DNA of 64,000 nt, from sequence record OX638288; one strand, given 5' to 3'. The position numbers were made by a program, and so were the translations under genes. The notes below the pieces were generated by a model. The model was not told the DNA's origin and made no database searches. It was given only the letters and a program-made list of their open reading frames with translations. The stretch comes from Escherichia phage UP19. Shown in pieces: positions 1-64,000 of the stretch; the stretch's first letter is position 1, and the number at the start of each line of letters is the position of its first letter.

Positions 1-204
1 ATGACAAACTTTAAAGTCAACATTGATTTGTTTGATAAAGCTGTCCATAAAGAATTCCGGCTAATCCAGAGATTTTTTGATATCAATGCAGCTGAAGATT
101 TTAAAGAACGCTTTAAAGAAATCAGATATAAAATACTTAACGACATCGCTACTAAGGAAGAGCTCCTTGAAGTGGCAGATATTTTTAAACGTAACCTGAA
201 TTGA
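1..204 (+). CDS. hypothetical small protein upstream of rIIA (rIIA.1-like position); may be 5'-truncated by window edge
   Basis: ORF track 67 aa; position only. Confidence 0.3.
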   Translation: MTNFKVNIDLFDKAVHKEFRLIQRFFDINAAEDFKERFKEIRYKILNDIATKEELLEVADIFKRNLN

Positions 205-211
205 GAAAAAT

Positions 212-2422
212 ATGATTATTGAAACCGAAAAAGAACAAATCATTGGCAACGGCTCTAAGTCCACAGGATTTACTATCCAGGCCTCGCCTAAGGTCTTTAA
301 AATTCTTTCATCAGACCTTTATAGTAATAAGGTACGTGCTGTAGTTCGTGAACTAATTACCAACATGATTGATGCTCATATTCTGAATGGTAATAAAGAA
401 CGTTGGAAAGTACAGGTTCCTGGTAAGCTCGACCCTCGCTTTGTGTGCCGTGATTTCGGACCAGGCATGAGTGATTTCCAGATTCGTGGTGATGAAAACG
501 AAACCGGTTTGTATAACTCTTATTTCGCATCATCCAAAACCGCTTCTAACGATTTCATCGGTGGCTTTGGCCTCGGTTCAAAATCTCCGTTCAGTTATAC
601 TGAAACCTTCAACATTACCTCATGGCATAATGGTGAAGTTCGTGGTTATGTAGCTTATATGGATGGTGACGGGCCGCAGATTAAACCTACATTTGTTGAA
701 CCAATGCAGCCTGGTGATAAAACAGGTATCGAAATCACGGTTCCTGTAGATGAAGAAGATTTCCGTAAGTTTGAAACTGAAGTTCGTTATATCATGCGTC
801 CATTCATTGGCCTTGGCGATGTCGATGGGGTCGAAGTTGATTATTTCCCTGAATTTGATGACTACTATGCTGTAACCGATACCGGTTACAGAGATTTTGA
901 ACGTTCAGGACTTTATGCCGTTTATGGTGGTATTGTTTATCCATTGGATTCTGCTTATATTAAAGGCACATGGATGCGTACTCGTCATGATGTGGTTTAT
1001 ATTAAGTTCCCTATGGGTTCGTTGGATATTGCTCCGTCTCGTGAAGTGTTGTCTCTTGATAAACGCACAATGGAAAATATTGTAACTCGTATTGAAGCAC
1101 TGGATGCGGTGGTCTTTAAAAACGACACACAGGAATGGGTTGAATCTGATAATCCACGTCATGTTTATCGTGACCTTTCTAACTTAGGCTATAGTGCTCG
1201 CGACTATCTTTCTAAAAGTGGTGTTACTAAAGAGTTCACAAATGAAAAATTAACATACGAGAAATTGTACCAACGTTATACACTTCAAAACGACCTTATT
1301 AATTTGGGTGTTGTTTACGAAGTTTGTATGGACCCGCGTTTGAAACGAATTAAGCCGAGTGGTAATACTTCTTCGGTAGCAGGACTTAGCAGCCTATTAG
1401 GCATTAATAATAAAGAAATCCATATTGTTTACGATGATGAAAAGGGTCGTGTGCCATTAGTTCGAGGACTTTGGGCCTTAGCAATGGATAATTCTGTTAA
1501 TGCTAAGAAAATTGTTAAAGAGCACAATATTCCTAAATCCGGAACCGACCTTATTTTTGTTGACCCGAATTCGATGTTGCAAATGCAACAACTTGAAAAG
1601 GTTAAAGCCCTTTTTAAAGGTGATACAATTCATTTTTATAAAGTCTCTGAACTGAATAAAATTGTTAAGCCGTGGATTCCGGTTACTGTTCGTTCATCCG
1701 AACCTCGTCCTAAAACACCAAGTGCTTATCGTTGGTTCATTAAAGACGGGCGTTGGCAACAAGAGACCCTGTACTTAACTGCAGCAGAAGCAGAAGAAAT
1801 TACAGGGTACGTACTGTTTGGTAGTCGTTCTGATATCATGGGAATGGACGAAGCTTATGGTATCTTTGACATCAACACCACTACTATGTGTCGTATGGCT
1901 AATTTGATTGGTGCTACCGAATTCCATATCATTCGCCCTCAGATTGCCAAAAAGATTAAAAAGTTAGGCCAATGTGAATGCTTGATGGAAACCACATTAG
2001 AAGCTTATGCTGAAGCATTAGATGCTGTAGATATTGACGACTACCTTGGTAGCAATACTCGAGCTCGGTATTACCTTGAAATCATTGCTAAGTTCCCTCA
2101 GCTTAATTTCATGACCAAGTATTTCAGTGATAAGCCGGTAACTGAAGCATATACTCGTCTGAGTAATTTCTATGATATATTCCGTTACATGAATTTCCAC
2201 GGGTATATCACTGATGACAAGCTTTCAGTTATCAAGAAAATTTGTAACACGACGTTCTATACGTTAACCGAGAATGCTTCAAGTAACAATGATAAAATGA
2301 CTGTACAGTTTGAATCTGATTACCATTTAGTTTCGGACTACATGTATCGTCGTGGAACATCCATTACCGAGGCTTCTGTAGCTCAAATCGTTAAATTCAT
2401 GAAAGCCGTGGAAGCGGCTTAA
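212..2422 (+). CDS. rIIA: rIIA membrane-associated protein (GHKL ATPase-like N-terminus)
   Basis: 736 aa, T4 rIIA-like size; directly followed by rIIB; conserved T4 synteny. Confidence 0.85.
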   Translation: MIIETEKEQIIGNGSKSTGFTIQASPKVFKILSSDLYSNKVRAVVRELITNMIDAHILNGNKERWKVQVPGKLDPRFVCRDFGPGMSDFQIRGDENETGLYNSYFASSKTASNDFIGGFGLGSKSPFSYTETFNITSWHNGEVRGYVAYMDGDGPQIKPTFVEPMQPGDKTGIEITVPVDEEDFRKFETEVRYIMRPFIGLGDVDGVEVDYFPEFDDYYAVTDTGYRDFERSGLYAVYGGIVYPLDSAYIKGTWMRTRHDVVYIKFPMGSLDIAPSREVLSLDKRTMENIVTRIEALDAVVFKNDTQEWVESDNPRHVYRDLSNLGYSARDYLSKSGVTKEFTNEKLTYEKLYQRYTLQNDLINLGVVYEVCMDPRLKRIKPSGNTSSVAGLSSLLGINNKEIHIVYDDEKGRVPLVRGLWALAMDNSVNAKKIVKEHNIPKSGTDLIFVDPNSMLQMQQLEKVKALFKGDTIHFYKVSELNKIVKPWIPVTVRSSEPRPKTPSAYRWFIKDGRWQQETLYLTAAEAEEITGYVLFGSRSDIMGMDEAYGIFDINTTTMCRMANLIGATEFHIIRPQIAKKIKKLGQCECLMETTLEAYAEALDAVDIDDYLGSNTRARYYLEIIAKFPQLNFMTKYFSDKPVTEAYTRLSNFYDIFRYMNFHGYITDDKLSVIKKICNTTFYTLTENASSNNDKMTVQFESDYHLVSDYMYRRGTSITEASVAQIVKFMKAVEAA

Positions 2423-2436
2423 TCTAAGGAAATATT

Positions 2437-3405
2437 ATGTACAATATTAAGTGTCTGTCCAAATTTGACCAAAATCAGGTTGCTTCTCTTTATGCCTCAG
2501 GTAATTATACCCAAACCGAACTAGCTGATAATTTTGGTGTTTCGGTTGATAGCATTCGTAAAGTCCTGAAAAATGCTGAAGAAGCTAAACGTTCGCAAGT
2601 GGTTATTACCGGAAATATTAAAGTAACGGTTCCTAACGAGCCGCGTGTAGTTCCTGTTGAAGCTACTATTGGCGGTTCTCGTCCGGAAATTATTTGGAAC
2701 GCGAGTTCTAAATTCGTATCCATCACTGAAGGTCGCACAGTATGGAACACTACTAATAAGAACAAACATTTTGATGCCATCGTACAGGCTCTTAAAGAAT
2801 CCCGTTTCGATGACGCGATTAAACTGATTTCCATTAAAGAAGCTGTTAAGGCTTTTGTTAAAGGTAACGTTCGTATTGAAGGTGGACGTCTGGTTTATCA
2901 AGGTATCGAATTGCGTTCAGGGTTGATTGACCGTATTATCACCTCAATGGAAAATGGCGAAGATTTTGAATTCTACCTGCCGTTCCTTGAGAATCTGTTA
3001 GAAAACCCAAGCGAAAAAGCTGTACAGCGTCTGTTCGACTTCCTGGTCGCGAACGATATCAAAATCACTGAAGACGGCCACTTTATCGCATGGAAAGTTG
3101 TTAACTCTGATTATACTGACTGCCGTACCGGTACGTTTGATAACTCACCTGGTAAGCCAGTTAAAATGCCTCGTTCGCGTGTAAATGATGACGACGAAGT
3201 AACTTGTTCAAGTGGTCTGCACGTTTGCTCTCGTAGTTATATTGGTCATTTTGGTAACTCTAACTGTAAAATAGTTTCATGCAAAGTTAACCCGCGTGAT
3301 GTTGTTAGTATCCCGGTCGATTACGGTGATGCTAAAATGCGTGTATGTTATTATGAAGTTCTGGAAGACGTCACTGAACAGTTCGCAAACGAATACAAAT
3401 ACTAA
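2437..3405 (+). CDS. rIIB: rIIB protein
   Basis: 322 aa (T4 rIIB 312 aa); adjacent to rIIA. Confidence 0.85.
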   Translation: MYNIKCLSKFDQNQVASLYASGNYTQTELADNFGVSVDSIRKVLKNAEEAKRSQVVITGNIKVTVPNEPRVVPVEATIGGSRPEIIWNASSKFVSITEGRTVWNTTNKNKHFDAIVQALKESRFDDAIKLISIKEAVKAFVKGNVRIEGGRLVYQGIELRSGLIDRIITSMENGEDFEFYLPFLENLLENPSEKAVQRLFDFLVANDIKITEDGHFIAWKVVNSDYTDCRTGTFDNSPGKPVKMPRSRVNDDDEVTCSSGLHVCSRSYIGHFGNSNCKIVSCKVNPRDVVSIPVDYGDAKMRVCYYEVLEDVTEQFANEYKY

Positions 3406-3443
3406 ATCAATAAACGGAGGCTTCGGCCTCCTAATGAGGAATT

Positions 3444-3641
3444 ATGTTAGGTTACCAAGCACGTGTAATTGAAGAATACGACCAACTGGTCTTGAAAATT
3501 AACGCTCTTGAAGAGTTTATTAAAGGTGGTATTTTTGAAACTCTTGATATCCGTCAACAAGGGTTACTGATTGCCCAACTGGATGCGATGGGTGCATATG
3601 CTCATTGTTTAGAGGTTCGTATTTCTTATTTCGGTGAGTAA
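3444..3641 (+). CDS. hypothetical protein
   Basis: 65 aa ORF preceded by UUCG hairpin plus GAGGA ribosome-binding site. Confidence 0.45.
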   Translation: MLGYQARVIEEYDQLVLKINALEEFIKGGIFETLDIRQQGLLIAQLDAMGAYAHCLEVRISYFGE

Positions 3642-3960
3642 AATGATTAATTACATGAACGTCGGCGACGAAGATATCAAAGATAGTTATCTCCAAGGTA
3701 ATCATGTGGCCGATAAGGTTTATTGTGTAGATGTAATCAAATCTGATAAAGCTACAGGCCATCTTTTTGCAACAGATGTGATTTTCGATTCAGTTGAAAA
3801 CCTTAAAAAATTAGACCACAGTAAATTGAGTGAAAACTCTCGTATCTATTTTGGTAATGTTCACGTCGAAGAATTGTATATTGGTGGTGATTATGAATCC
3901 GTCAAATCCGGGTCTAGTTCGACTGTCGAAGATGCCGACATTTACCCTGAAGACATCTGA
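3634..3960 (+). CDS. hypothetical protein
   Basis: 108 aa ORF, start overlaps upstream stop (coupled). Confidence 0.45.
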   Translation: MSKMINYMNVGDEDIKDSYLQGNHVADKVYCVDVIKSDKATGHLFATDVIFDSVENLKKLDHSKLSENSRIYFGNVHVEELYIGGDYESVKSGSSSTVEDADIYPEDI

Positions 3961-3973
3961 TTTAACGGGTGAA

Positions 3974-4450
3974 ATGAAGGTCAAGATTAAGGATACCGTA
4001 TTGTATTCCTTAAGTCAAGACCCATCCCAAGATAAGAAAGAAGTATTGACTCGGTGTGTCATTGCAACATATGCCGAGTACATGGTTGCTGATTGGTTGA
4101 AAGGATATGTTAATAGTGGTCTGGAAGACCATGACGACCCTTACACCTACGCCTGGGATGTTTTAGCTCATCCTATGTACTGTGGACTACGTGTAGAGGT
4201 CAAGACCCATCAGTCAGATTCTAAGTGGATTTCCTGCACTACAGGATACTCCGGTGACTTCCCTTATGGAACAGGGATAAACCTGGGGCCGCTCTTGAAT
4301 CATAAAGTTGCAGATTGTATAATTATATTCGACACTTCAGTAAATGAGGCAGGCGACGTCCTGTTCACTCCTAAGTTCTCCGGCGACAGAGAATCCATCA
4401 AAAAACTAGTCCGTAAGAGCAATTACAACGGCTGGTATCTCGCATTATAA
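3974..4450 (+). CDS. hypothetical protein in the T4 denB position (identity not confirmed)
   Basis: ORF 3830..4450 trimmed to first non-overlapping ATG; start uncertain (alternatives 3893, 3932). Confidence 0.4.
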   Translation: MKVKIKDTVLYSLSQDPSQDKKEVLTRCVIATYAEYMVADWLKGYVNSGLEDHDDPYTYAWDVLAHPMYCGLRVEVKTHQSDSKWISCTTGYSGDFPYGTGINLGPLLNHKVADCIIIFDTSVNEAGDVLFTPKFSGDRESIKKLVRKSNYNGWYLAL

Positions 4451-4459
4451 TTAAAAAGT

Positions 4460-4489
4460 GTTTACATACGCCATGGATGGTGTTACTAT
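4460..4489 (+). promoter_or_regulatory. T4-type early promoter (GTTTAC -35, TACTAT -10)
   Basis: GTTTAC ... 18 bp ... TACTAT upstream of ORF at 4519. Confidence 0.5.
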
Positions 4490-4518
4490 CTTCCTATCAA
4501 CTACGAGAGGAAAACAAA

Positions 4519-4779
4519 ATGGATATCAAATTATATTACGCTAAACACAAAGTTACAGGTAAAGTTGTTGCCGCCATGTACGATGCCTCAGGTGAAGATG
4601 TTATTACGGAATTATCCCTTTCTAATTGTAGATTTCTTCGTCCATTGCTAGCATCAAAAAAAGATTTACAAAAACTTATCGACGGTAAATTAGATAATGT
4701 CGATGGTATAGATATCCATTATGAACTCCGCCATGCACTGAATGATGGGTTTATGGAAATAAAAGAGGTGGTGTTTTGA
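4519..4779 (+). CDS. hypothetical protein
   Basis: ATG with GAGAGG ribosome-binding site; in frame with ORF 4477..4779. Confidence 0.5.
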   Translation: MDIKLYYAKHKVTGKVVAAMYDASGEDVITELSLSNCRFLRPLLASKKDLQKLIDGKLDNVDGIDIHYELRHALNDGFMEIKEVVF

Positions 4780-4869
4780 GTAGCAAAATGTGGTGCCTTA
4801 TTTGGATGGCCTGTATCCCTATTATTTGTGTATGTTTTAGTTTATTGTTGTGGAAATTAGCATAAATCA

Positions 4870-4898
4870 GTTTACATCTCCATTGGACATGATACTAT
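4870..4898 (+). promoter_or_regulatory. early promoter inside stem-loop cassette (PeSL-like)
   Basis: GTTTACATCTCCATTGG...TACTATAGACC...AATGGAGATG; inverted repeat flanks the -10. Confidence 0.55.
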
Positions 4899-4924
4899 AG
4901 ACCTATCAACTAATGGAGATGATT

Positions 4925-5035
4925 ATGAAAAACTTACTTAAAGCAATTTGGAACATGTTTGTATTATTGGTCGTATTGAGCATTTTCCCAATCGTTTTTA
5001 TTATTGACCATGTACGTGTATTCTTTAATTTCTGA
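4925..5035 (+). CDS. small hydrophobic peptide (36 aa, predicted single transmembrane helix)
   Basis: MKNLLKAIWNMFVLLVVLSIFPIVFIIDHVRVFFNF; GGAG 7 nt upstream; below ORF-track length cutoff. Confidence 0.45.
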   Translation: MKNLLKAIWNMFVLLVVLSIFPIVFIIDHVRVFFNF

Positions 5036-5045
5036 GGAAAATATT

Positions 5046-5270
5046 ATGAAACTTTTTAAAGATATCGCAGTTGGTGAAAAATTTGTCTTAGGTAATGGAC
5101 AACAATTGATTCGCATTTCTCCTTTAATGGATAATAGTGAGCGTCCCATTCGTACTGAAAACTGTTTGGATTATCCTTTTTATCAAAAGCGTTTTGCTAT
5201 TGAAAATAATACCGAGTGTTTCACGGTTGATGAACTGATGGAATTATCAGAAGAAGTCGACTCTGAATAA
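5046..5270 (+). CDS. hypothetical protein
   Basis: ATG with GAGGAAA ribosome-binding site; in frame with ORF 5004..5270. Confidence 0.5.
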   Translation: MKLFKDIAVGEKFVLGNGQQLIRISPLMDNSERPIRTENCLDYPFYQKRFAIENNTECFTVDELMELSEEVDSE

Positions 5271-5284
5271 TTGAGGAAATTATC

Positions 5285-5629
5285 ATGTCTAAAGTATTTT
5301 TTGGTAATGCTAAGATTATGTTCTTTGAGCAACTCAGTCTTAAAGAGGCATTGGCAGCCTTCAATCAAGAACTGGTTACTGGGTTAGATTCAAAAACTAT
5401 GGCAAGCGCGGATTTCGTTTTCGTTCAAGACCCGGATACAGGGTTTTATCGATTCATCAAATTCCGTATGAGCATGGACCCTGACTATCGTAGTGCTTAC
5501 TATGTGAGTTACGAAAATGTTATCAAAGAATTACGTGATACCTATGGACGTGCTTTGAACCCACTGAATAAGGTATATAATGCGTCCTTTTATACGAGCG
5601 GATTTATTTTAGAACAGCTACAAAAATAG
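5285..5629 (+). CDS. hypothetical protein
   Basis: 114 aa ORF with GAGGAAA ribosome-binding site. Confidence 0.5.
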   Translation: MSKVFFGNAKIMFFEQLSLKEALAAFNQELVTGLDSKTMASADFVFVQDPDTGFYRFIKFRMSMDPDYRSAYYVSYENVIKELRDTYGRALNPLNKVYNASFYTSGFILEQLQK

Positions 5630-5657
5630 TTTACAACCTCGAGAATCATGTTATAAT
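5629..5657 (+). promoter_or_regulatory. early promoter in stem-loop cassette upstream of ndd
   Basis: GTTTACAACCTCGAGAATCATGTTATAATGGTTCTCG. Confidence 0.5.
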
Positions 5658-5706
5658 GGTTCTCGTTGACTGGATAACAAAACATTAATCTACTGAGGAA
5701 ATTGAT

Positions 5707-6156
5707 ATGAATACTTATATGACTCGCGGTAACGTTCTGTCTGCTGGTGCTACTACTGTTGCTTATGTTAAGAATGGCGAATACCAAAATGGTAAGCCTT
5801 CTAAAGAAATCTCAGCTCAGCCAGGCTTCTACTTCTTTGTTAAAGGTGAAGCAGATTCTCGTGTCGTAGCCGCTCGCTTTTATGTCGGTAACCAACGTTC
5901 AGCTCAAGGTCTTGATGGTATTGTGGCTAACATCCGTAAGAAACGTTCTCAATCAGCTCGCACTATGGCAGTGAATGGTGTGGTGTATGAAGTTCTTTAT
6001 GTGCCAGCTTCTAAAATGAAACCTCTGACTACAGGCTTTGGTAAAGGTCAAATTGCAATGGCTTTCACTCGCAATCATAGTTCAGACCTTCAGACACTGG
6101 AAGAAATGAACCGTATGTTGGCCGATAACTTCAAATTCGTTCTGCAGGCTTACTAA
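5707..6156 (+). CDS. ndd: Ndd nucleoid disruption protein
   Basis: 149 aa; C-terminus ...[11 protein letters not shown]...[20 protein letters not shown] matches recalled T4 Ndd. Confidence 0.9.
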
Positions 6157-6243
6157 TGAGTAATTTCCATAACGAACATGTGATGCAATGGCACCGTCAT
6201 AATCTGAAATTAACCGGTGTCTTCGGACGCCCTTGAGGAAAAT

Positions 6244-6393
6244 ATGAATATTTTACAAGGTTTTGCTGCGGGTATTTGGACTTATCTAGGTATTTGGACT
6301 ATTACGACGGGTGAAACTTCGGTCATTTCTCAGGCCATTCCACAATTCATATTGGCATTTGTTCTGATTCTACAGGCCTTTACCAAAAAATGA
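6244..6393 (+). CDS. small hydrophobic membrane peptide (49 aa), copy 1 of tandem unit
   Basis: MNILQGFAAGIWTYLGIWTITTGETSVISQAIPQFILAFVLILQAFTKK; hairpin plus GAGGAAA ribosome-binding site. Confidence 0.5.
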   Translation: MNILQGFAAGIWTYLGIWTITTGETSVISQAIPQFILAFVLILQAFTKK

Positions 6394-6538
6394 TTAAGAA
6401 ATCTTGGGTTACTCGGTAGCCCTTTCTTCTTTATTGGTAACACTGTATTACGGAGTAATTCCCATAACGAACATGTGATGCAGTTCTATCGTAACAATCT
6501 TAAAACTAAAGGCGTCTTCGGACGCTAATGAGGAAAAT

Positions 6539-6700
6539 ATGATTATCATAGTTTTTATTGAACTTATTACGGCTATAGTCTGTTCGGTTTGCTTCTTTTT
6601 AGGTGTGTGGACCCCTGGTCAGGTATTCTTAAGTTTTCTGTTTATTGGCTGGGTTCTTTCTACTTTTGTCGGTTTACTTAAGATGATTAAAAATGATTAA
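6539..6700 (+). CDS. small hydrophobic membrane peptide (53 aa), copy 2 of tandem unit
   Basis: MIIIVFIELITAIVCSVCFFLGVWTPGQVFLSFLFIGWVLSTFVGLLKMIKND; same hairpin plus ribosome-binding-site leader as copy 1. Confidence 0.5.
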   Translation: MIIIVFIELITAIVCSVCFFLGVWTPGQVFLSFLFIGWVLSTFVGLLKMIKND

Positions 6701-6833
6701 GAAAATCTTGGGCTACTCGGTAGCCCTTGCTGCTTTATTGGTAGCACTGTATTATGGAGTAATATTCGGTCTTATCCAAGTTGTGCTTTTTATTTCCGAT
6801 GTTATTATGGTTATTCATTCACTAGTATGGTAA
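6693..6833 (+). CDS. small hydrophobic membrane peptide (46 aa)
   Basis: [46 protein letters not shown]; overlaps preceding stop; the homologous position in unit 1 (6390..6419) is frameshifted. Confidence 0.4.
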   Translation: MIKKILGYSVALAALLVALYYGVIFGLIQVVLFISDVIMVIHSLVW

Positions 6834-6837
6834 AATT

Positions 6838-8217
6838 ATGGCTGATGTAATTGATACCCTTTTTAAACAATCCTTAGATGTTTACGATGATGCTTTTACT
6901 CGTCGTGACTTAAAAAGCATTATCGACAATGAAGCGCTGGCTTACGCAATGTATACTGTCGAAAACCGCGCCATTCCAAATATGATTGACGGCTTTAAAC
7001 CAGTGCAACGTTTTGTAGTTGCTCGTTGTCTTGATATGGCTCGTGGTAATAAAGAAAAATTCCACAAACTGGCTTCTATTGCAGGTGGTGTAGCCGACCT
7101 TGGATATCACCATGGTGAAGGTTCTGCTCAGGAAGCAGGGGCTTTGATGGCTAACACATGGAACAACAACTTCCCACTGTTGGATGGACAAGGCAACTTT
7201 GGTTCTCGTTTGGTTCAAAAGGCTGCGGCCTCTCGATATATCTTTGCTCGTATTGGAAGTAACTTTGCAAAAGTTTATAAGGATACGGAATATGCTCCGG
7301 TTCATGCAGATGTTGAACACAAGCCACCGGCTTTTTATCTGCCTATTATTCCTACTGTTCTTCTTAATGGCGTTTCCGGTATTGCAACCGGTTATGCAAC
7401 TAATATTCTTCCTCATAGTTTTGATTCTGTTAAGAAAGCTGTATTGCAAGTTCTTCAGGAAAAACGAGTAACCAAGCCGAAGGTGGCTTATCCGGAATTC
7501 CGTGGTGATGTTGTTGAGATTGAACCAGGAAGTTATGAGATTCGTGGAACGTATAAGTTCACATCTCGAACCCAAATGCATATCACGGAAATCCCATACA
7601 AATACGACCGTGAAACATATGTGGCCAAGATATTAGACCCTTTAGAAGACAAAGGGTATATCACATATGACGACGACTGTGACGAGAATGGTTTCGGCTT
7701 CAAGGTAAAAATTCGTAAAGAATATGAATTACCTACTGAAGAAAATAAGAAGCACGAAAAAATCATGAAGGACTTCGGATTAATCGAACGTCGTTCACAA
7801 AACTTAACAGTTATTAATGAGAAAGGTAAGCTCAAGGTTTACGAAGATGCTGTTGAACTGATTCGTGATTTTGTTGAGGTCCGTAAGACCTTTGTACAAA
7901 AACGTATTGATGGTAAAATCATCGAAACCGAACAGGCATTTAAACTGGCACTGGCTAAAGCCACATTTATCAAAGATGTTATTGATGGTGTAGTGGTTAT
8001 CCAAGGTAAGACCCGTAAGGTTTTAACCGAAGAATTAGCCGGTAATAAAGTCTACGGCGAATACGCTGATAAACTCGTAGCAATGAATATTTTCCATATC
8101 ACGTCCGATGAAGCTAAGAAACTGGCTTTGGAAGCCAAGGCTAAGAAAGAAGAGCATCAATACTGGAAAACCACTGATGTTGTAACTGAGTATGTTAAAG
8201 ATTTGGAGGCTCTATGA
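6838..8217 (+). CDS. 52: DNA topoisomerase II medium subunit gp52 (GyrA-like)
   Basis: 459 aa (T4 gp52 442 aa); N-terminal region resembles the GyrA/ParC cleavage-religation domain. Confidence 0.9.
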   Translation: MADVIDTLFKQSLDVYDDAFTRRDLKSIIDNEALAYAMYTVENRAIPNMIDGFKPVQRFVVARCLDMARGNKEKFHKLASIAGGVADLGYHHGEGSAQEAGALMANTWNNNFPLLDGQGNFGSRLVQKAAASRYIFARIGSNFAKVYKDTEYAPVHADVEHKPPAFYLPIIPTVLLNGVSGIATGYATNILPHSFDSVKKAVLQVLQEKRVTKPKVAYPEFRGDVVEIEPGSYEIRGTYKFTSRTQMHITEIPYKYDRETYVAKILDPLEDKGYITYDDDCDENGFGFKVKIRKEYELPTEENKKHEKIMKDFGLIERRSQNLTVINEKGKLKVYEDAVELIRDFVEVRKTFVQKRIDGKIIETEQAFKLALAKATFIKDVIDGVVVIQGKTRKVLTEELAGNKVYGEYADKLVAMNIFHITSDEAKKLALEAKAKKEEHQYWKTTDVVTEYVKDLEAL

Positions 8218-8318
8218 GCCTTGGAGTCGAGTTCTTGCTACTCTGTATCTTTGCTGTTATCCTAGGCCTGGCAACAGGCTTAGCTATAGGTTTAATAGCG
8301 GCCCACTTTAAAAAGTAA
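8214..8318 (+). CDS. small hydrophobic peptide (34 aa)
   Basis: MSLGVEFLLLCIFAVILGLATGLAIGLIAAHFKK; ATGA overlap with gp52 stop; followed by terminator. Confidence 0.4.
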   Translation: MSLGVEFLLLCIFAVILGLATGLAIGLIAAHFKK

Positions 8319-8340
8319 GGAACCTTCGGGTTCCTTTTTG
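8319..8340 (+). terminator. intrinsic terminator
   Basis: GGAACC-TTCG-GGTTCC hairpin followed by TTTTT. Confidence 0.7.
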
Positions 8341-8357
8341 GGTTTAGTGCAAAAAAG

Positions 8358-8387
8358 TGTTTACATCTGCTTTAAACATGATACTAT
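8358..8387 (+). promoter_or_regulatory. early/middle promoter cassette (GTTTAC -35, MotA-box-like TGCTTTA, TACTAT -10)
   Basis: GTTTACATCTGCTTTAAACATGATACTATAGACC; 48 bp identical to the cassette at 8703. Confidence 0.55.
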
Positions 8388-8435
8388 AGACCTATCAAAT
8401 AAATGAACTGAAACAAACAACCCGGAGATACAAAA

Positions 8436-8663
8436 ATGAAATTTAAAATCGAAAACGAAATCGTTAAAGCTAAAAATGCTCTGACTGCTAACAAACTGGT
8501 TGTAGATGGTATTGAATATGATATATGTGGAGTTCGTGAAGAAAAACCCGGTGTTCTGACTTTCTTCACAATGATTTTTAAATTTAAAGGTGACACAGAA
8601 TTCAAACAGTTTGATTTTGCCACTGAAGACGAAATCGAAGTTCGTAATCTGAACATTAAGTAA
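8436..8663 (+). CDS. hypothetical protein
   Basis: 75 aa ORF downstream of promoter cassette. Confidence 0.5.
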   Translation: MKFKIENEIVKAKNALTANKLVVDGIEYDICGVREEKPGVLTFFTMIFKFKGDTEFKQFDFATEDEIEVRNLNIK

Positions 8664-8702
8664 GTACTTTATTAGAGCTCTTGAAAAAGAGCTCAAAATA
8701 AA

Positions 8703-8732
8703 GTTTACTTCTGCTTTAAACATGATACTATA
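8703..8732 (+). promoter_or_regulatory. early/middle promoter cassette, duplicate of 8358 element, upstream of motA
   Basis: GTTTACTTCTGCTTTAAACATGATACTATAGACC. Confidence 0.55.
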
Positions 8733-8768
8733 GACCTATCAAATAAATGAACTGAAACGGAGATTAAA

Positions 8769-9401
8769 ATGTCTAAAATTACTTATATCATCAAAGCTTC
8801 TGAAGACGTCCTGAATGAAAAAACGGCTTCTATCTTAGTACATATCATCAAACACAACTTCATCACTTCAGGCGAAGTCCGTGAAGCCCTGAGTGAGCAA
8901 TTTAGTGCTGCGGTAGTTAATTCTAACATCGGTGTATTGATTAAGAAAGGATTCATCGAAAAATCCGGTGATGGACTGGTGGCTACAGGTGAAGCAATGG
9001 ACCTAGTTCAAAAAGCTGCTGACCTGTTCGCTTCCGAAAATGCTCCAGAGATGTTGGAAAAACGTAAAACTCGCAGTTCACGCGGTGTTACTCCTGAAAT
9101 GGTGGTACTGGCTGATGAAGTTAAATCTTTGTTAGAAGACCGTATCGAGATTCGTGAAATCGCTGAAAACCGTAGCAATCTTGAAGTTCGATTCGCTAAA
9201 CGTACCAACGGTATTCGTCAAATCGAAGTCCGTCGTGACGGAATGATGCGTATCTTCGGTTATAATATGACCGATAAAGAAAAACAAGTGTTTACTTCTT
9301 TGAATCTTGATGTTAAGATTAAGACTGGTGGTAAGAATACTTATATTGACTTCCAAAACGTATCATCTGAAGTTATCAAAACCGTAACCAACGCAATTTA
9401 A
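8769..9401 (+). CDS. motA: MotA middle-promoter transcription activator
   Basis: 210 aa (T4 MotA 211 aa); N-terminus MSKITYIIKAS...VNSNIGVLIKKG...KSGDGL matches recalled T4 MotA. Confidence 0.9.
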   Translation: MSKITYIIKASEDVLNEKTASILVHIIKHNFITSGEVREALSEQFSAAVVNSNIGVLIKKGFIEKSGDGLVATGEAMDLVQKAADLFASENAPEMLEKRKTRSSRGVTPEMVVLADEVKSLLEDRIEIREIAENRSNLEVRFAKRTNGIRQIEVRRDGMMRIFGYNMTDKEKQVFTSLNLDVKIKTGGKNTYIDFQNVSSEVIKTVTNAI

Positions 9402-9419
9402 CTGGCTGAGGAAATTATT

Positions 9420-9749
9420 ATGAACAAGCTGAATATTGTTAATGAACTTCGTCGTTGTGCAGAACCTACTCAAGAAGGTTGGGATATTTGGTACCATGGC
9501 GCTTATCTTGGAACTATTGTTAAGATTAAAGCAGGTAAATACTTAATCATCCGTGGTGGTTCTGAAGCTTCTATGGGAATTCGTAAGAACTTTATGGCAG
9601 CCATCAGCACCTTTGTTCCGGCCGCTTATGAAGTCTATAAAGCGGACTACAAAGAATACCAGGAATCACAACCAGTTATTCGTTCAATTGGTGTTAATAA
9701 AGCTCAACAGAAAACTTTATGGCAACGTGTTAAAGGATGGTTCAAATGA
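9420..9749 (+). CDS. hypothetical protein
   Basis: 109 aa ORF. Confidence 0.5.
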   Translation: MNKLNIVNELRRCAEPTQEGWDIWYHGAYLGTIVKIKAGKYLIIRGGSEASMGIRKNFMAAISTFVPAAYEVYKADYKEYQESQPVIRSIGVNKAQQKTLWQRVKGWFK

Positions 9750-10084
9750 TTCCGATGGAACTTAACTGGGACGGCGAAGGTCATTCCCTTAAATTGATTG
9801 AAGAACAGCGTAATGATTGGGACGAACGTGTAGCTTTGGTAAATGGTATTAAGAAAATTTACCAACTCAATCTCCAGATTGACAATGTTCATCTTGAATT
9901 TGGTATGCAGTTATTGCGGTTTCTTGAGATTATTTTTATAGAAAAAGTAAACATAACTTCGCATGGCGTGGCCCAAACAGTTGATATTAAATTATCATCC
10001 TATTATAAAGGTGATTTAATTGAAACTGCCGCCAAAATTCAAGAATTTGCTAAAGATAACGGTCATAAGGTGATTTTCAAATGA
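9746..10084 (+). CDS. hypothetical protein
   Basis: ATGA-coupled start; ORF track 9737..10084. Confidence 0.5.
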
Positions 10085-10569
10085 ATCCATTAAAAGCTAA
10101 AGAATTATCTTTTAAAGCCCAAATGGCTTTATTGGATAAAGCTCTTTCTCGTGAGACGCCTAAAAGTCTTGCTGCTAAATTACAGGCCTATGGCGATTAC
10201 ACTGAATATTCGGAAGAGGATGTTTTGAATGAAGTCCCGGAAATCTGTTGGCAGATTGCGCATTGGAATAACAATGAAAAATACCAACGTCGAATTGTAT
10301 GTGCTGCCAATCGCTTTAAGTTAAAAGACGGTGGGACTCTAGTTATTCCAGGAGCTCGTCATTATTCTAAAGATATGGCAGAAGTGCTTGACCAAGTAAG
10401 TGATAAACTTGTGTCAGAGCATGTTTGCGGCGATGACCAAGGATTTATCGACCAATACTCAAATTATTGGACTCGCGAAGAAGCAATGATTATTGCAACA
10501 TATGCTAATCAAGTTCGTATTGAACGTGGTGGTAGTGAAAAAGAACTTTACTCTGAGGACCTTTACTAA
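10081..10569 (+). CDS. hypothetical protein
   Basis: 162 aa ORF, coupled to neighbours. Confidence 0.5.
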
Positions 10570-10850
10570 TGAATCTTAAACAACTCCAGATTGATGCAAT
10601 CGAAGCCCATATCAACCACATTAAACGTCTGAATGTTATGGTTGAAGACAACTGGGGAACTTATGTCAACCAGCCGGCTTGGGATGCATTAGACCATGAA
10701 TATATAAAGAATATTAGTTCTAAGACAATTCATGGGAATATGGAAGGGTTGAAGCCGTTCCTACGTGATATGTATATTGCAACTAATAAAGAAATTATCA
10801 GTTCTCTTGAATATCAATTAAGGAAATTACGTGAACAATCTTGTAGCTAA
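10569..10850 (+). CDS. hypothetical protein (T4 arn position; identity not confirmed)
   Basis: 93 aa; position between motA and asiA. Confidence 0.4.
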   Translation: MNLKQLQIDAIEAHINHIKRLNVMVEDNWGTYVNQPAWDALDHEYIKNISSKTIHGNMEGLKPFLRDMYIATNKEIISSLEYQLRKLREQSCS

Positions 10851-11153
10851 GCACGATTTCAATAAGGCTTCGGTCCATAAGGACAAGAAGAAAAATTTTA
10901 AAGAGTCCAAGCGTAAGCAGAAACATAAGGGTAAAGGGTATGAGTCATAACTTAGAGAATACCGTAACAGGTATGCGTACTCGTGAGCAGGAGTGCTTTG
11001 AGGAATTCCTAGGAGCTGATTTTAAGTTCCAGGAACCTATTGAAGAAATGTATCAGGAATATGTTAAAAAGAACGAAGAACATGTTTACAATCCATAAGG
11101 ATATGTTATTATAGCCTTATCAGATAATGTCGTACTGAATTGAAGAGAATATT

Positions 11154-11429
11154 ATGACTAAAATTGAAATCGTTTCCGAAATTGCTACTATTGCTTCCAT
11201 TTTGATTAAAACGGATTGTGAAGACATCATGCAACGCCGTGATGAGTTTATTGCCTTTTTGAATGAGTTGGGTATTCGTAATGAACATGGAAAGGAACTT
11301 AACGGCCTATCTTTTAATAAACTCTTTAAGTCTTTAACTGAAGATGAACGTGATACTCTTATTGAGCAATTTAATGAAGGGTATGAAGATATACACCGTT
11401 ATCTAATGATGTATACCTCCAATTTTTAA
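11154..11429 (+). CDS. asiA: AsiA anti-sigma-70 factor
   Basis: 91 aa; ...IASILIK...FIAFLNE...LIEQFNEGYEDIHRYLMMYT matches recalled T4 AsiA. Confidence 0.9.
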   Translation: MTKIEIVSEIATIASILIKTDCEDIMQRRDEFIAFLNELGIRNEHGKELNGLSFNKLFKSLTEDERDTLIEQFNEGYEDIHRYLMMYTSNF

Positions 11430-12079
11430 CGAGTTCGACCTAATGTCCTCCCGGCCTGACCACACATAGACGAAAGTCTAGGAAATCCTAAATCCGGTTT
11501 GATGTCATACCAGTATAATGATATCGAGCCGGCATAGATGTTATCCAAATTAAAAAACGGGCATGAAAACATATACGTGAATTGGGTTTTCTTCTTTGTA
11601 GGAAGGAACACACTTTCTGTACTTGATTCAAAATAGTTCCCGTTAACTCCAGCCATATATTCTACCGACGTTTTGTCAATCGGAAATCCTCCCGTATTTT
11701 TTGCGTCTACCGTTTCCGGTAATTTACCCTCATAAGCTACCATATCCACAAAATAATTCATGTTGGTCGGCCTAAAAGAATATATTGCTGTGAAGTCTGC
11801 GCCTGAAGAAGAATGCACTATTCGGAGCTGCTCGATAGCCGCAATTTTAAATCTATTGTCCTGGTCTTGTCTAATCATTTCAGTATAAGAGGCATAAGTT
11901 GTCTCTTTATAAAAGTTTAGAATATGCTCGCCTTTATACCAAACTAATGCCATAAAGAACAATAATATTACGACTAGGACCCGGGAAAAAACTACTTTCC
12001 CGGAAGAAGTATCTTTAAAAATTCTATCAAGAAGTCCAAAAAGTAGGTCCGATAATGAAAATCCTACTTTTGGTTCCAT
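11426..12079 (-). CDS. t: holin T
   Basis: 217 aa (T4 holin 218 aa); N-terminal TM region plus large periplasmic domain; ...NLDNIYAG...YWY... Confidence 0.9.
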   Translation of the reverse strand: MEPKVGFSLSDLLFGLLDRIFKDTSSGKVVFSRVLVVILLFFMALVWYKGEHILNFYKETTYASYTEMIRQDQDNRFKIAAIEQLRIVHSSSGADFTAIYSFRPTNMNYFVDMVAYEGKLPETVDAKNTGGFPIDKTSVEYMAGVNGNYFESSTESVFLPTKKKTQFTYMFSCPFFNLDNIYAGSISLYWYDIKPDLGFPRLSSMCGQAGRTLGRTR

Positions 12080-12097
12080 ACTTTTCTCCTTTAAAGA

Positions 12098-12105
12098 TAT
12101 TTATA
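12098..12105 (-). promoter_or_regulatory. T4-type late promoter (TATAAATA) for t
   Basis: reverse complement of TATTTATA reads TATAAATA about 20 nt upstream of the AAGGAGA ribosome-binding site and ATG. Confidence 0.6.
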
Positions 12106-12121
12106 ATTTAATACTTTCGTA

Positions 12122-12898
12122 TTATAACCAAGAGCCATAGATAGTGCCTGTCGCGCCCCATGAAGGACTATTACCACTTACAGCAGGCCCTGCAGCTCCA
12201 GGTGGAGACATGGATACACGGCGTCCATAACCCCAGCCGCCTGCAGCGCCTGCGTCACCACCCCAACCGCCACCAAACTGTCCGCCGGCATCCCCGGGAC
12301 CACCAGCCCCAGCATAACTAGCGTTACCGCCAGGTCTATAACTAGTTGCACCACCTAACCCGAATGGTCTGCCACCGCCACCGCCGCAGGTTGAGCCAGA
12401 AGGATAGCTATTTTGCAATGATGTAGCACCGCCACCACCGCCACCACCACAGATAACACCATAGTTCCATATGCGTAAACGCCCACCAATTTCATTATAA
12501 ATTGCTGTACCGCCTTGTTGGCCTCCACCGCCATTGGTTGCGCCATTACCACCGCGTCCCCACATATGAACCCCGCCATGAATATTCAAAGTAACATATT
12601 CGTTAGGGATGTCACTATTCATAAAGAACAATGGAAGGTCTCTAGTATAAGATACTAAATCGCCGGTGATATTAAACACAATAGGTGCAGCGCCGGCTTC
12701 AAAACAACGGTCTCTAAACCAATACCCATTGAAGTTGTGGTCTGCTCCAAGTGTGTGAATTATTTCAACAGACCGACCTACCATATTACTCATCCAAAAC
12801 GGAGCACCCATTCTCAATCGTTGGGCAGCGCCGCCCATCCAATTTTGTCCCGTATTAGCTAATGCAGAAGTTCCTATCCACGGTCCTGCTACTGCCAT
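12122..12898 (-). CDS. 38: gp38 long tail fibre adhesin, T2-type with glycine-rich motifs
   Basis: poly-Gly segments ([22 protein letters not shown]); N-terminus MAVAGPWIG like T2 gp38; start moved to ATG with GGAGG ribosome-binding site (ORF track 12122..12910 starts at TTG). Confidence 0.85.
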
Positions 12899-12930
12899 AT
12901 AAACCTCCAAGGGGCCGGAAGCCCCTCTTA

Positions 12931-15900
12931 TTATTTTAACAATGATTTAACTAAAGCTTTAAGTTCTTCAATCTCTGATTTCAATTCTGCTATTTCGGCA
13001 GTGTGCTCATTGATTGCAGCTGTATTTAAACCAATTACACCGTTATAGTTCAAACGAAGTAAAGCTTCACCATCAGGGTCACCTTCAACCAATTCAGGTA
13101 AAATAGCTTGAACTTCTTGAGCAATTAAACCGGCGTTAGGTTCCCATTTCTGATTACCTTCTTCATCTAGGCCTCGCTTCTGCATATAAGTGTAACCGTT
13201 AATTTTGGAAAGCTTCTCAGAAGCATTTTCAAATTTAACAAGGTCTTTTTTAACGCGAATATCAGAACGGACATAAACATCACGGACAAACGTTGAATAG
13301 TTATCATTTGCCTGAACGAGATGCCCATGAGAAACGATAGCTCTTCCAACTTCCGACCAAAAAGCCCCGGATGAATCCCAAAGCCCAGGATGAGATTGAT
13401 AGCCTGACCCCCAGCTTGCAATATGCACACCATTGGCAACCATGTTAATTCGGCCATCACCGCCATGGGTTAAACCAGTATCATTATCACCGATGGCGAT
13501 AGATGCTCCACCCCATATAGGAATTGTACCTACGCCTAGGTTTACGCTGGCACGTAAACCAGCAGGTGCAACAAAATCACCATTAGACTGAAATACAAAT
13601 ATTGCATTAGGATGGCTTGCATCGCCGCTTTCAGCAGAACCCACACGAATAACAGCAGAACCCCAGGTAGCCGCTCCACCCAATCTAATAATACCGAAGT
13701 CTGCTTTAGTAGAATATCCGTCAGTAACTAGAGTGCTTTTTCCTTTGATAATTGGCATATAACTATCTTTAGGAACGGATTCACCAAAGTCAACGAAATA
13801 AGGAGCTTCTGTTTGCCATTGATTTCCGTAACCATGACCTTGAGTATTAACCCATGCTCGACCGTTAACATACATGCGATAATAATTCATCTGCATTGCT
13901 AAGCCAGTACCGGAAAGTTCTACGTTGAAAGCCCCATCATTAGTGATGTACATACCCGAGTTGGTAGCATAACTGTAAAGAGCTATCCCGTTATCATCGC
14001 CACCTTTACCGACATACCAGTTGCTGGTACCATTTACATCGGAACGGATATGCGAGCTATTACCTGTGGTTGTTTTTAATACTAATGCATCACCAGGAGC
14101 TTCGATAGTCAGCTTACCTGTCATTGTGTCCCCGCCTTTACCAACACGAGTACTCACCGCTGCATCAAGGTTAGTAGCACCACTATACTTGTTCCAAATA
14201 GAACCTGCAATATTACCATCAGTATTCATGAAAGCTGTACCGGCATATAAGCGGTTCAGAGCTATGAAGTTACCATCTTTGGTAAAGCGCCAATATTTTA
14301 ATCCTGTAACATCGCCATCACCATGCAAATCACCTTGAGCAACAATTCGGTATTCGCTCGTAGCGCGGTCCATACCTTGAGTAACAGTTACATTCGAATC
14401 GATATTTTTCTGCTTAGTAATAGGATAAAATGCTTGGGTTGCAGCATCGAGTGCTTGATACAACGGAGCTTTAGTCGTATTCTGGTTGGCATAAGATGCG
14501 CCGTTACTATTAGGGAATTCCAATGCACCATTACCCCTAAAATAAACCTGGTCTGCTTCTAAGTTAGGGATTTTAACCCGGCCCGTGTCTAACATAATAC
14601 TTAATGGGCGTAATGGGCCTAATCCGCCACTTTCGCCGGCATTAACATTGGTTGGGATAATATGCAGCTGGTCTTCTGAATTTCGGAAAATAACACCATA
14701 TTTATCATTCCAAATACGAAGACCACTAGCAGCGCGGACTTTAATTTCATTGGAAACATACAGATTGCGTTTTAAGGATGTATCTTGACTGACAGACAAT
14801 CCTTCGACGATGTTCATCGTGCCGTTTAAATAAGATTCGACTTTACCTGCTGTGGTTCGTTGAATATAGTGCATCCAGCCTGTAGCATCAGATGTTTCCA
14901 ATACGTTTTTACGAGAACCACCTACCGTATTAAAAGTGTCACCCCAACCTTTGAGCTCTATATTATCAACTGAACTATATCCTGAGGTACTTCCTTTAAA
15001 AAGCACAGTGGAAGCGTTACCACGACCGTCAATATTAACCGAACCACCACGGACTTCAACGTTACCAGGAGTAACCAACAACCCACCATCAGTGTTAACG
15101 TTTGTTACACCTTTACCACGGAAATAATGGTGGTATTTACCACTCTGATGATAACCTAAAAGAGTCTGTCCATCACCAAAGCCGTTTTTATCATTAGTAG
15201 TATTAACAATAACTAATGGATAGTTTTGGGTTGTAGGGAGAATTAAATCAGAACCGTTGGTTGAATAACCCGCAACTAACTGTTTAAGGCTTGTAACTTC
15301 AGTAGGAGTTGTAAGTAAAGTATAAGCCCCATTATTAACTGTATGGAACTGGCCGTCTTGTCTCCATTTCAAACCTGTGTTATTGTCGCCAAGTGCGATA
15401 GCAGACGGGCCTAATGTTGAGTATCCTGAGCTATCCCCAGGTAGGCCAACGGAAAGAGAATTTGATGTTTTGACATCTCCATCTGCGTTAAATGACCAAA
15501 GATACTTAGCTGTTCCGGCTGTAGAAATAGAATGCCATGAAATACCATTTACATTATTAAGTTCACGATACCTAATTCCATCGACAGCGTGTCTACTTAT
15601 TCTAAGATAGTTAATAGATGTTGCGCTTGAACTTGCAGGATTATTATTTGCCAATGAAGATATATCATAATCAAGAGCTGATTTATTACCAGTATCAACT
15701 GTATTAGTATAAATTACTGGAGATTTCACCGATGTTCCGCTGGAAATAGACGGAGCATAAAATAAACCGTCGCCGTTGAATGCAAAAATATTAGATGTTG
15801 AATTAGTATAATCCTGGACACGAACGTTCAAGATTTGCTTGGTATTTCCTGGGCGTGATTGTGAATAAATTATGCCTCTTTCACGCGCATCAGCCAAATC

Positions 15901-16272
15901 CTGGAATCGAACGTGGGCGGTTCCTGCACCCCGTACAAGAACTTCACCATTATCTGTCATTAGGCGAGATTTTGCTGTGATATCACCATTTGCTGTTATA
16001 TTTCCGGATGCTACATAACTACCTGTTTGGGTAAAGGTACCCTTTAGGGCGTAATCGCCGGTTTGATTGTAATTACCGTTATGAATAACATTACCATCGA
16101 TATTACCACCTTTGGCAAAACCAAGGTCGATGATGGCGCCGGTGTCATCTTTAGTAAAAAGTAAGCGGTCTTTCAGGTTGATAGCCAGCTCACCTTCAGC
16201 AAGAACTGTTGGCGCCGGACGAACGCCGGCAACCTTACTTCTTTTAAATTGTATTTGTTTTAAAGTAGCCAT
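12931..16272 (-). CDS. 37: gp37 long tail fibre distal subunit with C-terminal intramolecular chaperone-like domain
   Basis: 1113 aa; position between gp36 and gp38; C-terminal ~110 aa resemble endosialidase/S74-type chaperone domain (...[15 protein letters not shown]...). Confidence 0.85.
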
Positions 16273-16280
16273 AATGCCTC

Positions 16281-16928
16281 TTAATAATAACCAAAATCTT
16301 GGATAGAATCTTTAATAACAATCTGGTCGAAACGCGGAACATGTCCTGCGTCAGAGGCCGGATTTAATGAAATGAAGTTAGGAGCAGCAAGTACCCCAGT
16401 CATTGTTTGCATATTAGTATTATTTATTTGGACCTGTTTTGCGTTATCTACTAATGACAATCCAACTTGGGCTTTAGTAGGGGTGTTGCCTGGGCTGAAT
16501 ACTCGGCCTGATTCATCATATACTTGACGGAATAATGAATCGCCCATTACGGTAAGACGTTTAGCACCAACTGTTGTATTTGGGTCAAATATCACAAACG
16601 GAGTACCATCTTCCGTTTCATATCCAAAAGCACCTTTAATACGGAAAGAAGCTGTGAACGGGGCTCCGCCGGTTCTTGCTCCTAATTTAATACCGTATCC
16701 ATTAGTATCATTAAAGGTCAAACCTTTTTCAAAATACACGTTGTTCTGATAATTACCACCGTTGGCTTTTGAAACGAAATCGTTATCAACTGCTTGAGGT
16801 TTATTGTACTCGGTGTAAACTTTATATGTTTTGTAAAGAAGGTCATTTGATACAGGCGTTAAGGGGAAATTACCTTGGTGCCATAATACCGAACCTCCTG
16901 CTGTAGAACCTAATTTTAAATCTGCCAT
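16281..16928 (-). CDS. 36: gp36 long tail fibre hinge connector
   Basis: 215 aa (T4 gp36 221 aa); synteny. Confidence 0.8.
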   Translation of the reverse strand: MADLKLGSTAGGSVLWHQGNFPLTPVSNDLLYKTYKVYTEYNKPQAVDNDFVSKANGGNYQNNVYFEKGLTFNDTNGYGIKLGARTGGAPFTASFRIKGAFGYETEDGTPFVIFDPNTTVGAKRLTVMGDSLFRQVYDESGRVFSPGNTPTKAQVGLSLVDNAKQVQINNTNMQTMTGVLAAPNFISLNPASDAGHVPRFDQIVIKDSIQDFGYY

Positions 16929-16980
16929 TTGAGTTTCCTTTGGGAGTTATAGCCTTTTATATATTTATGGCTGTAGAAAA

Positions 16981-17004
16981 CGAAAAAGGAACCCGAAGGT
17001 TCCT
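16981..17004 (-). terminator. hairpin plus U-run on minus strand after gene 35
   Basis: minus strand reads GGAACC-TTCG-GGTTCC followed by TTTTT. Confidence 0.5.
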
Positions 17005-18122
17005 TAATATTTTTCTCTAAATTCAGACACCCAAACCTGTCCCGGTTTAGTACCTGTTTTATCGTATAACTGGGCTATGGTAGTACCCATATTCTTAGTT
17101 TCGGTACCGAAATTCATACGAATACCATTTACACCAAATTCGGCCGATTTAGGTTGAGATTCCGGCTCTGATACTTCCCCAAACATCACATTACGTACAC
17201 CGCCAACTCCATCGGCCACCGTTTTTCTTGCATACAATGTAAATGTTTCCGTATTAGCAGGAACTTCAATTACCCGCTCAAAAGTCATCCAAGACCCGGC
17301 AGGGACATTAGGTGGAACTTCCATATTAACCGACCCTGTTAAAGCACCTGAGGCATTAAAAAATCTAACAGACATTTGAGAAGTCCCTAAATCTTTTAAT
17401 TCCTGGTCACACATCATTTGGAATTTAAGGTAAAAGAATTCTCCTGGCTTCATATTATAATCAGCGCAAGGAGTAGTAGGAGATTCGGTTGGGAAACGTT
17501 TTATTTCCTCTCCATCATTACTTAGATAAGTGTTTTCATCTTCCACTATTCTTATAGGATACCCGGTCCCGCCTACATCACTGATATCGTCAAAAACGAC
17601 TTCTAATGGTGTAGAAACATCTTCAACAACCACCCCATCATTATAAAGGACATGTTCCATCACTATGGTATTTCTACCAGACACGTAAAAAGCTGAATAA
17701 GAAGTATCCACTTTATCAATGAGCCATTTATCCGGAAAGGCCGCAGACCCTGCAGCTCTAAACCAATCAATTAACACTTGCGAGGCGTTTAATTTGCCAG
17801 AAGAAATAAAGCAAACAATTCTCCCAGCGGGTATAGAAGAAATATAAGTTATAAATGCTTGAGAAATAACATCATGGTCTTTGGTAAAGGCATATGATTT
17901 TGTAGCCACTATTGTGTTATTTGTTGGGTCTATTTCAACCAAATTTAGCCCGGATTTGAAATCCTGAGGACCGAAGTCCTCATCTTGAAATTTAATATAA
18001 GCCTTTTTAGTAGACTTAGTACAGCTCCCTGCTATACTAAGTTTATAACTAACGGCATTATTTTCAGATAGTACAGGAATTTGAACGTAATCTTGTCCAA
18101 ATTCAGCCATAAATCTTTCCAT
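17004..18122 (-). CDS. 35: gp35 long tail fibre hinge
   Basis: 372 aa (T4 gp35 372 aa); synteny. Confidence 0.8.
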   Translation of the reverse strand: MERFMAEFGQDYVQIPVLSENNAVSYKLSIAGSCTKSTKKAYIKFQDEDFGPQDFKSGLNLVEIDPTNNTIVATKSYAFTKDHDVISQAFITYISSIPAGRIVCFISSGKLNASQVLIDWFRAAGSAAFPDKWLIDKVDTSYSAFYVSGRNTIVMEHVLYNDGVVVEDVSTPLEVVFDDISDVGGTGYPIRIVEDENTYLSNDGEEIKRFPTESPTTPCADYNMKPGEFFYLKFQMMCDQELKDLGTSQMSVRFFNASGALTGSVNMEVPPNVPAGSWMTFERVIEVPANTETFTLYARKTVADGVGGVRNVMFGEVSEPESQPKSAEFGVNGIRMNFGTETKNMGTTIAQLYDKTGTKPGQVWVSEFREKY

Positions 18123-18130
18123 ATTACCTC

Positions 18131-21100
18131 TTATGGTGTATCAATCCATTCGAATTTAACAGAACGAGTTACTGGGTCCGGAATTATGCGAACGTTACCA
18201 ATACGTAACCAATCACGAATGGTCAAGTTACTCATTGAAGCGTTGTCAGAAGGTAGTGCACCTATATCAGACGGTTGAGGTGGGTTACCGCCATCAAATA
18301 CCTGAACAAATCCAGACCAAGCATTTTTATTTTGTTGCCAAGTACGGGTCCAGCGAGTGGTGCTTCCGTCTGCAGTATTTGGATAGGTAATCCAATCCTG
18401 GTAAAGTGAATTCAGAGTGTTACCGAACTGAGTTAACGTACCAGGCGATTTAACTTCTTCACCACGAACCAAATACGGCAACCCTGTTACTTCGTTAATT
18501 TTTTCAACCATTTTAAAATAACCTGGGAATTGGTTATATGTAGCTGAATCATTAACGTCAACAGACCAAAAGCCAGTGTTATCTGCATCAGGTTTTCTAG
18601 AATAAAGGTCTGCAGGTTTAGTACCTTGAGAACGAATTCTTGAGTTAACAGTTAAACCACCGGAGTTAATAGTAGCTCCTTTAGCAATAATTAACCCTTC
18701 ACCAATTGTAACCTGACCGGATTGATTATTAATTGTTAATGGACGTAATGCATTAAATCCACCTGTTTGCTCACCTGCATGAGACAGCACAAAAAAGGTG
18801 TCATTACCAGCATTACGAATAATGAAACCGTAATTACCGTTAATAGCTCGGAAGGCGTTTGGACTATAAGATATGATTTCACCCTGTGCGGTCACCGAAC
18901 GACCGAATGTTGCAACACCATTCACATTCATTAACCCGGAAGCATTCACATTTATCGGCATTACAGTGCCATTAATGCTAAACGCTATATTACCATCTTT
19001 ATTGCGTTGAGAATAAAAATGGTTAGACGTTTCATCACCAACTTCAAACACGGTAGAACGACTCGTATCCGAACCGCCACCATACTGGTTACCCCATACA
19101 CGGATGCTCATTGACTGAACCGGGTTTGAACCGGATGCAGGACCTTTTTCGAAAATGATACTGGTCGGTAATCCTGTATTACGGATGGTAAATGTTCTAT
19201 TAGCAGCTAAAGAACCACCAAATTCACCGGTACCGCCTGTAGCCAACTGGCCATCCACTCTAATGTTTTTACGAAGGGTTAATGTTCCTTCAACTATTTG
19301 GTCGATATCTCTCCTGACGAACTGTGAGCTATCCAGGTTGTCCAATTTATCAGAGTCAAAAGCCTTACCTTTAATCGGAAGATAGTGAGTTAACGCCGTA
19401 TTCATTTGAAGAGGGGAAATAGCAAAGCCATCGTCTTCAAATTTAGCCAGGTTAGCAACAGAACCATTAGTATCGTCACCTTCCCAAGTGGCTGTACCTG
19501 TAGTTAATTTAACATATCCTCTACGGGCAGAAGTAGCTTCCCAGGATTTTTCCTGCTGGACGATATATTTGTAATGCTTAGGACTAAACGCTTTATTACT
19601 TACCGTACCACTAATAACTTCGGTCTGAGTAGCAAGCTGGATAATACCTTCAGCATTTTCGGTGGCCTTTTTAGCTTGAAGCTTAAGCGGAGTAATGATT
19701 GTTTTATCATCGGTTCCGGTATTAACTTCGGTTTGGGTAGCTAAACGAGCCGTACCACGTTGGGTATTACTTGCTTCACGGATATCTAGTGTATAATGGT
19801 TCCATAAGGTTCCTGATTCAACCAAACCACTGGCTGCTGAGACAGAAGTTCTAGCAGTATTATCAAATCTTGTTTTAATTTTCAACGGAGTTGAAATAAC
19901 ATTATCTAATACACCTGCATCAAATTCTACTTGAGTACCAATACGAGCAATACCAGTTAAAGTCTCTGTAGCCTTCCTATCATTTAACGTCTTAGGCGTT
20001 ACCGCACGAGTATAATCAGTTCCAGCATCAGTCTCTGCTTGCGTAGCAATTTCAATTAAACCATGATTAGTATCAGTAGAACGACGAGCACCTAATGTTT
20101 CAGGTGTGACAACCGAGTTACTAAAACCAGGGTTAGTAGCACCAGCATTAACTTCGGCTTGCGTAGCAAGATATACAGCACCTTGGTTATTTTGGTCAGC
20201 TTTATACTGGTCCAAAGCTTTAGGAGAAATAACTAAAGTAGTAGTGTTCTTATTATAAACGTTGGTACCTACAGTGTCCCTAGCAGTCGCAGGAGTGGTG
20301 TCCACCGTAGAGGTATATTTTACAATACCTGAAAGACTTTCAGTGCCCTGGCGCGTCTGTAGCTTCTTAGGAGTGATAATGGTTGTATCATCAACACCTG
20401 CATCAGTTTCCTGTTGCGTAGCAATTTCAGCTACACCACGACGAGTTTCGGTAGCAGTACGTTCGTTTAATTTCTTAGGAGAAATAATCAAATCGTCCTG
20501 GAAAGCGAAAGTTGTATTCTGGTTTACCTGAGCAGTTGTAGCAATACGAGCAATACCACGACGTGATTCAGTAGCTACACGATTGGCTAAAGTCTGCGGA
20601 GTAATTGCAAGTTCTTTTTCAGGATTATTTTCATGGTCGACGTTTGCCTGGGTCTGAGACGCAAGGGCAATAACACCAAGACGAGCACGAGTTAAATCAT
20701 CCTTAGAATCCACACGTTCTACAGTAGGAACGTTCTGAGCAACAACCCAATATTTACCGCCTGTAGTAGTGTCTTCGATATAGCTAAGTTCAATAACCGG
20801 AGTATAACTTAAGTTGCCGTTGAAGGTCAATACGTCATTCAGAACCCATTCAGTATCCGGTGGATATTCCGAACGTTTAGGGAACTGGAGCAATTGAACC
20901 GAAGAAGCAATTTTATCACCTAAAGCGGCCTTAATATTTACTGTCTGTGCTTTACGAAGATAGTTCAATGCGATTTTAATAGTATCGCCTTGTGCTACGC
21001 TAGTAGGTAAAGTGATGTTAATAGTTTGTGGAGTTGTGTTATTAGGACCAAAAACAATAATACTTTCGTTAGCCAAAAGTTCTACGTCATCACGAATAAC

Positions 21101-22030
21101 ACGCAGTCGAGTTTGGCGGTCTCCGTCCCAAACATACCACATTTTTTCAACAGAGTTATAAACAAAGAACCCATCACCAGAGGTACGGAATTCCATGCTG
21201 TGCTGGCCAGGCTTACCTAATGAAGACGACGCATCAAACGTTTCAACTACTAAATGGAACTTACTTCCAAGACCATCGATATCAACGGTTTTAACCATAT
21301 CACCTTGGTTTGCATACTTAGGAAGAGTAAATTTAATTACTGCGCCTGAAGTATAACGACGTAAAACGTTATCACCTGCTTGTGATTGGAACTGTGCAGT
21401 GTTAGGCTCTACACGAATACCGCGTTCTTCATTACTGGCTTCCCAAAAATGCCAAAGACGGTTAGCAAAGATAAGCATGTTATAAGAAAAAGGTTTGGTT
21501 ATCAGAGTTTCAGAGAACTGGTTACCAAATCGAACAATTTTCTGATTACCACCACCTGGAGCGGAACTAGATTGAACCTTGATTTCATTATAACCTACAC
21601 GGCCACCGATGTCCTTGATTACAATGGTATCACCATCAGTAGGGTTAGGAGGCAGAGTAAATGTAGTAAAGCTAGCAGCAGAATCCACTGCGATATATTC
21701 ACCAGAAGCCAGCTGGCGCGTAGGAGATGCTACTGTAATCCATTTAGGGTCAGTACGGGTAGCGGCCCAATAACCAGGTACAAAAGTTCCAGCCGGTGCA
21801 ACGATATCACGTTGGGCAACCCAAATACGTTGGTCATGGATTACTGCAAACCCTTTCTTATATCCGCGCGTCTCGTCGTACGCCTGGATGGTGTTCTCAT
21901 CTATAAAGAATTCAACGTTGACGCCATCATCTAGTACATTGTAATCGGCTTTGGCAACATTGATAACTTTCTCGCCCGCAGCATCGAGTCCGGATGTAGC
22001 ACGGAATGCAGGTTTTAAAATATCAGCCAT
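18131..22030 (-). CDS. 34: gp34 long tail fibre proximal subunit
   Basis: 1299 aa (T4 gp34 1289 aa); repetitive beta-rich sequence; synteny. Confidence 0.9.
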   Translation of the reverse strand: MADILKPAFRATSGLDAAGEKVINVAKADYNVLDDGVNVEFFIDENTIQAYDETRGYKKGFAVIHDQRIWVAQRDIVAPAGTFVPGYWAATRTDPKWITVASPTRQLASGEYIAVDSAASFTTFTLPPNPTDGDTIVIKDIGGRVGYNEIKVQSSSAPGGGNQKIVRFGNQFSETLITKPFSYNMLIFANRLWHFWEASNEERGIRVEPNTAQFQSQAGDNVLRRYTSGAVIKFTLPKYANQGDMVKTVDIDGLGSKFHLVVETFDASSSLGKPGQHSMEFRTSGDGFFVYNSVEKMWYVWDGDRQTRLRVIRDDVELLANESIIVFGPNNTTPQTINITLPTSVAQGDTIKIALNYLRKAQTVNIKAALGDKIASSVQLLQFPKRSEYPPDTEWVLNDVLTFNGNLSYTPVIELSYIEDTTTGGKYWVVAQNVPTVERVDSKDDLTRARLGVIALASQTQANVDHENNPEKELAITPQTLANRVATESRRGIARIATTAQVNQNTTFAFQDDLIISPKKLNERTATETRRGVAEIATQQETDAGVDDTTIITPKKLQTRQGTESLSGIVKYTSTVDTTPATARDTVGTNVYNKNTTTLVISPKALDQYKADQNNQGAVYLATQAEVNAGATNPGFSNSVVTPETLGARRSTDTNHGLIEIATQAETDAGTDYTRAVTPKTLNDRKATETLTGIARIGTQVEFDAGVLDNVISTPLKIKTRFDNTARTSVSAASGLVESGTLWNHYTLDIREASNTQRGTARLATQTEVNTGTDDKTIITPLKLQAKKATENAEGIIQLATQTEVISGTVSNKAFSPKHYKYIVQQEKSWEATSARRGYVKLTTGTATWEGDDTNGSVANLAKFEDDGFAISPLQMNTALTHYLPIKGKAFDSDKLDNLDSSQFVRRDIDQIVEGTLTLRKNIRVDGQLATGGTGEFGGSLAANRTFTIRNTGLPTSIIFEKGPASGSNPVQSMSIRVWGNQYGGGSDTSRSTVFEVGDETSNHFYSQRNKDGNIAFSINGTVMPINVNASGLMNVNGVATFGRSVTAQGEIISYSPNAFRAINGNYGFIIRNAGNDTFFVLSHAGEQTGGFNALRPLTINNQSGQVTIGEGLIIAKGATINSGGLTVNSRIRSQGTKPADLYSRKPDADNTGFWSVDVNDSATYNQFPGYFKMVEKINEVTGLPYLVRGEEVKSPGTLTQFGNTLNSLYQDWITYPNTADGSTTRWTRTWQQNKNAWSGFVQVFDGGNPPQPSDIGALPSDNASMSNLTIRDWLRIGNVRIIPDPVTRSVKFEWIDTP

Positions 22031-22062
22031 TTTATTTCCTTTTCGTTTTCAGGGTATAGAAC

Positions 22063-22070
22063 TATTTATA
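22063..22070 (-). promoter_or_regulatory. late promoter TATAAATA for gene 34
   Basis: reverse complement TATAAATA about 33 nt upstream of gp34 ATG. Confidence 0.6.
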
Positions 22071-22077
22071 GCAAAGT

Positions 22078-22106
22078 GTTTACTTCTTCCAGGGCCATGA
22101 TATAAT
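22078..22106 (+). promoter_or_regulatory. early promoter for rnh
   Basis: GTTTAC ... TATAAT. Confidence 0.5.
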
Positions 22107-22137
22107 AACCTTCTACACTAATTGGACAGAGGTTCAT

Positions 22138-23085
22138 ATGAACGATTTAGATTTTTTACTTCCTGAAGAAGACCAACAAAAAGATGGATTTTTACTCCTG
22201 GATTTCAGCCAAATCATTATGGCGGCAGCCTTCCAAGAATTTGGTGAAAACGCTGGATTTCCTAAAGTAACCACAGCAATGCTTCGACACCTCGTGTTGA
22301 ATTCAATCAAGAAAAACATTAAAGACTTTAAAAAACAAGGTTACAACCAACTAATCATTTGTGTTGATAACTCTAAATCAGGTTATTGGCGTCGTCGATA
22401 TTCTTCTTATTATAAGAAAAACCGTGCCAAGGCCCGTGACGAATCACCATTTGATTGGGAAGGCTTATTCACTGCAATGCATATTATTGTGGATGAACTG
22501 GAACAAAATATGCCTTATATTGTTATGAATATCGATACAATCGAGGCCGATGACCATATTGCTGTGTTGACTCGTATCCTTACGGCTAAAGGCCATCCGG
22601 TTATGATTGGTTCTTCTGATGGTGACTTTACCCAACTTCATAAATTCCCTGGTGTAAAACAATGGTCTCCAATGCAGAAAAAATTCGTCAAAACAAAATC
22701 TGGTGATGCTCTGCTTGATTGTGTGACTAAGGTTATTAAAGGTGACCGCAAGGATAACGTTGCAAGTATTAAAGTTCGTGGTGATTATTGGTTGACAATG
22801 GTTGAAGGTGAACGTACTCCTAGCACTCGTGCTAAGGAACTTGAAGCAATTGCTCTGAATTATTATGACCATGATATAATTAAAACACTTCTTACTGAGG
22901 AACAATATGAACGTTTCTGTGAAAACCAAATCTTAATTGATATGGACTTTATTCCAGATGATATTGTTGCTTTAATTACTGAAAGATATAATACGTATAA
23001 CAAACCTTCGAAATCTAAAGTTTATCCTTATTTCGTTAAATCAGGTTTGTCTAAACTAACTGCTACAGTAGCTGATTTTTATTAA
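22138..23085 (+). CDS. rnh: RNase H (5'-3' exonuclease, FEN-family)
   Basis: 315 aa; ...DFSQI...YWRR..YYKKNR.KAR...DHIAVL...SSDGDFTQLHK matches recalled T4 RNase H. Confidence 0.9.
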   Translation: MNDLDFLLPEEDQQKDGFLLLDFSQIIMAAAFQEFGENAGFPKVTTAMLRHLVLNSIKKNIKDFKKQGYNQLIICVDNSKSGYWRRRYSSYYKKNRAKARDESPFDWEGLFTAMHIIVDELEQNMPYIVMNIDTIEADDHIAVLTRILTAKGHPVMIGSSDGDFTQLHKFPGVKQWSPMQKKFVKTKSGDALLDCVTKVIKGDRKDNVASIKVRGDYWLTMVEGERTPSTRAKELEAIALNYYDHDIIKTLLTEEQYERFCENQILIDMDFIPDDIVALITERYNTYNKPSKSKVYPYFVKSGLSKLTATVADFY

Positions 23086-23095
23086 GGTGAATATA

Positions 23096-23365
23096 ATGGC
23101 TAAAGAAAAAGTGAAAGTTGAATTCAATCAAGAAGAACATGGTAATACCCTAGCCCAGTTGATTAAAACGGCTTCCGATACTAAATTAAAAATGGAAGCA
23201 TATGGTGACGAAATTAAAGATATCAAAGACCGTGCTAAGACTGAACTTGGTGTAGACGGTAAAATGTTTAACCAGTTGTTCTCCCTGTATCATAAAGGCA
23301 CTCGTGAACGTTTCGAAGACGAAAAAACTGAAGTGGTAGAACTGTATGACACAATCTTTGAATGA
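23096..23365 (+). CDS. dsbA: DsbA-like dsDNA-binding late transcription enhancer (assignment by size and position)
   Basis: 89 aa from ATG 23096 (T4 DsbA 89 aa); ORF track starts at GTG 23087. Confidence 0.55.
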   Translation: MAKEKVKVEFNQEEHGNTLAQLIKTASDTKLKMEAYGDEIKDIKDRAKTELGVDGKMFNQLFSLYHKGTRERFEDEKTEVVELYDTIFE

Positions 23366-23648
23366 TTTTGATGGAGCGGTTAATACCGCTTCTGAACCTG
23401 TCCATGTATTGGTAAATAAACAACAGAATGGCCTTGATATTGAGGCCTTTGTTGAGGCTGAAGGGTGTAGTTACCTCGAAGCGGCTACTGCATGGTTAGA
23501 AGAGAACAGCATCCCTGAAGGTAACTTTGCTCGTTATTTGCCTGCAGGAATTATTGATAAAATTATGAACGAGGCCATTGATGATAACTTGCTTCGTCCT
23601 TCAATGGCACGAACGCAAAAAACTAATACCTTGGATTTCTTGTTATGA
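23346..23648 (+). CDS. 33: gp33 late transcription co-activator
   Basis: 100 aa; C-terminal ...SYLEAATAWLEENSIPEG...LLRPS...TNTLDFLL resembles recalled T4 gp33. Confidence 0.7.
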   Translation: MTQSLNDFDGAVNTASEPVHVLVNKQQNGLDIEAFVEAEGCSYLEAATAWLEENSIPEGNFARYLPAGIIDKIMNEAIDDNLLRPSMARTQKTNTLDFLL

Positions 23649-24298
23649 TTAAGATTCGCATGCCACCAAACAATAATCGTATGGTGAATGGTAAGAGCGT
23701 ATATTCACTATACTTAATGCTCAAACATCACTTCAATGCCAAATACGACGTTATCAAATACAACTGGGTCATGCGAATCTCTGATACGGCTTACCAAAAA
23801 CGTCGTGACAAATATTTCTTCGAGAAATTGAGTGATAAATACACTTTGAAAGAGCTTGCTCTTATCTTCATGAGTAACTTGGTGGCTAACCAAGACGCAT
23901 GGATTGGCGACATCAGTGATGCTGACGCCTTAGTCTTTTACCGAGAATACATTGGTAGACTTAAAAGAATAAAACAAGTTTTTGAGGATGATATCAAAAA
24001 CATCTATTATTTCAGTAAGAAAGTGGAAGTTCAAGCGCTTTCTGAAATTTTTGATTATAATAAAAAAGTTAACTCAAGCTATATTTTTAAGCTCCTTCAA
24101 TCGAATGTTATTTCGTTCGAAACGTTTATTTTGCTTGATTCATTTATGGATATAATAAATAAACATGATGAACAGACCAACGATTTAGTGTGGTCTAAGT
24201 ATTCGACTAAATTAAATGCTTATAAGAAAATTCTTATAATCGATAATTTAGAAGCTCGTAAATTGTTCATTGAAACTATCAAATCTTGTAAGTTTTAA
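23645..24298 (+). CDS. 59: gp59 helicase loader
   Basis: 217 aa (same as T4 gp59); ...LVANQDAWIGDISDADALVFYREYIGRLK... matches recalled T4 gp59. Confidence 0.9.
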   Translation: MIKIRMPPNNNRMVNGKSVYSLYLMLKHHFNAKYDVIKYNWVMRISDTAYQKRRDKYFFEKLSDKYTLKELALIFMSNLVANQDAWIGDISDADALVFYREYIGRLKRIKQVFEDDIKNIYYFSKKVEVQALSEIFDYNKKVNSSYIFKLLQSNVISFETFILLDSFMDIINKHDEQTNDLVWSKYSTKLNAYKKILIIDNLEARKLFIETIKSCKF

Positions 24299-24299
24299 T

Positions 24300-24388
24300 G
24301 CTTCATATCAAATGTGTTAATATACTAACTCAATCTGTTAAAAACTGTTAATAAAATACAACTGCTAAAATCTGCTAAGGTAAATAAT
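24300..24388 (+). promoter_or_regulatory. gene 32 mRNA leader / putative translational operator
   Basis: AT-rich leader with repeated CTGTTAA/CTGCTAA motifs before the ribosome-binding site; by analogy to T4 gene 32 autoregulation. Confidence 0.4.
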
Positions 24389-25294
24389 ATGTTCAAACGT
24401 AAAGACCCTTCCCAACTGGCTGCTCAACTGTCTGCAATGAAAGGTGGTTCTTCTTTCTCTTCCGATGATAAAGCTGAATGGAAATTGAAAGATGACAATG
24501 GTGTTGGTACTGCGGTAATTCGTTTCCTACCTTCGAAAAACGAAGAAAATCCATCTCCATTCATTAAGCTCGTTAACCACGGCTTTAAGAAAAATGGTCA
24601 ATGGTACATTGAAAACTGTACGTCTACTCACGGCGATTTCGATTCATGTCCTGTATGTAAATACATGAACCAGAACGATACGTTTAATACAAACAACGCT
24701 GAATACAAACTGATGAAACGTAAAACTTCCTTCTGGGCTAACATCCTTGTTATTAAGGATAGTGCAGTGCCTGCTAACGAAGGTAAAGTGTTTAAATTCC
24801 GTTTCGGTCAGAAAATTATGGATAAAATCAACCAGATGGTTGAAGTTGATACTGATATTGGTGAAGTGCCGGTTGATGTAACATGTCCGTTTGATGGTGC
24901 TAACTTCGTACTGAAATCTAAGAAAGTTGGCGACTTCAAAAACTACGACGATTCCAAATTCATGGGTCAGTCTGAAATTCCTAACATCAATGATGAAGCT
25001 TACCAAGCTAAATTGATGGAAGAAATGCACGACCTTTCTAAACTGCTCGAGTTCAAATCGTTTGAAACTAATGAAGCCAAGTTTAAGAAAGTTGTTGGTA
25101 CTGCTGCCCTTGGTGGTGCTGCCGCTAAAGCTTCTGCAGCTGCTGATAAGATTGGTGATGACCTGGACGCATTCAGTGCAGACCTCGATGCATACGACTC
25201 TAAACCATCTACGCCAGCTCGTTCCACCACTCCTGAACCATCAGTAAGTCCTTCTGATGATGACGGCCTGGACGACCTGTTAGCTGGTCTATAA
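24389..25294 (+). CDS. 32: gp32 single-stranded DNA-binding protein
   Basis: 301 aa; zinc-binding Cys/His region (..[14 protein letters not shown]..) and acidic C-terminus. Confidence 0.95.
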
Positions 25295-25310
25295 GTTATT
25301 GATTTATAAT

Positions 25311-25336
25311 GGGAAGACTTCGGTCTTCCCTTTTTG
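25311..25336 (+). terminator. intrinsic terminator after gene 32
   Basis: GGGAAGAC-TTCG-GTCTTCCC followed by TTTTT. Confidence 0.75.
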
Positions 25337-25346
25337 GCATTTAATG

Positions 25347-25375
25347 GTTTACAAAGCCTTTAAACGTGATACTAT
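25347..25375 (+). promoter_or_regulatory. early promoter (GTTTAC / TACTAT)
   Basis: GTTTACAAAGCCTTTAAACGTGATACTATAGAC. Confidence 0.5.
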
Positions 25376-25404
25376 AGACATATCAACTACATGAGGAAAT
25401 AAAA

Positions 25405-25773
25405 ATGGAAATCGGTAAAATTTACGTATTAGACCAATCTTCTAAAAAACGTTTCATCTCTGAGCACCCAGATGGTAATGCTCTTATGGTTAAGCGGATG
25501 GCAGAGTGTGGTGACACCTTCAAAGTCCTGGATATGTGCTTTGTTGAAGGCGATTATTTTGTTGAAAAAGTTGAAATGAAAGATGGCACCATCCTTAATA
25601 GTCAGGATGACGGTGATGATTACTTTGAACTCTCTGAATGGGAATTCAGATACTTCTTGGAAGTGGATGAAGCTCCGGCTCCTGATGTTGACACGCAAAC
25701 CATTCATGTGCAAGTTAATCACAAAAATGCGGCGGAAGTCATTGCCTTGATTAAAGCTACCTTTGGAATTTAA
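25405..25773 (+). CDS. hypothetical protein (frd.x-type early ORF)
   Basis: 122 aa ORF. Confidence 0.5.
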   Translation: MEIGKIYVLDQSSKKRFISEHPDGNALMVKRMAECGDTFKVLDMCFVEGDYFVEKVEMKDGTILNSQDDGDDYFELSEWEFRYFLEVDEAPAPDVDTQTIHVQVNHKNAAEVIALIKATFGI

Positions 25774-26029
25774 TATGACTAAAGATGATTTCCTGGATGC
25801 GGTAGAAAAAGCCAGTGAGAAATTTGAAGTGATGGGTGTACGAGTCCATAAAGACCGAAATTACGGGCTCGATATTCAAACGTATTCGTTATGGCTTGTA
25901 GGCGAGCATAGTCTTGCAACCACTTTAGTTATGGGTGTAGATACTTATCCTTTATTGGTCAAGTTCAGAAGTATGGAAAAGGCTACTAAAGAAATGATTA
26001 AGCTTGGTAAGTGGCCCGATAAAATTTAA
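25763..26029 (+). CDS. hypothetical protein
   Basis: 88 aa ORF. Confidence 0.45.
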   Translation: MEFNMTKDDFLDAVEKASEKFEVMGVRVHKDRNYGLDIQTYSLWLVGEHSLATTLVMGVDTYPLLVKFRSMEKATKEMIKLGKWPDKI

Positions 26030-26036
26030 AAAAGTT

Positions 26037-26066
26037 GTTTACAACGGTCTATGGTTGAGATACTAT
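26037..26066 (+). promoter_or_regulatory. early promoter in stem-loop cassette (PeSL-like)
   Basis: GTTTACAACGGTCTATGG...TACTATAGACC; GGTCTAT/ATAGACC inverted repeat. Confidence 0.55.
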
Positions 26067-26094
26067 AGACCTATCAACTAATGAGGAAATTAAA

Positions 26095-26322
26095 ATGGCT
26101 AAGGTTAATATTGATATCGTTGATTTTGAATACACTTACGAAGTTATCCGCAATCGTTATCCTTCTTTGTGTATGACTTACATTAAAGATACCCAATTCT
26201 GTAGTATGCAAATTGAAGTTCAAGGTCCTCTTGAAGACCTTACCCGTTTTATGGCTGATGAATATTGTGATGGTATGCACCCTGAAGACACCAAATTTTA
26301 TATGGGCTTAATTCAAAAATAA
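26095..26322 (+). CDS. hypothetical protein
   Basis: 75 aa ORF. Confidence 0.5.
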
Positions 26323-26324
26323 TT

Positions 26325-26354
26325 GTTTACAACAGGCTATGGTAGTGATACTAT
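26325..26354 (+). promoter_or_regulatory. early promoter in stem-loop cassette (PeSL-like)
   Basis: GTTTACAACAGGCTATGG...TACTATAGCC. Confidence 0.55.
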
Positions 26355-26382
26355 AGCCCCTTATCAACTTGAGGAGAATAAA

Positions 26383-26622
26383 ATGAAATTACAACGCGAA
26401 TCAATTAAAGATTCTGAAGTTAAAGGCAAATGGTACTTCACAATCCAAGGTAACAATCCGGAAGCTCTGGAAAAAGCCGAACAAGCTTTGTGTGAAATGG
26501 GCTGGAAAGATGAGTGTGATGGTTGTCCTCTTTATGAAGATGGTAGCTCATCCGGTTTCTGGATTCATCACTCTGACGTCGACCAATTTAAAGCCGACTG
26601 GAAAGTTGCTAAGAAAGCGTGA
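26383..26622 (+). CDS. hypothetical protein
   Basis: start moved to ATG after GAGGAGA ribosome-binding site (ORF track 26323..26622). Confidence 0.5.
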   Translation: MKLQRESIKDSEVKGKWYFTIQGNNPEALEKAEQALCEMGWKDECDGCPLYEDGSSSGFWIHHSDVDQFKADWKVAKKA

Positions 26623-26632
26623 GGAAAATATA

Positions 26633-27754
<1,122 letters not shown>

Positions 27755-27755
<1 letters not shown>

Positions 27756-28615
27756 TGAAACAATACCAATTTTTAATTAAAGATATCCTGGAAAATGGCT
27801 ACGAAACCGACGACCGTACCGGCACCGGTACAATTGCACTGTTCGGTACTAAATTACGTTTTGATTTAACTAAAGGCTTTCCTGCAGTAACAACTAAAAA
27901 ATTAGCATGGAAAGCCTGCATTGCTGAGCTCCTTTGGTTCCTTTCGGGTTCAACAAACGTTAACGACCTTCGTTTACGTACTCACGGTTCATTAATTGGT
28001 GGTAAAACTATTTGGGACGAGAATTATGAAAATCAGGCCAAAGATTTAGGTTATCATAGCGGTGAACTCGGTCCTGTATATGGGAAACAATGGCGAGATT
28101 TTGGTGGTGTCGACCAGGTTGTAGAAATCATCGACCGTATTAAAAAGATGCCTAATGACCGACGTCAAATCGTATCTGCATGGAACCCGGCTGAAATCAA
28201 CCAGATGGCTCTTCCACCATGTCATTGTTTTTATCAGTTCAACGTTCGTAACGGCCATCTTGACCTCCAGTGGTACCAACGTTCTGTTGACGTGTTCTTA
28301 GGATTACCATTTAATATCGCCTCTTACGCCGCTCTTGTGCATATTGTAGCTAAGATGTGTAATCTTATTCCTGGCGATTTAGTGTTCTCAGGCGGCAATA
28401 CGCACATCTATTCTAACCACGTTGAACAATGCCAGGAAGTTCTTCGTCGTGAACCTAAAGAACTGTGTGAACTGGAAATTAATTGGCCTGAAGGATTCTC
28501 TGATTGGAGCACGACATTACAGCTTCATTGGGTAACAGAGCATATGGTCCATGAAGATTTTAAACTCATTGGTTACGAATCACACCCTACCATTAAGGCT
28601 AAAATGGCTGTATGA
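27755..28615 (+). CDS. td: thymidylate synthase, uninterrupted (no intron)
   Basis: 286 aa from MKQYQ...; ThyA active-site region ..ALPPCH.FYQF..; single continuous ORF (ORF track starts at TTG 27743). Confidence 0.9.
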
Positions 28616-28676
28616 AAATTCAAATAATCTGTACTCTGTTTTTGGTTATTATGGTCGGACTGAATTTGGTGCTATA

Positions 28677-28970
28677 ATGAGAGTCTGTAGAGTTGTTAAC
28701 AAGTATAAAGAAGATTTTGATGTCAATATCCAGCGTGGAACCATGTGGGGTAATCCATTTAAAGATGGTACCCGCGAGGAAAACATCAAGAACTTTAAAG
28801 AATACTTTATTGCTAAAATAAAATCGGGTGAAATTAAAAGAGAACACCTTGAAACCCTTAGAGGTATGCGAATAGCGTGTACCTGTAAACCTAAGGACTG
28901 TCATGGGGATGTGATAGCCCTGGTTGTTAACAAACTTTTCAAAGATACGTTCTCATTAGAAGACCTATAA
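28677..28970 (+). CDS. DUF4326-like small protein
   Basis: ...WGNPF...C.C.P..CHGDV... motif pattern; start uncertain (ORF 28551 overlaps td). Confidence 0.5.
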   Translation: MRVCRVVNKYKEDFDVNIQRGTMWGNPFKDGTREENIKNFKEYFIAKIKSGEIKREHLETLRGMRIACTCKPKDCHGDVIALVVNKLFKDTFSLEDL

Positions 28971-29036
28971 ATATCAGTCCATGCTTAACAGGTTCTATGT
29001 TATTATAGATGTAGAACCTAACATATTGAGGAAATT

Positions 29037-31292
29037 ATGCAAGTACAAAAGAGTAGTGGTGTATCCCAAGATTTTGACGCACAAAAAATTATTAAAGTTC
29101 TGACTTGGGGCTGTGAAGGAACCCAAATCGACCCCTATGAATTATACGAAGAAATCAAAACCCACCTTCGTGATGGTATGACTACCAAAGATATCCAAAA
29201 TCTGACTGTTAAGGTAGCGGCCAACCTTATCTCGGTTGAAGAGCCTGACTATCAGTATGTTGCTGCAAAGCAATTGATGTTTGCACTGCGTAAAGAAGTT
29301 TACGGTCAGTTTGAACCACGTAGTTTTATCGACCATATTTCCTATTGTGTTAACGAAGGTAAATATGACCCTGAGTTGTTATCTCGTTACTCTGCAGAAG
29401 AAATTACTTTCTTAGAATCCCATATTAAGCATGAACGTGATTTCGAATTGACCTATGCAGGTGCGATGCAGCTTAAAGAGAAATATCTGGTTAAAGATAA
29501 AACCACCGGTAAAATCTATGAAACTCCTCAGTTCGCTATCATGTGTATTGGTATGGCCTTACACCAAGATGAGCCAGGTAACCGTTTAGCACATATTATT
29601 CGTTTTTATGACGCTGTAAGTACTCGACAGGTTTCGTTGCCTACTCCTATTATGGCTGGAGCACGTACACCGACTCGTCAATTTAGTTCTTGTGTGGTTA
29701 TTGAAGCTGGCGACTCACTGAAATCTATTAACAAAACTGCGAACTCGATAATTGAATACATTTCTAAACGTGCAGGTATTGGTATCAACGTTGGTATGAT
29801 TCGTGCTGAAGGTTCTCGTATTGGCATGGGTGAAGTCAAACATACCGGTGTTATTCCATTCTGGAAGCATTTCCAGACTGCTGTTAAATCATGTTCACAA
29901 GGTGGAATCCGTGGCGGCGCTGCTACTGCTTATTATCCTATTTGGCATTTGGAAGTTGAAAATCTGCTCGTTCTGAAAAACAACAAGGGTGTCGATGAAA
30001 ACCGTATCCGTCATATGGACTACGGAATCCAGTTGAATGACCTTATGATGGAACGTTTCGGTAAGAATGATTACATCACGCTGTTCAGTCCTCATGAAAT
30101 GGGCGGTGAGCTTTATTATTCTTATTTCGAAGACCAAGAACGTTTCCGTGAATTGTATGAAGCTGCTGAAAAAGACCCTAGTATTCGTAAGAAACGTATT
30201 AAAGCACGCGACCTCTTCGAATTGTTTATGACCGAACGTTCAGGCACTGCACGAATTTATCCACAGTTCGTTGATAACACCAACAACTTTACGCCATTTA
30301 TTCGTGAGAAAGCTCCTATTCGTCAGAGCAACTTGTGTTGTGAAATTGCTATCCCAACTACCGATGTTAACAGTCCGGACGCTGAAATTGGGTTGTGTAC
30401 GCTGTCTGCATTCGTGTTGGATAACTTTGATTGGCAAGACCAAGACAAAATCAATGAGCTGGCTGAAGTACAGGTACGTGCACTTGATAACCTGTTAGAT
30501 TATCAAAGCTATCCTGTTCCTGAAGCTCTGAAGGCTAAAAAGCGTCGTAACTTGGGTGTCGGCGTTACTAACTACGCAGCATGGCTGGCAAGCAACTTTG
30601 CTTCTTATGAAGATGCTAACGATTTAACTCATGAACTGTTTGAGAGATTACAATATGGACTTATCCGAGCATCAATCAAATTGGCCGAAGAAAAAGGACC
30701 TTGCGAGTATTATTCAGACACTAAGTGGTCTCGAGGCGAATTACCTATCGACTGGTACAATAAAAAGATTGACCAAATCGCGGCCCCAAACTATGTTTGT
30801 GACTGGTCGGCGTTGCGGGAAGACTTGTCTAAACATGGCATCCGTAATAGCACATTATCAGCACTTATGCCATGCGAGTCAAGCAGCCAAGTTTCCAACT
30901 CTACCAACGGTATCGAACCTCCGCGCGGCCCGGTAAGTATTAAAGAATCTAAAGAAGGTAACTTCCGACAGGTAGTTCCTAATGTAGAACATAACCAAGG
31001 CCTTTATGATTACGCTTGGAGCCTCGCTAAGAAAGGTAATAAACCTTATCTTACCCAAGTAGCAATTATGTTGAAATGGGTTTGCCAATCAGCATCAGCG
31101 AATACGTATTACGACCCTCAGAACTATGAGAAAGGAAAAGTTCCTATGTCAGTAATGCTTGATGACCTGTTATATTTCTGGTACTTTGGTGGTAAGAACC
31201 TTTACTATCATAACACCCGTGACGGCTCTGGTACCGACGATTATGAAATCGAAACTCCTAAAGCCGATGATTGTGCAGCTTGTAAGCTTTAA
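29037..31292 (+). CDS. nrdA: ribonucleotide reductase class Ia alpha subunit
   Basis: 751 aa; N-terminal ATP-cone, catalytic cysteines, C-terminal CxxC tail. Confidence 0.95.
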   Translation: MQVQKSSGVSQDFDAQKIIKVLTWGCEGTQIDPYELYEEIKTHLRDGMTTKDIQNLTVKVAANLISVEEPDYQYVAAKQLMFALRKEVYGQFEPRSFIDHISYCVNEGKYDPELLSRYSAEEITFLESHIKHERDFELTYAGAMQLKEKYLVKDKTTGKIYETPQFAIMCIGMALHQDEPGNRLAHIIRFYDAVSTRQVSLPTPIMAGARTPTRQFSSCVVIEAGDSLKSINKTANSIIEYISKRAGIGINVGMIRAEGSRIGMGEVKHTGVIPFWKHFQTAVKSCSQGGIRGGAATAYYPIWHLEVENLLVLKNNKGVDENRIRHMDYGIQLNDLMMERFGKNDYITLFSPHEMGGELYYSYFEDQERFRELYEAAEKDPSIRKKRIKARDLFELFMTERSGTARIYPQFVDNTNNFTPFIREKAPIRQSNLCCEIAIPTTDVNSPDAEIGLCTLSAFVLDNFDWQDQDKINELAEVQVRALDNLLDYQSYPVPEALKAKKRRNLGVGVTNYAAWLASNFASYEDANDLTHELFERLQYGLIRASIKLAEEKGPCEYYSDTKWSRGELPIDWYNKKIDQIAAPNYVCDWSALREDLSKHGIRNSTLSALMPCESSSQVSNSTNGIEPPRGPVSIKESKEGNFRQVVPNVEHNQGLYDYAWSLAKKGNKPYLTQVAIMLKWVCQSASANTYYDPQNYEKGKVPMSVMLDDLLYFWYFGGKNLYYHNTRDGSGTDDYEIETPKADDCAACKL

Positions 31293-31345
31293 TAAAATCT
31301 GATTATAATTGACTCATGGATGAGTCACTAACAAATGAGAATAAT

Positions 31346-32527
31346 ATGTCTACAGTTTTTAATACTACCCCAGTTGATGTTTTAGCCGAACCGATGTTCT
31401 TTGGTTCAGGTTTGGGTATTGCTCGTTACGATATCCAACGCCATAAAGTATTCGAAGAGCTTTGTGAAAAGCAGTTGAGTTTCTTCTGGCGTCCAGAGGA
31501 AGTTAACTTGATGATGGATGCAGCCCAGTTTAATAAGCTTCCACAATTCCAGCAAAATATTTTTACCAATAACCTGAAGTATCAATCACTTCTGGATAGT
31601 ATCCAGGGACGTGCTCCTTCTGCTGCACTCCAAGCCTTGATTTCAGACCCTAGCCTTGATACATGGGTTGCCACATGGACCTTTAGTGAGACCATTCACT
31701 CTCGTTCTTATACCCATATCATGCGTAACCTCTATACAGACCCATCTAAGGTATTTGATGAAATTCTGTTAGATGATGCAATTATGAAACGCGCTGAATC
31801 TATTGGTCGTTATTACGATGACGTTATTGAGAAAACCCGTATTTGGCAAACTTCTGTAGCAGAAATGGAAAAATTGGAAGAGGAAGCTAAAGTAGAATCT
31901 TTTGCTCTTGTTGGGCTGGATATGCGTATTGCTAAAGAGAAACGCGAACTAATGCGTTCTCTTTACCTCTGCCTCCATGTAATCAACGCATTGGAAGCTA
32001 TTCGTTTTTATGTATCTTTTGCATGTACCTTTAACTTCCACAAGAATATGGAAATCATGGAAGGCAATGCTAAGATTATGAAGTTCATTGCACGTGATGA
32101 ACAGCTTCACCTCAAGGGCACTCAGTACATTATTCGTCAACTTCAACTTGGCACTGATGGCGATGAATGGGTTAAAATTGCTCAAGAGTGTGAACAAGAA
32201 GCAGTTGATATTTTCATGGAAGTTAACCGTCAAGAAAAAGAATGGGCTGCCCACCTATTCAAAGATGGTACTTGCCCTGGATTAAATACTCAGAACATGG
32301 GTGCTTTTGTCGATTACCTGACAGTTTCTCGTATGAAGCAATGTGGCTTACCATGTCCTATTACTGATGCCCCTACTCGCCATCCATATCCTTGGATTCG
32401 CGAATACCTGAACTCTGATGCCGTACAGGCTGCTCCTCAGGAAGTGGAAATCAGTTCTTACCTTGTAGCACAAATTGATAATGATGTCGATGAAAAAGTA
32501 ATGGCATCATACAAGAAATATTTTTAA
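31346..32527 (+). CDS. nrdB: ribonucleotide reductase beta subunit, uninterrupted
   Basis: ferritin-like di-iron motifs; start set at MSTVFN (ORF track 31316); no intron. Confidence 0.9.
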   Translation: MSTVFNTTPVDVLAEPMFFGSGLGIARYDIQRHKVFEELCEKQLSFFWRPEEVNLMMDAAQFNKLPQFQQNIFTNNLKYQSLLDSIQGRAPSAALQALISDPSLDTWVATWTFSETIHSRSYTHIMRNLYTDPSKVFDEILLDDAIMKRAESIGRYYDDVIEKTRIWQTSVAEMEKLEEEAKVESFALVGLDMRIAKEKRELMRSLYLCLHVINALEAIRFYVSFACTFNFHKNMEIMEGNAKIMKFIARDEQLHLKGTQYIIRQLQLGTDGDEWVKIAQECEQEAVDIFMEVNRQEKEWAAHLFKDGTCPGLNTQNMGAFVDYLTVSRMKQCGLPCPITDAPTRHPYPWIREYLNSDAVQAAPQEVEISSYLVAQIDNDVDEKVMASYKKYF

Positions 32528-32554
32528 GGAACGGGGCTTCGGCCCCTTATTGCT

Positions 32555-32968
32555 ATGAAAGAAATCGCAGATGAATTTAGCTTTATCAAGTACGTTACAC
32601 TGGAGCTCCAAACAGATGCTACTATAGCCCCTATCACAGTTCCAAATAAACAAAATGTCATATATGCTATAGCGGTTGATGATATACTAGTCTACATCGG
32701 GAAGACTAAAAATCTTCGTAAGCGCATCAACTACTACCGAACAGCTATTAATCGTAAGGACCAAACGTCGGATTCGACCAAGTCCATTCTGATTCATGAA
32801 GCATTAATGGCAGGTAAAAAGGTAGAGTTCTATGCTAGACAGTGCTTTAATCTGTCGATGACCAACGAACTTGGAACTATGTCAGTTGAGACCATGTCTC
32901 TTGAAGAGCCAATGTTCATAAAGAAATTTAATCCACCTTGGAATACCCAACATAGGATAAAGCAATGA
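32555..32968 (+). CDS. denA: endonuclease II (GIY-YIG family)
   Basis: 137 aa (T4 EndoII 136 aa); GIY-YIG-like ..VIYAIAVDDILVYIGKTKNLRKRINYY..; position after nrdB. Confidence 0.75.
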   Translation: MKEIADEFSFIKYVTLELQTDATIAPITVPNKQNVIYAIAVDDILVYIGKTKNLRKRINYYRTAINRKDQTSDSTKSILIHEALMAGKKVEFYARQCFNLSMTNELGTMSVETMSLEEPMFIKKFNPPWNTQHRIKQ

Positions 32969-34113
32969 TTGAATTATATGATAACTTAATGGGCCTGGTT
33001 AAAAACTCGACTAAATCTAAGTTCTTCTTTAAAGACTTTCAGAGTGCGCTAGGAGTCAACTATCGCATCTTTAGTTATAACTATGCATCGTACAGTGATT
33101 GGTTGGAAGACGGCGCACTAGAGTGCCGAGGCATTATGTTTGAAATGGACGAGAACGGTCCGGTACGTATTGCTGCTCGTCCTATGCAAAAGTTCTTTAA
33201 CCTCGACGAAAACCCGTTGACCATTGGTTTGGATTTATCACAAGGAAATATCGACCTCGTAATGGCTAAGGAAGATGGTTCCTTGATTTCTACCTTCATG
33301 GACCGACAATATCTTTCTGTTAAATCTAAAGGCTCTATCCATTCATCAATGGTGCATGATTCTTTACGTTTCCTTCGACTCCCTGAAAACGAGGCCTTCG
33401 CTGCTCGTTTAGAAGAAATTACTAAAGCAGGCTATACATGTAACCTCGAGTATGTTTCGCCTACTAACCGTATTGTGCTGGCTTACCAAGAAACAAACCT
33501 TATCTTACTTAACGTTCGTAATAACGAAACGGGTGAATATATCCCTTACGCTGAACTGTTTAAAGATGGCGCTCTGCGTAAGCATTTGGTTAAAAGCTAT
33601 GAACTCTCTGAAGGTGATTTTGTTGACAATATCCGTAAACAAGAGGGTATTGAAGGCTTTATCTTTGTACTTAAAGATGGCACGTTCTTTAAACTCAAAA
33701 CCGCTTGGTATAGCGCACTGCATCATACCAAAGATTCCATTAATAATAACGAACGTTTATTTGAAGTTGTAGTGGCTGGTGGAACTGATGACCTCCGAGG
33801 TTTGTTCAGTACGGATTCGTTTGCTATTGAGAAAATCAATACATTTGAACGTATCCATTTAGACTACTTAGAACAGTCCTTGGCTTTGTTAGAAGCAGCA
33901 TATTCTCAGCTCAAGGGCCGCGACCGTAAGGACTACGCTGTTACCGGTCAGTTAATCCTCAAAGACTTCCCAGGGCTGTTCTCTATTCTTATGCAGGCGT
34001 ACGTAGGCGGTATTAATTATGATACGGTCGTAGACCAGATTAACTCTGTGTTCTTGAAAAATCATAAGGCCCAAATCCCTGAAAAATATTTGAAAGAAAT
34101 TGTTATAGAGTAG
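32965..34113 (+). CDS. rnlA: RNA ligase 1 / tail fibre attachment catalyst (gp63)
   Basis: 382 aa; ...YRIFSYNYASYSDWL...ECRGIMFEM...PVRIA.RPM.KFFNL.ENP... matches recalled T4 Rnl1. Confidence 0.9.
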   Translation: MIELYDNLMGLVKNSTKSKFFFKDFQSALGVNYRIFSYNYASYSDWLEDGALECRGIMFEMDENGPVRIAARPMQKFFNLDENPLTIGLDLSQGNIDLVMAKEDGSLISTFMDRQYLSVKSKGSIHSSMVHDSLRFLRLPENEAFAARLEEITKAGYTCNLEYVSPTNRIVLAYQETNLILLNVRNNETGEYIPYAELFKDGALRKHLVKSYELSEGDFVDNIRKQEGIEGFIFVLKDGTFFKLKTAWYSALHHTKDSINNNERLFEVVVAGGTDDLRGLFSTDSFAIEKINTFERIHLDYLEQSLALLEAAYSQLKGRDRKDYAVTGQLILKDFPGLFSILMQAYVGGINYDTVVDQINSVFLKNHKAQIPEKYLKEIVIE

Positions 34114-34141
34114 TTTACATCTCCTCATGATGTGTTAGTAT
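34113..34141 (+). promoter_or_regulatory. early promoter in stem-loop cassette (PeSL-like)
   Basis: GTTTACATCTCCTCATGATG...TAGTATAGACC...AATGAGGAG. Confidence 0.5.
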
Positions 34142-34171
34142 AGACCTACCAACTAATGAGGAGAAAACAAA

Positions 34172-34672
34172 ATGAATATGCAAATGATTACTAACGAAAT
34201 GGTTGTTAAAGCTTTTGGTGATTCTACTGACGGTATCCAAGTTTTTAAAGGTTCTCGTGCGGTAGGTTACCTAACCGATCTTCGTGTTACTTTAGCCAAA
34301 AATGCTAAAAAGAAAATCAAGCAAAAAGAATATTCTACCCGTTATGCAGAAGAAAAGCGTGAAGCCATGCCTGAAGCTGTTAACTCTATGGTTGAGTTTC
34401 TCCAAAACAACCTTTCTAAGTATGATGCTGAGGTATTCATTAATATCAGTCAGCCTAATGTTAAAATCGCAGGAATCACATTCTATTTGATTTGCGACCC
34501 ATTAAGTGACAAGTTTAATCGCCTTGGCATTTCCAGCCCTTACCATACTGCTGAAGAATTGTGTGTGATGTTTGAAACATACAAAATTCAGTGTGAAAAT
34601 CCTAAAACGGTTCTTATCAACTCCCTGTCACGTGATGACATCATCGAGATTATTACCAAATGTCTAAATTAA
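34172..34672 (+). CDS. hypothetical protein (possible Alc by size and position only)
   Basis: 166 aa (T4 Alc 167 aa); no sequence-level confirmation. Confidence 0.4.
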   Translation: MNMQMITNEMVVKAFGDSTDGIQVFKGSRAVGYLTDLRVTLAKNAKKKIKQKEYSTRYAEEKREAMPEAVNSMVEFLQNNLSKYDAEVFINISQPNVKIAGITFYLICDPLSDKFNRLGISSPYHTAEELCVMFETYKIQCENPKTVLINSLSRDDIIEIITKCLN

Positions 34673-35013
34673 GTATTTACCTTTTAGCTGGAGCCATTGT
34701 AGTAGGTGCTTACAGTCTTATTTCGTATCAATCAAGCCGTATTGATACCCTTACTGAAGAACTGAAAACAACCCAGCAAACAGCTAAACAGAACGCTGAA
34801 GCTGTTGATGACCTTCGTGGTCAATACTCTGATATTGAATTCCGTACTACTGAAATGAATGCCCGAATGGATAAAATTAAGGCAGAAAATGAAAAGCTCC
34901 GTAAAGATTCGAAGAAGGCGCACGTGGTGGCAAGTAAGCCAGGATTGGTCGAAAAACAAATCAACAAGTCCTTCGATTCCTTTACAGAAGACTTCAGGAG
35001 CATCACAGAATGA
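34660..35013 (+). CDS. i-spanin (Rz-like; T4 pseT.3 equivalent)
   Basis: N-terminal TM helix, coiled-coil-rich periplasmic region; immediately followed by lipoprotein gene. Confidence 0.7.
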   Translation: MSKLSIYLLAGAIVVGAYSLISYQSSRIDTLTEELKTTQQTAKQNAEAVDDLRGQYSDIEFRTTEMNARMDKIKAENEKLRKDSKKAHVVASKPGLVEKQINKSFDSFTEDFRSITE

Positions 35014-35300
35014 TTAAATTGGCTGCTGTAATGTTATCTATTGGCTTGTTAGTTGGATGTGCCCAGGACATCCCTGTAGCGCCTAAGCAACAACTCCACC
35101 CTTCATGGCCACAACCTATTGCCGAACATAATGTTAAATGGCAGGTTAAGGTAATCGACGGTAAGGCTTGGGTTGGTATGCCATTTGAAGACTCGCAAGA
35201 ACACAGAATTTGGTTGAACGACGTAAAAAGATATGTACAAGACCAGAAATCTATGTTATGTTATTATCGTTCCGGACTAAAAGAGGAGAAGTGCAAATGA
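35010..35300 (+). CDS. o-spanin (Rz1-like outer-membrane lipoprotein; T4 pseT.2 equivalent)
   Basis: signal peptide with lipobox LLVGC; ATGA-coupled to i-spanin. Confidence 0.7.
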   Translation: MIKLAAVMLSIGLLVGCAQDIPVAPKQQLHPSWPQPIAEHNVKWQVKVIDGKAWVGMPFEDSQEHRIWLNDVKRYVQDQKSMLCYYRSGLKEEKCK

Positions 35301-35404
35301 TTGAAGCCTGTATCGATGGGTGGGACGTTTTTAAATTCGGTGCTGCATGTTTTTGCTTTGGTATCGTGTTCAGCCTGTGTATGAATGGTATTTTTGGGAA
35401 GTAG
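35297..35404 (+). CDS. small hydrophobic peptide (35 aa)
   Basis: MIEACIDGWDVFKFGAACFCFGIVFSLCMNGIFGK; strong AAGAGGAGAA ribosome-binding site; in frame with ORF track 35210..35404. Confidence 0.5.
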   Translation: MIEACIDGWDVFKFGAACFCFGIVFSLCMNGIFGK

Positions 35405-35433
35405 TTTACAAACTCTTGGGAGCAGAGTATAAT
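35404..35433 (+). promoter_or_regulatory. early promoter (GTTTAC / TATAAT) in hairpin
   Basis: GTTTACAAACTCTTGGGAGCAGAGTATAATGCTCC. Confidence 0.5.
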
Positions 35434-35467
35434 GCTCCTACGGATTATAAAAATTGAGGAAATTATT

Positions 35468-35946
35468 ATGACATTACGTGATAACAGTTTTGTGGCTAAG
35501 CCTGAATACATTTCAAGTATTAAATCTCCTGTATTACAAAAGCTCCTTAAACTAGGGTCCTGTGCAAGCACTCCTATTGAAAAGAAGGCAACTTTCGATT
35601 TTGCTTGGGCTATTGTGGACGGTATTGATGTAGTAAGACAGGTAACTTTTTATGCTCCAGGGTCTATTGAGCCTTCACAGATTATTAATTTGAACGGAAG
35701 TAATTATATTACCATCCAACAGTGGTATCGTATGATGCGACCTGTTTGGGAATACCCTGAATTCATTGAAGAGTACAATGAAAAAGAACGTATTCGTGAG
35801 CTAGTAAAAAGTTTTGAATACGCAGCTAAACGCCACGGCCAGATGCAGCAAGCTGTGGCTTTAGGTGATGTTGATGAAAAATCAGCATATGAAAGTGGTA
35901 AACTTCTGAAAACCTGTCGCGAAGAACTTTATAAGGAGCTTGGTGT

Positions 35947-35950
<4 letters not shown>
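35468..35950 (+). CDS. hypothetical protein
   Basis: start at ATG after TTGAGGAAA ribosome-binding site (ORF track 35432 begins inside the promoter). Confidence 0.5.
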
Positions 35951-37168
<1,218 letters not shown>

Positions 37169-37169
<1 letters not shown>

Positions 37170-37366
37170 TGAATAATATCGAAAAGATTTTTCGTACAAT
37201 CGAAGAAATTGAAAAACGTAAATGCTTTTTCTTCGGCGTATGGCCTTTAACTGATGGACGTATTGGCCTGGATGTTATGGACTATAAAGATGAGGACAAG
37301 GTCGATGGTGGTATTTTTAAATCCGCTCCTGAACTCCTTGCCTTCTTGGAAGAACATTATGTATAA
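37169..37366 (+). CDS. hypothetical protein
   Basis: 65 aa ORF. Confidence 0.45.
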
Positions 37367-37574
37367 CAAACACCATGAAGTTGAAGAAGAAGCTTATAAA
37401 GAGCTTCAGAAACTGGTAGGTCAGAATATGTCTCCTACCCTCATTAACTCACTAGCGGCTCTCCGTAACGATTTGAATGAACGTTATAAAGGCGAGTACT
37501 ATGTTGAGTTCGTTCCTCTGACTGAAGTCGTTGACCGGTTTATTGTTAACGTGAAGGTCCATACAGTACACTGA
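37359..37574 (+). CDS. hypothetical protein
   Basis: in frame with ORF 37254..37574; start at ATG overlapping upstream stop. Confidence 0.45.
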   Translation: MYNKHHEVEEEAYKELQKLVGQNMSPTLINSLAALRNDLNERYKGEYYVEFVPLTEVVDRFIVNVKVHTVH

Positions 37575-37581
37575 GGTAATT

Positions 37582-37860
37582 ATGTTCCCTACTTATTCCG
37601 AAATTGTTAAAGTAGTTTTTAGTCAGATTGTATCTGATTACCTATACGAACCCGTCGACACCTCGATTGAACTAAAAGTTCACGGACGTTTGTCTGCTAT
37701 TCTGGAAATCATGTTCCCGGATGCAGTTGATGCGATCACTGTCCAACTCACGTCTGGCGCAGCATTTGCAATTGTTCCATTTAAAATTGATAACCACATT
37801 TTGGCTATTTCATGCAAAATGGACTTCCAGAAACAAACGGTAGTTGTCGAAGCAATTTAA
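37582..37860 (+). CDS. hypothetical protein
   Basis: 92 aa ORF. Confidence 0.5.
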   Translation: MFPTYSEIVKVVFSQIVSDYLYEPVDTSIELKVHGRLSAILEIMFPDAVDAITVQLTSGAAFAIVPFKIDNHILAISCKMDFQKQTVVVEAI

Positions 37861-37862
37861 GT

Positions 37863-37892
37863 GTTTACATCATGGTAGGACTGTGGTATAGT
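37863..37892 (+). promoter_or_regulatory. early promoter in stem-loop cassette (PeSL-like)
   Basis: GTTTACATCATGGTAGGACTGTGGTATAGTAGTCCTACC. Confidence 0.5.
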
Positions 37893-37922
37893 AGTCCTAC
37901 CGAAACAAATGAGGAAATCGAA

Positions 37923-38474
37923 ATGGGTAAGTTCTTTGAAGAGCGTAAGTTTTATAAGTTCATTAGCGAATACACTAAAAACAAATTCACTAATAACGGT
38001 GCTTATGCCCTCAATACAGCTTTTGCCAAGTATGTAGGTATGAATCCGTTTGAAGTTGAAATTGATTACCATAATGGGTGTGAACGTGTAAGCCGAATTC
38101 GTGTATATGACGAGATGATGTTTGTCGACCCTAGCAAAATCACCGGTAATCCTGATGATGCAAATACTGTTCTTTTTAATTCAACAGGCCTTTTTGGCCA
38201 TGAATTCGAATACTTCATTGAAGTAGTACGTCCACTGGCCTCGGTGAGTATTCCTGAAAATGGACCTAAACCAGTAAAAGCCACTGCTGATTGGAAAGTG
38301 CTTATTGTTAAAAATGGTAAGATTGAAGTCCATTCTCGCCATAACACAAAGGAACAAGCCGACCGTCAAGCCGAAGAGCTTTTGACCAGTTCGTTCCAAC
38401 AAGTGTGTTATATTGTTAAGGGCGACGTTACCCAAGCTACCACTACCAAACAACTTAAGTTGGAGACCATCTAA
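37923..38474 (+). CDS. hypothetical protein
   Basis: ATG after AATGAGGAAA ribosome-binding site; in frame with ORF 37812..38474. Confidence 0.5.
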   Translation: MGKFFEERKFYKFISEYTKNKFTNNGAYALNTAFAKYVGMNPFEVEIDYHNGCERVSRIRVYDEMMFVDPSKITGNPDDANTVLFNSTGLFGHEFEYFIEVVRPLASVSIPENGPKPVKATADWKVLIVKNGKIEVHSRHNTKEQADRQAEELLTSSFQQVCYIVKGDVTQATTTKQLKLETI

Positions 38475-38707
38475 TGCTGAGCGAACAACCTATTACTGTA
38501 GAGCAGTTCCAAGTTAAAGTTAAAGAATTTGCTCAGGCTCTGATTAATAAGGTTTCTGTACGTTTTCCTGATGCAACTCTGCGAGTAATTCAGGAATCAC
38601 CGCGTGCAGTATTGGTTATCGTTAATCCTAAAGATGGCGACCAGATTACCCAGTTGAAACTCGGTTCTGATGGTCTGGTCGAAGCACAGCGAGTGTATGT
38701 AGAATGA
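38474..38707 (+). CDS. hypothetical protein
   Basis: 77 aa ORF. Confidence 0.45.
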   Translation: MLSEQPITVEQFQVKVKEFAQALINKVSVRFPDATLRVIQESPRAVLVIVNPKDGDQITQLKLGSDGLVEAQRVYVE

Positions 38708-39249
38708 AAGCAAGCACATATCTTCAGATTGCATATCTTATTTCTCAGGAATCAAAATGTTGTTCATGGAAAGTGGGCGCGGTTATTGAAAAGAATGGCC
38801 GCATTATTTCTACAGGGTATAATGGTTCGCCGTCTGGTGGTGTTAACTGTTGTGACCATGCAGTGGAACAGGACTGGACTCGTGTTGTGTATGACACGGC
38901 CCGAATGTCCCATAAATCGATTCTTCTTAAAGAACATCGTATGGCTCATGCTGCATGGTCATCCAAAAATGAAATCCATGCTGAACTGAATGCTATCCTG
39001 TTTGCAGCTCGTACAGGAAGTTCTATTGACGGTGCTACGATGTATGTGACACTGTCCCCATGTGCAGATTGTGCTAAGTCTATTGCGCAGTCCGGAATTA
39101 AAACGCTGGTTTATGCTGAACTCTATGACCGAAATCCTGAAGGATGGGATGATATCCTCCGTGAATCGGGCATCGAAGTTATCCAGTATAACCGTACCGG
39201 TCTCCGTTCTCTGAACTGGGAATCAATTCAAAACTATTGTGGTGAATAA
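38704..39249 (+). CDS. cd: dCMP deaminase
   Basis: cytidine/dCMP deaminase zinc motifs HAELNA and PCxxC. Confidence 0.9.
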   Translation: MKASTYLQIAYLISQESKCCSWKVGAVIEKNGRIISTGYNGSPSGGVNCCDHAVEQDWTRVVYDTARMSHKSILLKEHRMAHAAWSSKNEIHAELNAILFAARTGSSIDGATMYVTLSPCADCAKSIAQSGIKTLVYAELYDRNPEGWDDILRESGIEVIQYNRTGLRSLNWESIQNYCGE

Positions 39250-39482
39250 TGAAATTTCGTCTAGTTAAGTTTTCAGGTCTGAATTCAAAAGGTGAAAGCT
39301 TAGTAGCCTATTCAGTAGAATACAAAAAGTACTTTTTCTCTCGATGGAAATCGTACTATAAATCTGAGTGGGTTTATGCCAACATGAAATACAAAACGGT
39401 GCCTATTCTTGATAATTGCCATAGCCTATTAAGAGCTCTAAAAGAGCGTAATGCAACCACTATTAAAACTATTCTGGAATAA
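39249..39482 (+). CDS. hypothetical protein
   Basis: 77 aa ORF. Confidence 0.45.
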   Translation: MKFRLVKFSGLNSKGESLVAYSVEYKKYFFSRWKSYYKSEWVYANMKYKTVPILDNCHSLLRALKERNATTIKTILE

Positions 39483-39484
39483 TT

Positions 39485-39784
39485 ATGATTTTAACTGAAC
39501 AAGAAACTATTCGACTCCGTGAAAAAGCCAAGACTATTCTGTCTGTAGGTACTCACGAAGTTCTGTTTGAAAAGGCGGATGGTAGTGTTCGTCGTATGAC
39601 TTGTACTCGCGACCTGGACCTCCTCCCGTATAAAGAAATTCAAGCCCCGGGCCCAGAAGCTAATAAAGAACCGGTTAATTATATTCGTGTATTTGATACC
39701 AAGGTTAATGACTGGCGCTCGTTCCGTTTCGATAAACTGATTTCTATTAATGGGCTTCAGACTGAAACTCTGCTTGTCCTGTAA
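39485..39784 (+). CDS. hypothetical protein
   Basis: 99 aa ORF. Confidence 0.45.
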   Translation: MILTEQETIRLREKAKTILSVGTHEVLFEKADGSVRRMTCTRDLDLLPYKEIQAPGPEANKEPVNYIRVFDTKVNDWRSFRFDKLISINGLQTETLLVL

Positions 39785-39842
39785 TATGCTTTAAGAATAG
39801 CGTGTTATTATTAACCTATCAACAAAACAACATGGATTAAAT

Positions 39843-40166
39843 ATGGAACTTCCTATTAAAGCGGTCGGAGAATATGTTATTCTCGTTTCCGAACCAAAAC
39901 AAGCTGGTGATGAAGAAACTACTGCATCTGGTATCGTTATTGGCAAACTTCATCAAGGTGAAATCCCTGAACTTTGTGAAATTTATTCTGTAGGACCTGA
40001 TGTCCCTGAAGGTTTTTGTGAAGTAGGTGATTTGACTCCACTTCCTGTTGGTAAGATTGCTAACGTGCCCCATCCGTTGGTTGCATTGGGTATTAAACAG
40101 CCTAAAGAAATTAAACAGAAATTCGTTACCTGTCACTATAAAGCTATTCCGTGTCTTTATAAGTGA
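39843..40166 (+). CDS. 31: gp31 co-chaperonin (GroES-like)
   Basis: 107 aa; ...[20 protein letters not shown]...PELC...[21 protein letters not shown]...[31 protein letters not shown] matches recalled T4 gp31. Confidence 0.9.
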
Positions 40167-40312
40167 TATAAATAATAATATGGATTGGCTGCCGGACTAG
40201 TTAGTTAACCGGAGAATCCTAAGCGGTGGACTACAACTGAGAGACTTGCCGAAAGGAAGTGAAATTCAGAAGAACGTGTCCACCAATCTTTATCTCGAAT
40301 CGAGAATTTAAA

Positions 40313-40561
40313 ATGAACAAACATCTGAATCACGCTCTTGAACTGCAACGCAACGCTTGGAACAACGGTCACGAAAACTACGGCGCATCTATTGATGTTG
40401 AAGCCGAAGCACTGGAAATCCTGCGTTATTTCAAACATCTTAATCCGGCTCAGGCTACTCTGGCTGCTGAACTGGAAGCAAAAGATGAACTGAAATATGC
40501 TAAGCCTTTGGCTTCAGCAGCTCGTAAAGCAGTACGTCATTTTATTATTACCCTGAAGTAA
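40313..40561 (+). CDS. rIII: rIII lysis-inhibition accessory protein
   Basis: 82 aa from MNKH...; ALELQRNAW...LNPAQ.TLAAELEAKDELKYAKPLAS.AR.AVRHFII.LK matches recalled T4 rIII; ORF track starts at GTG 40259. Confidence 0.8.
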   Translation: MNKHLNHALELQRNAWNNGHENYGASIDVEAEALEILRYFKHLNPAQATLAAELEAKDELKYAKPLASAARKAVRHFIITLK

Positions 40562-40913
40562 AATCGAGGAGCCGTCGAACTGTCTGATTAATGATTTGCG
40601 AATCATTATAGTTTTAAGACCCCAGCAGTTTTACGGTGTACCTCTTGAATGTATTTTATAGCGGCAAGTGCATGCTACCCCGAGGTGATGGCCAATCGGG
40701 AGTACGCCTCAAGGCCTATATATCCATCAGTATATATCTTATCCTCGAGAAATCGAACCCGGAACCTTTAAGCTAACGGTGTGCAACAGATAAGAGCTAT
40801 GATGACGAGGTTTACGGTTATCCTGTCGTTAAATATCTAAAACCTATGTTCCCCTTGAGGGCTTGCGCAGGCAATGTCAATAAGTCCTGCATCCTAATTT
40901 AAGAGATTTAAAA

Positions 40914-41075
40914 ATGGCTAAGAAAGAAGTTAAAGTAGTTGACGGAACCTCTAAACGCGCTGGTTACAAGCGTGCGTCTAACAAGCGTATCAATCAGGTA
41001 GTTGATAAGCTTCAAGCTCGTGCTCGTGCAGTATTGCGTGCAGATGCTGCTTGCTTCGGTAAAGTTATTGCATAA
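40914..41075 (+). CDS. small basic protein (53 aa), hypothetical
   Basis: MAKKEVKVVDGTSKRAGYKRASNKRINQVVDKLQARARAVLRADAACFGKVIA; weak ribosome-binding site; followed by terminator. Confidence 0.3.
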   Translation: MAKKEVKVVDGTSKRAGYKRASNKRINQVVDKLQARARAVLRADAACFGKVIA

Positions 41076-41080
41076 GTTAT

Positions 41081-41106
41081 GGGACTCTTCGGAGTCCCAT
41101 TTTTGT
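41081..41106 (+). terminator. intrinsic terminator
   Basis: GGGACTC-TTCG-GAGTCCC followed by T-rich run. Confidence 0.7.
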
Positions 41107-41129
41107 TTCTAAATCTTTAAAAAAAAAGG

Positions 41130-41158
41130 GTATACATCTCCGGTAGGCATGATACTAT
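41130..41158 (+). promoter_or_regulatory. early promoter cassette with shared leader
   Basis: GTATACATCTCCGGTAGGCATGATACTATAGAC then leader CCAAATAATACGAAAACAAACTGGAGAATAAAATG. Confidence 0.45.
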
Positions 41159-41199
41159 AGACATGTACCAAATAATACGAAAACAAACTGGAGAATAAA

Positions 41200-41532
41200 A
41201 TGAAAACTGTAAACCTGAATGCATCTGTTAAAGCTAAATGTTTCAACGGTGAATATCAAGAAACCATGTGGGTCCTGACTGCAGTTGAAGGTGATATCAT
41301 CGAAGTTGAAACAACTGAAGGTATGGGTACTGATTTCACATTTACCATCGAGCTTCACAACTTCTTTACAGGTTGGATTTATGAACTGAAAACTGTAATT
41401 ACTGGTCGTATCGAAGAAAACAAAATTGGTGAATTCTATTACGTTAATGCCCGTACACGTGCTGAACGTCTGATTGCTCAGATGAAAAAAGTTGGTAAAC
41501 TTGATATGAAAAATTGGAATGTTGTGAAATAA
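41200..41532 (+). CDS. hypothetical protein
   Basis: 110 aa ORF. Confidence 0.5.
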   Translation: MKTVNLNASVKAKCFNGEYQETMWVLTAVEGDIIEVETTEGMGTDFTFTIELHNFFTGWIYELKTVITGRIEENKIGEFYYVNARTRAERLIAQMKKVGKLDMKNWNVVK

Positions 41533-41535
41533 ATG

Positions 41536-41565
41536 TTTTACTTTGGTACAGGTTGTGTTATTATA
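41536..41565 (+). promoter_or_regulatory. early promoter cassette with leader identical to the 41165..41202 leader
   Basis: GTTTTACTTTGGTACAGGTTGTGTTATTATAGACCTGTACC. Confidence 0.45.
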
Positions 41566-41605
41566 GACCTGTACCAAATAATACGAAAACAAACTGGAGA
41601 ATAAA

Positions 41606-41971
41606 ATGAACTACATCAACTTCGAACGTAAATATGTTTCTAACGGTAACGCTGGTTCTTCTGAAGTTATTTGTCTGTGGAAACACAACAACGGCACAGT
41701 GTGCGAAATCGAACAGTGCATGACTCCTAACTACGTTTATATGCGCTTTGAAAATGGTATCACGGTTTCAATCACTATGGAAGGTTCTACTTTTAAAATC
41801 GCTTTGGATGATGATTTCCGTCAACGTGATTTAGGCACCCATCCTTGCTGGAACGGTGATAATCGTAAGCTTCTGGTTAAAACCTGGATTCGTCACATCC
41901 TGAGCAACCGTGCTAAACCTGAACACCTGGAAGCAATCTTTGTTGTAGTTCTGAATGAATTTGATATCTAA
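41606..41971 (+). CDS. hypothetical protein
   Basis: 121 aa ORF. Confidence 0.5.
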   Translation: MNYINFERKYVSNGNAGSSEVICLWKHNNGTVCEIEQCMTPNYVYMRFENGITVSITMEGSTFKIALDDDFRQRDLGTHPCWNGDNRKLLVKTWIRHILSNRAKPEHLEAIFVVVLNEFDI

Positions 41972-42012
41972 TCTTAAAAATGGAGGCTTCGGCCTCCTTT
42001 GAGGAAAATATT

Positions 42013-42300
42013 ATGTTTATGACCACTTATTTCGATACTCGTAAAAATTTCTGTGAAGTTGTTTTCTCTAAGGCAGGTAAAGATGTTCCTGCTGACAAAC
42101 AGCCTACTCGTGAATCCATTAAGGCCTATGCTGATGTGGTTTGTCCAGTAGAATTCCGTACAGTCAATGGTCGTGACACCCTAGCAATCACTAAGCTCAA
42201 CCGCGATATTAACATCGACCCAAGTGTCGCCCGCGAAGTCAATACTTCTGACATCTACGGCGGTAATGTTAAATCACATGGATTTCAGATGAGGTTCTAA
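42013..42300 (+). CDS. hypothetical protein
   Basis: ATG after hairpin GGAGGC-TTCG-GCCTCC plus GAGGAAA ribosome-binding site; ORF track 41980. Confidence 0.5.
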   Translation: MFMTTYFDTRKNFCEVVFSKAGKDVPADKQPTRESIKAYADVVCPVEFRTVNGRDTLAITKLNRDINIDPSVAREVNTSDIYGGNVKSHGFQMRF

Positions 42301-42494
42301 TGCAACTATTCTTATCACAAACCGTTCAGTTAAAAGGTATAGGTATTCCTGGTATGATTTCAAAGGTTCTACCTGCTTTTAAAATTAACGGTAAAGTAAT
42401 TAAAGAAGCCTATGCAGTCCTGTGGGTCGACGGAACTGAAGACGTGCGCATGGGTTCTGAATTGTCTGTAATCAAATGTTTGAAGCGAGGATAA
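42300..42494 (+). CDS. hypothetical protein
   Basis: 64 aa ORF. Confidence 0.4.
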   Translation: MQLFLSQTVQLKGIGIPGMISKVLPAFKINGKVIKEAYAVLWVDGTEDVRMGSELSVIKCLKRG

Positions 42495-42495
42495 T

Positions 42496-42711
42496 ATGGT
42501 CAAGAAACTGATTCAGAAATTGTTAGGTACGGAAATGGTTGAAGTGACTTATCGTGTGACTGATGTTTCTCCTCATACGGCGGACCATTTAGAACCTTAT
42601 ATCATGACAATTAAAATGCCTAAACATGACGGTGGTTTATCCATTGAAGACCGACTGCCTGGTTATGGTTATTGGGCTGATGTCGAAATTATAAGTGTCA
42701 AAGATGTCTGA
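42496..42711 (+). CDS. hypothetical protein
   Basis: 71 aa ORF. Confidence 0.45.
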   Translation: MVKKLIQKLLGTEMVEVTYRVTDVSPHTADHLEPYIMTIKMPKHDGGLSIEDRLPGYGYWADVEIISVKDV

Positions 42712-43162
42712 GTTAGAAATTAGAAGTAACTTTCCGTGGCCATCATGCGCATTAAGTAACTTTGCTAAATGGCCATTCGTTATGGATGGTATCCAATTTG
42801 GTGGACTCGAAGGATTCCTCCAAGGGTGTAAGGTGAAAAATGTTGAACAACAAAGACGTATATTTAGGATGTCCGGGTTAGACGCGCAAAAAGCTGGACG
42901 AGCTTATGCTAGGGCTCAGGACCGTGGCACGTTGTTCTGGCTTGGGACCCCGTTTTCAAGATATTCCGAAGCATGGAAAGAGCTTTACGAAAGTGCGTAT
43001 TTTGAAGCAGCACTCCAGAACAAAGGATTCCGAGAAGCTTTACAAGCCACTAAAGGTAAGGTTTTAAAGCATTCAATGGCAAGCCACCTCAAAGAATGTG
43101 ATACAATACTAACTGAAAAAGAGTTTATCGACATCCTAAACAAATTGAGAGATTTATTATGA
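42704..43162 (+). CDS. NADAR / YbiA-like (DUF1768) domain protein
   Basis: ..LSNFAKWPFVMDGIQF..LEGFLQGCKV.. resembles E. coli YbiA ..FSNFAAWPIKVDGKTW..SEHYFQAQKF..; start ATG overlapping upstream stop (ORF track GTG 42695). Confidence 0.55.
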   Translation: MSELEIRSNFPWPSCALSNFAKWPFVMDGIQFGGLEGFLQGCKVKNVEQQRRIFRMSGLDAQKAGRAYARAQDRGTLFWLGTPFSRYSEAWKELYESAYFEAALQNKGFREALQATKGKVLKHSMASHLKECDTILTEKEFIDILNKLRDLL

Positions 43163-43797
43163 AACCAGTTATCTTAACAGATATCGATGGAGTATGTTTA
43201 AGTTGGCAGTCCGGCTTGCCTTATTTCGCACAGAAATATAATTTGCCTTTAGAACATATTTTGAATATGATTCAGGACGAACGTTTCTTATCTCCAGGCG
43301 AACTGTTTAATTGTGACGACGAATTAGGCGCACGTTTAATCGAGAAATATAACCAGTCAGATTTTATTCGTTATCTGTCACCTTACATGGACGCATTAAA
43401 ACACATCAACAAGCTCAAAAAAGACTTCGATTTTGTAGCTGTGACTGCGCTAGGTGACTCAATCGATGCTCTGCTGAATAGACAATTCAATTTGAATGCT
43501 TTGTTCCCTGGCGCATTCAAGGAGATTCTGATGTGTGGTCATTCAGAATCAAAAGAAGACCTGTTCATAAGAGCTAAAAATACGTACGGCAAACGCATTA
43601 AGTTTTATGTTGATGATTTGGCCCACCACTGTGATGCCGCATCTAATATTCTCATGGATATCCAAGTCTATTGGTTAGCCCGTGGTGAACGCGACTTTAA
43701 ACCTAATTTAGCTGTAAAGGTTAATTCATGGGACGATATTGCAGCTATAGAATCCCTTCGTAATAATGCGGCCGTTGAATGGATTGCACGAGGTTAA
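43159..43797 (+). CDS. HAD-superfamily hydrolase (phosphatase / nucleotidase-like)
   Basis: N-terminal DxDGV motif (ILTDIDGV); 212 aa. Confidence 0.55.
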   Translation: MKPVILTDIDGVCLSWQSGLPYFAQKYNLPLEHILNMIQDERFLSPGELFNCDDELGARLIEKYNQSDFIRYLSPYMDALKHINKLKKDFDFVAVTALGDSIDALLNRQFNLNALFPGAFKEILMCGHSESKEDLFIRAKNTYGKRIKFYVDDLAHHCDAASNILMDIQVYWLARGERDFKPNLAVKVNSWDDIAAIESLRNNAAVEWIARG

Positions 43798-43798
43798 T

Positions 43799-44062
43799 AT
43801 GTTTGTTGTTCATACAATTACTGACGGAACCCCTAAATCCCATGATTACGGAAACGTTAGACAATTCCTTCGATTGAACCCTGTATATTTCCAAGCCAAA
43901 GATGAAGATATCTTTATCCAATGTGTTCGGCGTGGATTTATGTATGTTACTGAATATGATATTAAAGATAAGCGTATTATTTCGTATCACAAAACTTTAA
44001 ATGAGCTTTTAGATGAAGTAGCTTATAATAGAAGTACACAAACTGTAAGGACGGTAAAATGA
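43799..44062 (+). CDS. hypothetical protein
   Basis: ATG after GAGG; in frame with ORF 43766..44062. Confidence 0.45.
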   Translation: MFVVHTITDGTPKSHDYGNVRQFLRLNPVYFQAKDEDIFIQCVRRGFMYVTEYDIKDKRIISYHKTLNELLDEVAYNRSTQTVRTVK

Positions 44063-45582
44063 TTTTAGATATTTTGAACGAAATTGCGGCTATCGATTCT
44101 ACTAAAGCTAAAGAAGCTATTATTGCTCGTGAAAAGGATAACGAGCTTCTGAAACGTGTTTATCGTATGGCTTATACTCGTCGTCTGAACTACGGTATTA
44201 AAAAGTGGCCAGAACCTGGATTTACGTCTCAATCCTTTGGTATGATTACACTTGAAGACCTTCTTGATTTCGCTGAGTTCACACTAGCCACCCGTAAGAT
44301 TACAGGTAATGCGGCTATTGAAGAACTTGCCCAAATTATTGCAGATGCTAAGGGTCCAGACGCTGAGGTACTACGTCGTGTAATGATGCGCGACCTTGAA
44401 TGTGGCGCATCGATTTCTATTGCTAACAAGGTTTGGAAAGGTTTAATCCCTGAACAACCTCAAATGTTGGCTAGTTCTTATGACGAAGCTTTGATTAAGA
44501 AAAATATTAAATGGCCTGCGTTCGCCCAATTAAAAGCTGACGGTGCCCGTTGTTTTGCTGAAGTTCGTAACGATGGCGTAACATTCCTTACTCGTGGTGG
44601 TAATGAATACCAAGGGCTTAATCTTTTGGCTGCTGAATTAATGGCTATGACCGAAGAAGCTAGACAGCGCCATCCTAATGGTGTTATGATTGACGGCGAA
44701 TTAGTTTACCACACTCCTAAAGTAGAACCTAAAGCGTCTAATGATTTGTTTAGTATGTTTGATGAGGAACTTCCTGAATTAAGTAAAGCCAAGGAATTCC
44801 AAACTGTCGCCGATCGTTCTACTTCAAACGGGCTAGCTAACAAGGCTCTTCAAGGAACTATTACTCCAACCGAAGCCGCAGGTATGGTATTACAGGCGTG
44901 GGATTATGTCCCATTGGATGTCGTATATTCCGAAGGTAAAATTAAAGGCGATAAGTATGATGTACGCTTTGCAGCCTTAGAACTTATGGTTGCTCATAAT
45001 GTCGTATTGCATGGTACAACTCGTGTTGAAGCTATCGAAAACCAGTGGGTTAATAATCTTGACGAAGCTAAAGTCGTTTATAAGAAATATGTCGACCAAG
45101 GCCTGGAAGGTATTATCCTTAAGAACATGGACTCCTACTGGGAAAACCGCCGTTCTAAGAATCTTATCAAGTTCAAAGAAGTAATCGATATCGCTTTAGA
45201 AGTGGTAGGTTATTATGAACACTCTAAAGACCCAAACAAACTTGGTGGTGTCGAGCTAGTATCGCGGTGTCGTCGAATTACATCTGATTGTGGTTCAGGC
45301 TTTAAAGATACCACCCATAAGAAAGATAAATCAGGTAAAAAGGTATTGATTCCATTAGAAGACCGCCCTGATTTAGACCGTGAACTTCTTATGAAACAAG
45401 CTCGTGAAGGTAAGTTGATTGGACGTATTGCTGACTGTGAATGTAATGGTTGGGTTCATTCTAAAGGACGTACTGATACTGTAGGTATTTTCCTTCCAAT
45501 TATTAAAGGTTGGCGTTTCGATAAAACTGAAGCTGATACATTTGAAGATGTATTTAGTGATTGGTCTCAAACTGGACTATAA
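44059..45582 (+). CDS. 30: ATP-dependent DNA ligase gp30
   Basis: 507 aa (T4 ligase 487 aa); adenylation motif I KADGAR. Confidence 0.9.
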   Translation: MILDILNEIAAIDSTKAKEAIIAREKDNELLKRVYRMAYTRRLNYGIKKWPEPGFTSQSFGMITLEDLLDFAEFTLATRKITGNAAIEELAQIIADAKGPDAEVLRRVMMRDLECGASISIANKVWKGLIPEQPQMLASSYDEALIKKNIKWPAFAQLKADGARCFAEVRNDGVTFLTRGGNEYQGLNLLAAELMAMTEEARQRHPNGVMIDGELVYHTPKVEPKASNDLFSMFDEELPELSKAKEFQTVADRSTSNGLANKALQGTITPTEAAGMVLQAWDYVPLDVVYSEGKIKGDKYDVRFAALELMVAHNVVLHGTTRVEAIENQWVNNLDEAKVVYKKYVDQGLEGIILKNMDSYWENRRSKNLIKFKEVIDIALEVVGYYEHSKDPNKLGGVELVSRCRRITSDCGSGFKDTTHKKDKSGKKVLIPLEDRPDLDRELLMKQAREGKLIGRIADCECNGWVHSKGRTDTVGIFLPIIKGWRFDKTEADTFEDVFSDWSQTGL

Positions 45583-45583
45583 T

Positions 45584-45754
45584 ATGAAAGCTTATTTAGA
45601 AACAATTGTTGTAACAAACACAAATAACACTGCGGCCTCTCAAATCATCCTAGAGTTTGAGGATGAAATAGCTTTTGCCGATTTTAAAGACGTGTTTGAC
45701 GGCTATGAAAAAGGCCCGACATTCGAAGTATATCGTACGTTGCTACCACTTTAA
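45584..45754 (+). CDS. hypothetical small protein
   Basis: 56 aa; weak ribosome-binding site. Confidence 0.3.
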   Translation: MKAYLETIVVTNTNNTAASQIILEFEDEIAFADFKDVFDGYEKGPTFEVYRTLLPL

Positions 45755-45771
45755 GGCCTTCGGGCCTTTTA
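45754..45771 (+). terminator. hairpin plus short T-run
   Basis: AGGCC-TTCG-GGCCT TTTT. Confidence 0.45.
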
Positions 45772-45804
45772 TGGCATAAATACGGTTATTAAAGAGGAAT
45801 TATT

Positions 45805-47892
45805 ATGACCGAACAATTGAATGAGGTGTTTGAGTCCGAAGGCACCCTGCCTACTGTAAACTTAAACCCAAAACTTAAAGTACCCCAGATTTGGAAGATT
45901 GGCGACGCCGAATCCCAATTAGTTGCTCGTATGGTATCTTATGCCTCTGAAGGCGATGCTATTAAACAGGTTAAATTAGGTGATAAATATGCCCACGTTA
46001 TTTTGATGAGTTTATCAGCTAAAGGTACTCCAGCCGAACTTAAAGGTGGATTAGGCCTTACTCCTATTGATGCTATTAATACCATTTTCGACGTAGTATT
46101 CGAACAAGTTAAAAAGCTTCGTATGGATGCTGTGATGTTCCGTTTTCCAACCAAGAAAATGAAAGGACAAGGACCTATTGTCCAACGGATTATCCAACGT
46201 TTGGTAGCACAGAAAACCGGTGGACGTTTTAAAGTAGTTCCAGCCATGTACCAATTTACCGGTAAACATACTTATATCCTAGTAGTGCGTAAACAAGCTG
46301 ATATCGAAGATATCAAAGGTATGCCTGGAATTAATGCCGAATTATATACTAAGGTAGATTCTGATGTTGGTGAAGTTTATATTTCTAAAAAAGAAGGCGC
46401 TCAGGTTACTAAAGAAACCGCTATTGCCGGCAGTATTGCTAAAGTTGAAGAACGTCGCACTGATAAAATGGTTATAACCAAGACTAAGATTTCTCGTCGT
46501 GCGATTGCGGCAAGCCAGTCATTAGAAGCAGACCGTAATGAAGGTGAATTATTTCAGAAATATGAACAAACTGCCAATGAGTTCAGTGCGCCTGCTACGG
46601 CGGAATTAATTCCACAAGCAGTCGAAGTTGAATTATCATTATCATCCGAAACAGCTAAGGATAAGCTGGCTACGGCTATTGATTTTAAAATTTATAATAC
46701 TATGGATGATTCATTTAAATTTGCGGATGAAGTTTCTTACGGTGATAAAATTAACTCTTCTTTAGAAAAATTTGTCAAAAAAATTAAAAATGAAAAAACC
46801 ACGTCAGTTAAAGCTTTAGCCGCCTTTGTTGAAGCTGCTAATGAAATCGCAGAATCTATTAAAAGTGATTGGTTTGAAGATTATAGAAAAGACAATTTCC
46901 ATTTGGAAAAAGAGATATTGAATGAAAACAGTGAAAGAGTATGGAAACAACGTAAGTCTTCATTCTTGTCTAAGATAATGTATACATACGCTATAGAATC
47001 AACTAGAGAAATTCTTAATATAACAACATCTCGAGACCCTAAACAATATACACTTGCAGAAAAACGAGCTATCAGAGAATACGCCTCTTCAGCTTATATT
47101 GATATTAACAATGTCCTTCTTGGCCGTTATAAACCGGGCTTTTATGAAGTTTTGGACGAAAGCGAAGTTAAACGTGCTATTGATGGAATGGATTCTGCCT
47201 TTAAAAATGGTGACCGTTTACCTGAAGGAATAATGGTTTATAGAGCACAATCTTTGCGCGCGCCTATCTACGAAGCATTAGTTAAAAATAAGGTATTCTA
47301 TTTTAGAAACTATGTTTCAACCTCATTGGCCCCAATCATTTTTGGTGGCTTTAAAGAGAATGCGGCTATTGGTCTTGCTTCCGATGATGTTCGAAAAGAA
47401 TTAAACATTGATAATAATGACGAAGGCGTTACCATCTCGGCTAGTCAAGTGCGTACACATATGTATGCGCCGGATCAAATCCGTGTTGATGTTGGCTGGG
47501 CTATTAGTGGCGCTCATAAGGTTAACGTGATTTATCCTGGCCAATTAAGCATGCATGCCAACGAAAAGGAAATAATTTTACCACGCGGGCTACTTGTAAA
47601 AATAGATAAAATCGTGGATGCATCAGCCAATACTGGTTCTGGGGCGGTGTCTAACAATAAATTTATTCAAGCTGAAGTTATGACATCAGATGAGCTTCAA
47701 GAATCTGTAGTGTATGATGGTGACGTACTAATGGAAACCGGCGAGTTGGTTGTGTATCAAGATGATTTCGATACTTCCGAAAGCCCTGTATCTTTTGATT
47801 CATTTGTTAAATCTACACGGTTTGATGTACTGCCTCTTTTGGCTTCATGCATAGACCTCTATGGCATCCCAGAAAAATTCATCCAAGGGTAA
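45805..47892 (+). CDS. alt: Alt-like ADP-ribosyltransferase (head-packaged), paralog 1
   Basis: 695 aa (T4 Alt 682 aa); ...ELYTKVDSDVGEVYISKK.GAQVTKE.AIAGSIA... and ...FYFRNYVSTSLAPIIFGG... match recalled T4 Alt; R / S-T-S / E-x-E catalytic motif pattern. Confidence 0.85.
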   Translation: MTEQLNEVFESEGTLPTVNLNPKLKVPQIWKIGDAESQLVARMVSYASEGDAIKQVKLGDKYAHVILMSLSAKGTPAELKGGLGLTPIDAINTIFDVVFEQVKKLRMDAVMFRFPTKKMKGQGPIVQRIIQRLVAQKTGGRFKVVPAMYQFTGKHTYILVVRKQADIEDIKGMPGINAELYTKVDSDVGEVYISKKEGAQVTKETAIAGSIAKVEERRTDKMVITKTKISRRAIAASQSLEADRNEGELFQKYEQTANEFSAPATAELIPQAVEVELSLSSETAKDKLATAIDFKIYNTMDDSFKFADEVSYGDKINSSLEKFVKKIKNEKTTSVKALAAFVEAANEIAESIKSDWFEDYRKDNFHLEKEILNENSERVWKQRKSSFLSKIMYTYAIESTREILNITTSRDPKQYTLAEKRAIREYASSAYIDINNVLLGRYKPGFYEVLDESEVKRAIDGMDSAFKNGDRLPEGIMVYRAQSLRAPIYEALVKNKVFYFRNYVSTSLAPIIFGGFKENAAIGLASDDVRKELNIDNNDEGVTISASQVRTHMYAPDQIRVDVGWAISGAHKVNVIYPGQLSMHANEKEIILPRGLLVKIDKIVDASANTGSGAVSNNKFIQAEVMTSDELQESVVYDGDVLMETGELVVYQDDFDTSESPVSFDSFVKSTRFDVLPLLASCIDLYGIPEKFIQG

Positions 47893-47895
47893 ATA

Positions 47896-50019
47896 ATGGA
47901 AAATTTAAACGAGGTTTTTGATAGTGATTCCGCTAAAAACTATCCAGTAACAAATCTTAAACCAGGTTCCGGTATTCCACAGATTTTCTCTATCCAAGCA
48001 CCAGGTAATGATAATCTGGTTGCTCGTATGGTATCTTATGCGTCTCAAGGAGACGCTATTAAAATGGTTAAGCCTGGCGACAAATACGTTCATGTTATTT
48101 TGATGAGTTTGTCTAGCAAGGGTGCTCCGGCTGAACTCAAAGGTGGCCTTGGTTCTGACCCACTTGGTACACTGAATACTATTTTCGATACTGTATACGA
48201 ACAAGTAAACAAACTTAAAATGGATGCAGTTTTGTTCCGTTTCCCTACCAAGAAAATGAAAGGTAAGGGTCCTACCGTTCAGCGTGTATTAGCTCGTTTG
48301 GTGATGGCACGTACCGGTGGTAAGTTTAAAGTTGTCGATGATATGTTCCAGTTTAGTGGTAAACATACATACGTTCTTTTAGTACGTCGTGGTTCTAATA
48401 TCGAAGATATCAAGGGTATGCCTGAAATTGATGCCGATCTTTATACCAAGGTTGAGTCTAAAGTTGGCGAAGTTTATGTTTCTAAGAAAACAGGCCAGGC
48501 CGTAAGTAAGGTCGAAGCCGTAGCGGCATCTATCGCCCAGGTTGAAGAAAAACGTACCGATAAGGCTGTCATCTCTCGTACTAAGATTTCCCGTCGTATG
48601 GCTGCAGCAGCGCAGTATTCTACTTCCGAACCTGAAACTTTATCCCCTAAAGAATTGCAGGTTTATAATGAGTTTGAAGCTTCTGTACCTGTTCATTCGG
48701 CTGAAGGTCCTGAGAACGAAGGTATTGAACAGATTAGCCAGAACTTTAAAAAAGGTGCTATTACTAAAATGCGTCAGGCCTCTCAGTTTAAATCTAAGAG
48801 TGAGGACCTTGCCAACTTTAGATACACCATTGCTCTCACGCACGCTTTAATGACTGATAGTAAATTTAAACTAAATTATGCTAATAGAGATAAACAAGGG
48901 TTTGAAATTTACTCTAATAATATGGCATTTTTTAATACAGAAGTCGATAGACTTTTAAGTGGCCTTTCTCAAATCAATACTACCAATAGTCTGGATATTA
49001 TTAAGAGAATTGTTAATAACCTGAGCGCCCGTTTTCAGGGATCTCCTTCAGAGAAAGCATCCCGAATTGCTTTCGCTATGGAAGCCGTTTATAAACTGAT
49101 TAACGATTCTATTGGCGATGCGTATGCTTATTCAGGTGAGCTCATTAAACCTAAGGGCTTGACTAAAGACGAAAGCAATGCTATTATTGAATATTGCGCA
49201 GCTGAATATGCTCCTATGAACTTATTCCTTTTAGGTAAACCTGAATCCGAAAACAATACAACGGCTATTAAATTGATTAAGGATTTAGACTCAGCATTTA
49301 CTAAGGGTATTAAACTCCCTAAGGGTACTATTTTGTATCGTGGTCAGGATTTGCCATACAAAATTCTGCGTCATAATATCGATAACAAAACATTTTACTT
49401 TAAGAACTTTGTGTCAGCCTCATTAAAGCCTAACATCTTTGGTGAATTCGGTAAAAATTATATGGCCCTCGACAACCAAGCCGTTTTTGTTGGTGGTGAA
49501 GGTTCTTTATCCTCCGCTGATGAGTTGTTTAAATTGGCTAGTGGTAGTTCATCTGATGTGGGTGAAGTCGATGACGAAGAGGTAGAATGGGAAGAAGACG
49601 AGTTTGGTAATCCAATTGCACCTGAAGGCCCTGCAGACAGGATTGCTGAAATCGGTATGGTTATTCGAGGTGCTGAAGCAGTTAAAGTTATCGCTCCTGG
49701 CGACCTTACAGAATATGCTGAAGAAGCAGAAATTATCCTTCCGCGTGGATTATTGATGAAGGTTGATAAAGTAGCGGCTTTTGCTATGAATGATAGGGTA
49801 TCTCACAAATACCTTATGGAAGCTACAGTGACGTCTCCTTCAGAACTCAGTGAATCCGTTTACGATGGCGACCATCTGATGGAAACTGGCGAAGTTAAAT
49901 TGATGAATGGGTTTAAAGAATTCCTAGTTTCAGAATCTGTTTCAGAAAGTAATGAGGCTATGGAAATCCTTGCTGCATCTTTGGACATCTCTTCTTTATC
50001 AAATAAATTCAAAATGTAG
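47896..50019 (+). CDS. Alt-like ADP-ribosyltransferase, paralog 2 (divergent)
   Basis: 707 aa; N-terminal ~230 aa similar to paralog 1; C-terminal ...FYFKNFVSASLKPNIFGEF... and ...EEAEIILPRG...; divergent middle. Confidence 0.8.
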   Translation: MENLNEVFDSDSAKNYPVTNLKPGSGIPQIFSIQAPGNDNLVARMVSYASQGDAIKMVKPGDKYVHVILMSLSSKGAPAELKGGLGSDPLGTLNTIFDTVYEQVNKLKMDAVLFRFPTKKMKGKGPTVQRVLARLVMARTGGKFKVVDDMFQFSGKHTYVLLVRRGSNIEDIKGMPEIDADLYTKVESKVGEVYVSKKTGQAVSKVEAVAASIAQVEEKRTDKAVISRTKISRRMAAAAQYSTSEPETLSPKELQVYNEFEASVPVHSAEGPENEGIEQISQNFKKGAITKMRQASQFKSKSEDLANFRYTIALTHALMTDSKFKLNYANRDKQGFEIYSNNMAFFNTEVDRLLSGLSQINTTNSLDIIKRIVNNLSARFQGSPSEKASRIAFAMEAVYKLINDSIGDAYAYSGELIKPKGLTKDESNAIIEYCAAEYAPMNLFLLGKPESENNTTAIKLIKDLDSAFTKGIKLPKGTILYRGQDLPYKILRHNIDNKTFYFKNFVSASLKPNIFGEFGKNYMALDNQAVFVGGEGSLSSADELFKLASGSSSDVGEVDDEEVEWEEDEFGNPIAPEGPADRIAEIGMVIRGAEAVKVIAPGDLTEYAEEAEIILPRGLLMKVDKVAAFAMNDRVSHKYLMEATVTSPSELSESVYDGDHLMETGEVKLMNGFKEFLVSESVSESNEAMEILAASLDISSLSNKFKM

Positions 50020-50048
50020 TTTACAACACCACAAGGATGTGGTACTAT
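50019..50048 (+). promoter_or_regulatory. early-type promoter in hairpin
   Basis: GTTTACAACACCACAAGGATGTGGTACTATTA. Confidence 0.45.
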
Positions 50049-50076
50049 TACCTTACACAAACATGAGGAGAACATT

Positions 50077-50367
50077 ATGAAATCTGCATTCCGTTTTAAT
50101 GGTCAGGAACTGGTAGTTGAAAACGTTATCCCTGCTTCTGAAGAGTTCGACAGTGCAGTCGGTAATGAATTACGTCGAGTTTTCGGCGAAGACAAACAGT
50201 TCGACTTACGTCCGGTTGAAAATTTTTCACAACCTGAGCAAACCGAAAATATCTTTAATGGCGTAGTAACCGGTCAGCTTGAATCTGAAGCTCCTATTTC
50301 TATCACAGTCTTTGTTAAAAAGCAACCACTAATGACCGCAGCAGGTTTTATCTCGTTCCGTAAATAA
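50077..50367 (+). CDS. hypothetical protein
   Basis: 96 aa ORF with GAGGAGAA ribosome-binding site. Confidence 0.5.
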   Translation: MKSAFRFNGQELVVENVIPASEEFDSAVGNELRRVFGEDKQFDLRPVENFSQPEQTENIFNGVVTGQLESEAPISITVFVKKQPLMTAAGFISFRK

Positions 50368-50373
50368 ACCCCT

Positions 50374-50402
50374 AAAGGAGAGCGTAAGCTCTCCTTTTTT
50401 TG
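50374..50402 (+). terminator. intrinsic terminator
   Basis: GGAGAGC-GTAA-GCTCTCC followed by TTTTTTT. Confidence 0.8.
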
Positions 50403-51356
50403 TTATAACAACCTGGATATTCCATTATTAATAGCACGCCCACCAAACGTATTAACCAATCCGGTCAATCCACTAGAAGCTCCTGAAAGTCTACTTAATT
50501 TAGCTACAGAAGAACTTAATGAGTTACTCTCACTTATGCCTGCTACGCCTTTAAGGACTTTATCTTCCAGCCATTCATAAGCAGCTTGTTTACCAACTGC
50601 ACCCGTCTGTACACTTCTATAAGCAAATGTAACATCAAACGAAGCAATCTGGTTATCGCCATCATAAGATAATTCCGGCGATGAAACACCTACAGGAACA
50701 CATCCATTAAGCATTACTACTGTATGTGGCAATCCATTACGAGAATGAAGGTTGACTTGGATGTCAGCTTCAACATCTTCAGGCAATGCTCTTAATTGTG
50801 TAATAGGGTCTTGGACACTATTGACCCAATCATTAAAAGCACGGTAGTTGGCAGCTTCAGAATCCATGCGGAAGCTTAATACCAATGGAGAATATTCTCT
50901 TCCGGTAATTTTGATATTAGGCGAGTTGTGGTTCAAATCCATTTCATAGTTCAAAGTATTATCCGGAATTTTAACGGCATGGACTAAAAGACCCGCCGTA
51001 GGATAAGCCATATTGAAAAAATCCATCAGATATGTACCTACTTCAAACTCACCTAGTAAGCTCTGCACAACCCTGGATGACATAGCTCCAATCAGATATT
51101 TACTTATACCTGACTTACGAATCAACTTCTGAGTGCCCGCTGTCACTAATGTCGTAACACCTTGGGTTAAATCTCCTTGGGTAATTCCAAACAAATCGGT
51201 ATTCAACGGGATATTGTTAAATAAAGCTCCACCGAACTGGTCGAGGAGCGCTTGGGATTTAGAAGAAGGAACTGTAGCAAATACTACACTAAACAGGTTA
51301 TTCCTTTGTAGGTCAATATTAATTGCCTGGTTTTGAAATTCTTGTAAAGTATACAT
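50403..51356 (-). CDS. 54: gp54 baseplate tail-tube initiator
   Basis: 317 aa (T4 gp54 320 aa); synteny 51-27-28-29-48-54. Confidence 0.8.
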   Translation of the reverse strand: MYTLQEFQNQAINIDLQRNNLFSVVFATVPSSKSQALLDQFGGALFNNIPLNTDLFGITQGDLTQGVTTLVTAGTQKLIRKSGISKYLIGAMSSRVVQSLLGEFEVGTYLMDFFNMAYPTAGLLVHAVKIPDNTLNYEMDLNHNSPNIKITGREYSPLVLSFRMDSEAANYRAFNDWVNSVQDPITQLRALPEDVEADIQVNLHSRNGLPHTVVMLNGCVPVGVSSPELSYDGDNQIASFDVTFAYRSVQTGAVGKQAAYEWLEDKVLKGVAGISESNSLSSSVAKLSRLSGASSGLTGLVNTFGGRAINNGISRLL

Positions 51357-52450
51357 TAGAATCCTTCCGTATAAAGTGAGCCACGGTTCAAAGTAATGAT
51401 TTCACGGAAAGTAACTTCTAAACTAAACGTGGATGGTAAGTTAGGAGCAATAGCCAAACCATTAAAATGTCCATCAGGAGTTTTATCAAATCGTATACTT
51501 TGGATTTGGCACGGTCCAAAAATATCTTCACGTCCGTCATATGAACTTGTATTACCAAAGTTTCGAATATACCAAATAGTTGGGTTACTTACCACAATAA
51601 CATTAGAAAGGAAACTTGTGATACCTTCTCCTAATAGCTTACCATCAAAGTTATCAATAGCTTCTTTTTTAAACGTGGAACGGTACCATGTATCAATCTT
51701 CTCTTTTAATTCGCCGGCGAAGGCAGAGTTGCCTGTTTCACCATAAGAATAGTAATTAAAGATTTCATATATTTTAATAATCTGAATAAGGTCTTGGGCG
51801 TTTCTAGGGGTCATTTCCCAAGTGAATACCTTAGTACGGTTATCTGGCCCTGCATACATACTACGTGCGGTTGTGTATATTTGCTCACCAGAATCGGCCA
51901 TTACACCGTTAGTTACAGATTCCAATGCACCAAATACAGCAGTACTGGCAACGTTACTCAAAATACCCGTAGCAGTACCACCACCTTTAGTGATTAATGA
52001 TTCGCCTACATCATTAAATTTATGCGTAACCGAATCAACATCAGATTTAGAACGTGGGAGCAAAATATTGGCTAAAGCCTGGCTATCAAATTTAACTCCT
52101 TTAGAGTTGTTACTAAACAGGTTTTTAACAGCACTGAACCCACCGGTATTACCGGTAAGTTTACCTGCAGCTTTTGAAAACTTTTTAGTCATTTGGCTCG
52201 AGCGGTCGTTACGTAAATCAGGTGATACGCGAGAGCTAAAATTATATGCCGTAAAAAGTAATCCATTTTTATATAAATCGTTTAACACCATATCTGTAGA
52301 GGTATCATTGCCCGAGGCCCTTTCGGCTGGATACTGGGCAGTTACCGTAGTTTGGGCCGGTTTAGCTTTAGATTGGCCTGCGGAGGTTTTTGAACCTCCT
52401 TTAAATAAGGAGGCTACGTCAATGTCAATTTCTTTTACTTTCATTATCAA
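51356..52450 (-). CDS. 48: gp48 baseplate tail-tube junction protein
   Basis: 364 aa (T4 gp48 364 aa); synteny. Confidence 0.8.
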   Translation of the reverse strand: MIMKVKEIDIDVASLFKGGSKTSAGQSKAKPAQTTVTAQYPAERASGNDTSTDMVLNDLYKNGLLFTAYNFSSRVSPDLRNDRSSQMTKKFSKAAGKLTGNTGGFSAVKNLFSNNSKGVKFDSQALANILLPRSKSDVDSVTHKFNDVGESLITKGGGTATGILSNVASTAVFGALESVTNGVMADSGEQIYTTARSMYAGPDNRTKVFTWEMTPRNAQDLIQIIKIYEIFNYYSYGETGNSAFAGELKEKIDTWYRSTFKKEAIDNFDGKLLGEGITSFLSNVIVVSNPTIWYIRNFGNTSSYDGREDIFGPCQIQSIRFDKTPDGHFNGLAIAPNLPSTFSLEVTFREIITLNRGSLYTEGF

Positions 52451-52452
52451 TC

Positions 52453-54189
52453 CTAATTAACTTTAGTAGCTTGACGCATACCAGGAGCAGGAGTGGAAGA
52501 CTGAGGCGGCAAATTATAACTAGTCTTACTCGTTTTCTTGATATTCGTTTGCTGATTTATTTGAGTTGGAGCTTGCTGACTATATTTAGCATTTTCCTTT
52601 GCTCTCATTTGCTCGTCAACCTTTTTAACCTGGGTATTTTCAGGAGATTCCGCTACAGAAGCAGGTTTAGGCTTTTCAGCTTCGTTAAATTTCTCTAAAG
52701 ATTTATTCATCTTATCAAGTAATTGCTGGATATTAAGGTCTTTCGGTGCTCCACCTTTAGCCATAATAGGGTCAGCTAATTGTTTCTCGATATCCGCTTT
52801 AAATGCCTTAGCATTTTCGATATCTTTAGAATCGGGCTTCATTATATTATCGGCGGTTTGGGTTAAACGGATAATATCAGCCTGAGCTTTATCACGTTTC
52901 TTAAAATACTCTAAACGTTCTTCTTCAGGGAGGTCACGGAAGCTTGTGTCAATTCCGCCAGCGCGTAATTGGTCGGCTTGTTCTTTAGTAAGGTTACCGT
53001 ATTTCTCTGCCTGGTTTATAAGCTCAGGTTTACCCTTATACTTCTTATTCATTTTCTCGGCTGTTTCTAAAGCCTCAGCTGAACGTCTATCATGGTACTT
53101 GGCTACTTTAGTTTGGTCTTCGTCATCTAAAGTGGCTCCGGTATTTTGTTGATACGACATTAAAGCGGATGCCTCTACGTTTTCAGCCAAATCACCCATA
53201 CCAGGTATTTTACTTAAAATAGCAGAAATCAATTTAGAAATACCGAGCATTAACAGTTGTGCCATATTTTTGGTAAGATTAACCATACCGCGAATAATAG
53301 CTTCTGCCAGACCTAGCCAATTTCTTTCGCTAAACATAGCTTCAGCATTCTTGGCCCAGGTCATTAAGCCTTCAAGTACGGGTCCCCACTCTTTAAACTT
53401 ATCGTTAAATTTTTTCCATCCTTCATTAAATTGGTCCATGAAATATTGGAAGTATACACGAATAGCATCTATACCAAATATTAAAAGGGCTAGGCCTGCA
53501 GCCAGTTTAGCGGCTTCTGCAGCAGCAGTAATAGTATACTTAAAAAGCATACCTGAAATTCTATCAGCCACGCCCACAGAGGCTTTAAATCCTTTTTCGG
53601 TTATTTTTGTAAGGGCTTCGATTTTATCAGAAAGAGAAGACTTGTCACCTTCTTTACCTTCATTTGAATTTTTAGGAGGTTCTGGTACAAATTCAGCGTC
53701 AGGTTTATTATCTTCAGGCGGAAGAATATCTTCAATAACAGCAGGAACTTTAGGAGTTTCAGCCTTAGGTTCTTCAGGAATAGAGTCTTCAATAACCTTT
53801 AACGAGCTCCCTTCCGGCGGAATAGAAATACCAGAGAATTTAGCCTCCAACATATTAGAAAGCTTATTAATCTTTTCGTTTAATGCATCCGAAAGAGCTT
53901 TAGATTGTTGGGTTTGTTCTGATATAGCTTCGGCCGTTAATTCTGTTCCGGCGACAACATCTTGAACACTTTTATCTACTCGGTCTATAGAATTAATAAT
54001 CTGATTAGACTTTGTTTCAACAACTTCAGAGAGCAATTCAGACGCCGCCTGGGTTTCTGATAAAGCTTCTGTTATATTTCCTAATTCGTCGTTCTGGGTT
54101 TGGGCTAGCGCCTCAGCACGACGCTGAGGAGCCATTTCTTCAATCAGTTTATTGCGACGAAAACTATTCTGATTAGATTCATTCTTCAT
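52453..54189 (-). CDS. 29: gp29 tail length tape-measure / baseplate hub protein
   Basis: 578 aa (T4 gp29 590 aa); long coiled-coil-rich sequence; synteny. Confidence 0.8.
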   Translation of the reverse strand: MKNESNQNSFRRNKLIEEMAPQRRAEALAQTQNDELGNITEALSETQAASELLSEVVETKSNQIINSIDRVDKSVQDVVAGTELTAEAISEQTQQSKALSDALNEKINKLSNMLEAKFSGISIPPEGSSLKVIEDSIPEEPKAETPKVPAVIEDILPPEDNKPDAEFVPEPPKNSNEGKEGDKSSLSDKIEALTKITEKGFKASVGVADRISGMLFKYTITAAAEAAKLAAGLALLIFGIDAIRVYFQYFMDQFNEGWKKFNDKFKEWGPVLEGLMTWAKNAEAMFSERNWLGLAEAIIRGMVNLTKNMAQLLMLGISKLISAILSKIPGMGDLAENVEASALMSYQQNTGATLDDEDQTKVAKYHDRRSAEALETAEKMNKKYKGKPELINQAEKYGNLTKEQADQLRAGGIDTSFRDLPEEERLEYFKKRDKAQADIIRLTQTADNIMKPDSKDIENAKAFKADIEKQLADPIMAKGGAPKDLNIQQLLDKMNKSLEKFNEAEKPKPASVAESPENTQVKKVDEQMRAKENAKYSQQAPTQINQQTNIKKTSKTSYNLPPQSSTPAPGMRQATKVN

Positions 54190-54700
54190 TTAAGATATCC
54201 ATGATTTTAAGCAATCCTTTAATAGGACCATTAGGACCAGGGATAGCTACAGTAGAAGTTATATCGTCGGCCCATGTAGCAACAAAGGCAGGCATATCCA
54301 GAAAATCTGGTACATCGTCCCCAAGGTAAAGGGATTGTAGTACACTATCAACAGGACCAAATGTTTGGAACGGTTCATGTGATTTAAATTTAAATGTTTT
54401 ACCTTGGAATTGGAATTCAAGACGTTGGCAGATATAAAGGTCATTTAGGTTATACGTAAACCCGTCCTTAGTTACCTTTTCTTTCAACCGTCCGTTGAAT
54501 TCTAAAAGATGAAGAGCAGCGAAATCGGTTTCGGCTGCAGTTAAACCCTTATAAATGGAACTCATTAATATATGAAGAGCTTTATAAGGGTCTTTTTCAT
54601 CTTTGACCAATTTTTGGTGTTTAAGACCCAATTTAGGAATGGAAATCTCTTTATCACCCAGCGTTATTTTCTTGATCGGGAGTATCAGTTTTAAGTTCAT
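54179..54700 (-). CDS. 28: gp28 baseplate hub distal subunit
   Basis: 173 aa from internal ATG (T4 gp28 177 aa); overlaps 3' end of gene 27 out of frame; ORF track 54179..54742. Confidence 0.65.
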
Positions 54701-55823
54701 TTTTAACCTTCGGTGGCTCTTCAATCTTAATAGGCTTACCATTAGTAAACATATAAAGGTTTGTAATTGATGTATTGTTACTCACTTCATGAATAACTTC
54801 GTCTACATAAAAATCGTATTGGAATTGGTTTTTAGGGTCATAAAAATTAATCTTATCACCCGGAGTTAATTCAAAGTTCCCGTATACCTTGCAATGAGCG
54901 TACCCATCATACTGGGCCATTGTAACTAATCTATCAGCTTCTTCAAATCCATTTCGGTAGGTATAATCGGAATAACCACCAGAGCGAGAAACCAGTATAC
55001 TGTTTTGCCCATCACCAAAAGTAATTCGTGTGGCGTTTTTATCTAGGAACGAATGGGCGTATACTGTAGCATTTTCGTAAGGTTTTCGGGTATGTTGGTT
55101 AGCTTTAGTTAACCACTCAAAATCAAATGCAATAGGAGTATCCATATCTTGGACATATTGGCCTATTAAACGAGGCTCACCAACCACAAAATTGATAGGC
55201 TCCTGATTAACCATAAATTCGTAGTCCATAATAGAAATACCATCTATATCTTCCCAGACAAATACAAATTTATCGGATTCAACAGCCATACCAACTTCTC
55301 GTACAAATTCCATATATCTGTCCATAGAATCACACCACGGAACATTAGGAACATAAACGTTTATCCCGTTCAATGGAGGTGCAAGGAGTGGTCGGTCCTG
55401 GTAAATAACACCAATCATTTCTGTTAATGTTTCTTGAACACTAGGGAAGAACATACGTCCGAATTTAAGATTTTCTAAAAAGTGGATAGGGGCGAGTTGT
55501 ATTGTTATGATATTGTCGCCCTTAGAATCCACCCCTACTGCAAAGTGCTTACTTCCGTAAATTCTTGATTGGGTACGTTCCGAGTTGGCATTCTTAACAG
55601 AAACTTGGATAATTTGTTCACCATCCATTTTAGTATGAAGGTTTTTTGCATCATAAAACTGGAGCAATCCTTCATTATTACCATAAAGACCATCTCGCAT
55701 TGTTAGGGTAGTAAATGTTGCGCCTAGTTCAACAAAACGATGCTCTAACCAGGCGTCATAATCTTCGTAAAGGCGTATACTAATATTAGGAAAGCCTTCA
55801 CGCTGCATAGTTTTTGAACTCAT
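54654..55823 (-). CDS. 27: gp27 baseplate hub subunit
   Basis: 389 aa (T4 gp27 391 aa); synteny. Confidence 0.85.
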
Positions 55824-56572
55824 TTCTTAAGGTCCTTTTCAACCAAAGACAAAGCAATACCGCGTTCGATTGGAATCATCTGCATAATGCTTTCTAATGA
55901 ATAATTGTTCTTTACCAGTAAATGGTTTATTTGGTAAAATAAAAATATCTCATCCGGATTGACTATAAGTTTAAACACTTCTAAAATGTCAGTGTATGTA
56001 ATTGTTCTACGATTACAGCATCCATATTTGAGCTCGAAATGAATAGGGCTTGTTTGTTTGACTATATCCTCTAAAGTAGATAAGTCTATAGCATCTATTA
56101 CGGCTAACTGGTCTTCTTCAGAAAGGTCTGTCCAGTTATAAACCCCATTTTCATCTTCTACTGACTGGATGGTATTCAAAATCAATTCAGATTTATCATG
56201 ATATTCTATTTCAGGGAATTTGAATGTCAATTTCAAGCCAGCCACTTCAATTGTAGGGTTATCTAACTTGGTCTGCTTCAAATTGAATAAAACTTGTCTA
56301 TCCTTTTCACACTTACTGCAAGTGTATCGGATAGGAATTTTGGTCTTGCCGAGAGATGACGTATACAATTCAATAAACATGTATGGACGCCATGACACAG
56401 GGTACTCACCAAAGTATTCTTCCAGTAACTCATCTAAAATTTGTTTTTGCTCTTCAGGTGATTTATTATTCATATCATTTCGAATCAAAATAAAATCACG
56501 ATAATCAGCTACTGTAAAAGGTTTAAATCGGTGGACTCCATCAGGCATTTCGCAACGTACTATATTAGCCAT
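55820..56572 (-). CDS. 51: gp51 baseplate hub assembly catalyst
   Basis: 250 aa from ATG 56572 with AGAGGA ribosome-binding site and upstream TATAAATA (T4 gp51 249 aa); ORF track starts at TTG 56623. Confidence 0.7.
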
Positions 56573-56592
56573 AAGGTATCCTCTTATTGATG

Positions 56593-56604
56593 TATTTATA
56601 AATA
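56593..56604. promoter_or_regulatory. overlapping divergent late promoters (TATAAATA on both strands) for genes 51 and 26
   Basis: forward TATTTATAAATA: TATAAATA at 56597..56604 (+) and reverse complement of 56593..56600 (-). Confidence 0.6.
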
Positions 56605-56622
56605 AGCTTAAAGGAGAAGACA

Positions 56623-57246
56623 ATGAATTATACTTTTGACGTAAAAATTAAAAACAAGACCATAAAATGCAGAGCATTTACCCTCAGAGAGTATAAGGAC
56701 TTGCTCCAAGCTAAATTAGAAGACAGAATAGAGCCCTTTATCAATGAACTCATTTTGAATTGCACAGATGCTCGTGGTTTAAACAAGCAAGAATCTGAGC
56801 TTCTGGTGATAAACCTGTGGGCTCATTCATTAGCTGAAGTGAATATAGAACGTGAGTGGGTTTGTAGTTGCGGTCGCTCACAGGTGGTCCCTATGACGTT
56901 AACTCGCGCTACATTAGGTAAAGAGCCTGATATTATTAAGGACTTCGGCAACTTTAAAATAGTGTTCAGATATCCTAAGCTCTTTGAAGACAAAAATAGG
57001 GCTATGATGGTTGCAGGATGTATCGATTATATTTTAACTTCTGCAGGCGAAAAGCTTCTTCTTTCTGATTTAAGTGATGCGGAACTAGACGACCTTTATT
57101 CTGTGATAACAGAAAAAGATGTAAAAGAAGTTTATGATGCTCTAGTCGCCCCTAAGCCTATTTTGGCCATACCTATTTCTTGTGAATGTGGTGAGCATAC
57201 CGTCCACGTTATTGAGGGACTTAAAGAGTTCTTTAAGGTGATGTAA
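56623..57246 (+). CDS. 26: gp26 baseplate hub subunit
   Basis: 207 aa (T4 gp26 208 aa); AAGGAGAAGA ribosome-binding site; synteny. Confidence 0.75.
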   Translation: MNYTFDVKIKNKTIKCRAFTLREYKDLLQAKLEDRIEPFINELILNCTDARGLNKQESELLVINLWAHSLAEVNIEREWVCSCGRSQVVPMTLTRATLGKEPDIIKDFGNFKIVFRYPKLFEDKNRAMMVAGCIDYILTSAGEKLLLSDLSDAELDDLYSVITEKDVKEVYDALVAPKPILAIPISCECGEHTVHVIEGLKEFFKVM

Positions 57247-57635
57247 TGAATATCGATAAAATGTATTCAGATTTGGACCCTGAAATGAGGACGTCTTGGA
57301 ATAGAGACGTCGCTAAAGCTACAGGGGCCCGTGCAGTAAAAAATAGTTTGTTAGGCATTATTACTACTCGTAAGGGTTCTCGCCCTTTTATGCCTGAATT
57401 TGGTTGTGATATCAGTAATCAACTATTTGAAAATATTACCCCATTAATCACGGATACCATTAAGCGTAATATAGTTTCCGCCGTGCGGAACTTCGAACCC
57501 AGAATTTCTGCTCTTGCCGTAGGAGTTACCCCTGTTTATGATGACAACTCTATTATAGTAACCGTCCAGTTTAGTATTGTTGATGACCCGGATACATTAG
57601 AGCAAATTAGAATCCAGCTCTCACAGAGTGGTTAA
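57246..57635 (+). CDS. 25: gp25 baseplate wedge subunit (gpW / lysozyme-like fold)
   Basis: 129 aa; ...LLGIITTRKGSRPF.PEFGCD...QLFEN..PL..DT..RNI.SAVRN.EPRI... matches recalled T4 gp25. Confidence 0.9.
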   Translation: MNIDKMYSDLDPEMRTSWNRDVAKATGARAVKNSLLGIITTRKGSRPFMPEFGCDISNQLFENITPLITDTIKRNIVSAVRNFEPRISALAVGVTPVYDDNSIIVTVQFSIVDDPDTLEQIRIQLSQSG

Positions 57636-57693
57636 TTGCTGTTCAAATGAATAGTGTATAATGGTCCTATGGTTATTACACAGGAAACATGCG

Positions 57694-58131
57694 ATGAGTA
57701 AAGAGATTGAATATAAATTGGAATCATTCCAAGATGCATTGGATGAAGATTTAAAGATTGATGGGACTCGTTTACAGTATGAAGTACAGAACAACGTTTT
57801 GCTGCACAGCAAATGGCTAAGGCTGTATACGAATTGTAAGAAAGAGATAATGCGATTAGAAATCCAGAAAAAGACCTCTCTTAAGAAGCGTTTAGATTTC
57901 TACACGGGACGTGGAGAGCCTGGTGATGAGGTTTGTATGGACCAATACGAGAAGTCAGAATTAAAGACCGTAATGGCCGCAGATTCTAGCGTGATTAAAA
58001 TAGATACATCAATCCAGTATTGGGCTTTATTACAGGACTTTTGTAGTTCAGCACTGGATGCAGTCAAAGCTAGAGGGTTCTCGTTAAAGAATATGTTGGA
58101 GCTCAGGAAATTTGAAGCAGGTGAAAAATGA
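57694..58131 (+). CDS. uvsY: UvsY recombination mediator
   Basis: ...KLQYE...WL.....KKE.LR.E.QKK..LK.RLD.Y.GRG...MD.YEKSE.KTV..AD..V.K.DTS.QYW..L.DFCS.ALDA.K.RGF matches recalled T4 UvsY; start at internal ATG of ORF 57661. Confidence 0.9.
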   Translation: MSKEIEYKLESFQDALDEDLKIDGTRLQYEVQNNVLLHSKWLRLYTNCKKEIMRLEIQKKTSLKKRLDFYTGRGEPGDEVCMDQYEKSELKTVMAADSSVIKIDTSIQYWALLQDFCSSALDAVKARGFSLKNMLELRKFEAGEK

Positions 58132-58226
58132 GACGTACTAAAAATACCAAACCCATTAAAGTAGATGCCGATAAGATGAAACTTCTCCAAGAATTCATTA
58201 ATGCCGCTTTAGCAAGTAATAAATAG
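58128..58226 (+). CDS. small ORF (32 aa) in the uvsY.-1 position
   Basis: ATGA-coupled to uvsY stop; MRRTKNTKPIKVDADKMKLLQEFINAALASNK. Confidence 0.35.
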   Translation: MRRTKNTKPIKVDADKMKLLQEFINAALASNK

Positions 58227-58254
58227 ATATGTAAGTTAAACTAAGGAGACAATC

Positions 58255-58422
58255 ATGTCAGATAAGATTTGCGTTGTCTGTAAAACTCCAATCGATGCTG
58301 CATTGGTTGTTGAAACAGAAAAAGGTCCGGTTCATCCGGGTTCATGTTATAATTACGTTCAAAGCCTGCCTGTTACGGAAAACACTGAAGAACAGCTGAA
58401 CGAAACCCAATTACTACTTTAG
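58255..58422 (+). CDS. small Cys-containing protein (55 aa) in the uvsY.-2 position
   Basis: strong AAGGAGA ribosome-binding site; MSDKICVVCKTPIDAALVVETEKGPVHPGSCYNY...; followed by terminator. Confidence 0.5.
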   Translation: MSDKICVVCKTPIDAALVVETEKGPVHPGSCYNYVQSLPVTENTEEQLNETQLLL

Positions 58423-58452
58423 TCTAGTGTGTATAGCCATTTTATGGTTATT

Positions 58453-58481
58453 GGCCCTTCCGAAAGGTTGGGCCTTTTTTG
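58453..58481 (+). terminator. intrinsic terminator
   Basis: GGCCCTTCC-GAAA-GGTTGGGCC followed by TTTTTT. Confidence 0.7.
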
Positions 58482-58483
58482 TT

Positions 58484-58711
58484 TTAGAACTCTTCTTGCT
58501 CTTCGTCATCCATAGATTCCAATTCAGCTCGTTTACCTGCTAAGGCATCACGAACACTGATATCGTCCGAATCTCGAAGTTCAGCTTCTTTACTACGAGT
58601 TTTGTAATACTTTTCCAATTCCTTCAAACCGTCCATGGTTTGACAAGAACTAATTTTAGACATGAAGCTCTCGATAGAGGCTTCATAGATAACTTCTTTA
58701 AAGGACTTCAT
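58484..58711 (-). CDS. hypothetical protein with acidic C-terminus
   Basis: 75 aa ORF downstream of HNH gene on minus strand. Confidence 0.45.
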   Translation of the reverse strand: MKSFKEVIYEASIESFMSKISSCQTMDGLKELEKYYKTRSKEAELRDSDDISVRDALAGKRAELESMDDEEQEEF

Positions 58712-59403
58712 AAATCCACCTGTTTCATTAAATTTCTGATTTTGTGACGAGAAAGACCCGTGGCTTCGGAAGCTTGTTTCATCGAGCCATATTCAACACC
58801 ATTTATAGTAACCTTTTTAGCTGCTGGGTTTTTAGATGGGTCTTTATATCTTTCTTTAGCTTTATCTGAAATTTTCTTAGAAGCTTCTGGCGTATGATTT
58901 TTACCATACATGCCGTTGCCAGCACCGGAATTTCTTTCAGATATAGCTTGACATTGTTCTTGCATGTATTTATAAGGATTCGCTTTTTTAGTTGCGGATA
59001 TTTTATCGCCCCATAAAATAGGCCTACCTTTAAATAAATTGCTCATGTATTCTTTATGGGCTTCAGTGTGGTGCTTACCATAAAATGGATTTCCTTCGCC
59101 AGTCTGAAGAATTGCCAATTGTCTACGTTCCCACCCGTATGATTTACTAAATTGTCTTTTATGGGTCCTGGAACTCATACCCATAGAAATAACAGCTTTT
59201 ATGAGACCGTAGTTATTTGGATAAATTTTAGCCAGTAATTTATGAGCTATAAAATGTTCTTCTGGGGTAAGGCGTACTCTATTTTCCCGAGTATCGGGCC
59301 CGCCCATACAAGTCGGGATTATATGATGGGACTCGGTGTACCCGAGAGGTTTAGAAGCCTTTCGGCTTCTAATTAAATTGTCATAAATCTTTTGATAATT
59401 CAA
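58708..59403 (-). CDS. HNH homing endonuclease with NUMOD3-like repeats and C-terminal DNA-binding region
   Basis: 231 aa; HNH core ...ESHHIIP...GGPD...N...LT.EEH...H; two ...GxxNPFYGKHHTEAHK.../...GNGMYGKNHTPEASKK... NUMOD3-like repeats; C-terminal HTH-like ...ASEATGLSRHKIRNLMKQ. Confidence 0.8.
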   Translation of the reverse strand: MNYQKIYDNLIRSRKASKPLGYTESHHIIPTCMGGPDTRENRVRLTPEEHFIAHKLLAKIYPNNYGLIKAVISMGMSSRTHKRQFSKSYGWERRQLAILQTGEGNPFYGKHHTEAHKEYMSNLFKGRPILWGDKISATKKANPYKYMQEQCQAISERNSGAGNGMYGKNHTPEASKKISDKAKERYKDPSKNPAAKKVTINGVEYGSMKQASEATGLSRHKIRNLMKQVDL

Positions 59404-60896
59404 ATTTGGACCTCTTTCATTACGTAATTAAAACGTTCATCTGCGTAACGTTGAATACGTTCAAGACCATGTTTAAGAGCGTAGTTTAAATGAACATATT
59501 TCTTTTTAGCCATAGATGATTTAGGTTTCACACCCATATCATCAATAATATCAAATACCTGGGCTGTTGATTTGGAAGCATGCTTACGTAGTACACGACC
59601 TATGGTCTGAAGTACAATAATTTTTGATTTTACCGGATGAGCAAATACAACATGGTGAAGGTTCTTAACGGAAATACCAGTAGAGAACACACCGTAACTT
59701 GCCACAACAATAATACCCTTACCATTTTCCGCCATTACTTTCAGAGCATTACGCGTTTCGGTATTAACTTCACCTGATACGTAATAAACTTCTTTATGTT
59801 GCTCTTTAACCATTTCAAAAAGAGTTTTACCGTGTTCGATGTTTTTAAACATCAGGAATACATTCTCTTCTTTCTTAGCGAGTTTAACAGCTAAATTAGC
59901 AACCCATTTATTACGACGAGTAGCCTTAGTAATGACCTTTATTTCTGATTGATAATCTTTACCTTTCATCTTAACAGTGAATTCATCCGGATAACGAAGG
60001 AAAATACTGTTGATTTTAAGGTCTGTAACCTGTCCTTCTTCCATTAACTGCGAAGTGGATACCGGCTTAAACACATCACCAAACAAACCCATATATTGCA
60101 TTAAATTAGCTTTACCGTCTTTTAAAGAACCGGACAAACCGAATTTAAACATACAGTTGGTTAGGCCTTCGATGATGGTAGAAATTGATTTACCTGTCGC
60201 CAAATGGCATTCGTCATTCATAAACATACCAAACTGAGCAAACCATTCTTTAGGTTGTTTAATAGCCGTTTGATAAGTTGAAACATAAATCATTGCATCG
60301 GAATCACGTGCAGTACCTGAACGAATACCAAGCATAGCAGCTTTAGGGAACAAACGATAATCGATGAAGTCATTAATCATCTGGTCAACAAGGGCAGTAG
60401 TAGGAACTAAAATAAGGATTTTACCTTCATAGTTCTCAACATAATATCGACTCAGGAGCGCCTGAATCAATGATTTACCTGCGGATGTAGGTAAATTCAG
60501 AATTGCGCGACGTTTTGTCAGACCGTTGTATACGGCTTCATTCTGATACCAATGTGGCTCAATCTTGGTAGAACCCGAATAAATCTCTTGTGAGGCTACC
60601 CATGAGTCAAAATCTTCGCGAGAAATATCTTCCTGTTCAAGAATACGTGGGTCAATCCACAGAGAGTATTCAAACTGGTCAGCGAATTTTTTAATTTGTG
60701 GGACTAGACCATACGGAAGTTTACGGTTATAATCTAGAAGACGAATTCTCCCGTCCCATTGCCCGTACCGGTATTTAGGGTTAAATTTATATCCATCAGC
60801 TTCAAAGCTGAAATAGTCTCTGAGTTCGTAGAAGGTGGATTCATCACACTCAATACGAACATGACTAAAATTATCAAAATGTACTTGAATTTGCAT
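59400..60896 (-). CDS. uvsW: UvsW SF2 DNA helicase
   Basis: 498 aa (T4 UvsW 502 aa); helicase motifs LPTSAGKS, MNDECH; high similarity along recalled T4 UvsW. Confidence 0.95.
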   Translation of the reverse strand: MQIQVHFDNFSHVRIECDESTFYELRDYFSFEADGYKFNPKYRYGQWDGRIRLLDYNRKLPYGLVPQIKKFADQFEYSLWIDPRILEQEDISREDFDSWVASQEIYSGSTKIEPHWYQNEAVYNGLTKRRAILNLPTSAGKSLIQALLSRYYVENYEGKILILVPTTALVDQMINDFIDYRLFPKAAMLGIRSGTARDSDAMIYVSTYQTAIKQPKEWFAQFGMFMNDECHLATGKSISTIIEGLTNCMFKFGLSGSLKDGKANLMQYMGLFGDVFKPVSTSQLMEEGQVTDLKINSIFLRYPDEFTVKMKGKDYQSEIKVITKATRRNKWVANLAVKLAKKEENVFLMFKNIEHGKTLFEMVKEQHKEVYYVSGEVNTETRNALKVMAENGKGIIVVASYGVFSTGISVKNLHHVVFAHPVKSKIIVLQTIGRVLRKHASKSTAQVFDIIDDMGVKPKSSMAKKKYVHLNYALKHGLERIQRYADERFNYVMKEVQI

Positions 60897-60910
60897 GTCT
60901 AATTCTCAGT

Positions 60911-60932
60911 TATAAATATAACTATATTTATA
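60911..60932. promoter_or_regulatory. divergent late promoters (TATAAATA on both strands) for uvsW (-) and downstream + strand gene
   Basis: forward TATAAATA 60911..60918; reverse complement of 60925..60932 is TATAAATA. Confidence 0.55.
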
Positions 60933-60951
60933 CACCAACAAGAGACTAATT

Positions 60952-61623
60952 ATGGATACTCAATATATTGAAGAGCTTCGTGCACTCGAAGATAAAAAAG
61001 AAGCTAAAGCTAAGTTAATCGAATACGGCGAACAGTTCGGTTTAAAACTTAAGAAAACCCGTTCGTTTGATAATTTGGTTATCGATATCTCTGAAGGCCT
61101 TAAAGCCTTGGCTGATGAACCACATCCAGAAACCGAAGGTTTGTCTATTTCTGATTTGATTGATGCTGCCGACGAACTAACAGGCGCTAAAGAATTTGTT
61201 GATGGTGCTGAACCTGCCAAAGAAGAGGCTACCCTATTATTTGATGCCCCTGAAGCGGTAGTTGAAGTTATTGAGGTAGCCGAACTCCCTAAGGTAGAGA
61301 TTATTGAAGAAGATGTTCCTTTTGTCGAAGAGAAATTCAAAGAGGCTGTAGCCGAGGTTATTGAATCTGAAAAACCTGTATTCTCTTTGCCTGAAAACTT
61401 TAGTCCTAATCTTTTGCTTATTGGTAAAAACCCTGGTTACTGTACTGTTCCTTGGTGGATTTATCAATGGATTTCTGAAACCCCTGATTGGAAAGAACGT
61501 CCTAAAGATTTCCAACACCCTTCTGCCCACCAAACATTATTCAGTCTGATTTATTACATCAATCGTAATGGCTCAGTATTAGTACGTGAAACACGTAATT
61601 CATCTTTTGTAACTTTAAAATAA
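60952..61623 (+). CDS. hypothetical protein in the T4 inh position (possible prohead protease inhibitor; identity not confirmed)
   Basis: 223 aa; acidic central region; position between uvsW and hoc. Confidence 0.4.
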   Translation: MDTQYIEELRALEDKKEAKAKLIEYGEQFGLKLKKTRSFDNLVIDISEGLKALADEPHPETEGLSISDLIDAADELTGAKEFVDGAEPAKEEATLLFDAPEAVVEVIEVAELPKVEIIEEDVPFVEEKFKEAVAEVIESEKPVFSLPENFSPNLLLIGKNPGYCTVPWWIYQWISETPDWKERPKDFQHPSAHQTLFSLIYYINRNGSVLVRETRNSSFVTLK

Positions 61624-61632
61624 GGGTAAACT

Positions 61633-62760
61633 ATGGCTTTTACTGTAAGTATAGCCGGCACAGCGTCTATTAAAATAGGCGAAAGTGCTAACTACACTGC
61701 TACCGCAACAGGTGCAGCTGTAGAAGGAACCATTACATATGTATGGTCTATTGATGGTGCTTCTAATCCAGAAGCAACCAATGTTTTGAAATATACAGGT
61801 GCTTCACCTGCAGGTAAGAAAGTTTTAAAAGTAGTAGCAACTTCTACTCCAGCTGAAGGCGAACCTGAGGTAGCTGAAGATACTTTTGAAGTTACCGTAG
61901 CTAATAAGACCATGTCTATTTCTTTGGCTTTGGACCCTATTTCTGTTTCTAAAGAAGTTGGCCAATCTCAAGTTGTTACTGCTAACGTGACGGGTGCACC
62001 TGCAGGTGCAACAATCGCTTATGTTTGGAAACGTAACACTAGCGTAATATCAGGTCAAACCGGTAAAACTATTACCATAACCGAAGCGGCGGAAGCAAAT
62101 TACACTTTGAACTGTGAAGTTACTGTTACCGCCCCTGAATATGACCCGGCTACCGCTACCAAAGGTGTTGCGGTAACTTTTGTTAAGAAAACTATGTCAG
62201 GTGTTTCTGTTACTTTAACGCCAACCTCTATTAATGTTCCTGAAGGAACTCCGGCTTCTTTTAAAGCTACCGTAGTCGGCGCACCTGCTGGTGCTACTTT
62301 TGCTTATTCTTGGAAGAAAGACGGTTCATCAGTCGCAGGTGCCACAGATACTTTAGTGGTTGATACTAGTGCTGAAGGTTCGCAGGTTATTGAAGTTTCT
62401 GTTGTTGTTTCGGCTACCAACTATAATCCTGTGACCGTCACAAAATCCGGTAATGTAACAATTACGGCTAAAGTCGCTCCTGAACCGGAAGGTGAACTAC
62501 CTTATGTACACCCACTTCCTGTTCGTAATTCAGCGTATATTTGGGCCGGCTGGTGGGTTATGGATGAAATCCAGAAAATGACCCTTGAAGGTAAAGACTG
62601 GAAAACTGATGACCCTGATAGCGATTATTATCTCCATCGCTATACTCTTCAAAAAATGGTTGCCGATTATCCAGAGGTTGATGTACAAGAATCACGTAAT
62701 GGAAGAATTATCCATCGCACCGCTTTAGAAGCTGGTATTATATACGATTACGTTTATTAA
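61633..62760 (+). CDS. hoc: Hoc highly immunogenic outer capsid protein
   Basis: 375 aa (T4 Hoc 376 aa); three Ig-like repeats then C-terminal capsid-binding domain. Confidence 0.85.
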   Translation: MAFTVSIAGTASIKIGESANYTATATGAAVEGTITYVWSIDGASNPEATNVLKYTGASPAGKKVLKVVATSTPAEGEPEVAEDTFEVTVANKTMSISLALDPISVSKEVGQSQVVTANVTGAPAGATIAYVWKRNTSVISGQTGKTITITEAAEANYTLNCEVTVTAPEYDPATATKGVAVTFVKKTMSGVSVTLTPTSINVPEGTPASFKATVVGAPAGATFAYSWKKDGSSVAGATDTLVVDTSAEGSQVIEVSVVVSATNYNPVTVTKSGNVTITAKVAPEPEGELPYVHPLPVRNSAYIWAGWWVMDEIQKMTLEGKDWKTDDPDSDYYLHRYTLQKMVADYPEVDVQESRNGRIIHRTALEAGIIYDYVY

Positions 62761-62763
62761 TTA

Positions 62764-62784
62764 AGGGCCGCAAGGCCCATTTTG
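62764..62784 (+). terminator. hairpin plus T-run after hoc
   Basis: GGGCC-GCAA-GGCCC ATTTTG. Confidence 0.45.
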
Positions 62785-62863
62785 CATTAAAGTACAAAAT
62801 TCCTGTTTACAAGTTAAAAATTCTATGTTAAGATGGATTTACCAACTCAACTAGAGAATTGTT

Positions 62864-63073
62864 ATGGATAAGATTAAAGTACATTTTTTACACGAATCCG
62901 GGTTGAATTTTATAGAAATTGCTAAAAAAATGGGCGGGACCGCTAAAGACATGGCCAAAACATGGGTTGATGTGGAACAAGCCAAAGAGAAATTTAAAAC
63001 AAAAGAGAAAGTGGTATATCGTAAACGTCTAATCAATAAGGTTCGGCGCAAAGCGCGTTCTAGTTCAAAGTAA
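62864..63073 (+). CDS. hypothetical small basic protein
   Basis: 69 aa ORF, lysine/arginine-rich C-terminus. Confidence 0.45.
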   Translation: MDKIKVHFLHESGLNFIEIAKKMGGTAKDMAKTWVDVEQAKEKFKTKEKVVYRKRLINKVRRKARSSSK

Positions 63074-63188
63074 TATGCTTTAAATTTACGTGTGTTATAA
63101 TGGGTCTAGGTCCTTCCGTTAAACCATTTGGCTTGGTGACAGAAGATTACTAGCTCTTCTATTTAATTATATTTATTATGGTGATTTA

Positions 63189-64000
63189 TGTTCAAGAAAT
63201 ATAGCAGTCTCGAAAACCACTACAACAATAAGTTTATCGAAAAACTCCGTACCAATGGTTTGACTGGCGGTGAATGGGTAGCACGTGAGAAGATTCATGG
63301 AACCAACTTTAGTTTAATCATAGAACGTGACGCAGTCACATGCGCCAAGCGCACTGGCCCAATTCTCCCAGCCGAAGATTTCTTTGGTTATGAAATTGTT
63401 TTAAAGAATTATGCTGATTCCATTAAAGCAGTACAAGATATCATGGAAACTTCAGCTGCTGTATCTTATCAAGTTTTTGGTGAACTAGCCGGGCCTGGCA
63501 TTCAGAAGAATGTTGATTATGGTGATAAAGATTTTTATGTATTTGACATTATTGTTACCACAGAAAGTGGCGATGTGACTTATGTCGATGATTATATGTT
63601 GGAATCATTCTGTAAGACATTTCGATTTAAAGTTGCCCCACTTTTAGGCCGTGGTAAATTTGAAGACCTTATTAAATTGCCAAATGATTTAGATTCTGTC
63701 GTCCAAGATTATAATTTTATGGTAGATAATGTTGGGCTAATCGAAGCTAACGCTCATGTGTGGAATGCCGAAGCAAAAGGCGAAGTATTTACCGCTGAAG
63801 GGTACGTATTAAAACCCTGTTATCCACTCTGGCTCCCTAATGGAAATCGTGTAGCGATTAAATGTAAGAACTCTAAATTCAGTGAGAAGAAAAAATCTGA
63901 TAAGCCTATTAAAGTTGCAGTGGTTTTATCCCAAGATGATATGGATTTGATGTGGCAATTCACTGATTATGTGACTGTTAACCGTATTAACAACGTTATC
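63189..64000 (+). CDS. rnlB: RNA ligase 2 (Rnl2, gp24.1), 3'-truncated by window end
   Basis: [19 protein letters not shown]...[64 protein letters not shown] matches recalled T4 Rnl2; ORF runs off window end. Confidence 0.9.

What the first reader, a model, noticed from the sequence alone, without database searches (positions are those of the whole stretch)
45805..50019. Two tandem, divergent Alt-type ADP-ribosyltransferase paralogs
Adjacent 695-aa and 707-aa ORFs share an N-terminal ~230 aa (presumed capsid-targeting and core region) and a C-terminal ADP-ribosyltransferase signature (YR...FYF(R/K)N(Y/F)VS(T/A)SL.P.IFG...E.EIILPRG). Their central regions are strongly divergent. T4 carries a single alt at this locus. 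Duplication with divergence of an injected effector suggests target diversification, for example different host proteins or host ranges.
Basis: partly seen in the sequence, partly recalled or inferred. Interest (0 to 1): 0.55.

Follow-up and report, generated by a model that had tools for sequence, protein, structure and literature searches.

The report
Known tandem Alt ADP-ribosyltransferase genes (altA/altB)
The two adjacent genes are real, intact copies of the phage-injected enzyme Alt, but this pair is already annotated in the near-identical phage JS98 and is the normal state in most T2/T4-type phages, with T4 the exception because it deleted most of its second copy.

Summary
Window 45805-47892 (695 aa) and 47896-50019 (707 aa) encode two full-length Alt-family ADP-ribosyltransferases, 41% identical overall. 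By region the identity is 66% (N-terminal 238 aa), 14% (middle), 38% (ART domain).

Both keep the catalytic Arg, S-x-S and E-x-E residues. Both also keep the two prohead-protease cleavage motifs mapped experimentally in T4 Alt.

It is not new. The window is a JS98-like Dhakavirus (97% nt identity), and JS98 annotates the genes as alta/altb. The Alt duplication in JS98 and Bp7 is already noted in the literature.

The pair is old and common:
- AltB is the positional ortholog of T2's second alt.
- 402 T2/T4-like records carry that gene intact.
- 91 records carry T4's ~1.7-kb deletion, whose stub is T4 alt.-1/alt.-2.
- Some Dhakaviruses have three copies.

So "T4 has one alt" describes a derived loss, not the norm.

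One addition from this analysis: the locus is modular. The N-terminal module and C-terminal propeptide follow genus and gene slot, while the middle+ART portion (~aa 245-615) is swapped as a cassette with sharp breakpoints.

Different targets for AltA and AltB are plausible but untested. Interest is low.

The parts
45753..45768 (+). Stem-loop AAGGCC-TTCG-GGCCTT immediately after the alt.1 stop codon. It is conserved upstream of alt in T4, T2, Mosigvirus and Bp7.
   Evidence: Sequence; five-genome alignment with GGCCTTCGGGCC invariant.
45775..45782 (+). CATAAATA, the positional homolog of the canonical late promoter TATAAATA upstream of T4/T2 alt. It is the likely late promoter for an altA-altB transcript. 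The Shine-Dalgarno GAGG lies at 45794-45797.
   Evidence: No exact TATAAATA occurs here. Promoter function is inferred, not shown.
45805..47892 (+). altA: 695-aa Alt-family ADP-ribosyltransferase, 99.7% identical to JS98 alta. Catalytic residues are R480, S505/S507, E587/E589.
45805..45825 (+). AltA predicted N-terminal propeptide (MTEQLNE). The LNE-7 motif is homologous to the T4 Alt ITE-6 gp21 cleavage site.
   Evidence: Alignment, motif list, T4 site from PMC5694885. Cleavage in this phage is inferred.
45826..46518 (+). AltA N-module (aa 8-238): an alpha/beta domain plus linker helices, net charge +11. It is 95-98% conserved among slot-A genes of Dhakaviruses whatever the cassette. Presumed prohead-core incorporation and delivery module.
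46519..47040 (+). AltA all-helical middle domain (aa 239-412), 14% identical to the AltB middle domain. Presumed target-selection domain.
   Evidence: no Pfam hit.
47041..47703 (+). AltA ART catalytic domain up to the predicted C-terminal cleavage site LQE-633.
46540..47660 (+). Swapped cassette (AltA aa ~245-618, approximate breakpoints). Against JS10 and Bp7, nucleotide identity drops from >=90% to 42-70% inside this interval and returns to >=92% after it.
   Evidence: Sliding-window DNA identity. This explains the 85% coverage rows.
47704..47889 (+). AltA predicted C-terminal propeptide (aa 634-695). It is homologous to the 63 residues removed from T4 Alt at LTE-619 and contains the conserved YDGDxLMETGE motif.
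   Evidence: It clusters by genus and slot like the N-module.
47896..50019 (+). altB: 707-aa Alt-family ADP-ribosyltransferase, equivalent to JS98/JS10 altb and a positional ortholog of T2's second alt (48% identity). Catalytic residues are R482, S507/S509 (S-A-S), E610/E612. Its start lies 3 nt after the altA stop, with AAGGG as a Shine-Dalgarno sequence.
47896..48615 (+). AltB N-terminal propeptide (MENLNE, LNE-6) plus N-module (aa 7-240), 66% identical to the AltA N-module.
48616..49152 (+). AltB all-helical middle domain (aa 241-419), 46% identical to the T2 alt2 middle domain and 14% identical to that of AltA.
49153..49854 (+). AltB ART domain up to the predicted cleavage site LSE-653.
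49516..49650 (+). Acidic, predicted-disordered insert in the AltB ART domain (aa 541-585; 16 D/E and 2 K/R; pLDDT <50 for 551-579). It lies between the S-x-S strand and the strand leading to E-x-E. It is present only in Dhakavirus AltB among the close relatives examined.
49855..50016 (+). AltB predicted C-terminal propeptide (aa 654-707), ending ...KFKM as in T2 alt2.

Best explanation
altA and altB are the two standard Alt-family genes of a JS98-like T-even phage (genus Dhakavirus). The most likely mechanism has five steps. (1) Both are transcribed late as one unit from the conserved hairpin and (C/T)ATAAATA element upstream of altA. (2) Both proteins are built into the prohead core through a shared basic N-terminal module and terminal propeptides. 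(3) The gp21-type prohead protease trims them at LNE-7/LQE-633 (AltA) and LNE-6/LSE-653 (AltB). (4) They are stored in the head and injected with the DNA. (5) They then use NAD+ to mono-ADP-ribosylate arginine residues of host proteins; the E-x-E motif is the arginine-specific type. AltA belongs to the clade containing T4 Alt and T2 alt1, whose known main target is RNA polymerase alpha Arg265. AltB belongs to a separate, old clade with T2 alt2. Its unrelated helical middle domain and different ART-domain loops suggest a different target set. The pair predates the Dhakavirus/Tequatrovirus split, and T4 lost most of its AltB-type gene. Shown here: gene integrity, family membership, conserved catalytic and cleavage motifs, ART fold (predicted), orthology, distribution and cassette replacement. 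Inferred: timing of expression, packaging, cleavage, injection, enzymatic activity and target differences.
For: Family, motifs and fold. Identity with the annotated JS98 alta/altb. Orthology: AltA vs T2 alt1 48% and vs T2 alt2 32%; AltB vs T2 alt2 48% and vs T2 alt1 32%; trees. Four-fold-site identity of AltB vs T2 alt2 is 30-47%, at the saturated genome baseline, which fits vertical descent. T4 remnant. Prevalence: 465 of 1221 Alt-bearing records carry an AltB-type C-terminal part; 402 are intact against 91 with the deletion junction among T2/T4-like records. Cleavage motifs are homologous to the sites mapped by mass spectrometry in T4 Alt, which is present at 40 copies per head (PMC5694885; PMC9026906). 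Late-promoter homology. The Mosigvirus Alt, 73% identical to AltA, was detected in virions by mass spectrometry (PMC6563131). T4 Alt E577A, the second Glu of E-x-E, is catalytically dead (PMC11404850), and that Glu is invariant here.
Against: There is no experimental evidence for this phage or for any AltB-type protein: no packaging, cleavage, activity or target data were found in the searchable literature. AltB has S-A-S where more than 90% of relatives have S-T-S, and it carries a 45-residue acidic disordered insert in the ART domain; either could alter activity. The promoter box is CATAAATA rather than the canonical TATAAATA. Target divergence is inferred only from sequence and predicted-structure divergence.
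Confidence: 0.85

Rival explanations
1. This is a recent, lineage-specific duplication of alt followed by rapid divergence in this phage.
For: The N-terminal modules of the two window genes are more alike (66%) than either is to its cross-genus ortholog (42-47%). The genes are tandem and 3 nt apart.
Against: AltB-type middle, ART and tail regions group with T2 alt2, and AltA-type regions group with T2 alt1, T4 alt and Mosigvirus alt. The pair occurs in 402 T2/T4-like records and in every Dhakavirus locus examined. Four-fold-site identity between the two N-modules is 46%, close to the saturated baseline of 26-40%, so there is no recent duplication or conversion.
Confidence: 0.04
2. AltB is a catalytically inactive, purely structural head-core paralog (a pseudo-enzyme), and only AltA is an active effector.
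For: AltB has S-A-S instead of S-T-S, a large acidic disordered insert within the ART domain, and a weaker Pfam ART score split into two stretches (66 vs 100 bits). T4 does without this gene. Alt is described as having a structural core role as well as a catalytic one (PMC11404850).
Confidence: 0.07
3. The two copies are functionally redundant. Both modify RNA polymerase alpha Arg265, and two genes simply raise or buffer the injected dose.
For: Both have the same arginine-type E-x-E active site and the same delivery module. T4 Alt itself is non-essential and promiscuous (PMC2988021; PMC9026906). T4 tolerates loss of the second copy.
Against: The middle domains are unrelated at 14% identity, and the ART domains are only 38% identical with different loop insertions. 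Each type has been maintained separately across genera for a long time. Slot A is replaced by alternative cassettes rather than homogenised with slot B. T4's own tandem ART pair ModA/ModB has distinct targets (PMC2988021; bioRxiv 2021.06.04.446905).
Confidence: 0.15

Closest known systems
alta / altb of Escherichia phages JS98 and JS10 (GenBank EF469154, EU863409; genus Dhakavirus)
   Same: Same locus: 30 - alt.1 - altA - altB - alt.-3 - 54 - 48 - 29. Nucleotide identity is 97% to JS98. AltA is 99.7% identical to JS98 alta, and AltB is 98% identical to JS10 altb.
   Different: Essentially nothing relative to JS98. Relative to JS10, the altA middle+ART cassette (aa ~245-618) is a different type.
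Bacteriophage T4 Alt (gpAlt, NAD+--arginine ADP-ribosyltransferase; injected internal head protein)
   Same: Same family (PHROG 802, PF03496 plus PF26846 'Tevenvirinae_ADPRT'), same genome position, same R-S-ExE residues, same N- and C-terminal gp21 cleavage motifs, and the same upstream hairpin and late-promoter element.
   Different: Identity to T4 Alt is only 43% for AltA and 33% for AltB. T4 Alt's middle+ART cassette is a third type, shared with the second alt gene of Bp7 (61%/78%). T4 has one intact gene plus the alt.-1/alt.-2 stub.
Tandem alt pair of phage T2 and most Tequatroviruses
   Same: Two full-length tandem genes (697 and 685 aa) in the same slot order. T2 alt2 is the ortholog of AltB (48%; same ...KFKM end; middle 46%, ART 59%).
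   Different: The N-modules are genus-specific (42-47% across genera). T2 alt2 lacks the long acidic insert.
T4 ModA / ModB (tandem early ART paralogs)
   Same: They are tandem R-S-E ART paralogs in a T-even phage with documented different target spectra. This is a precedent for paralog specialisation (PMC2988021).
   Different: Mod proteins are small, expressed early and not packaged. They lack the Alt N-module, the middle domain and the propeptides (PMC5512222).
C3-like / VIP2-like / Vis bacterial R-S-E ADP-ribosyltransferase toxins
   Different: Sequence identity is 13-26%. Those toxins are delivered by secretion or binary-toxin pores, not through a phage head. There is no Alt N-module.
T4 internal-protein (IP) locus with its capsid targeting sequence, and polymorphic-toxin architecture
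   Same: A conserved targeting or delivery part is joined to variable injected cargo. The review notes that the CTS may let T4-like phages package varied proteins (PMC9026906).
   Different: In Alt the conserved part is a ~230-aa folded module plus a C-terminal propeptide, not a 10-aa CTS. The cargo is almost always an ART of one family. This is an analogy only.

Membership tests
Tevenvirinae Alt (injected RNA-polymerase ADP-ribosyltransferase) | R-S-ExE catalytic residues of the Alt/VIP2 ART clade (Arg; S-x-S; E-x-E) | tested here: met
   AltA has R480, S505/S507, E587/E589. AltB has R482, S507/S509, E610/E612. The Ser and both Glu are invariant and the Arg more than 90% conserved in the 75-sequence alignments. 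AltB has S-A-S rather than S-T-S.
Tevenvirinae Alt (injected RNA-polymerase ADP-ribosyltransferase) | ART fold of the C-terminal domain | tested here: met
   [not shown]
Tevenvirinae Alt (injected RNA-polymerase ADP-ribosyltransferase) | Full-length architecture with the Alt-specific N-terminal module (PF26846 Tevenvirinae_ADPRT; PHROG 802 end to end) | tested here: met
   PHROG 802 matches 1-694/674 and 1-707/674 at E = 1e-256 and 6e-251. Homologs carry PF03496 plus PF26846.
Tevenvirinae Alt (injected RNA-polymerase ADP-ribosyltransferase) | Genome position between DNA ligase gene 30/alt.1 and alt.-3/baseplate gene 54 | tested here: met
   Ligase lies at 44059-45582, alt.1 at 45542-45754, alt.-3 at 50077-50367, and gp54, gp48 and gp29 on the minus strand.
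Tevenvirinae Alt (injected RNA-polymerase ADP-ribosyltransferase) | gp21 prohead-protease processing at both termini (T4: ITE-6 and LTE-619) | tested here: inconclusive
   Homologous (L/I)xE motifs are present at aligned positions in both proteins: LNE-7/LQE-633 and LNE-6/LSE-653 (T4 sites from PMC5694885). Actual cleavage cannot be tested with these tools.
Tevenvirinae Alt (injected RNA-polymerase ADP-ribosyltransferase) | Packaged in the head (~40 copies in T4) and injected with the DNA | not testable with these tools
   Support is indirect only: virion mass-spectrometry detection of the 73%-identical Mosigvirus Alt (PMC6563131), and a late-promoter homolog upstream.
Tevenvirinae Alt (injected RNA-polymerase ADP-ribosyltransferase) | NAD+-dependent ADP-ribosylation of RNA polymerase alpha Arg265 and other host proteins | not testable with these tools
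   Known for T4 Alt only (PMC2988021). No data were found for AltB-type proteins.
GNAT-fold acyltransferases (considered for the N-module) | GNAT fold plus the acetyl-CoA binding motif A (Q/R-x-x-G-x-G/A) | tested here: not met
   [not shown]

The most novel reading that the evidence does not exclude
The alt locus of T-even phages may be a recombination-driven array of one to three injected effectors. A genus-specific delivery frame, made of the N-module plus the C-terminal propeptide, would also serve as homology arms. It would carry interchangeable middle+ART cassettes that move within and between genera and presumably hit different host targets, possibly defence proteins. At least six cassette types occur among nine phages. 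Supporting points: sharp breakpoints at AltA aa ~245 and ~618 in otherwise >=92% identical Dhakavirus loci; an ART domain shared between JS10 altA and T2 alt1 at 94% aa and 70% four-fold-site identity against a 26-40% baseline; and rare N-module proteins with no detectable ART. I found no description of this modular exchange in the searchable literature, but that library is incomplete.
Probability: 0.4. Interest if true: 0.45.

Novelty: already known. Interest (0 to 1): 0.18.

Why it matters
As stated, the finding adds nothing to the public annotation: alta and altb have been in GenBank since the JS98 genome, and the duplication is mentioned in print. Two points are of modest value. First, T4, the model for all Alt biochemistry, is a natural near-deletion of the AltB-type gene that about 80% of its close relatives keep, so the function of a widespread injected enzyme has never been studied; comparing T2 with T4 offers a ready-made test. 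Second, the cassette structure of the locus suggests that injected ARTs are exchanged like other host-range or counter-defence determinants. That could guide searches for their targets.

Tried and rejected

2. Recent gene conversion between the altA and altB N-modules. Four-fold-site identity is 46% against a saturated baseline of 26-40%, so there is no convincing signal. The within-genus similarity is old, or reflects co-evolution with head-core partners.

3. Purifying selection alone as the cause of the 94% ART identity between JS10 altA and T2 alt1. Rejected because four-fold-site identity is 70% there, against 25-40% in the flanking modules and neighbouring genes.

4. Separate promoter or terminator signals inside or between the two genes. 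Sigma-70-like hits are no more frequent than in shuffled sequence (12 vs 14.1), and none is positioned for altB.

5. An exact TATAAATA upstream of altA. There is none; the homologous box is CATAAATA.

6. Database searches that returned nothing. NCBIfam gave no hits and a single-sequence PDB search gave none.

7. Non-ART cargo on the N-module. P0172, P0176, P0171 and P0174 lack Pfam or PHROG ART matches. However, P0172 has no PDB relative and sits on a 4.7-kb metagenome contig, so this remains a lead only.

8. Literature on AltB-type function or on cassette exchange. Nothing was found.


Full report
OBSERVATION

BLASTP aligns them end to end at 41% identity, E = 6e-151. By region the identity is 66% for residues 1-238, 14% for 239-412, 38% for the ART domain 413-620 and 40% for the C-terminal tail.

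Both match Pfam PF03496 (ADPrib_exo_Tox; 1.3e-28 and 3.3e-18). Both also match the full length of PHROG 802 'Alt-like RNA polymerase ADP-ribosyltransferase' (E = 1e-256 and 6e-251).

WHAT THE WINDOW IS

Megablast of 44000-51400 finds Escherichia phages EcWhh-1, MN04 and JS98 at 97% identity over 100% of the query, so the window is a JS98-like Dhakavirus (Tevenvirinae). In JS98 and JS10 the two genes are annotated 'alta' and 'altb', within the order 30 (ligase) - alt.1 - alta - altb - alt.-3 - 54 - 48 - 29. The window has the same order. AltA is 99.7% identical to JS98 alta (H41), and AltB is 98% identical to JS10 altb (P0001).

The literature already records the duplication. Jin et al. 2014 state that duplication of the Alt gene is present in Ac42, JS98 and Bp7 (PMC4177764). 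Nolan et al. 2006 list T4 alt.-1/alt.-2, and ORFs of RB49 and 44RR, as paralogous duplications of alt (PMC1524935).

IS THE PAIR UNUSUAL?

No.

- T2 has two full-length tandem alt genes, of 697 and 685 aa, at the same locus.
- T4 alt.-1 (61 aa) and alt.-2 (67 aa) are 96% identical to residues 1-56 and 62-116 of T2's second alt.
- At the DNA level T4 keeps the first ~348 nt of that gene, with 7 gap positions, and its last ~20 nt. It lacks the ~1.69 kb in between.
- A probe across the T4 deletion junction is matched contiguously in 91 phage records. An internal probe from T2 alt2 is matched at >=80% coverage in 402 records.
- tblastn with the AltB-specific part (aa 241-707) finds >=80% coverage in 465 of the 1,221 Alt-bearing phage records.
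- KIT01, WG01 and other Dhakaviruses carry three tandem copies.
- Mosigvirus (RB69-like) and several Klebsiella-phage groups have one.

The tandem pair is therefore the majority state in Tequatrovirus and is universal in the Dhakavirus loci examined. T4's single gene is a derived loss.

ORTHOLOGY AND MODULARITY

Cross-genome identities define two old lineages. AltA matches T2 alt1 at 48%, T4 alt at 43% and Mosigvirus alt at 73%. AltB matches T2 alt2 at 48%. The cross pairs are about 32%.

Module-wise analysis of 16 genes from nine phages gives three results.

(a) The N-module (1-238) and the C-tail (621-695) cluster by genus and gene slot. Dhakavirus slot A is 95-98% identical internally and slot B 87-98%. 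Slot A against slot B is ~66%, T2 alt1 against alt2 is 68%, and Dhakavirus against T2 is 42-47%.

(b) The middle+ART part falls into discrete types that ignore those groupings. Figures in brackets are middle / ART identity.
- alpha: window AltA, KIT01 copy 1, Mosigvirus alt (68% / 80%)
- beta: JS10 altA, Bp7 alt, WG01 copy 2, T2 alt1 (65-67% / 94%)
- gamma: T4 alt, Bp7 alt' (61% / 78%)
- delta: window AltB, JS10 altb, KIT01 copy 3, WG01 copy 3, T2 alt2 (46% / 59%)
- two singletons: KIT01 copy 2 and WG01 copy 1

(c) Against JS10, nucleotide identity across the locus is >=90% up to ~46,540. It falls to 42-70% through ~47,640 and returns to >=92% afterwards. A ~1.1-kb cassette (AltA aa ~245-618) has therefore been replaced inside an otherwise near-identical locus, which explains the '85% covered' rows. 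In Bp7 the altB cassette (48,567-49,982) is replaced as well.

Among 75 database homologs there are 37 pairs with N-modules >=85% identical but cassettes <45% identical. One N-module cluster is combined with six cassette clusters.

Synonymous-site control. JS10 altA against T2 alt1 shows 70% identity at four-fold sites in the ART domain. The values are 25-35% in the N-module, middle domain and tail, and 26-40% in ligase and gp54. The ART domain was therefore exchanged between the genera after they split; it is not merely conserved. Window AltB against T2 alt2 is at baseline (30-47%), consistent with vertical descent. The two window N-modules show 46%, so there is no evidence for recent gene conversion.

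ANATOMY

AF2 models were built from 75-sequence alignments. AltA has mean pLDDT 82 and AltB 78, with pTM 0.70 for both. They agree on the layout:
- an alpha/beta N-domain (~13-200) followed by linker helices to ~240
- an all-helical middle domain (~248-412)
- an ART domain (~417-630 in AltA)
- a poorly predicted tail

Catalytic residues are retained: AltA R480, S505/S507, E587/E589 and AltB R482, S507/S509, E610/E612. The Ser and both Glu are invariant across 75 homologs. T4 Alt E577A, the second Glu of E-x-E, is inactive (PMC11404850).

AltB deviates in two ways. It has S-A-S instead of S-T-S. It also has a 45-residue acidic, disordered insert (aa 541-585; 16 D/E), which is absent from the 72-74%-identical relative P0002 and from the T2-like relatives.

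The N-module is basic (+11 in both proteins). It has no Pfam or PDB sequence relative. It is a narrow family: 71 representatives among 1.84 billion proteins, always at the extreme N-terminus, nearly all 600-712 aa. It corresponds to the precomputed Pfam family PF26846 'Tevenvirinae_ADPRT'.

MECHANISM

T4 Alt is a prohead-core protein present at 40 copies per head. It is injected with the DNA and ADP-ribosylates RNA polymerase alpha Arg265 and other proteins (PMC2988021; PMC9026906). Mass spectrometry showed that gp21 removes 6 N-terminal residues at ITE-6 and 63 C-terminal residues at LTE-619 (PMC5694885).

In my alignment the same positions carry LNE-7 and LQE-633 in AltA, and LNE-6 and LSE-653 in AltB. 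The Glu at the C-terminal site is conserved in more than 90% of homologs. The 'C-tail module' is therefore essentially the C-terminal propeptide. The exchangeable cassette is the effector part of the mature protein.

Upstream of altA lies a GGCCTTCGGGCC hairpin followed by CATAAATA. This aligns with the canonical late promoter TATAAATA of T4 and T2. altB starts 3 nt after the altA stop, behind an AAGGG Shine-Dalgarno sequence, and no better-than-chance promoter or terminator separates the two genes.

I infer the following sequence: co-transcription late in infection, co-incorporation into the prohead core, trimming by the protease, injection, and arginine-specific ADP-ribosylation of host proteins. 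AltA-type and AltB-type enzymes probably select different targets through their unrelated middle domains and different ART loops. Packaging of an AltA-type protein is supported indirectly by virion mass-spectrometry detection of the 73%-identical Mosigvirus Alt (PMC6563131). Nothing experimental was found for AltB-type proteins.

RIVALS

- Recent local duplication is contradicted by the cross-genus orthology and the saturated synonymous sites.
- AltB as a pseudo-enzyme is unlikely given the conserved active site and long-term retention, but S-A-S and the acidic insert keep it open.
- Redundancy, with both copies acting on the same target, cannot be excluded.

COMPARISON AND NOVELTY

These are members of the Tevenvirinae Alt family by every sequence-testable criterion. 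Processing, packaging and activity could not be tested here. The finding as written is already known.

What this analysis adds is modest. T4's alt.-1/alt.-2 are specifically the stub of the AltB-type ortholog. The pair is the majority state among T4's relatives. The locus behaves as a frame-plus-cassette system. I found no paper describing that modular exchange, but the searchable library is incomplete.

VERDICT

A real feature, correctly described, ordinary and already annotated. Interest 0.18.

Noticed in passing
L003:4556-4941 (T4 alt.-1, alt.-2) compared with L004:6101-8158 (T2 second alt): T4's two tiny ORFs alt.-1 and alt.-2 are the frameshifted first ~116 codons of the AltB-type gene, 96% identical to T2 alt2. 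A ~1.69-kb deletion removed the rest. 91 phage records share the deletion junction and 402 keep the gene intact.
   Followed up: yes
window 50077-50367 (alt.-3, DUF5498/PF17602), with an early-like promoter TTTACA-17-TACTAT at 50020-50048 and a terminator at 50374-50397: The gene just downstream of altB is the ortholog of T4 alt.-3. In T4, C-terminal extension mutants of alt.-3 escape the CmdTAC defence system by stabilising CmdA (bioRxiv 10.1101/2024.02.24.581662). It appears to have its own early-type promoter, separate from the alt genes.
   Followed up: partly
P0172 (1142 aa; locus L009:552-3980), P0176 (541 aa), P0171 (485 aa), P0174 (347 aa): These metagenomic proteins carry the Alt N-module at their N-terminus but have no detectable ART domain in Pfam or PHROGs. 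The remaining 200-950 residues match nothing. They may be non-ART cargo on the same delivery module, or fragments or misassemblies.
   Followed up: partly
[not shown]
   Followed up: partly
window 49516-49650 (AltB aa 541-585): A strongly acidic, predicted-disordered insert (16 D/E in 45 residues) sits inside the ART domain between the S-x-S strand and the E-x-E strand. It is present only in Dhakavirus AltB among the close relatives examined. Its function is unknown.
   Followed up: partly
L002:5397-7442 (KIT01 middle alt copy) and L008:2309-4204 (WG01 first alt copy): Some Dhakaviruses carry a third tandem alt gene with a cassette type seen nowhere else in my sample. The KIT01 copy combines a slot-B-type N-module (90% identical to AltB) with an A-type C-terminal end.
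   Followed up: partly
window 12000-14000, minus strand (ORFs 12122-12910 and 12931-16272): The only compositional outlier in the window (GC 0.448, GC skew -0.19) is the C-terminal part of the distal long tail fibre gene (gp37-like, 1113 aa) plus the gp38-type adhesin (262 aa). A holin gene lies next to them. This is ordinary for T-even phages.
   Followed up: yes
window 1-64000: ARAGORN detected no tRNA genes in the window.
   Followed up: yes

Follow-up and report, generated by a model that had tools for sequence, protein, structure and literature searches.

A probable free-standing HNH homing endonuclease gene at the 3' end of uvsW in Escherichia phage UP19

A stretch of 64,000 nucleotides from Escherichia phage UP19 (OX638288; hereafter the window) carries at the 3' end of the helicase gene uvsW what is most probably a free-standing homing endonuclease gene, which combines a MobE-type head with an I-TevI-type tail, and which a JS10-like Dhakavirus acquired with a cassette of 692 bp. 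The element is of a type known from T4, and is a neat example rather than a novel sort of element. Among T-even phages, free-standing homing endonucleases are regarded as main agents of marker exclusion and local gene exchange, and the HNH (Mob) class has very few characterised members. The locus is a clean natural experiment, as the carrier is otherwise ~98% identical to the endonuclease-free phages JS10 and NC-G, the insertion boundaries are base-exact, the affected uvsW tract is sharply bounded, and a second type of endonuclease is known at the same site. It makes testable the position of Mob-type cuts relative to the gene, the length of co-conversion tracts, and the diversification of host genes by competing endonucleases. 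In phage therapy genomics, the insertion explains why such phages often have 'uvsW' annotated in pieces, or accompanied by a stray 'hypothetical protein'.

The cassette and its host locus

The features of the locus are listed from the 3' to the 5' side of the transcript.

58453..58485, no strand assigned: stem-loop GGCCCTTCCGAAAGGTTGGGCC with a T run after it, taken from the sequence itself
58484..58711, minus: uvsW.1, 75 aa, a conserved core gene downstream of the element and outside it (PF11637, phrog_1143)
58708..58728, minus: native uvsW tail ATGAAACAGGTGGATTTATGA (MKQVDL and stop), right repeat copy, identical in sequence to the 3' terminus of uvsW in JS10 and NC-G
58708..59403, minus: endonuclease ORF, 231 aa, TTG start; HNH head, two NUMOD3 repeats, helix-turn-helix tail
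58723..59414, minus: inserted cassette, 692 bp, from junction alignments against endonuclease-free JS10 and NC-G
59351..59372, minus: RNA hairpin UUAGAAGCC-GAAA-GGCUUCUAA, endonuclease codons 11-18 (z -3.6 to -3.95; no U-tract after it)
59400..59420, minus: replacement uvsW tail ATGAAAGAGGTCCAAATTTGA (MKEVQI and stop), left copy of an imperfect 21-nt direct repeat
59400..60896, minus: uvsW helicase gene, 498 aa, host of the insertion (UvsW_N E 1.1e-43, ResIII, Helicase_C)
60925..60932, minus: TATAAATA, a late promoter motif of T4 type, whose end lies 28 nt ahead of the uvsW ATG

The ORFs of 231 and 75 aa reported in the preliminary description match the ORF list in coordinates and strand. The shorter one had been described as trailing the HNH gene. 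It is UvsW.1 (PF11637, E 1.9e-24; phrog_1143, E 6.7e-38), a conserved core gene and not cargo, present, and separate from uvsW, in all T4-like phages (PMC1524935). The element is therefore located between uvsW and uvsW.1, and not simply between the uvsY cluster and uvsW, as first proposed for an interval which included the core gene.

By comparison with JS10 and NC-G, the cassette enters six codons ahead of the uvsW stop, and the span from the uvsW start to the uvsW.1 end measures 2413 nt in the window vs 1721 nt in JS10. The boundaries are ambiguous to the extent of the shared ATGAAA. The direct repeat copies flanking the cassette are identical at 15 of 21 positions in the window, and nearly perfect in SP18 (ATTAAACAGGTGGAAAT[T/A]T[G/A]A). 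The left copy, the replacement uvsW tail, contains the endonuclease Shine-Dalgarno sequence (GAGG, 59411-59414), and at TTGA (59400-59403) the new uvsW stop overlaps the endonuclease TTG start. The right copy holds the uvsW.1 Shine-Dalgarno sequence and the ATGA overlap with the uvsW.1 start. The endonuclease itself lacks a stop codon; it runs into the displaced native uvsW tail, read in the window as its last 6 codons plus stop, and ends at the native stop. As this stop still overlaps the uvsW.1 ATG, and TTGA links the other two genes, all three are intact and chained stop-to-start. UvsW stays one polypeptide because only its last six codons are displaced, and these are replaced by a cassette-borne copy.

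Replacement tails of the form KEV(Q/K)(I/L) and stop are found in all four endonuclease-carrying Dhakavirus compared (window, PSD2002, ESCO10, Bp7), as in the three Tequatrovirus carriers; the native uvsW tail is kept in the carriers SP18 and Wolf_ER13. MKQVDL and stop is the uvsW tail of all the empty-site Dhakavirus genomes compared. Where a genus offers an empty-site comparator, as do the three genera Dhakavirus, Gaprivervirus and Tequatrovirus, the end of the endonuclease is formed by the native uvsW tail proper to that genus. PM2 fits the same ending pattern, but has no empty-site comparator.

The endonuclease is free-standing, having its own ORF, start and Shine-Dalgarno sequence, and empty-site relatives have uvsW and uvsW.1 as two distinct ORFs. 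An intron or intein context was rejected, as no relevant Rfam family was found above noise in the interval 57500-61200.

The TATAAATA motif at 60925..60932 is presumed to be the promoter of a uvsW-endonuclease-uvsW.1 transcript. A second, internal TATAAATA (58967-58974) is conserved only in Dhakavirus and Gaprivervirus orthologs; it was discarded as a uvsW.1 promoter, one match in 692 bp being not far from chance. At the opposite side, the stem-loop GGCCCTTCCGAAAGGTTGGGCC sits between the convergent genes uvsW.1 and uvsY.-2, and is presumably a bidirectional terminator ending the transcript. A bidirectional terminator downstream of uvsW.1 has been reported as conserved (PMC1524935).

Hairpins of other sequence are found at the same place as the window hairpin in 7/7 other uvsW-site endonucleases (six orthologs and the Bp7 type), and in T4 mobE, where the hairpin is a documented partial terminator (PMC2988022). 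The hairpin was rejected as a trait of the whole MNYQKIYD-HNH family, as the most stable 40-nt window falls there in only ~12 of 61 diverse IMG/VR homologs, and the claim is therefore limited to uvsW-site orthologs, the Bp7 type and T4 mobE. Sequestration of the Shine-Dalgarno sequence by an ACCUC motif following the hairpin is predicted in the window, more weakly in SP18 and ACG-C40, and not in PSD2002 and ESCO10, and was set aside.

Carriers, empty sites and sequence divergence

Nothing separates uvsW from uvsW.1, which overlap at ATGA, in JS10, NC-G, AnYang, IME08, WG01, KIT01 and JS98; JS98 and JS10 have been recorded as devoid of any homing endonuclease gene (Petrov et al. 2010). Among ~31 distinct other Dhakavirus records, ~2 carry a window-type gene, 3 hold another HNH gene at this position, and all others are empty. 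The uvsW-uvsW.1 gap measures 692-730 nt in window-type carriers, 779 nt in Bp7 (other type), and 0-41 nt in empty genomes. Insertions at this very point occur in Dhakavirus, Gaprivervirus, Tequatrovirus (including T6), Klebsiella phages and Bragavirus. Scans of IMG/VR added few close relatives (22 uvsW.1 loci, 2 carriers). Some GenBank records name the uvsW-site orthologs 'MobE'.

The gene is thus not uniformly present in relatives, and an HNH domain is present in its product (see below). The view of the gene as a mobile free-standing endonuclease is borne out by the lack of an Rfam intron, by its absence from most close relatives at an intact site, and by flanks less conserved than the gene itself.

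The dN/dS of the endonuclease is 0.05-0.10 vs PSD2002, ESCO10 and SP18, and this holds even at dS 1.4; the gene is under strong purifying selection, and the protein looks functional. Among the three Dhakavirus carriers the dS of the endonuclease is 0.15-0.22, that of the flanks 0.36-0.76 (uvsW codons 1-423) and 0.36-1.87 (uvsW.1). In the window the uvsW body is 98% JS10-like, and the endonuclease 95% PSD2002/ESCO10-like. The backbone corresponds at 98-100% to the endonuclease-free JS10/NC-G lineage up to the hypervariable tract described below, and mosaic breakpoints fall at or near the cassette ends. Endonuclease dS values lower than those of the flanks, together with the JS10/NC-G-like backbone, argue for recent transfer into different backgrounds.

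The patchy distribution could also be accounted for by an old, vertically inherited gene which no longer homes, precisely and repeatedly lost between the 21-nt repeats, the variation in uvsW being an unrelated hot spot. Such repeats exist, and could restore the empty site exactly; the uvsW 3' ends of SP18 (carrier) and VR7 (empty) are almost identical, as after a recent deletion, and a gene long present would also fit with the occupation of one site in five genera. Vertical descent, however, is at odds with carriers which differ less in the endonuclease (dS 0.15-0.22) than in the flanks (0.36-1.87), and with a window backbone which is 98-100% that of endonuclease-free JS10/NC-G up to the tract. 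Strong purifying selection over the whole protein, extending to catalytic residues, is unexpected for a defunct element, and every fixed uvsW difference between carriers and empty genomes adjoins the insertion. We consider this history improbable, and favour recent acquisition of the cassette by homing.

The uvsW 3' tract and the proposed homing

59403..59625, minus: hypervariable 3' tract of uvsW, from mismatch counts, dS, and carrier-versus-empty columns

The final ~226 nt of uvsW contain 47 of the 73 mismatches between the window and JS10, and 64 of the 80 between PSD2002 and WG01; the final ~240 nt contain 46 of the 75 found between ACG-C40 and T4. In the tract dS climbs from 0.10 to 1.7, and the increase is ~6- to 17-fold or more across comparisons. 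All 13 columns separating endonuclease-carrying from empty Dhakavirus uvsW genes lie at 59403-59610. The tract is linked with the presence of the endonuclease in Dhakavirus and Tequatrovirus; no diverged uvsW tract was found between SP18 (carrier) and VR7 (empty). Between carriers the tract is more diverged than the endonuclease itself, which contradicts co-conversion from a single donor as its source. The tract has a patchwork make-up, and just one of its bases is private.

The tract is likely the zone of target or co-conversion, and a 23-mer at 59485-59507 is a candidate recognition site. The signature given by a TTG Leu codon or this 23-mer is perfect in 12 Dhakavirus and Gaprivervirus genomes. 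Of 10 carrier alleles 1 retains the TTG codon, vs 14 of 20 empty alleles (Fisher 0.005, ignoring phylogeny). Neither the codon nor the 23-mer is a universal marker of uncut targets, as the signature is retained in Wolf_ER13 (Klebsiella-phage ortholog), and is missing in several empty genomes.

According to the mechanism proposed, uvsW, the endonuclease gene and uvsW.1 would be co-transcribed late from the uvsW late promoter. Endonuclease output would be low, owing to coupling to uvsW translation and to the weak TTG start, and the conserved hairpin ~30 nt into the coding region may attenuate it further. In a mixed infection the protein would nick or cut the uvsW 3' region of an endonuclease-free phage, the predicted site lying some 80-225 bp upstream of where the cassette is inserted. 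Through T4-type recombinational repair the cassette would be copied, along with variable amounts of flanking uvsW, into the cut genome ('intronless homing'), and substitutions in the tract would protect carrier genomes. Free-standing endonucleases cut at a distance from their own gene, and in crosses MobE and MobA, which nick their targets, are over-inherited (Edgell et al. 2010, PMC2988022). In a literature search no publication was found on activity, cleavage site or over-inheritance at the uvsW site, for either the window protein or its orthologs.

The Bp7 gp019 type, found in Bp7, UGJNEcP3 and UGJNEcP4, is a 260-aa HNH endonuclease inserted at the same uvsW/uvsW.1 site. It shares with the window element the replacement tail (MKEVQL and stop), the TTGA overlap and the hairpin position, and its HNH head (MNYQKIYD...) is 54% identical to the window head over 65 residues. 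In contrast, the remainder of the Bp7 protein cannot be aligned to the window protein (~54% nucleotide identity, noise level), and the 3' junction differs, as it features no relic of the native uvsW tail.

The two types have head, insertion point and 5' junction in common, and differ in their DNA-binding tails. Tentatively, and with low expectation, the last ~226 nt of uvsW may be viewed as the battleground of two rival endonucleases, window type and Bp7 type. The extreme tract divergence, at silent sites and in amino acids, which is found specifically in carriers and exceeds that of the endonuclease, would then reflect repeated target escape and patchwork repair. The 'tail-swap' cassette, with a substitute for the last host codons and the native ones turned into the end of the endonuclease, would be an adaptation which allows such elements, in five genera, to reside within the terminal codons of an important gene. 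If true, this would be the free-standing counterpart of the competition between intron endonucleases (Goodrich-Blair and Shub 1996, cited as B43 in PMC2988022).

Another possibility is a domesticated nuclease, serving mainly in phage competition by cutting co-infecting relatives and so excluding their markers or genomes, with its own copying being incidental. We regard this as slightly less probable even than vertical descent with loss. T4 homing endonucleases do account for T2 marker exclusion (PMC2988022), relatives of the head are widespread in unrelated phages, Vibrio phage ICP1 among them, and the presumed target is a recombination helicase region next to uvsY. However, such a role largely overlaps homing, from which it differs in emphasis alone, and nothing in the sequence distinguishes it; unlike a generally advantageous weapon, the gene is rare in the genus (~2/31).

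The endonuclease and its known relatives

The modules of the 231-aa homing endonuclease are all encoded by the minus strand.

59242..59334, minus: HNH catalytic core, residues 24-54, ESHHIIPTCMGGPDTRENRVRLTPEEHFIAH (invariant columns, HNH-domain alignments, MobE identity)
59023..59106, minus: NUMOD3 repeat 1, residues 100-127, GEGNPFYGKHHTEAHK... (NUMOD3 stretch; BLASTP to I-TevI residues 170-197; tblastn coordinates)
58867..58950, minus: NUMOD3 repeat 2, residues 152-179, GAGNGMYGKNHTPEASKKIS (best NUMOD3 stretch)
58741..58842, minus: I-TevI-like C-terminal DNA-binding segment (helix-turn-helix), residues 188-221 (ortholog profile vs 1I3J)

The protein matches phrog_655 ('homing endonuclease') at E 8.4e-54. 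Of the parts initially read from the letters, the HNH core and the two NUMOD3 repeats have been recovered, and the C-terminal helix-turn-helix-like segment has support from the ortholog profile. Since the Pfam HNH search with the single window protein stays below significance (E 0.22), the HNH assignment is made through orthologs, a PDB profile search and identity with MobE. PF01844 (Pfam HNH) is matched by 7 of the 8 same-site orthologs, the best at E 6e-6. In a profile search with the orthologs, the core was aligned with the HNH domain of McrA (6GHC, E 3.8e-4), and also with the Cas8-HNH and IscB HNH domains. Residues 1-72 are 59% identical to T4 MobE (BLASTP, E 9e-28), and T4 MobD was found by tblastn (32%). 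In the alignment of 8 orthologs from five genera the core conforms to the pattern E24-S-H26-H27-I-I-P...G34-G35...N41...H50...H54, in which E24, H26, H27, N41, H50 and H54 are invariant, and which features the His...Asn...His signature of the superfamily. Homologs of the nuclease head occur in many unrelated phages, including Vibrio phage ICP1.

NUMOD3 (PF07460) is matched by two stretches (E 1.6e-11, 44.3 bits vs a cut-off of 20.4), and is matched by all 8 orthologs. The helix-turn-helix segment is supported at profile level, residues 145-221 being aligned to the I-TevI DNA-binding domain (1I3J, E 5e-5) by the ortholog profile, whereas PF20987 on the single sequence is under the cut-off (E 0.067, 13.5 bits vs 27). 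TIGR01453 is matched at E 1.2e-7, below its cut-off. No match to a GIY-YIG domain was found in the endonuclease or its orthologs.

That the ORF encodes a sequence-specific DNA-binding regulator with a degenerate HNH-like motif, rather than a nuclease, is hardly credible: about two thirds of the protein are DNA-binding modules and the single-sequence Pfam HNH score (E 0.22) is not significant, but H26, H27, N41, H50 and H54 are invariant in 8 orthologs of five genera, the Pfam HNH model is matched by 7 of 8 orthologs, and the head is 59% identical to that of MobE, an active nicking enzyme (PMC2988022).

Among the known systems close to the window protein is T4 MobE. Each is encoded by a free-standing gene which is wedged into an operon between two neighbours, starts at a codon overlapping the stop of the gene before it, and has a GC-rich hairpin ~30 nt into the coding region; the overlap of the mobE start with the nrdA stop, and the hairpin in the 5' coding region of mobE, are documented (PMC2988022). 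MobE measures 141 aa, with a C-terminal region that bears no relation to the two NUMOD3 repeats and helix-turn-helix tail of the window protein; BLASTP vs MobE gives no alignment past window-protein residue 72. MobE starts at ATG, the window gene at TTG. Insertion sites differ (nrdA/nrdB vs uvsW/uvsW.1), as presumably do the targets. The mobE hairpin has a U-tract and terminates ~30% of transcripts, whereas the window hairpin has no U-tract. As the head matches MobE, and the tail I-TevI and NUMOD3, the protein has a Mob-like head but is not a mobE ortholog.

By profile, residues 145-221 of the window protein align to the I-TevI DNA-binding domain over its NUMOD3-type element and C-terminal helix-turn-helix. 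I-TevI, however, is a GIY-YIG nuclease encoded inside a group I intron (T4 td), and the window protein is an HNH enzyme and free-standing. In overall plan the window protein resembles I-HmuI, in which NUMOD-type modules and a C-terminal helix-turn-helix come after an HNH nuclease at the N-terminus. In contrast to the window protein, I-HmuI (Bacillus phage SPO1) is intron-encoded. It was not found among PDB matches of the ortholog profile at E up to 1, and PF22083 is weakly matched by just 1 of 8 orthologs (E 0.044). Of the likeness to Mob and I-Hmu proteins first suggested, the Mob part stands on the identity of the head to MobE, the I-Hmu part is architectural only, and the tail matches I-TevI. 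I-HmuI is a nicking enzyme (PMC2988022).

Aeh1 MobE and T4 MobA are also HNH genes located within host coding sequences with preservation of host function (PMC2988022). There the insertion leaves the host gene product as two functional polypeptides, whereas the window UvsW remains one.

T4 SegE is likewise a free-standing homing endonuclease having uvsW as target gene (PMC2988022 Table 1; T4 annotation). It belongs to the GIY-YIG family, and its gene resides between inh and uvsW, at the uvsW 5' end, whereas the window HNH gene is at the 3' end; the idea that the latter occupies the place of the T4 seg gene was thus abandoned. The window inh-uvsW interval (60897-60951, 55 bp) is empty, and tblastn with SegE finds nothing in the window. 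As previously surmised, the HNH gene is the only homing endonuclease gene recognised in the 64-kb window, no other being found by tblastn with T4 MobE, I-TevI, SegE and the Bp7 endonuclease. In ACG-C40 segE and the HNH element both flank uvsW.

Gene order and domain composition of the endonuclease

The 231-aa ORF encoding the putative endonuclease resides near uvsW, as reported in the preliminary description, but in the gap between uvsW and uvsW.1 rather than between the uvsY cluster and uvsW. Features of the locus are the following.

57661..58131, plus: uvsY (Pfam/PHROGs)
58255..58422, plus: uvsY.-2, DUF2685 (Pfam/PHROGs)
58453-58485: stem-loop with a T run after it, in the gap where uvsW.1 and uvsY.-2 converge
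58484..58711, minus: uvsW.1, 75 aa (PF11637, E 1.9e-24; phrog_1143, E 6.7e-38)
58708..59403, minus: endonuclease ORF, 231 aa, TTG start (ORF listing)
59351-59372: stable hairpin UUAGAAGCC-GAAA-GGCUUCUAA, spanning endonuclease codons 11-18 (z-scores of about -3.6 to -3.95)
59400..60896, minus: uvsW, 498 aa, directly upstream of the endonuclease (UvsW_N, E 1.1e-43)
60925-60932, minus: T4-type late promoter motif TATAAATA, its end 28 nt before the uvsW ATG

Because Pfam and PHROGs matches identify it as UvsW.1, the 75-aa ORF formerly viewed as trailing the HNH gene is a core gene, conserved in T4-like phages (Nolan et al. 2006, PMC1524935). T4 does carry a seg gene near uvsW, but the HNH gene does not occupy that region, as segE (GIY-YIG) adjoins the opposite end of uvsW (Edgell et al. 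2010, PMC2988022, Table 1). The inh-uvsW interval, counterpart of the T4 segE site, measures 55 bp in the window and is empty; the uvsW/uvsW.1 site is devoid of genes in T4 (T4 annotation). In phage ACG-C40 (L007, 376-993 and 2501-3193) homing endonuclease genes flank uvsW at both ends, a segE-like GIY-YIG gene upstream (PF19835, E 3e-9) and an HNH ortholog downstream.

Because of its domain, PDB-profile and MobE matches, the protein is predicted to join a MobE-type HNH head to an I-TevI-type tail, made by two NUMOD3 repeats and a helix-turn-helix. Two stretches match NUMOD3 over the gathering score (Pfam, E 1.6e-11), and residues 1-129 match phrog_655 "homing endonuclease" (PHROGs, E 8.4e-54). 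Pfam HNH is below significance on the window protein alone (E 0.22), is matched by 7 of 8 same-site orthologs (best E 6e-6), and the signature residues E24, H26, H27, N41, H50 and H54 do not vary in eight orthologs. T4 MobE is 59% identical to residues 1-72 (E 9e-28), but past residue 72 does not align at all. An ortholog profile run against PDB matched the McrA HNH domain 6GHC (E 3.8e-4), HNH domains of a group II intron maturase and Cas8-HNH and, at residues 145-221, the I-TevI DNA-binding domain 1I3J (E 5e-5). The HNH core and the two NUMOD3-like repeats noticed earlier are corroborated, and the C-terminal helix-turn-helix-like segment has support from the profile search. For the likeness to I-Hmu family proteins, this search yielded no sequence-level match to I-HmuI.

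Insertion anatomy and distribution

Comparison with related phages defined the insertion boundaries. The two genes uvsW and uvsW.1 share an ATGA overlap in JS10 and NC-G, where they span 1721 nt vs 2413 nt in the window, hence the insert is 692 bp. The empty site reads, on the minus strand, ...AATTACGTA ATGAAACAGGTGGATTTATGA AGTCC..., and uvsW terminates in MKQVDL*. In the window, uvsW terminates in ...ATGAAAGAGGTCCAAATTTGA (MKEVQI*), a substitute C-terminus encoded by the cassette; the TTG within TTGA is the endonuclease start codon, and the replacement-tail codons AAAGAGGT make a Shine-Dalgarno 6 nt 5' of it. The endonuclease lacks a stop codon of its own and ends ...AATTTA ATGAAACAGGTGGATTTATGA (…NLMKQVDL*), corresponding to the native uvsW tail and stop, with the uvsW.1 ATG overlap retained. 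Because the replacement tail is found 5' and the native tail 3', the cassette (58723..59414) is bracketed by a 21-nt imperfect direct repeat (15 of 21 positions match).

The arrangement was seen at every ortholog-occupied site, some details being absent in some genera. The endonuclease terminates in the native tail IKQVEI* in Gaprivervirus SP18, and in the T4 native tail KTVNL* in Tequatrovirus ACG-C40, where uvsW ends in KEVKL*; KEVKL* is also found in Bragavirus PM2, and the pattern is less clear in Klebsiella phage Wolf_ER13. The endonuclease start overlaps the uvsW TGA in every case compared; three genera use TTG for it, PM2 uses GTG and the Klebsiella phage ATG. The other HNH endonuclease found at this site (Bp7 type) has the replacement tail and the 5' junction of the window type, as well as its MNYQKIYD head (54% identity across 65 residues), but the rest of the protein and the 3' junction are unrelated. 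The junction architecture of the cassette is tidy and previously undescribed; the literature search brought up no description of an endonuclease at the uvsW/uvsW.1 site.

According to megablast of 57600-61000, the window belongs to Dhakavirus, JS98/JS10 group, and its closest flanks reside in NC-G, dhaeg and JS10 (95-96% identity). In most relatives 80% of the query was aligned, the endonuclease being exactly the absent part; alignment was 100% only in PSD2002 and ESCO10, and Bp7, UGJNEcP3 and UGJNEcP4 host the other insert in the same place. The gene is far from uniformly present: out of ~31 distinct Dhakavirus records listed, 2 have the window-type gene, 3 the Bp7 type, and the remainder are empty. 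No homing endonuclease genes are recorded in JS98 and JS10 (Petrov et al. 2010, PMC2993671, Table 5). The identical protein is recorded once, in a Logan assembly (run ERR11523140), in unchanged context. Full-length orthologs adjoining uvsW (57-97% identity, tblastn) were found in roughly 73-91 phage records, a range estimated from an even-step listing, including the classic phage T6; a matching uvsW 3' end is found in about 1,064 records. GenBank labels vary ("homing endonuclease", "MobE", "GIY-YIG", "hypothetical").

The uvsW 3' tract and mobility of the element

In ten Dhakavirus genomes, uvsW nucleotide diversity is 0.01-0.14 in the first ~1,260 nt and 0.13-0.225 in the last 240 nt (peak 0.225), where it nears or equals divergence from Gaprivervirus.

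uvsW mismatches between genomes with (carriers) and without (empties) the endonuclease
Window vs JS10: 73, 47 of them in the last ~226 nt, from nt 1272 (window 59625)
PSD2002 vs WG01, one species: 80, 64 of them in the last ~226 nt, same start
ACG-C40 vs T4: 75, 46 of them in the last ~240 nt
SP18 vs VR7: 126, 9 of them in the last ~240 nt, no excess

From uvsW body to tract, dS changes from 0.06-0.12 to 0.78 or saturation, dN from about 0 to 0.09-0.145. All 13 columns lacking a common base between four carriers and six empties fall in window 59403-59610. In the tract carriers differ from empties and among themselves, and empties are almost uniform; the hypervariable tract is linked to the endonuclease. 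The window tract is a patchwork. Its closest database match is only 85%, every base but one is found in some other allele, and segments are AnYang/WG01-like, those closer to the insertion Gaprivervirus-like. SP18 and VR7 lack the diverged tract, and two histories would fit: SP18 gained the gene recently, or VR7 lost it precisely by way of the near-perfect repeats.

The conserved 23-mer AAAAAGAAATATGTTCATTTGAA (window 59485-59507) occurs in 10 of 20 distinct empty alleles vs 1 of 10 carrier alleles, and its TTG Leu codon in 14 of 20 vs 1 of 10 (Fisher 0.005, shared ancestry uncorrected), carriers having TTA, CTA, CTT or ATA instead. Present in the Klebsiella-phage carrier and missing from some empties, it is at most a candidate recognition site.

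By Nei-Gojobori counting, endonuclease dN/dS is 0.05-0.10 in all pairs of window, PSD2002, ESCO10 and SP18, even at dS about 1.4, and the gene is under purifying selection. In the three Dhakavirus carriers it is younger than its surroundings, because its dS is 0.15-0.22 vs 0.36-0.76 for uvsW codons 1-423 and 0.36-1.87 for uvsW.1. It is also phylogenetically discordant with the backbone, the window uvsW body being 98% JS10/NC-G-like, the endonuclease 95% PSD2002/ESCO10-like. Carriers diverge more in the tract than in the endonuclease, which may stem from recurrent heterologous homing and patchy repair, or from escape from a rival endonuclease of the Bp7 type.

Domains, polymorphism and discordance agree with the original reading of a free-standing mobile HNH/NUMOD3 homing endonuclease. 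Judged from sequence, the element is of a known kind, Mob-type free-standing HNH, with a clear footprint in uvsW; the data show its domains and insertion anatomy, that it is polymorphic, under purifying selection and phylogenetically discordant, and that a hypervariable tract is linked to it. On Mob and Seg precedents (PMC2988022), the endonuclease would be transcribed late with uvsW, and translated at low level, coupled to it. In mixed infections it would nick or cut the uvsW 3' region of endonuclease-free genomes, recombinational repair would copy the cassette and variable flanking sequence, and tract substitutions would shield carrier genomes.

Expression signals and neighbouring mosaic spots

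Two TATAAATA late-promoter motifs lie back to back in the 55-bp divergent inh/uvsW intergenic region, at 60911-60918 (plus) and 60925-60932 (minus). Sigma-70-like promoters are not in excess. The stem-loop at 58453-58485 agrees with the conserved bidirectional terminator known in T4-like phages (PMC1524935). Hairpins differing in sequence from that in endonuclease codons 11-18 occupy the same position in 7 of 7 other uvsW-site endonucleases (six orthologs and the Bp7 type); compared with the window hairpin, that of SP18 has one compensatory change and two wobble changes. T4 mobE has a hairpin of other sequence at the matching position, which functions as a partial intrinsic terminator (PMC2988022); in contrast, no U-tract follows the window hairpin. 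The hairpin was rejected as a wider-family trait, only about 12 of 61 IMG/VR homologs having one.

A further TATAAATA motif, in sense within the endonuclease ORF (58967-58974, minus, codons P-Y-K-Y, 267 nt short of the ORF end), is the same in PSD2002, ESCO10 and SP18, despite dS about 1.4 vs SP18, and is missing in Klebsiella, Proteus, Tequatrovirus and Bp7-type genes. It could be a late promoter feeding uvsW.1, or occur by chance.

uvsW.1 (58484-58711 vs Dhakavirus loci L001-L005) is unusually variable in Dhakavirus (pairwise identity 83-99.6%); JS10 and NC-G differ by 9% therein, though uvsW is 98.5% identical. The first ~60 nt of the window gene are the same as in JS10, NC-G and ESCO10. 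At 58056-58152 (uvsY 3' end and 32-aa ORF region) identity to Dhakavirus relatives is 55-74%, vs 97-100% in adjoining sequence. IME08 and KIT01 have additional DNA or ORFs between uvsY.-2 and gene 25, a 197-aa ORF in KIT01 having a weak Bro-N match only. The uvsY 3' end/uvsY.-2 area seems to be a second local hot spot of indels and mosaicism. A further mosaic boundary is marked, beyond inh and two genes upstream of uvsW, by the hoc-like head decoration gene (61633-62760, plus, 375 aa, weak Ig-domain matches), JS10-type in the window (83-95%), and 54-67% identical over much of its length, with parts unaligned, to PSD2002, Bp7, NC-G and ESCO10.

Bp7 uvsW (L003, 3386-4889) is annotated in two pieces and measures 1504 nt vs 1497 nt in relatives; the record is frameshifted, through a sequencing error or because the gene is a pseudogene. 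In Proteus phage PM2 (L009, 746-1621), which has the HNH gene downstream as well, uvsW is split in two, both parts being labelled 'DNA helicase', and the ORF between them (291 aa, weak TnsA-like endonuclease N-terminal match, E 2.6e-4, below cut-off) may represent a second mobile element inserted within uvsW.
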